A stretch of DNA of 25,552 nucleotides from Myxococcota bacterium (GCA_049969675.1 JBMFOP010000044.1:1-25552); one strand, 5' to 3'; numbered from the stretch's first letter, positions 1 through 25,552 are shown. Made by a program: numbers and translations. Notes: generated from the letters alone by a model not told the origin.

Positions 1-110
1 GGGCTAAACCCCAGACTGTGTTTTTTGTCAAATCTTCTCAGCAGGTTAACTCAACAGGTGGATTTTTTCATCTAAAAAATCGATTAGATTAGGTATTAGA
101 TAACAGATAC

Positions 111-771
111 ATCTGTCCAAAATAAATTTTAATGTGAGACTCAAAGATAAAAATTTTTAAGAGAAGGCTTTCTATAAATATGAATCGCATTAGTCTCCAA
201 CAAATTTTAAAAACATCTTTAATATGTTTTTTAAGGTGGGAGCAGAGAGGAGAGCAGATGGAAGAAAAAAGTTTAGTCGTTGAATGCAATTTGTAGCGAT
301 TTCTATAAACTATCTATCTACTCTATTAGAAAAACTACCAGCGGTGGGCGGTAAAATATTATAGTGAGGAGAGTGTTTAAGCCCATAGTGCTGCATTACT
401 GATAAAAATATCGCATTATAGAAGGTAAAAAATTTCTATGGGCGGAAAGGCAAAGGAATTGAACCGAATGAATAGATATTCAGAACATTACACTACCTGA
501 GGTTTCTAACTGTATCTACCATACAGGGAGTTATATGAATGGATAAATAAACACTATGAGACCTTACCCGTTGTGCCAGATGTAGCCATTGTAGGGGCTA
601 ATGATTATTAGCCCTTACTTAAGTTGGGCAGCATTTTAATTGATTATGAAAGAAATGAGGTAACCTGATTTTGAAAATATGGATTTATCCATCCAGAATC
701 CTTATTTTACAAATAGTTAACCTCTCAAGTTAACCTCTCAAAGCAGATTATCCTTAAGAGCGATGAATTAC
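111..771. mobile_element. Degenerate non-coding repeat, copy A of a probable MITE/IS remnant
   Basis: Colinear similarity to 9158-9617, e.g. atctgtccaaaataaattttaat vs atctgtccaaaacaaattttaat, and ttgtgccagatgtagccattgtag...ttagcccttacttaagttg vs ttgtgccagatgcagcaattgtag...ttagcccttacttaagttg; atccagaatccttattttac is shared exactly. Copy A has ~200 bp extra (~300-500) and a decayed right end. No credible ORF. Confidence 0.7.
591..618 (+). repeat. GTAG-type REP-like palindrome
   Basis: gtaggggctaat-gatt-attagcccttac forms a 12-bp stem with one G-T pair and begins with GTAG. A degenerate copy lies at 9445-9471. Confidence 0.65.
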
Positions 772-830
772 GATTTGATTTGATTTATTAGATGCTTTGT
801 TGTAATAAAGGCTCTTACGGAGGAGGCAAG

Positions 831-1211
831 ATGAAAAAGATTTCAATATTGACAATCCTTCTGACAATCGTAATAATATCATCAATCATAGCCTGTTCTG
901 AAGATGATATAGGAAAGGATTGCACCCTTCCTACCTATCCCACATCCTGCTCAAATAATATGGCGTTTAACGATATTGCATCAGATTGCCTGAATCACTG
1001 GTGTCTCTCATATCTTGGCTCTGCTGGATTCTGCTCAAAGACCTGTATCAGCAACTCAGACTGTCCATCTGGATTCAGATGTCTTAAGGGGTTTACCTCA
1101 CTTGACCCCGAACTGAAAGATACCTCCTTCTGTGTACCAAAACAGAATTTAGAATGTATCGCGGGTACTGTGGATGCAGGGACATCTACAACTACGGATG
1201 CTGGGGAATAA
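831..1211 (+). CDS. Cys-rich lipoprotein resembling myxobacterial CglC/GltK gliding lipoprotein
   Basis: Start moved to ATG 831 (GGAGGAGG RBS at 819-826). MKK plus a hydrophobic stretch and IIAC lipobox. Cys pattern IGKDC...DCLNHWC...GFCSKTC...CPSGFRC...FC recalls CglC from memory. C-terminal DAG motifs. Confidence 0.6.
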   Translation: MKKISILTILLTIVIISSIIACSEDDIGKDCTLPTYPTSCSNNMAFNDIASDCLNHWCLSYLGSAGFCSKTCISNSDCPSGFRCLKGFTSLDPELKDTSFCVPKQNLECIAGTVDAGTSTTTDAGE

Positions 1212-1223
1212 TCTTTTCCTCTG

Positions 1224-1706
1224 ATGAAAATAAAAGAATTTATAATGTTAGTAGCCTTTATGTCTTTTTATTCCTGCCATATAAGGGATTTTTCTGGTGA
1301 GAAAATCTCAACAATGGATAACAGAGATACATCACACTTTGTGCAATTCACAAAAGATGGGAAGACTATTGCAAGCTTCAAAGTGGAGCTTGCCATTACA
1401 GATGAGGAGCGGGGGCGGGGACTGATGTATAGAAAGAGTCTGAATGAGGACTCAGGGATGCTCTTTATATTCAGGGAGGATGGGAGCCACACCTTCTGGA
1501 TGAAGAATACCTATATCCCGCTTGATATGATATTTATAAATTCAGATATGGAGGTGGTAGGTGTATATCCAGATGCGGTCCCGCTCTCCGAGGAGCCCAT
1601 AAGTGTAAATAGACCTTCCAGATATGTCCTGGAGATAAACGCAGGTCTATCAGAGAGATATGGAATTGATAAATCTACAAAGGCAGTCTTTATAAATATC
1701 TTTTAG
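1224..1706 (+). CDS. DUF192 family protein, probable lipoprotein
   Basis: Family motifs VELA...ERGRGLMYR...GMLFIF...FWMKNTYIPLDMIFI...YVLEINAG; N-terminal hydrophobic segment ending in FYSC. Confidence 0.9.
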   Translation: MKIKEFIMLVAFMSFYSCHIRDFSGEKISTMDNRDTSHFVQFTKDGKTIASFKVELAITDEERGRGLMYRKSLNEDSGMLFIFREDGSHTFWMKNTYIPLDMIFINSDMEVVGVYPDAVPLSEEPISVNRPSRYVLEINAGLSERYGIDKSTKAVFINIF

Positions 1707-1716
1707 AAGATATTCC

Positions 1717-3138
1717 CTATTCTTTTGATGGATATTTCAGAAACGATAGAAAACCAAAAAATACCAGAAGTCCTGCAACAGGCCCTACCAACAGTATACC
1801 CATCGGCCTATCCGCAGTGGCACCGAACACAGTGAAGAGTTGGGTGGTAATCACCGGTACCAGGGCGGCTGCGGTCTTTGAGATAATCCCCTCCATTCCG
1901 TTATACATCGCCTCTCTTCTATATCCCGTCTTCCTCTCATCGTTGTCAACCACATCGGCAAATATTGCTCGCGGTAGCACAAATGCGGTTGATATTGGGA
2001 ATGCGATGATACCGAGTATTATTATCAGGTGTACCATCTGCGAGGCAAAGAGTGAATTATCAAATCTAATTCCAGTGACAGATAGAACAGATATTATCAT
2101 ATTCCCTAAAAATGGTGTTGAACCAATAAAGTAGAAGAGCGGCAGTCCTATTGCAAATCCGAGAAGCCCGAGGTTGTATATTATCTTCTTCCCATACTTT
2201 GTAGAGAGTCTGGAGACTAACGGGAAGAGGATTAAGGAGAATACTATAACCGCACCCTGCATTATACCAGCGAGGTCCTCCTTCTTCCCGAGGATCTTCA
2301 CCACCATATAAGGCATTGAGATAATTACAGAGTCAATTCCTATCCTGAAGAATGCCACGGATGCCACATAAGGGACAAAGAACTGATTTTTAAATGTATG
2401 CTTTATTGCCTCCAGAAAATTAAAGGGTACCTCTTTTGATTCACTATGTGGGGTCTCATTGATAAATCTTATTGAAAGCCAGAAACAGAGAAGCGTTATA
2501 ATTCCTACAATGATTGCCAGAGCCTTATATCCATCTGCAATTCTTATAAATCCGATGTTCAATCCATCCGACAATCCCTCAATTACCACCCCTGCTACAA
2601 TCGTTGCCACCAGCATCCCCGCCACCTCAAAGTACCCCATTATCTCCGAGAGCTTTATCCTCTCATCCTGATAAGGTGTAATCTCCGGGAGCAAAGATAG
2701 ATATGGACCTACAACACCTGCATAACTGAGCCAGAAAATACCAAGCATAAGGGCGAGCCATACCCCATTGACTATATGTGCAGTCGGATAGATAGGAAAC
2801 CACATCGCTATGAATGTAAATGCAAAGACAGGGGCAAGAAAGATTACAAAAGGTTTTCTCCTCCCCCACCGGGACCTTGTGCGGTCAGATATATATCCAT
2901 ATATGGGGTTGGATATCGCCTCCATCAGCCGCGCCCCACCGGCAATAAATCCAAATGCAGAGTAAGAGAGAAATGCCGTACCTTCCTTTATGATATTTCC
3001 GTCGGGTGTGCTCTCGGACTTTGTATAAAAGTACTGTAGCCAGCCTATTACAATCGCCGGACCGACGCCCTGTGCAAAGTTCCCGAGTGAATACATAATC
3101 TTTTGAAAGAGTGATAGGGCATTACCGGAGGTTGGCAT
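1717..3138 (-). CDS. MFS transporter, glycoside-pentoside-hexuronide (MelB-like) family
   Basis: Many hydrophobic TM segments; GYISDRTRSRWGRRKPF loop, PYLSLLPEIT, and ADVVDNDERKTGYRREAMYNG motifs. Confidence 0.9.
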   Translation of the reverse strand: MPTSGNALSLFQKIMYSLGNFAQGVGPAIVIGWLQYFYTKSESTPDGNIIKEGTAFLSYSAFGFIAGGARLMEAISNPIYGYISDRTRSRWGRRKPFVIFLAPVFAFTFIAMWFPIYPTAHIVNGVWLALMLGIFWLSYAGVVGPYLSLLPEITPYQDERIKLSEIMGYFEVAGMLVATIVAGVVIEGLSDGLNIGFIRIADGYKALAIIVGIITLLCFWLSIRFINETPHSESKEVPFNFLEAIKHTFKNQFFVPYVASVAFFRIGIDSVIISMPYMVVKILGKKEDLAGIMQGAVIVFSLILFPLVSRLSTKYGKKIIYNLGLLGFAIGLPLFYFIGSTPFLGNMIISVLSVTGIRFDNSLFASQMVHLIIILGIIAFPISTAFVLPRAIFADVVDNDERKTGYRREAMYNGMEGIISKTAAALVPVITTQLFTVFGATADRPMGILLVGPVAGLLVFFGFLSFLKYPSKE

Positions 3139-3162
3139 ACATACCTTTCTGTTCTTTTCTGA

Positions 3163-5175
3163 TTACTTCTTTAACTCCCGCCTCTTCATATCTAAAAGTT
3201 TAAGCTCTCTTAAAGCATCTGTGCAGTCTGGATTACATTGAATTGCCTTCTCAAACTGCCTCTCCGCAAGGTCATCACGATTTATCCCTTTGTAGATATA
3301 GCCCATAAAGAGATAAGCCTTATCCAGCTTTGGATTCTTTGTAATCGCCGTGGCTATGGCATCCCTTGCCTTCTTGAGGACCTCCTGATTCTCGGGCTCT
3401 GACTGAAAGAGCGCCCAACCGTAATGGGCGAAGTACTCTGCCTCCTCTGGATAGAGGTCTATAGCCTCCTTAAAACTCTCAGCCGCTTTTATAAAGAGTC
3501 TCTTCTTTAGGTACTCCTCACCGGCCTGAAACTTCCCTTCTGCGGCAAGCAATCTCGTTACATCATCTGCTGCCTCAGCTTTGCTAACCTGTGTTATCCT
3601 GTTGATATATTCGCCTCTCCTCTGCTCATCAACGAGTGTATTGTGTGCCTCTGTAAGAATCTTAAAGAGCTCTTCAGCCATCTTCCTGACCTCTCTGCCG
3701 GCTGAATTTGGAATCCTGTCGGGGTGAAATTCCTTTGCAAGAGTTATATATGCCCTCTTGATTTCACCTATTGTTGACATCTGATTGACGCCCAGAAGGT
3801 CAAAATAATTTCCGCTGCGAGCCACGGTGAGCTTCTTTATAATCTTATTCTTTATCTCCCTATCCTCAAGCGGAAGAACTGTCTCCTGTTGTACCTTTGG
3901 TTGCTCGGGTTGTTTAATTGGAAGTGGAGGTGGGGCAACCGGGAGCGGAGGTGGTGCCTCCTGCCCTGCTGGATATTGAGATATAACCACCATACCGGTA
4001 ATTTTTAGTGCAAAGATGAATCTTAGCATCCTCTCCCTTGATATCTGCGAAGACATCAGTATATCCCTCAATGTCCTGCTCCCGTCAATGGATTTCAATA
4101 TACTCTCCTCATCTTCATCCATCAACATCTCCTGAAATCTCAATGACGGATTGGGGTTGGGATGAACATATTGGTTCTGATATTTTTCAAGATACTGCTC
4201 AATCTTTCCAACATCATAATTCCTTTTGATGCCTTCATAAATTAGCGATGCAACAGAGAGCTCAAGTGTGGTAATTGGTGTCTCAAAGTCCTCCTTGTAG
4301 TTGAATTGATAATCTCCCTCGGGCCAACCAAATATGTCGTAGAGTTTTATCTCAAGTTGTTTCTCAAGCCCATATTTGAGATTGTGTGGAGATATGGCTC
4401 CCATCTCAATAAGAATTGTCCCCTGCTGTCTGCCCGAATCCTTCATAAGTTTTACTGATTCATTGAGTTCCTCTTCTGTAATCATCTTCTCTCTGACAAG
4501 TACCCTCCCAAGGCACTCATTTAATAGATTGGACTTTACAAATATTGGTCTTCCATCCCTGATATAGACAATCTTTTTTATCTTCTCATACTTGAGGAGG
4601 AGGACACCACTCGCCTTTTTCTGATAAAATGCCGCAAGTAGTTCCGGGAAGGGAGTATCTCTGAGATTCCCCCGTGTACTTATCTCAAATGTCATCTCCT
4701 CTTCCTGTCTCTCCACCTCATCTCTCTCAGAGATACCCATTGAATCTGCAATGGTCTCTCCTCTTACTTCCTGCTTTGGCGGAGGGGCAAGACCCGGATA
4801 TTCAGAACCGAAAGTCTTTTTAAGGATGTTGAATATCTGCTCCAATTTTACCGGCTTGTCCAGATAGTCCAGTACACGATACTTCTTAATTGCTTCATTT
4901 CGATGACTCACAGCCCTGTATACACCACTTATCATCAGGATAGGGATGTTCTCTCCCTTTGGGCTCTTCCTTATCCTCTCTGCGAGCTGAAATCCATTCA
5001 TAACAGGGATGAGGACATCAAGGATTATAAAATCTACATTCTTGGATTCAAAGGTCTTGAGCGCCCAGTTCCCATCCTTTTCAACCAGAACTGAGAAACC
5101 TTCACCTTCCAGTGCATCCGATAAAAGCTTCTGCACACTCTTATCGTCTTCAACAATCAAAATCGTCTTACTCAT
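3163..5175 (-). CDS. Response regulator receiver + DUF4388-like + DnaJ J-domain + TPR protein
   Basis: REC (ILIVEDD...ILDVLIP...YLDKP); GNL...FPELL...SGVL...LYDIFGWPEGDYQF domain; Pro-rich linker; J-domain NYFDLLGV...LAKEFHPD with intact HPD; C-terminal TPRs. Confidence 0.85.
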   Translation of the reverse strand: MSKTILIVEDDKSVQKLLSDALEGEGFSVLVEKDGNWALKTFESKNVDFIILDVLIPVMNGFQLAERIRKSPKGENIPILMISGVYRAVSHRNEAIKKYRVLDYLDKPVKLEQIFNILKKTFGSEYPGLAPPPKQEVRGETIADSMGISERDEVERQEEEMTFEISTRGNLRDTPFPELLAAFYQKKASGVLLLKYEKIKKIVYIRDGRPIFVKSNLLNECLGRVLVREKMITEEELNESVKLMKDSGRQQGTILIEMGAISPHNLKYGLEKQLEIKLYDIFGWPEGDYQFNYKEDFETPITTLELSVASLIYEGIKRNYDVGKIEQYLEKYQNQYVHPNPNPSLRFQEMLMDEDEESILKSIDGSRTLRDILMSSQISRERMLRFIFALKITGMVVISQYPAGQEAPPPLPVAPPPLPIKQPEQPKVQQETVLPLEDREIKNKIIKKLTVARSGNYFDLLGVNQMSTIGEIKRAYITLAKEFHPDRIPNSAGREVRKMAEELFKILTEAHNTLVDEQRRGEYINRITQVSKAEAADDVTRLLAAEGKFQAGEEYLKKRLFIKAAESFKEAIDLYPEEAEYFAHYGWALFQSEPENQEVLKKARDAIATAITKNPKLDKAYLFMGYIYKGINRDDLAERQFEKAIQCNPDCTDALRELKLLDMKRRELKK

Positions 5176-5178
5176 AAA

Positions 5179-6618
5179 TTACTCTCCTGCCTGAAATTTA
5201 CAGGTTGCTGTAATGGTCTGACTCTCCATTGTATCTATATTGTAATTAAGGTTATCCGCCTTAGGGGCTGGTGTATATCTCGCCTTTGCGGTAATGGTCA
5301 CATCTATCTCCTGTGTTGGGTCACGTTCTGTAAGTTTATCCTTGAGCTTGAATGTCCACTTTCTATTTTTGTCAAATGAATTTGGCTCTATCACATCATC
5401 ACCATATAGACCTTTTCTTATACTCATACCCGGATATGTCTGAGTAAATACCTTTACATCCCCTCCATTCTCTATACAGGTAGAACAGAGATTGTCAACC
5501 TCAATTGAAATATAATCGTAGTTGCTGTCAAATGCTATCGGATTCAGGTTCTTATCTACGAGTGTAAGGGTAAAAGATTGAGAGGCGCCAGCAGGGAGTA
5601 CCTTCCCTGTTGGAAGAATGTTTGAAAACTCAGCACCCATATATGGGGCGCCAGACCAGAGAATCTTAAAGCACTTCCATATATCGGTCTCTCTGTCGTA
5701 TCTGCCATTTGGACCATCAAACTTTCCATTTGAATTTGTATCAATATAGAGTTCACCATTATCAAATTCACCATTGTCATTTGCATCCACAAACGGCTCA
5801 GAGATATCATCAAACGGTTCTCCTGAATCCCATTTCCCGTTATTGTTTAAGTCATCAAATCCCTCTTCGCCCTTTATCACTGCACAGATAGTCGCCAGTC
5901 CATCTCTCGGATTATTTATCACACCCGAGACCTCAGGGTTATTTACAGATGGCTCACCAGGGAGTGGATCCACATCCACAGGTGGATCCCCCGACGCTGT
6001 ATAGATGTAATATTCGGGATCGGTATTGTTGTCCGGCGTAATTATCTTGACAGAACCGGCCTCAGTAATGAAAGTGGGTCTTGGTCTTAGAATCGGTGTC
6101 CCCTTTGCATTCCTGACCTCCAGATCGCATCTCACCTGAATAGGTGTTGTAATACCTGCGGTATCAAGTGCACCAATATTTCTGGCAGAACAGGTAAATG
6201 TCATATTGCGATGATTTGCACCTGCGGACTCAACGAATTTAACGGTAACAGATGCTACCAGATTCTTTCCACTCGGAGTTGTAAAACTCGCCGTAACAGT
6301 TACCTCTCCAGCGGTGGTTGAGCTATAAAGGTCTATTGTTGCATAGCCGCCAATAGTAGATGCCTGTGCCTCCTTCTTAACTGTATCAGGGTCAAAACTA
6401 CCATCCGTGGTCAAAAAGTTTATATTTGTTCCATCAGGTGCAGTGCTGTCATCATATTCCAGATAGGCTGTAATCTTCAATGATGAGATTCCATCAGCCG
6501 GTATCTCTTTAGGATTTGCTGTAATAGAGAGACTGCTTGAGCTTGAACAATCGCAGTGAGATAAAATAATACCAGTAAAAATAAGGACAGATAAAAAATA
6601 ATACCTTCTAATAGTCAT
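5179..6618 (-). CDS. Lipoprotein with invasin/Big-1-like Ig domain and Dx(D/N)xNG Ca-binding-like repeats
   Basis: Start likely ATG 6618 (GGAGG upstream). Signal peptide ending LSHCDC. Big-1-like segment ANPKEIPADG...APDGTNINFLTTDGSF...GYATIDL; repeats DLNNNGKWDSGE, DANDNGEFDNGE, DTNSNGKFD. Confidence 0.75.
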   Translation of the reverse strand: MTIRRYYFLSVLIFTGIILSHCDCSSSSSLSITANPKEIPADGISSLKITAYLEYDDSTAPDGTNINFLTTDGSFDPDTVKKEAQASTIGGYATIDLYSSTTAGEVTVTASFTTPSGKNLVASVTVKFVESAGANHRNMTFTCSARNIGALDTAGITTPIQVRCDLEVRNAKGTPILRPRPTFITEAGSVKIITPDNNTDPEYYIYTASGDPPVDVDPLPGEPSVNNPEVSGVINNPRDGLATICAVIKGEEGFDDLNNNGKWDSGEPFDDISEPFVDANDNGEFDNGELYIDTNSNGKFDGPNGRYDRETDIWKCFKILWSGAPYMGAEFSNILPTGKVLPAGASQSFTLTLVDKNLNPIAFDSNYDYISIEVDNLCSTCIENGGDVKVFTQTYPGMSIRKGLYGDDVIEPNSFDKNRKWTFKLKDKLTERDPTQEIDVTITAKARYTPAPKADNLNYNIDTMESQTITATCKFQAGE

Positions 6619-6826
6619 CTTTCCTCCCAACAATTATTGATTATATTATAATCACTTACCAAATAATTCAACATAAATTTATTAACATCTTTTGTAATTT
6701 TGGATGTTGAAGAAATGTTTTTGAATAAATCTATCCCAGACCATCTTTAAAAGAATTTTTTAAAGAATTTGGTCTTATTTTATCAATAATTAAATTGCTA
6801 ATTCAAGATTAATCCGGACATTTGGG

Positions 6827-9082
6827 TCATCTTGTAAAATCTATCTGCACTACTGCATTCTCACAGGTTGGTGTCACATTACTATCTCTATAAATTCTAA
6901 AGTAGACTGGCATTGTATTGTTCTTACAGATATTCTTGTTCTCTACATTACCTGATTCATAGCAGGGTTTCTCGCCAAGCGGTTTCCCGTCAGGGCCGCT
7001 GCCCCCTCTAAAATCAGTATAGAAGCTATACTCCTGTGAATCACAATTCAGAAAAGTATTCCATTTAGGAGATGTACTACAATCTATCTCAAAAACATCA
7101 AGAAGATATTGCCTCTGTGGATTTGAAATTATCTTAATACTTATTCGGAAGTTGTCCCCATAAGTTATATCTTCATTGACATCATCAACAAAGGTTGCTT
7201 TATACCATGCCGACTTTCCAACAGGGAGCAGATTGGTCTGAATAGAGTACGATTGAGTCTTGTTAGAAAAGGATCCGAGGTCGGTTGCAGATAAACAACT
7301 ATCCCCACCTTGAATAGAAGAATATGCCTGACATTCACACCCATCTGCTACAACACCGTTTATATCATACCAATTACTCGCACAGGAAGAGATTTTGCAT
7401 CCATTACTACCATCACACTGAAAAGTCGTATGAATATCTGTAGGACACAGGATTTTGATGTCTGCATTATCCGTCTGTCCATCGCAATCATTATCCTTAC
7501 CATCACACCTCTCCTGCCCATCGGGTGTACAATGATACTCACAGCCATCAGAAGGGTCTTTATTGATATCATAATAACCCTGTTGACAGGAAACAACCTT
7601 ACAGACCATATCGGAGCACATCCCTATCGCATTAGGAGGCTGACAGGGACTGTTACATTTTCCACAATGCTGGCTGTTGTTCTTCACATCAGTCTCACAT
7701 CCATCCTCCCAGTTGTCATTGCAGTTTCCATAACCATAATTGCAGACATATTCGCAATGCCCCTGGACACAATTTGCCTCACTGGTATTGAAGGCGGGTG
7801 GACACATTGTATTTGCATTTAACTCATCTGTCTTGCCATTACAGTCGTTGTCAACTCCATCACATATCTCAATACCATTATTTGATTTGACACACTCCGC
7901 CTCACAGCCGTCATCATATAGGCCGTTATTGTCCCAGTAATTTGGTTCACACTCAGCTATTACACAGACCTTATCTCCATTCTTCTCTATGCAGGCAGTA
8001 GATGCTACATGTTTTTTTGCCTTATCCTTTAATGGACAGACATCATCCGGCAATCCATTGTCAATCTCACCATCGCAATCGTTGTCCTCCCCGTCACAGA
8101 TATCCACCCCTTTAAGTTTGGGTGCACAGTGGTACTCACATCCATCCTCTGGCTTTCCATTGATATCATAATAATCCGGCTCGCAGGTTGCACCCTCTCC
8201 CTTAAGAATCACCACGAGTTTTGGGCTGTCAATATCTGTATTTTCAATTATTACATTCGCCTGCTTTACCCCAGCCTTCTTTGGTTTGAACTGAACCTTT
8301 ATTTCAATGAATGCACCTTTCTCCTTTATTGGCGCCGGGAATGTTGGAAGTTCACTCAGTTCAAATTCTGCAATTTCAGGACCACCTGCATCTTCCACCA
8401 ACCCTTTATCGCCACCTGCATCTGTCCCCAATCCTTCATCAATATAGATATTTGTAATCTTAAGGTCCCCACCCGTAGAATTTGAAATTGTAATAGATTT
8501 CAGTTCGGATTTATTACCCGGATAAAGTTTTCCAAAGTCTATAGTATCTGGTGTAGCAACGATGGTTGGGTCAATCCCTCTCCCATAAAGAAGGATATTT
8601 TTAACCTTTGTGGATTTCCCTCCTGTAACAAGAAATATATTTACCTGATTCTGGGGAAGTGAGCCTACCTTCTTTGGGGAGTAAAAAACCTTCACTTTCT
8701 GGGTCTCATTGTAGTTAATAGATATGGTCTTTTTTTCAAGTGAGAGCTCATCACTCTTATTTGCAAAGTCAAGTGCAATATTAATCTTTGCCTTTGATAG
8801 GCTCTTATTTGTAATTGATATCTCCTGTCCACTCTTATCTCTGACCTGCACATCCCCAAAATTGATCTCCTCGGGGGTAACTGTTATACCGGCAATCTGC
8901 TCTGTCTCACCTTTCATACAGACCATCTTTCCCGTAGAATCTGCCTCACAGTGATAACCTCTGGGGCAGTCATCATTTGTGACACAGGGGAGGTCAGCAT
9001 AAAAATCTTGAGAACAGGTTGAAAGGGTTAATGCCAGACTCAAAATAAATAAGACAGATAAAAATTTCATTCCTCTCATCAT
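6827..9082 (-). CDS. Large Cys-rich surface lipoprotein with two choice-of-anchor D/ASH-type Ig domains and MopE-like metal-binding repeats
   Basis: Lipobox LSTC. Two PxxI(N/D)FG...I(T/S)N Ig-like domains. Repeats ICDGEDNDCDGEID, EICDGVDNDCNGKTDE, ERCDGKDNDCDGQTD and several D(I/N)NG...DGCE units. Start placed at ATG 9082 from the promoter position; 9079 or 9070 are also possible. Confidence 0.8.
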   Translation of the reverse strand: MMRGMKFLSVLFILSLALTLSTCSQDFYADLPCVTNDDCPRGYHCEADSTGKMVCMKGETEQIAGITVTPEEINFGDVQVRDKSGQEISITNKSLSKAKINIALDFANKSDELSLEKKTISINYNETQKVKVFYSPKKVGSLPQNQVNIFLVTGGKSTKVKNILLYGRGIDPTIVATPDTIDFGKLYPGNKSELKSITISNSTGGDLKITNIYIDEGLGTDAGGDKGLVEDAGGPEIAEFELSELPTFPAPIKEKGAFIEIKVQFKPKKAGVKQANVIIENTDIDSPKLVVILKGEGATCEPDYYDINGKPEDGCEYHCAPKLKGVDICDGEDNDCDGEIDNGLPDDVCPLKDKAKKHVASTACIEKNGDKVCVIAECEPNYWDNNGLYDDGCEAECVKSNNGIEICDGVDNDCNGKTDELNANTMCPPAFNTSEANCVQGHCEYVCNYGYGNCNDNWEDGCETDVKNNSQHCGKCNSPCQPPNAIGMCSDMVCKVVSCQQGYYDINKDPSDGCEYHCTPDGQERCDGKDNDCDGQTDNADIKILCPTDIHTTFQCDGSNGCKISSCASNWYDINGVVADGCECQAYSSIQGGDSCLSATDLGSFSNKTQSYSIQTNLLPVGKSAWYKATFVDDVNEDITYGDNFRISIKIISNPQRQYLLDVFEIDCSTSPKWNTFLNCDSQEYSFYTDFRGGSGPDGKPLGEKPCYESGNVENKNICKNNTMPVYFRIYRDSNVTPTCENAVVQIDFTR

Positions 9083-9088
9083 AAATAA

Positions 9089-9117
9089 ATTATATTTCAG
9101 CAAATTTACAATTGCAA
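9089..9117 (-). promoter_or_regulatory. Sigma70-type promoter, probably giving a leaderless mRNA
   Basis: TTGCAA (9117-9112), 17 bp, TATAAT (9094-9089), 6 nt, then ATG 9082; no SD sequence. Confidence 0.6.
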
Positions 9118-9157
9118 CAGAAAACAGAATGTATCCGCAAAATGTAAATCACCCCAA

Positions 9158-9617
9158 ATCTGTCCAAAACAAATTTTAATTTTAGACCTCCTGGATATTA
9201 GATTTTGATAGAGAAGGATCTATATGAATATTGATTGCGTTAGTTTTTGATAAATTCTACAAATATCTCTTATGAATAGGTTTTATAAGGCGGTAAGAGA
9301 GAGAATGGTTGATAATGGAGCAGGTGATTTTAATTGTTGAGGGCAATTAGTAGCAATAGATTTCAAACGGAGTTTAGCATACAAGAATTTTGGGGAATGA
9401 ATAAATTCCTGGAGAAACCACCAATTGTGCCAGATGCAGCAATTGTAGTGGCTATGAATATTAGCCCTTACTTAAGTTGAACAGCATTTTAAGGGTTTGT
9501 GAACAAAAGGAGATAACCTGATTTTGAGAATATAGATTGAGAATATAGATCCAGAATCCTTATTTTACAGATAGTTAACTTTTCAAATCAGATTATTTTG
9601 GACAGCAGTGAAATCAC
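9158..9617. mobile_element. Non-coding repeat copy B; probable MITE with terminal inverted repeats
   Basis: Homologous to 111-771. CTGTCCAAAA (9160-9169) and TTTTGGACAG (9596-9605) form a perfect 10-bp inverted repeat. aaatcaccc occurs at both 9146-9154 and 9611-9619. Confidence 0.7.
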
Positions 9618-9763
9618 CCATATATTGAAATCATTTTAAAACCGTGTGCCTCTATACTGTTATCATATACGGCTCACACGCCAAATTAAGAATCAGTATA
9701 AAAGAGGAGTTAAAAGGAGAAGGGTCGTGCCAGATTTTAATTTTAAATCTATAATAAAAATTC

Positions 9764-9780
9764 TTGACATATTGCGTCAA
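9764..9780 (+). promoter_or_regulatory. TTGACA -35 element overlapped by a TTGAC-N7-GTCAA palindrome upstream of etfB
   Basis: ttgacatattgcgtcaa, ~105 bp upstream of the etfB start; the -10 match is weak. Confidence 0.35.
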
Positions 9781-9885
9781 AAATTGATATTTGAAATACC
9801 TGTCGTTTTATTGTATAAGCGAGGTTCTGTTTTGAAAAAGTTCGGTGTGTATCAATAACCTTTTACTTAAAGAAGGAGGAATACC

Positions 9886-10641
9886 GTGAAGATTTTAGTT
9901 ACAGCAAAAAGGGTGACAGACCCTGATATGAAGATTAAGGTCAAGCCAGACGGGACTGGCATTGTCACTGATGGGATGAACTACAAGATTAATCCATTCT
10001 GCGAAATCGCTGTTGAAGAGGCGCTGAGGATTCGCGAGAAGGGGAATCAGGCTGAGATAGTAGTCATTGGAATCGGTCCCAAAGAGGCAGCAACCGAACT
10101 CAGGACTGCCCTTGCAATGGGTGCAGACAGGGCAATACTTGTCCTCTTAGAGAAATACTATGATTCAACCGTGGTAGCGAAGATTTTGAAGAAGATTGTG
10201 GAGGATGAAAAACCAGACTTGATTATCACAGGGAAACAGGCCGTAGATGATGATTCAAATCAGGCTTCACAGATGCTATCGGCACTCTTGGGGTATCCAC
10301 AGGCATGCTTTGCATCAAAGATTGAACTCATAGACGGTGGCAAGAAGGCAAAGGTCACCAGAGAGGTGGATGGCGGACTTGAGACAATTCAGGTAGAATT
10401 ACCGGCTATTGTCTCTGCTGACCTGAGATTAAATGAACCGAGATATCCAACAGTCCCAAACATTCTCAAGGCAAAGAAGAAGCCACTAAAGGAGATTCCT
10501 GTTGAATCACTCGGAATAGACATTACACCGCGAACAGAGTTTGTGAAAATGACCGAACCACCAACCCGTAAGGCCGGTATCAAAGTGCCGGATGTCGCAA
10601 CTCTGGTTGATAAATTAAAGAACGAAGCAAAGGTTATATAA
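9886..10641 (+). CDS. etfB: Electron transfer flavoprotein beta subunit
   Basis: GTG start after an AGGAGG RBS; KINPFCEIAVEEALR, LRTALAMGADRA, GKQAVDDD, REVDGG and LNEPRYP motifs. Confidence 0.96.
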   Translation: MKILVTAKRVTDPDMKIKVKPDGTGIVTDGMNYKINPFCEIAVEEALRIREKGNQAEIVVIGIGPKEAATELRTALAMGADRAILVLLEKYYDSTVVAKILKKIVEDEKPDLIITGKQAVDDDSNQASQMLSALLGYPQACFASKIELIDGGKKAKVTREVDGGLETIQVELPAIVSADLRLNEPRYPTVPNILKAKKKPLKEIPVESLGIDITPRTEFVKMTEPPTRKAGIKVPDVATLVDKLKNEAKVI

Positions 10642-10657
10642 AAGCAGGAGGTTAAAA

Positions 10658-11620
10658 ATGGCAAAAGTATTAATCATAGCAGAGCATACAAAAGGACAAA
10701 TCAAAAAGGCCACTCTCTCATCTATAACCGCTGCCACAAAAGTTGGTGGAGGATATTCAATAGTGGTGGTCGGCAAGGATGTAAAAGGGGTTGCAGACCT
10801 ATATGCAAAGTATGGCGCAGAGAAGGTCTTTGTGATTGATAACGACATCTTTAAAAATTACATAGCAGAGAACTATGCAGAGGCTATTGCACAATTGATA
10901 AAGGCAAATAACTTTGAATTTGTATTTGGCTCGGCCACTGCATTTACAAAGGACCTTCTACCAAGAATCGCTGCCAAGTTTGACGCAGGTATGGCTTCTG
11001 AGGTGCTCTTCATTGAGGTAAGTGGTGGCGATGTAATCTTTGCAAGACCTATGTGGGCTGGAAATGCTATTGCACACATCAAAATAACCTCACCGGTTAA
11101 GTTTGCCACAATCAGAGCCACAGAGTTTGACCATGCAAAGGAGGCGGCTACTTTATCTCCAGTGGAGGCATTTACCGCAAATGTTGATCCAGCAAAGGCA
11201 AAGGTAGAATATATTGAATTTGCTGAGACAAAGAGTGAGAGACCCGAACTCACAGAGGCAAGGGTAGTAATATCCGGCGGAAGAGGTGCAAAGGGTCCCG
11301 AGGGATTCAAACTCATTGAAGAGTTAGCGGACCTATTAAACGCAGCAATCGGTGCATCAAGAGCGGCGGTAGACTCTGGCTGGGTTCCCAATGACCTTCA
11401 GGTTGGCCAGACTGGAAAGATTGTTGCTCCAGAACTATATATCGCCTGTGGTATTTCTGGTGCCATTCAGCATCTGGCAGGAATGAAAGGTTCCAAGGTC
11501 ATTGTTGCAATCAATAAAGATGAAGAGGCACCAATCTTTCAGGTAGCAGATTATGGACTGGTGGCAGATATGTTTAAGGCGATTCCAGAGATCATCTCAG
11601 CCATAAAGGCCTCCAGATAA
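10658..11620 (+). CDS. etfA: Electron transfer flavoprotein alpha subunit
   Basis: RPELTEARVVISGGRG, GASRAAVDSGW, QVGQTGKIVAPELYIACGISGAIQHLAGM FAD-binding motifs; AGGAGG RBS. Confidence 0.96.
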   Translation: MAKVLIIAEHTKGQIKKATLSSITAATKVGGGYSIVVVGKDVKGVADLYAKYGAEKVFVIDNDIFKNYIAENYAEAIAQLIKANNFEFVFGSATAFTKDLLPRIAAKFDAGMASEVLFIEVSGGDVIFARPMWAGNAIAHIKITSPVKFATIRATEFDHAKEAATLSPVEAFTANVDPAKAKVEYIEFAETKSERPELTEARVVISGGRGAKGPEGFKLIEELADLLNAAIGASRAAVDSGWVPNDLQVGQTGKIVAPELYIACGISGAIQHLAGMKGSKVIVAINKDEEAPIFQVADYGLVADMFKAIPEIISAIKASR

Positions 11621-11652
11621 AGCATTTTTTGAATTTAATAAAGGAGTAAAAA

Positions 11653-13782
11653 ATGTCCTTTATGCACCAGAGTCTTTTATCTTTTCTGTTTGCATCAGAT
11701 AAATCTTCTTTAATCCCGACACATAACAGTGTCCTTGCTATGATACTCTTTATTCTGGTCATTGCAACGGGGATTGCAGTCTTTGCCTATCTTATGTATC
11801 AGAGATGGCAGATATTGAAGATTGGAAAATATGAAGATAGATTCTCAAATTTCACAACCCGAATCAAGAATGTAATAGTCGTAGCATTCTTCCAGAAGAG
11901 GATTCTGAATGAACTTCAGGCGGGAATAATGCACGCCTTTATATTCTGGGGTTTCTGTGTGGTCTCCATCAACTCTCTCACATTTATTGGAGAGGGATTT
12001 ATAAATGGATTCCATCTGCCGTTTCTTGGACCGGATCAGATATTGGGAAAGATCTATGGATTTACCAAGGACCTATTTGAGGTTCTGGTGCTGATTGGAC
12101 TTGCCATCGCATTTTACAGAAGGCTCATTTTGAAACCAAAGCGACTGACATACTCATTTGAGGCAAATCTCATCCTGATATTCATTCTGCTACTTATGAT
12201 AAGCGACTTCTTTATGTTTGGTATAAAACTAAATGCAAATGAACTATCTCAGGAATTTTCGAAATTCGTCTTTGCCTCAGCGATTGCAGGTAAACTGGTC
12301 TCCAGATGGTCTATGGATGCACAGCAGACATTTTATATGGTAAATTTCTGGCTGCACCTTGTAATATTCTTCTCCTTTTTAAATATCCTGCCACTTTCAA
12401 AACACTTTCATGTCATTACATCCATACCCAATACATATTTCGTAAAGCTCACTCCAAAAGGTCAATTGACAAAGATGAACCTTGAGGATGAGACGCTTGA
12501 ATCTTTTGGGACTAGCAGAATAGAGGACCTCACCTGGAAACAGATCTTTGATACCTGGACCTGTACAGAATGTGGGAGATGTCAGACATATTGCCCTGCT
12601 TATGAGACCGGCAAACCACTCTCTGATAAAGAGATAAATCAAGATCTCAAACACCATATTTATGATGAGGCGCCATACATTATTGAGGAGAGAAAGTATA
12701 AATCCCAACAAAATACAGATTCAACACAGGGTAGTTCACAGGGGAATAAGCAGGGAGGAGAGTCCCATAAAAGACCAAATATGATAGGAGAGATTATCAA
12801 AGAGGATACCATCTGGGCATGTACAACCTGCGGATGGTGTGAGGAGGCCTGCCCGGTACAGATTGAGAATATAGGGAGGATTATAGATTTTAGAAGATAC
12901 CTCGTGCTCACAGAATCCAGATTTCCCAAAGAGGCAACATCTGTATTTAAGGGGCTTGAGAACAACTCCAATCCATGGGGACTCGGCTCAAATAAACGTC
13001 AGGATTGGGCAGAGGGTGTTGAGGGAGTAAGGTGGGCATCCGAAAATCCCGATTTTGAGTATCTGTTTTATGTCGGTTGTGCAGGGAGCTTTGATGACAG
13101 GAACAAGAAGATAACAAAGGCTATGGTAAAGATTCTAAACATCGCAGGGATTAACTTTGCTATGCTCGGAAATGAAGAGGGGTGTTGTGGAGACTCCGCG
13201 CGAAGACTCGGAAACGAATATCTCTATCAGACTCTCGCACAGACAAATATAGAGACATTCAACAACTACAAAGTCAAGAAGATAATCACCACCTGCCCCC
13301 ATGGATACAACACCATTAAGAATGAATATCCCCAATTCGGCGGAAATTATGAGGTGTATCACCATACAGAATTCATTCTTAAACTTATAAATGAAGGAAG
13401 GTTGAAGTTAAAGAACCCGATCAATCAGACCCTAACATATCACGACTCCTGCTACCTCGGTAGAATAAATGATATTTATGAAGAGCCGAGAGAGATATTG
13501 AAGAGGCTCAGCGGAGTAAATTACAAAGAGATGCCAAGAAATCATTATCAATCCTTCTGTTGTGGTGCTGGCGGTGGGAGGATGTGGTTGGAGGAGCATA
13601 TAGGGACAAGAATCAATATCAACAGAACAGAAGAGGCATTAAGCCTAAACCCGGACACCATTGCAGTAGGTTGCCCATTCTGTCTGATAATGCTTGATGA
13701 TGGAATCAAAGATAAGGGCGCAGAGGAGAAGGTGAAGGTTCTGGACATATCCGAAATCGTTGCAAAAGCCATAGAGCAATAG
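11653..13782 (+). CDS. Membrane-bound Fe-S oxidoreductase (FadF/HdrF-like; cytochrome b-type TM domain, 2x[4Fe-4S], 2x CCG), probable EtfAB:quinone oxidoreductase
   Basis: N-terminal TM helices with MHAFIFWGF, FWLH and SKHFH histidines; CTECGRCQTYCP and CTTCGWCEEACP; CCG domains EGCCG...TCPH and HDSC...FCCGAGGG...CPFC; directly follows etfBA. Confidence 0.9.
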   Translation: MSFMHQSLLSFLFASDKSSLIPTHNSVLAMILFILVIATGIAVFAYLMYQRWQILKIGKYEDRFSNFTTRIKNVIVVAFFQKRILNELQAGIMHAFIFWGFCVVSINSLTFIGEGFINGFHLPFLGPDQILGKIYGFTKDLFEVLVLIGLAIAFYRRLILKPKRLTYSFEANLILIFILLLMISDFFMFGIKLNANELSQEFSKFVFASAIAGKLVSRWSMDAQQTFYMVNFWLHLVIFFSFLNILPLSKHFHVITSIPNTYFVKLTPKGQLTKMNLEDETLESFGTSRIEDLTWKQIFDTWTCTECGRCQTYCPAYETGKPLSDKEINQDLKHHIYDEAPYIIEERKYKSQQNTDSTQGSSQGNKQGGESHKRPNMIGEIIKEDTIWACTTCGWCEEACPVQIENIGRIIDFRRYLVLTESRFPKEATSVFKGLENNSNPWGLGSNKRQDWAEGVEGVRWASENPDFEYLFYVGCAGSFDDRNKKITKAMVKILNIAGINFAMLGNEEGCCGDSARRLGNEYLYQTLAQTNIETFNNYKVKKIITTCPHGYNTIKNEYPQFGGNYEVYHHTEFILKLINEGRLKLKNPINQTLTYHDSCYLGRINDIYEEPREILKRLSGVNYKEMPRNHYQSFCCGAGGGRMWLEEHIGTRININRTEEALSLNPDTIAVGCPFCLIMLDDGIKDKGAEEKVKVLDISEIVAKAIEQ

Positions 13783-14115
13783 AATTTTAATTTGCTGTCC
13801 ACCGCCCACAGTTGCTTCCCTATTATCAACTTATATTTTACAATGACTGCTTCTCCTTTTTATATTAGCAACCGATTTGATATAATGTTGCTGTTCAGCG
13901 GGAAGTTCAAACCATCTATCTCCCGCTTCAATACTACTACAGTCCCGTGCATAGGTCATAACAGTTTCACTGGGGAGAGGTTTTGCCCTGTCTGCAATAA
14001 CTCCATTCATTTGTTGAACATCTTTTCTGAGATATAAATCACGAAGCTCAGTCGCATTTGTCCTTTTAATTCTGATAATCTTCTGATATAAGTTATACTC
14101 ATACTGGAGGAGGGT

Positions 14116-14697
14116 ATGTCATTTATCATTTCAATTGTGCTTCTGATTGTTTCAATCGTTCTCCTGCTTCTTTATATCAAAGAGAAGAATGGAAGATTGT
14201 CAATCCGAATTGGTAAGAGAGGGAGTTCTGTCATTGCCTCTGAGATACCATTTGACAACGACACAGAGTTGGTAGAGGGGATTTTATCTTATATTCCCGT
14301 GATTAATGAATATCAGATTTACCTCGCATGCTCAGGTATGGATGAGAGGAGTCCGAATAAGATTATCTCTGATAGAGAATATTTTCTCGGCAAACTTGAC
14401 TCAGAAGAGATGAAAGGTTTTAGGCTCAAGAGCCCTTTTAAGGATATATCTATATTCTTTCTCAATGAAGAGATTGAGGATAAAGAGAAGATACTTCTGA
14501 CTCATGACCTGATTGTAAACTCTGCCCAGATTCCAGACAGGGAACTGCTCCTTGAATCCGGCTTTATAGTGACTATTATTGCATCAAGTAATCTAATTGT
14601 AGTTACTGGCGTAAAAGGGGAGTTTGAAAGACTTCTATTATATCTCTTTGAATACCTCTCCGGGAAAAATAAGAGTCTCATTCTTTCAAAGATGTAA
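14116..14697 (+). CDS. Hypothetical protein with N-terminal membrane anchor
   Basis: GGAGGAGG RBS; 193-aa ORF with a hydrophobic N-terminal helix; no family recognised. Confidence 0.75.
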   Translation: MSFIISIVLLIVSIVLLLLYIKEKNGRLSIRIGKRGSSVIASEIPFDNDTELVEGILSYIPVINEYQIYLACSGMDERSPNKIISDREYFLGKLDSEEMKGFRLKSPFKDISIFFLNEEIEDKEKILLTHDLIVNSAQIPDRELLLESGFIVTIIASSNLIVVTGVKGEFERLLLYLFEYLSGKNKSLILSKM

Positions 14698-14751
14698 TTA
14701 CAAAAATTTTCTACATTCTTCTACAGGACACCAATCTATATCTCTTTAATG

Positions 14752-16278
14752 TTATTTATTATACCAGCTCGGTTTATAGAGTATATGGTAATTTTTAGGG
14801 TCAAGAGGGTTCATCTTCATATAGATATTTCTAAGCCCGACCTTTAGAGAGACCAGAAGCCACCATAAATACATATTGCGCTTATATCTATACTTTGAGG
14901 TAAGACCTTTTAATATCCATCGGGGTCTTATGTAATCAGATGTAATCTCTGCCATTAAATCCAGAATCTCCTCTCGTGTAAGATGTTCAGAATCCATAAC
15001 AGGTGTACTCCAATCAAACTCCTCAAAATCTACATCTTTTAGCCAGCCTTTTGTTATTGCCTCATCATACATAATTGTACCAGGCACAGGGGTGAGCGGA
15101 TGAAAGGCGGGGAAATCAAGTCCAAGTCTCTTTGCATATTCTCCAAGCGCAAGTAGTGATTCTCTACTCTCCCCTCTGTGCCCTACAATAAAAGTGCCCT
15201 GAAGAAATACCTGTGGATATTTTCTCTTAAATATGCTGATTATCTCTTCCGTGATTGAGGGTTTATAGAATTTCTTATTAAAACTTTCAAGTACATCTTT
15301 TTCACTCCTCTCAATTCCGATACAGATGTGCACAAGTCCACTTCTAACCATCTTTTCAAGTATCCCGTTCTTTTCATCTCTTAAAAGACAGTCTGCTCTC
15401 ATAAATGCAAACCATTGAACAGGTAGATTCTTCTTAATCAAAAGCCCTGCAAATTCATCATTCCACTCGGGCAGCAGATTGAAGGAGTCATCCACAAATA
15501 TCATCATCTGTTTTTTATAGACCCTATAGAGATATTCAACCTCCTCAACTGTATATTGCGGGCTTTTTGTCCTGAATCTCGGAATGAGTTTGACCCTGCC
15601 GTTCTCAATCCTTCTCTCGGCATTATTTACCCAGAAGGCACAGAAGCTACATCTTCCGGTGCATCCTCGTGAGTGATGTATCGTGGTGCCACCCGGCGAG
15701 AATAGGTAATCTGACTTTCCGTAGAGATGCATAGGGAGCATATCATATGCTGGCATTGGAAGGGTATTGAGGTCATCAATTAGCCCTCTCGGCTCTGTTA
15801 TTATGATCTGTTCTTCCCTCCTAAAGGCTATACCCTTTACTCTCTCAATCCCGGATGCCCCACCTTCTATATGTTGTAACAATTCTAATAATGTGACCTC
15901 TCCTTCTCCAATGACAACATAGTCAACCACATCTGAAGAGAGAGTCCATTCTATGGTATTTGCAAAGTGGGTTCCACCCGCTATGGTTACGATATCCCTA
16001 TCAATAGATTTTGCAAGCCTCAGCACCTTCAATGCCTCGGACGCATACATAGAGTGATTTTCACCAACAGCCACCACATCAGGTCTGAAGTCAATAATCT
16101 CTCTTGCAAGTGATTTATATCCTATATGTAGAGGGAGACAGTCAAGCACCTTAACATCAATCTTCTCTCTTCTGAGAAATGCAGCAAGACATATCAGATT
16201 TTGAGGTACAAGATAGTTATCCTGTTCGTGTATAAAGGGCCAGAATTTACGAGGACCATGTACTAATAGTACTCTCAT
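14752..16278 (-). CDS. Cobalamin-binding radical SAM protein (class B), #1
   Basis: B12-binding domain (IAGGTH, VIGEGE), LPMPAYDML, SRGCTGRCSFC, TPVPGT; ATGA overlap with the upstream radical SAM gene. Confidence 0.93.
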   Translation of the reverse strand: MRVLLVHGPRKFWPFIHEQDNYLVPQNLICLAAFLRREKIDVKVLDCLPLHIGYKSLAREIIDFRPDVVAVGENHSMYASEALKVLRLAKSIDRDIVTIAGGTHFANTIEWTLSSDVVDYVVIGEGEVTLLELLQHIEGGASGIERVKGIAFRREEQIIITEPRGLIDDLNTLPMPAYDMLPMHLYGKSDYLFSPGGTTIHHSRGCTGRCSFCAFWVNNAERRIENGRVKLIPRFRTKSPQYTVEEVEYLYRVYKKQMMIFVDDSFNLLPEWNDEFAGLLIKKNLPVQWFAFMRADCLLRDEKNGILEKMVRSGLVHICIGIERSEKDVLESFNKKFYKPSITEEIISIFKRKYPQVFLQGTFIVGHRGESRESLLALGEYAKRLGLDFPAFHPLTPVPGTIMYDEAITKGWLKDVDFEEFDWSTPVMDSEHLTREEILDLMAEITSDYIRPRWILKGLTSKYRYKRNMYLWWLLVSLKVGLRNIYMKMNPLDPKNYHILYKPSWYNK

Positions 16279-17681
16279 TTCATCATTGCATAAATGCCAT
16301 AAAGCAGATTTCTGGGAGTGATAGTTCTTATCTTGAAGAGGTGTCTAATTATCATTTTGGGTCTCAGGTAGAACCTTCTGGTTGCAATCTTCTGTAACTT
16401 TAAGAGCCTCTCAGCAGATATTGTATCTGTTGATATAACCATAGTGGATGGATCTGGATTAAATGTTGTAAAATTCTCCCAATCTCTTCTGTTCAGCTTC
16501 CCCTTTGCAATAAGCTGGTCATATAGTTGTGAACCCGGGAATGGGACAGTAATAGCAAATTTTGCAAAATCCACATCGGACTCAATTGAAAACCTGATTG
16601 TCTCTTCAATCTCATCCTCTGTCTCATCAGGTAGCCCTATCATAAAAAGCCCTACTATATGAATATTCTCTTTGTGGGCAATCTGAATCATCTCTTTTGT
16701 GAGCGACAGGTCAAGTCTTTTATTTATTGAATTGAGAACCCTCTGACTACCAGATTCAATACCAAACAACAATCTCCTCGCACCGGACCTGTACATAAGA
16801 TTCAGCAATTTCTGATTCAATCTATCGGGTCTCGTTTCCGAAATCCAGACAACCTTCTTATTTATTCCTCTTCGTATTAATTCTTCACAGAGTAAAGTTG
16901 TATGTTCTTCATCAAACGGGAATATGGGGTCTATAAATCCTATCTGCCTGACATTGAAATTTTTATAGAGATATTCAAATTCATCGGCAATTGATGCTGG
17001 AGAACGTTTTCTATATATCTTCCCCATATAGTCAAGAGAGCAATAGGTACATCTATAAGGGCAACCCCTTGAGCCGGATATTGAGAGTGTCGGTTTTGCA
17101 ATATCTGCAAAAGGTAACATACCATATTCTTTATAGGGGAAGAGTTGCCACGCAGGAAATGGTAGGTCGTCCAGATTTGTAGGTGGTTCTCTATTCGGGG
17201 TATTTATATTTTTTCCATTCTCCCTGAAGGCGATACCTTTGATGTCTCTTAATTCTCTTTTCTTTTCAAGATAATCAACAATCTCCAGAATCGTCTCCTC
17301 CCCCTCACCGTGTGTAATGATATCTGCGATCCCGGTATTTAAGAAATCCTCATAAAACAGGCTTGCGTGAATTCCACCCAAAACTATCTTTGTCTCTTTT
17401 GATTTATCTCGTATGATCTGGCACATCCTCTCAACAACAGGGGCAGAAGGGGTGAGTGTGGTAATCCCAACAAGATCCGGCCTGAATAACCCTATCCTAT
17501 TTGCAAGGTCCTCGTAAGAGAGGCTCTCTCCAAAATAGTCCATCACCTCAACTTCAAAACCCTTTTTAATAAGGATGGCGGCGATATACGCGAGCCCAAT
17601 ACAGGGCATCGCCTGTAAAAGTCTGGAGAATCTTCCAAACTTCTCTCTTACTATAGGTGGATTTATAAGTAAGGCACGCAC
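16275..17681 (-). CDS. Cobalamin-binding radical SAM protein (class B), #2
   Basis: LLINPP, IGLAYIAA, LGGIHAS, HGEGEET, SRGCPYRCTYC, FGIESGS, PFPGS; GTG start overlaps the TAG of the upstream 16-aa ORF. Confidence 0.93.
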   Translation of the reverse strand: MRALLINPPIVREKFGRFSRLLQAMPCIGLAYIAAILIKKGFEVEVMDYFGESLSYEDLANRIGLFRPDLVGITTLTPSAPVVERMCQIIRDKSKETKIVLGGIHASLFYEDFLNTGIADIITHGEGEETILEIVDYLEKKRELRDIKGIAFRENGKNINTPNREPPTNLDDLPFPAWQLFPYKEYGMLPFADIAKPTLSISGSRGCPYRCTYCSLDYMGKIYRKRSPASIADEFEYLYKNFNVRQIGFIDPIFPFDEEHTTLLCEELIRRGINKKVVWISETRPDRLNQKLLNLMYRSGARRLLFGIESGSQRVLNSINKRLDLSLTKEMIQIAHKENIHIVGLFMIGLPDETEDEIEETIRFSIESDVDFAKFAITVPFPGSQLYDQLIAKGKLNRRDWENFTTFNPDPSTMVISTDTISAERLLKLQKIATRRFYLRPKMIIRHLFKIRTITPRNLLYGIYAMMK

Positions 17682-17731
17682 TACTTTTTAGGTCTAATTC
17701 CTTTTGGTCTTGGATTTGGTCTCCAGTTCAT
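17681..17731 (-). CDS. Unannotated 16-aa Arg/Pro/Lys-rich peptide MNWRPNPRPKGIRPKK (candidate RiPP precursor or leader peptide)
   Basis: Minus strand reads ATG AAC TGG AGA CCA AAT CCA AGA CCA AAA GGA ATT AGA CCT AAA AAG TAG. GGAGG (17742-17738) lies 6 nt before the ATG. The TAG shares its G with the GTG of radical SAM #2. Confidence 0.75.
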   Translation of the reverse strand: MNWRPNPRPKGIRPKK

Positions 17732-17749
17732 AATAAACCTCCAAATCGT

Positions 17750-17778
17750 AATTTATAACAACAAATTTTTATTGTCAA
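17750..17778 (-). promoter_or_regulatory. Sigma70-type promoter for the peptide-rSAM-rSAM operon
   Basis: Perfect TTGACA (17778-17773), 17 bp, TAAATT (17755-17750); predicted start ~17743, just before the RBS. Confidence 0.6.
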
Positions 17779-17887
17779 TAAATGTGTCATTTTTATTATT
17801 TAATTGGCTCAACCTTTAATTAAAAGAAGGGAGTAAATTGGAGTATTATTAAATACAGGTTGCTGGTAAAATTTTGGGATGAAAGAT

Positions 17888-19306
17888 TCAATTCATCCCG
17901 AGTAATTTTCTAATCTGATTTGCTACAAGGTGGATACCAAATTTTAATAAGGTTAAAAAATCAACTTTGTAGAAGAGATTCCTGATTCTGGATGGTCTGA
18001 GATAAAATCTTATGTAACCTTTTGTCTGGTAATATTCCAATCTTTCACGACTCACACCTTGTAGTTCAAGTGTATTTCCAACAATCCTGCCGGTTGCCGA
18101 ATATGATTCCTTTCTGAGTCTTAGCCCCCCAATCCCCTTTTTTGCCCACTCATAGACCTCTGTACTCGGAAATGGCGCCAGAATCGCCAGATTTATAAAG
18201 TCTGGATTTAATTTCATAATAAAGTCAAGTGTCTGTTTTATAGTCTCTTCATTCTCATATGGCAGCCCGAGTATAAAATTTGTATCAACCTTTATGCCAG
18301 CCTCTTTTGTCCATCTGATTGCCTGCTCGGTCATCTCTATGGTAAATCCCTTCCTGATACCATCTAAAATTCTCTGATTCCCACTCTCCGCCCCATAGAC
18401 AATTGAGAAGACATTTGCCTCTTTCATCGCCAGAAGCATCTCTTTATTAACCCTATCAATACGAGTGGAGGCAATATATCTGACTCTGTTTAGCCCACGG
18501 CGTGTGATCTCATTAAATAATCTAATTGTATAATCAGGGTCAATGGTTAAGGTGTCGTCCGCAAAGAAGATCTGTGTAGCTTTATATTGCCTGATATCCC
18601 TTTCAATCTCTTCTACTACCAGTTCATAAGACCTGACCCTGACATGGTGTCCCATCGGCTGATAACAGAATACACATCTATTTGGACAACCTCTCGCAGT
18701 GATTACAGGCACCTCTATCCCTTTAAAGTAGTGAGGCTTATATCTCTCAAATGGGAATCCTTCAAAATCCGGCATTGGAAGGGTATCAATATCCTGAATA
18801 AGTTCCCTCGGGGGATTTATCTTAATATTATCGCCATCTCTATATGCAAGACCCTTTATATGTTCAAATGAATTTGAATTATTCAGCGAGTCCATCAGTT
18901 CAAGTAGAGTATTCTCACCTTCCCCAAAGACCACAAAGTCAATAGCGCTATATCTTTTCAGGGTATCCTCCGGTAGTGCGCTCGGGTGTGAGCCACCAAC
19001 CACAATTTTAATTGAGCTATCAATTTTCTTTATTTCCTGAGCAATATATGCCCCGTCATCCATTTCAGAGGTACAATGTATATTTATACCTACCAGATTC
19101 TGTTCGGATTTAGAGAGTATCTGTCTGAGTGTTTTAATAGGGTTTATGTATGCCCTCGCATCAAAAATCTTACTATCAATTCCATTCTTTTTCATAAATG
19201 CATTTAAATATGCAATGCCGAGTGGGGGACCTTTTTGGTTCATCCCGAGCTCTTTATCAATCCCGAAGGTGTGATATGGTATAATAAATAAAATCTTACC
19301 GCGCAT
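17888..19306 (-). CDS. Cobalamin-binding radical SAM protein (class B), #3
   Basis: PPLGIAYL, VGGSHPS, FGEGE, TARGCPNRCVFC, YGAESGN, FILGLP, APFPST motifs. Confidence 0.93.
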   Translation of the reverse strand: MRGKILFIIPYHTFGIDKELGMNQKGPPLGIAYLNAFMKKNGIDSKIFDARAYINPIKTLRQILSKSEQNLVGINIHCTSEMDDGAYIAQEIKKIDSSIKIVVGGSHPSALPEDTLKRYSAIDFVVFGEGENTLLELMDSLNNSNSFEHIKGLAYRDGDNIKINPPRELIQDIDTLPMPDFEGFPFERYKPHYFKGIEVPVITARGCPNRCVFCYQPMGHHVRVRSYELVVEEIERDIRQYKATQIFFADDTLTIDPDYTIRLFNEITRRGLNRVRYIASTRIDRVNKEMLLAMKEANVFSIVYGAESGNQRILDGIRKGFTIEMTEQAIRWTKEAGIKVDTNFILGLPYENEETIKQTLDFIMKLNPDFINLAILAPFPSTEVYEWAKKGIGGLRLRKESYSATGRIVGNTLELQGVSRERLEYYQTKGYIRFYLRPSRIRNLFYKVDFLTLLKFGIHLVANQIRKLLGMN

Positions 19307-19313
19307 AATCTCA

Positions 19314-19341
19314 AGTATAATATTAAAAATATTTTAGACAA
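19314..19341 (-). promoter_or_regulatory. Possible promoter giving a leaderless mRNA for radical SAM #3
   Basis: TTGTCT (19341-19336), 16 bp, TATACT (19319-19314), 7 nt, then ATG 19306; no SD sequence. Confidence 0.45.
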
Positions 19342-19497
19342 CTGTATTTTTATTAAGGGCTTAATTTTTTCTTCATTATTAGAATATCGTCAATACAGCA
19401 TATTTTTTTCTTTACACACAAATATGTTGTGTATAATTTAATTATGGTTGCAAAGCAGCTATTATATATTTTGAAATTATTCAACAGGAGGCGTTAA

Positions 19498-20553
19498 GTG
19501 TCCAATACTGAATTTGTAAATCAGGAAGAGCTATTAAACTCTATATTGCATATAAGCCCTCGTGTAAATTGGGATACATTAAAACTCAATGAGATTGAGG
19601 CATTTATCCTGTCCCGTGCCACAGGTGTTTTAACAATAAAAGAAATAATTGAGCAGACAAGCATTGATACCGGGCAGGCACTCAATATTATAAATAACTA
19701 TCTTACAAAGGGAGTATTACTTATAGAGAAGAAGACACTACCAAAGAGTGCTGACTTCTCTCTTACCGGGATAAAAAGGATTGAACAGAAGGTTGCACTC
19801 AAGAAGGTTCAGGAGATAAAGTCTTTTGAAAACTACGAGATTAAATTCCCTTTTGGTGAACTCTCAGAGTATCATTTTCCAAAGATACTGATGTATGCCC
19901 TCTTCTCAAAACTCTCCGGGAAGATAGAGGTGGAGAGAGAAAAAAATACGAAGATAATTAGTTTTGAGAACGGAATGGTCTGCGATGTGAAAGGCCTCCC
20001 AATACTTCTTGAGGAATGTCTGGGGAGGCTGATGCTCTCAAGAGGGGAGATATCTTACGAACAATATATGGAGAGTCTGAAGATTATGGCGAGGTCTCAC
20101 AAGAGACAGGGAGAGATACTCATTCAAATGAAGGCATCAACGGAGAAGGCAATTGAGAATGCCCTCAGAGTTCAGGCTGAGATAAAAATAACAGACCTCT
20201 TTGGATGGGAAAATGGGAGTTACAAAATAAGACCGGGCGTCAAGATTAATAGGTCTTTTACAAATGGCATAGATATTGTGGCGGTAATATATTCTGGCGT
20301 AAGAGAGAAGAGCTCGCTTGAAAGGGTTAGAAAAGAGATAAAGAATGTTCAACTCAAACAGTATGAATTTTCAAACCCCACCCTGTTTGGCTTATTGAAG
20401 AACGCGGTGAAGGAGAAAGATGTCTCTGTTCTTGATTATCTTGAGAGTCATAAAGCAGGAGTGATTAACGACCTCCTCTCAAATAAATCGGCATCAGCAT
20501 ATATTCTGGTATATACCCTACTCCTGTTAGGTATAATCAGGGTTAAGAGATAA
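19498..20553 (+). CDS. DUF4388-like domain protein, paralog of the central domain of 3163-5175
   Basis: GTG start after AGGAGG. GEL...FPKIL...SGKI...ECLGRLML...RQGEILIQM...ITDLFGWENGSY aligns by eye with ECLGRVLV...QQGTILIEM...LYDIFGWPEGDY. Confidence 0.8.
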   Translation: MSNTEFVNQEELLNSILHISPRVNWDTLKLNEIEAFILSRATGVLTIKEIIEQTSIDTGQALNIINNYLTKGVLLIEKKTLPKSADFSLTGIKRIEQKVALKKVQEIKSFENYEIKFPFGELSEYHFPKILMYALFSKLSGKIEVEREKNTKIISFENGMVCDVKGLPILLEECLGRLMLSRGEISYEQYMESLKIMARSHKRQGEILIQMKASTEKAIENALRVQAEIKITDLFGWENGSYKIRPGVKINRSFTNGIDIVAVIYSGVREKSSLERVRKEIKNVQLKQYEFSNPTLFGLLKNAVKEKDVSVLDYLESHKAGVINDLLSNKSASAYILVYTLLLLGIIRVKR

Positions 20554-20561
20554 GTTTTCTG

Positions 20562-22067
20562 ATGACACTTTTAAAATCAAGATACATCCAGAATATAGTT
20601 ATTTTGCTCATCTTTATTATTTCGCTACCCGCTTTCATTAAGATTCTGGATTTTTCAAGATTTGTAATATTTACCACAAATATTTTAGAGTTGCTTCTGG
20701 GAATTGTAGAGTATTTCTTTGTCAATTATACCATCCTTTCATTTCTGACAACATCCACTATTCTGCTCTGCCTGATTTTTATAACATATAGGATTTTTAA
20801 GAGAAGATTATATCTTGATATCTGGTTTTTAACAGGATTTATTGTCTTTCTATCTGAATTATTACCCTTTGTCTTATTAAGGTCTGTGAAAGTAGAGCTG
20901 CTTATGTTTTATCTTGTGGTCTTTTCAATTCTATTTTTATTTATTTTATTAAAAAATACAAAATACGATTTTTTTAAGTCCTTCGCCCTTTCATCACTCA
21001 TCCTTTTCCCATTGTTTGCGATCTTTTTATTAATTGGATTCAATGCCAGTGCCGCAAGACCCAAGAAGACAATCCTCAATGGTGGACCTGAGCATAATTG
21101 GTACGATGAAAGGTGTGACAGAAAGAGACTACTCTCACAACCAGAGATAAAACCGGTCTGGATTGAAGACGCGTGGTTATACGGCGGTGTAGCAACAGGA
21201 GATGGAAGGTATATCTATTTTTCTGACAACGGATATGGTATAGTTGGTTTTGAATTGATGGAGAATGGAGAGTATAGAAAACTACCTTTTATCAAGTACC
21301 CACCAGATTTTAATGCCGCACTCTACAGTCACAGACTATATCTAACACCAGATGAAAAATATATATTCTATTATGGTGCAAGGAGCGCAGAGTTTGTCTT
21401 CATAGACAGAGAAAAGTTGGAGGTGGCTTATGTTATACCCACAAAAAACGGACTTGACGGCTTTTCTGCTACAATTGATACAAGAAGAAATCTGATATAC
21501 GGCTTCCCCTTTATAGGAAAAGAGGTCCCTGTCTTATCTTATGAAGATGGTATCCCAAGATTGATTAAATGGATTGATTTTTCACAGGTCCCCGGCTGGG
21601 CAATTCAGGGAGTTTATGATGAGAAGAGAGACATACTTATTGTCTTTACATCTTCTAATATCAGCCTGTTTAATGCTAACAATTATTACCCAATAAAGCA
21701 CATTAAGACCAATGGAGTTAATACAAGATATGTATTCGATATAGATAATGAGAAAATGTACTTTTCTAATGAATTTTTGAATGTAATTACCTTACTGGAT
21801 TTAAATACATACGATTTTAAATTTATTGAAGGAATACCGGCCGGTATAAGGGAGCTTTTCTACATTAAAAAAAATAATATTCTTCTTCTTTCAAATTTTT
21901 CTACTGGTATAGTCTATGTCTTAGACCTTAAGACTAATTTAATAATTTCTCAGATATATGTTGGGCAACGGATAAGGGGGGCTCTGGTTACAAATAAAAA
22001 TAATTTTACAGGTGGAATTATATTGTCATCTTCCTGTGGTATTTTTGAAGTAGGATTAAGGAAGTAG
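20562..22067 (+). CDS. Membrane protein: ~5 N-terminal TM helices plus C-terminal YncE/YVTN-like beta-propeller
   Basis: Hydrophobic first ~160 aa; blade-like repeats TGDGRYIYFSD, LTPDEKYIFY, KMYFSNEFLNVITLLDL, LSNFSTGIVYVLDLKT...IYVG; 8 bp after the preceding gene. Confidence 0.7.
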   Translation: MTLLKSRYIQNIVILLIFIISLPAFIKILDFSRFVIFTTNILELLLGIVEYFFVNYTILSFLTTSTILLCLIFITYRIFKRRLYLDIWFLTGFIVFLSELLPFVLLRSVKVELLMFYLVVFSILFLFILLKNTKYDFFKSFALSSLILFPLFAIFLLIGFNASAARPKKTILNGGPEHNWYDERCDRKRLLSQPEIKPVWIEDAWLYGGVATGDGRYIYFSDNGYGIVGFELMENGEYRKLPFIKYPPDFNAALYSHRLYLTPDEKYIFYYGARSAEFVFIDREKLEVAYVIPTKNGLDGFSATIDTRRNLIYGFPFIGKEVPVLSYEDGIPRLIKWIDFSQVPGWAIQGVYDEKRDILIVFTSSNISLFNANNYYPIKHIKTNGVNTRYVFDIDNEKMYFSNEFLNVITLLDLNTYDFKFIEGIPAGIRELFYIKKNNILLLSNFSTGIVYVLDLKTNLIISQIYVGQRIRGALVTNKNNFTGGIILSSSCGIFEVGLRK

Positions 22068-23541
22068 ATTTTTGTTAATAAAGTAAAGCATATTACATAT
22101 ACAACGTCCATAAGCAGGATTAATAAGACACTCATTTTTACATTTGTCCAACAGGATACTTCGTTCATCTCTATTGTAAAATTGATATCCGATGGAATAT
22201 CGATTACCCTTATGCAGTTCATAAAAATCTATAAATCTATTTAATCTATGAATCACATTATATCTCTCAGGGTAAAGATGCATTGGAGAGCCAGGGGGAG
22301 AGTTCAGTAGGAATTGAAAATGACAGGATATAACGACTGACCTTCCCAATCTCTTTAATCATTGACTTAGTCTCCTTTACAGTCTCCTGGTCTTCAAACG
22401 GAAGTCCAGAAAAAAGAATCAATCTCATTCGTACTTTATGCCTGACTGCATACTTTATTACTTGCATTAAAGACTCATTACTATATTTGCCCATTGAATT
22501 AAGCCGCCTTTGTTTCTCAGACAGAGAGTATACAAGTAATAGAATTGTTGACCTATGATTTAATTTTGCAAATTTATCTATAAAATCTTCAGTAGGCAGG
22601 TTATGCCATATATCTTGATTAACTGAAATATCGGTAAAATATCTGGCGAGTTCATTAAAAATTTCAACAAATTTCTTTTCTTCTTTGTCATAATAAAAAG
22701 CAGAAGTGAAGTTTTTAATTCCTAACTTATAATATGTTTCTATATCACCAAGTATATAATCAACTTGTTTCATTATAGGTTTATTCCTTCCAAGTATATT
22801 TCTTAAATTATATCCTCCTGCGCAGAAACTGCAATTATATGCACAGCCGCGTCCTATAACTATATAATGAATGGGAGAGAGCCAGAATGAGAGCATATCC
22901 AACAGGTCCATAAGACCTGGATTTTTATAATCATAGACATACTTTAATTTAGCATATCTCTCATAGTTATTAAGGGCAGTAATATCTGTAAATTTGAAAG
23001 CATTAAACTCATCCTGACCTGCAAAGACAAATTCTTTATTCATGATAATGTTATTGCCCATTTTATAAATCAGGTTGGGTATGTCAGAAAAGTCTGTACC
23101 CCCATTAAGATATTTTTGCATAAACAAAAGTAATGGAATCTCCCCCTCGCCTTTTATCACACCATCAATAAAGTCAAAAAGATTCAGGATCTCTTCTGCA
23201 TAGATACTCGCAGTTAATCCACCTAATAATATAAAAGATTCAGGATAGATGCTCTTAATCTTTCTTGCTATCTCCATACATTCATAAGCCTGATGGTTCC
23301 ACATTAAGGATATTCCATATACCTTTGCTCTATTATTTTTTATTATATCCTCAACGCTTATATTTTGATGAACGACCTTTTCAACCCCAATGTGAATTAT
23401 CTTCGTTTTTATGCCGTTTGTCCTCAATAAATTCGCCATAGAAAATAAGCCGGCTGGAATAATATTTATAAAACCAACTCTACCAAGCGGTCTGAAATAA
23501 TGATTAAATTTTGGTGTATGGATAAATATCAAATCGTACAT
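22056..23541 (-). pseudogene. Cobalamin-binding radical SAM protein #4, split by a +1 frameshift at 22294-22298 (pseudogene, recoding or sequencing error)
   Basis: LGGLTAS, KGEGE, GRGCAYNCSFC in the 22267-23541 ORF. Removing one C from CTC TCC CCC TGG gives ...PTELSPGSPMHLYPERY..., joining the 22056-22349 frame and restoring the PGS motif seen in the paralogs (494 aa in total). Confidence 0.8.
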
Positions 23542-23557
23542 ATCAAAATTCTATCTC

Positions 23558-24964
23558 TTAATATGGCACATTCTTAAAGATAGAGAGTTTTAATACATTG
23601 ATACCATTTCTAATCAGTGAATAATAATTCGGTACATCTTTTATATTTCTTATAATTCTATCTATATCAATATAAAATTTTCTAACTGCGATCTTCTTTA
23701 GTTCCATAAGTCTATCTTCAGATACCTCACATATACTTATAGGTTCACTATAAAATGTATCATACCTTATCAATTTATCAATTATCTTTGAGAGTGGATA
23801 TCTCTCTTCTGCAAAACGAAAAAATGCCGTGTCTGGATAAGGTGTAACAAATGAGACACTGGCCGTGTGCAATGGTAATTTTTGCATCAATTCTATTGTG
23901 TCCATTATATCCCCTTCTGTCTCCGTTGGAAAACCAAACATAAAAAATCCACCTATAAGCCTTGATACCCCTTTTAATCTGTATGTATTTTCTATTGTCT
24001 TCTCAATCTTCATATTCTTCCCAGATATATCAAGAATCCTTTGAACAGCACTCTCAAATGCAATATTTATTCTGAAAAGGCCTATCTCCTTCATAATGAA
24101 TAATAACTCCTCAGAAAACAGGTCCCCTCTTACACCTGAAGGTATTGCATAATGTAATTCCTTTTTATAAGGTAGTGCTTCAAAGAGTTCCAGTGTCTTT
24201 TTGTTGTTTGCATTGATGGTATCATCTAAAAAGTCAATCTCCTCAACCCCAAACTTCTTCTTTACAAGATTAATCTCTTCAATTATTCTTTCTATACTAA
24301 AATATCTTATTCTCCTGCCAAAGATATTATGACAGAACTTACATCCAAATGGACAGCCACGAGAGGACATTAATGGATAGATTCTATCTGTGGCTACAAC
24401 AAGATTAAATGCGGTTCCAAAGTATTTGAAATAATCCTCCATATTGATCAAAGAAAAATCTGGGATTGGCAATATATCAATATTTTCTACAAACTCCGAT
24501 GGACCGGTCTCAATAATTTCTTTATTTCTCCTATATATTATTCCACTGACATCTGATGGCTCAACATTCTCTTCAATCCTTCTTATTAGTTCAAGGGAAC
24601 TTACCTCCCCCTCACCAATTACTCCATAGTCTATAAAAGGATTCTGCTCAAACTCAATTCTCTTAAATGAGGAAATATGAGGACCACCGAGAATAATCTT
24701 TATGTCCGGAAAAGAATTTTTTATTGCCTCGGTCATTCTTCTCATAAAAACGGTCTCACTCGTCATATTGGTGATACCAATAATATCGGGATTTAATTCC
24801 CTAATAATAGAGGGTATTTTTTTAACCTTAATTTTATTTATGTGTGCATCTAAAATTCTTACACTGTGCCCATATTTTTTTAGAAATGTCCCAACATAGA
24901 GGAGCCCAATGGGCAGAGGTGATATCGGGGTATTTGAGAATGGTTTAATTAAAAGGACATCCAT
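23558..24964 (-). CDS. Cobalamin-binding radical SAM protein (class B), #5
   Basis: LLIKP, PIGLLYV, LGGPHIS, IGEGE, SSRGCPFGCKFC, FMFGFPTET, TPYPDT motifs. Confidence 0.93.
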   Translation of the reverse strand: MDVLLIKPFSNTPISPLPIGLLYVGTFLKKYGHSVRILDAHINKIKVKKIPSIIRELNPDIIGITNMTSETVFMRRMTEAIKNSFPDIKIILGGPHISSFKRIEFEQNPFIDYGVIGEGEVSSLELIRRIEENVEPSDVSGIIYRRNKEIIETGPSEFVENIDILPIPDFSLINMEDYFKYFGTAFNLVVATDRIYPLMSSRGCPFGCKFCHNIFGRRIRYFSIERIIEEINLVKKKFGVEEIDFLDDTINANNKKTLELFEALPYKKELHYAIPSGVRGDLFSEELLFIMKEIGLFRINIAFESAVQRILDISGKNMKIEKTIENTYRLKGVSRLIGGFFMFGFPTETEGDIMDTIELMQKLPLHTASVSFVTPYPDTAFFRFAEERYPLSKIIDKLIRYDTFYSEPISICEVSEDRLMELKKIAVRKFYIDIDRIIRNIKDVPNYYSLIRNGINVLKLSIFKNVPY

Positions 24965-25039
24965 TAATAATTTTAAAAGTCAACCTCAGGTGATTGGACA
25001 TTTGAGAAAGGGTTGAATACAGGCCTATAAACAATGAAT

Positions 25040-25552
25040 TTATTTCATTAAGTCTTCAACCTTTGAAGGCGGTTTGGTCTCTTTTGCTAAGTTGAAGCAT
25101 TCCTGAATAGTATCAGCCGAGTTTTTGGAGATAAAACAGTTGCTCGTATTTATTAACCTCTCTGCTGTATTGATACCTACCATACACTCTGCAATACAGG
25201 ATTCTGCTGTCCCACCTAACTCCTTTGGCATTGTCCCATTATTGCTTTTTAAGATGAGATTACAGGTGTTCTCACAATTGAATTTATGATAATTATATGC
25301 AATCTTTCCACAATCACTGATTCCAGCGATTCCACTCTTCATCTTCTCCGGAAAATTTGGGCATTTCTGTTCGCAATATGTAGCGAATATATGTGAGGCT
25401 TTATTCTTAAGGCATTCAGAGACCTTTTTACAGACAGATGTGCAATCAGTCTGGCCGGCTGCACCTCCTGTCTGATAGTCCAGAGCCTTAATCTCCTGTG
25501 CCAGTCTTAAATTATTTTCTGAGATCATAGTTCTCGAGACTGGCTGGCTAAC
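25040..25552 (-). CDS. Cys-rich hypothetical protein, probably 5'-partial
   Basis: The frame stays open from ATG 25528 to the window edge (VSQPVSRT). Repeated CxxxC helical units: CTSVCKKVSEC, CEQKC, CENTC, CIAEC. Confidence 0.7.
   Translation of the reverse strand, partial: VSQPVSRTMISENNLRLAQEIKALDYQTGGAAGQTDCTSVCKKVSECLKNKASHIFATYCEQKCPNFPEKMKSGIAGISDCGKIAYNYHKFNCENTCNLILKSNNGTMPKELGGTAESCIAECMVGINTAERLINTSNCFISKNSADTIQECFNLAKETKPPSKVEDLMK

Follow-up and report, generated by a model that had tools for sequence, protein, structure and literature searches.

The window (the whole stretch of DNA that was analyzed, 25,552 nucleotides) contained a minus-strand locus in which a micropeptide gene was followed by genes for two B12-binding radical SAM enzymes, designated R2 and R1 (Table 1). 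On this strand, translation from the ATG at 17731 gave MNWRPNPRPKGIRPKK* and ended at 17681. The layout agreed with the original prediction, in which R2 and R1 had been radical SAM #2 and #1, respectively. Specifically, a TTGACA-17-TAAATT element, a GGAGG Shine-Dalgarno (SD) sequence, and a 16-aa open reading frame (ORF) were present at 17778-17681, the TAG of the peptide gene and the GTG of R2 had a G in common (TAGTG), and the stop codon of R2 overlapped the start codon of R1 (ATGA). In-frame AGACC repeats were also present, starting at 17722, 17710, and 17695 (spacings of 12 and 15 nt), and no SD preceded the R2 start in any of the five enzyme-linked copies of the peptide gene.

Table 1. 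Features of the micropeptide locus, with positions counted from the first nucleotide of the window
Feature	Position	Strand	Evidence
Promoter-like sigma-70-type site TTGACA-17-TAAATT	17750..17778	-	Motif match, predicted
Shine-Dalgarno GGAGG of the peptide gene	17738..17742	-	In all 9 genus-level copies
Micropeptide gene (16 aa, Trp-Arg-Pro type), probably for a leaderless precursor	17681..17731	-	Core W-R-P-x-P at residues 3-7
R2 (468 aa), B12-binding radical SAM enzyme with a GTG start	16275..17681	-	Domains, sequence
R1, B12-binding radical SAM enzyme, 508 aa	14752..16278	-	Domains, invariant CxxxCxxC, structure model
R3, upstream B12-binding radical SAM gene, candidate neighbor only	17888..19306	-	Domains; syntenic in genus

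Promoter matches of this type were not above chance in the region (46 sites versus 43.7 in shuffles); TTGACA was found again 47 to 55 nt 5' of the ATG in all five enzyme-linked copies, which had differing spacers. The window also held three further B12-binding radical SAM genes, which the original prediction had overlooked, and the genome (3.05 Mb, 39% GC) had about 15 paralogues of this type. Gene content suggests that the genome belongs to Myxococcota, and the single sequencing run in which the stretch was found is a hot-spring metagenome, possibly its source. Of the 85 loci, 7 had a member of the R3 group, and 6 of these belonged to the genus of our locus.

Constraint on the micropeptide gene and its copy after pilY1

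Nine genus-level copies of the peptide gene were compared. At its 9.3 synonymous sites, the ORF had 14 synonymous alleles, versus a single non-synonymous allele (Arg to Lys) at 35.7 non-synonymous sites, and the naive P value of about 3e-9 is overstated because the nine copies are kin and not independent. The other reading frames were interrupted by stops. Beside the R2 orthologues of two congeners (80% and 78%), the peptide, the SD, and the overlap were identical and the DNA upstream had diverged. Similarly, the enzyme orthologues in the genus were only 78 to 83% identical, while the peptide was nearly unchanged. Because the enzyme-linked copies were located via the enzyme and the others were confirmed via PilY1, the identity of the peptides was not imposed by the search pattern. 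These results confirmed that the 16-codon ORF is under purifying selection and is more than a chance ORF. The original prediction had proposed the upstream regions of enzyme homologs as a check, and orthologous enzymes did carry a constrained short peptide. The encoded short precursor of a RiPP system would thus be this selected, SD-led ORF, which is predicted to be translated.

All four genus genomes carried a further copy of the peptide gene with its own SD, 17 to 22 nt past the stop codon of pilY1, which is the final gene in a run of prepilin-type genes. This copy, which was overlooked in the original prediction, encoded the identical peptide far from any of the enzymes. In all four genomes, it was followed by a hairpin and a U run, with no coupled gene behind. 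In our genome, this copy lay partly on contig C47 and partly on contig C61, whose ends overlap. In three of three genomes with PilY1 orthologues outside the genus, no peptide ORF was found within 450 nt after pilY1, and a general link between pilY1 and the peptide was rejected on this basis. Genome G001 was rejected as a keeper of the peptide without the enzymes; its contig begins inside R3, where R2 and R1 would follow.

A peptide family beside relatives of R1

At E ≤1e-60, R1 had 515 relatives, which were labeled as Omnitrophota, Nitrospirae, Myxococcota, Methylomirabilis, and others. Stretches that matched an R1 alignment were then sought in metagenomes; 283 of 307 were confirmed, and the best 80 (46 to 83% identity) were kept. 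In these loci, we looked for ORFs that were preceded by an SD, had no more than 50 aa, and carried W-R-P-x-P close to the beginning. Such an ORF was found in 36 of the 80 R1 loci (best 80 of 283), compared to 0 of 80 when the sequences were reversed and 0 of 80 when they were complemented. The count was 42 of 80 when any start codon was allowed, with one of these loci (L114) probably spurious, and a looser peptide rule gained only two loci, which was at the control level. A three-core variant at L130 was overlooked by the rule.

Among the 58 loci with at least 1,500 nt upstream, 33 had an SD-led peptide and 37 had a peptide with any start codon; 21 of these well-covered loci had no nearby peptide even with any start codon. 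When R1 sequences from 79 loci were merged at 95%, a peptide with any start codon was present in 34 of 51 well-covered clusters, and merging at 65% left a peptide in 7 of 13 clusters (79 loci). The R1 tree was a quick version that excluded L139 because of its internal stops. One nine-row clade in this tree had no peptide and no variant in the available stretches, several of which were short.

In a sample of the phylum, R1 was present at ≥50% in 5 of 401 genomes, and each of the five also encoded a WRPxP peptide on the contig that carried R1. Thus, the candidate modifying enzyme was kept beside the putative precursor across lineages. Three of the five were congeners. In the fourth (G004), a 21-aa peptide was encoded 142 nt ahead of R1 and R2, whose order was swapped, and the fifth (G162) had a 28-aa peptide that adjoined a 36% R2-like gene and was about 9 kb from R1. 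We also searched without regard to R1. An SD-Met-x-WRPxP pattern, which misses longer N-termini such as those of the G004 and G162 peptides, gave 31 matches outside the genus in 271 genomes; the 26 that were examined were off-frame in long genes, were cut by stops, or started a long protein. A two-mismatch DNA pattern gave outside-genus matches at the control level in 401 genomes, and none of the 30 examined was an SD-led short ORF. The same was true of all 14 matches in viral contigs. Four short loci of distant R1-like proteins (35 to 37%) had no peptide.

The 26 distinct SD-led peptides were 9 to 20 aa long, or 32 to 41 aa long with three or four tandem cores, and had 1 to 7 residues ahead of the Trp. 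Position x of the core was Ser in 20 of the 26, and the residue after the second Pro was Arg, Ile, or Lys. The common feature of the family was one N-terminal W-R-P-x-P-[R/I/K] core, in which the invariance of W, R, P, and P was partly built into the search rule. There were three tandem cores at L128, L130, and L137 and four at L133, and these multi-core forms, which would fit a precursor, fell in two separate R1 clades of the quick tree. The original prediction had emphasized repeated Arg-Pro units. The core proved to be family-wide, but the three units and the AGACC spacing were particular to the genus.

Enzymes and other neighbors

In Pfam searches, a B12-binding domain and a radical SAM domain scored above the cutoffs in both R1 and R2. 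The radical SAM motif of R1 was CX3CX2C (CxxxCxxC), with the three Cys residues invariant in 36 R1 sequences, and the N-terminal B12-binding domain together with this motif is what marks a class B enzyme. Both proteins scored below every listed cutoff of the NCBIfam families TIGR03975, ApyD, BchE, HpnJ, and TsrM-type. The best scores were 151 bits for R1 and 248 bits for R2 versus the 481-bit BchE cutoff, and the TIGR03975 scores were 82 and 105 bits, respectively (cutoff, 282). Databases label the two families generically or as BchE-like cyclases. The R1 model (pLDDT, 88.5) had a B12-binding radical SAM fold, and Foldseek matched it to AprD4, TsrM, MgmA/QCMT, CysS, and TokK (E values of 5e-22 to 2e-17). 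The nearest solved folds shared 15 to 20% identity with R1 and the top match, AprD4, is a dehydratase; the predicted fold names no substrate.

The R2 family had 581 proteins at the cutoff used. An R2 relative (≥40%) was near R1 in 25 of the 80 loci, located before, after, or facing R1. A search of genome contigs with R2 alone found two loci, one of which was a congener. Among the 120 R2 matches listed, 16 appeared to be co-located with an R1 match or locus, versus 1.0 by jitter, which is indirect support for an R2-R1 linkage wider than the genus. Seven of these 16 were from our genus or genome. Each of the other radical SAM groups was present in at most 7 of the 85 loci. Of the two enzymes, R1 is the one that consistently accompanies the peptides of this family.

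A class I methyltransferase was present in 51 of the 80 R1 loci, usually between the peptide and R1. Our genome had no orthologue of this methyltransferase, and its best match was generic (E value of 1.5e-8). None was found in the 401 genomes of the phylum sample, a count that shows little because the search had no positive control and scored five candidates per genome. Given the frequencies of R2 and of the methyltransferase, which is absent here, our locus represents a reduced branch and not the family norm. The original pairing of the peptide with two enzymes held for R1; family-wide, R2 was the less frequent neighbor and the methyltransferase the more frequent one.

Seven of 24 aligned methyltransferases had an N-terminal extension. 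In the model of the L111 methyltransferase, this domain had four strands, three helices, and a strand (pLDDT of about 95), and we take this four-strand, three-helix layout to be that of an RRE. An Atlas search gave weak matches of the domain to PqqD/MftB clusters at 0.80 to 0.82, which was under the 0.9 bar, and a Pfam search yielded no PqqD match and weak winged-helix matches alone. Because of these Pfam and Atlas results, a possible RRE-like domain on some family methyltransferases stays a lead. Fold searches of the full model listed class I methyltransferases alone and barely covered the N-terminal part. The domain was present at L129, L139, L148, and L161, where no peptide was nearby. No match to it was found in our genome, and neither R1 nor R2 contained an RRE by domain search or model.

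None of the scanned families in at least 4 of the 85 loci, and none of 60 neighbors, was a dedicated protease or exporter, in line with the original caveat that no protease, exporter, or RRE was adjacent. The sole candidates were U32-family genes in five loci. The variable neighbors of R1 included glycosyltransferases (GT2 and GT4), PMT_2-type transferases, O-antigen ligase, lpxC, a UbiA-type gene, ruvABC-like genes, Tol genes, and the U32-family genes. A prenylated product, suggested by UbiA and a polyprenyl synthase beside R1 in genome G002, was dropped because these two were not among the shared families.

Readings of the peptide and known systems

The comparisons described above point to a real, so far undescribed RiPP-like family. 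No description of a WRPxP peptide family was found in the main texts of the largely open-access literature that was searched, core motifs included. We hold with moderate confidence that the micropeptide is a leaderless RiPP-type precursor and a substrate that is likely C-methylated by R1 and R2. We infer that the enzymes modify the peptide because a conserved ORF fronts them and the same core recurs beside the R1 family. The simplest reading of the core is that of a substrate because it is constrained, tracks the enzyme, and is sometimes tandemly repeated. The part of the original proposal that was borne out is the constrained upstream peptide, with tandem cores that fit a precursor; its modification by the enzymes is likely. 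Several observations count against the precursor reading: about a third of the well-covered loci had no nearby peptide, our locus had no leader, RRE, or conserved protease or exporter, and the gene neighborhoods would suit envelope chemistry.

Such enzymes most often methylate when they act on peptides (PMC11285071; PMC10849626). B12-binding radical SAM enzymes methylate Pro, Val, Ile, and Thr of the clavusporin precursor (PMC10849626), and the bottromycin targets are Phe, Val, and Pro (PMC11285071). Some class B members are described as carrying out other chemistry (PMC12257519). The clavusporin methylation is described as largely leader-dependent (PMC10849626), which by analogy would count against a leaderless reading here.

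In the mechanism that we propose, all three genes would be read from a single transcript, on which translation of R2 and R1 would begin by re-initiation. R1 would bind the core itself, since so few residues lie ahead of the Trp, and would C-methylate Pro, Arg, or Trp, and R2 would make a second change on the peptide. The class I methyltransferase in most relatives may add an N- or O-methyl group, a step that our branch would do without. Single-core peptides would need little or no trimming, and for the multi-core forms cleavage would fall to general proteases. The second copy after pilY1 may provide additional peptide whenever the pilus-tip genes are expressed. Our guess is that the product has a cell-envelope or motility-linked housekeeping role. 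A bolder version, in which a leaderless micro-RiPP of as few as 9 residues is recognized by its core alone, turned into a methylated or cross-linked cationic peptide, and, in this genus, wired into the type IV pilus tip operon as a pilus-associated component or signal, seems improbable to us.

If the precursor reading is true, it would provide a substrate for two large unnamed families of B12-binding radical SAM enzymes (515 and 581 proteins), and leader-free enzymes that act on 9- to 16-residue peptides would be tools for methylating Pro, Arg, or Trp. The substrate claim is directly testable because the peptide is short enough to synthesize. Our locus contributes a methyltransferase-free branch, R2 as a partner, and the copy linked to pilY1, and the last of these offers a rare hint about what such a peptide does in uncultured bacteria. 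The pilus-wired version, if true, would connect a B12-modified peptide with pilus function for the first time.

The strongest alternative, although an unlikely one, is that the peptide acts unmodified in trans as a partner or regulator of the enzymes or of another target, with R1 and R2 modifying a sugar or lipid of the cell envelope as the B12-binding radical SAM paralogues around them would. Envelope substrates are plausible given the glycosyltransferase, lpxC, and UbiA-type neighbors and the number of paralogues in the genome, and the neighborhoods are indeed rich in GT2, GT4, PMT_2-type, O-antigen ligase, lpxC, and UbiA genes. A trans-acting peptide would also suit the peptide-free third of the well-covered loci, the copy after pilY1 far from any enzyme, and the lack of a protease or exporter among the shared neighbors. 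However, the glycan genes differ from locus to locus while the peptide, the methyltransferase, R1, and R2 persist, and tandem cores in two clades better fit an excised product than a binding partner. The RRE-like domain on some family methyltransferases, if the model is correct, would also argue against a trans-acting role.

It is more doubtful that the peptide is a substrate on which the main chemistry of R1 or R2 is a cross-link (e.g., Trp to Pro) or a rearrangement. In its favor, the cores have a single aromatic residue ahead of Pro residues at fixed positions, no solved structure exceeds 20% identity to R1, and the best fold match, AprD4, is a dehydratase. PbsB, a B12-binding radical SAM enzyme, makes an aryl C-C cross-link in a RiPP, but it is formed between two hydroxylated aromatic rings after the action of prior enzymes (PMC12257519), and the cores here have one aromatic residue. 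In addition, most of the characterized class B RiPP enzymes described in PMC11285071 methylate.

A cis-acting leader, whose translation or stalling at Pro/Arg would set R2 and R1 output, is very unlikely, and was already unlikely as a sole role: the peptide stop overlaps an SD-less R2 start at our locus and in four relatives and the peptide is Pro/Arg-rich, as are some regulatory leaders, but 15 of the 36 family peptides were on the strand opposite to R1, the G004 peptide is separated from R1 by the 142-nt spacer, the pilY1-linked copies run into a hairpin and U run with no coupled gene, and no conserved RNA structure was found across the five leaders of the enzyme-linked copies. The upstream, same-strand position of a leader was true at our locus but not family-wide. 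The original suggestion that R2 depends on peptide translation applies at this locus, where the coupling is real, but not in general. The coupling is local, and not the purpose of the peptide, because of the opposite-strand peptides and the enzyme-free pilY1-linked copies.

Among the enzymes of known systems, TsrM, MgmA/QCMT, CysS, TokK, and AprD4 have the two-domain fold of the R1 model, at the 15 to 20% identity noted above only. PbsB of the biphenomycin-type pbs system is a B12-binding radical SAM enzyme whose target, as is proposed for R1, is a short motif of aromatic and Arg residues within a RiPP precursor; pbs needs an MNIO, an RRE partner, an arginase, and a protease (PMC12257519), none of which was among the shared neighbors here. 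In the bottromycin (BotRMT1-3) and polytheonamide (PoyB/PoyC) systems, as outlined in PMC11285071, several class B radical SAM enzymes act on one precursor, as is proposed for R1 and R2. Unlike those systems, no YcaO, protease, or long leader or follower was found among the shared neighbors here.

In the clavusporin system (mpc) of Streptomyces (PMC10849626), as is proposed here, a B12-binding radical SAM enzyme methylates Pro and other residues of a small ribosomal peptide. The differences are that the clavusporin precursor MpcA has 39 aa, a needed leader, and a hydrophobic core, whereas the peptides here are cationic and 9 to 20 aa long or have three or four tandem cores, with no leader; that the mpc cluster has a DUF5825 partner, an S9 peptidase, and a transporter, whereas no peptidase or transporter is conserved here; and that MpcB has a CX7CX2C motif, whereas R1 has CX3CX2C. 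By motif, peptide length, and neighbors, our family falls outside the mpc family. The role reported for the clavusporin peptide is physiological and not antibiotic.

A second peptide gene copy at pilY1 and codon conservation

An identical second copy of the 16-codon peptide gene was present 3' of pilY1 in all four genomes of the genus, this one included. The pilY1 product at this site was 1302 aa long (PF05567). Upstream of the peptide copy lay pilY1 and four genes, three of which carried prepilin N-methyl motifs, and a terminator-like hairpin was seen 3' of the copy in all four. Across the nine genus-level copies of the peptide gene, codons 1 to 4 and the one for Asn6 did not vary in any copy, with synonymous alternatives available; this invariance may reflect a start-region constraint or gene conversion.

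A short aromatic motif formed the C-terminal end of PilY1 proteins (loci L098 to L103). In genome G010, that motif was Trp-Arg-Pro, a likeness to the peptide core that is probably due to chance.

Remaining genes of the window

The genes listed below included two whose EtfB and EtfA likeness we recognised by eye. For the 424-aa product of one of the two further B12-radical SAM genes, the nearest family was TIGR04190, with a score below the cut-off; its counterpart in genome G002 ended at about 171 aa.

Positions of features in the window and at related loci
Feature	Position	Other loci
Second peptide copy, own genome	C47 start / C61 end (contigs)	L040, L041, L092
Second peptide copy, congeners		L035, L036, L038
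First four peptide codons	17720-17731	
Further B12-radical SAM genes	22267-23541; 23558-24964	
EtfB-like and EtfA-like genes, then membrane CCG/4Fe-4S oxidoreductase gene	9886-13782	
Response regulator-DUF4388-DnaJ-TPR protein gene	within 3163-9103	
Ig-like lipoprotein-type gene	within 3163-9103	
Ig/MopE-repeat Cys-rich protein gene	within 3163-9103	
Multi-core precursors	L128:5904; L130:4679; L137:4673; L133:3171	
RRE-like methyltransferase domain	L111:1518-1787	L114, L121, L122, L129, L133, L139, L148, L161
UbiA prenyltransferase gene at R1, G002	within L021:9391-11400	L104
Polyprenyl synthase gene, G002	within the L021 range above	L104

Precursors and adjoining genes in relatives

Four loci of the W-R-P-x-P peptide family encoded precursors with three or four tandem cores, and some class I methyltransferases belonging to the family bore an N-terminal domain resembling an RRE. 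In G002, a UbiA prenyltransferase gene overlapped the stop codon of R1, the 508-aa B12-radical SAM enzyme gene, and was adjoined by a polyprenyl synthase gene; the window contained no genes of this type. U32-family genes, absent from the own genome, adjoined R1 or its 468-aa partner R2 at L121 and at four loci forming one group (L093, L123, L127, and L183). The U32 family presumably has an Fe-S hydroxylase role, and its member at these loci is possibly an additional tailoring enzyme.
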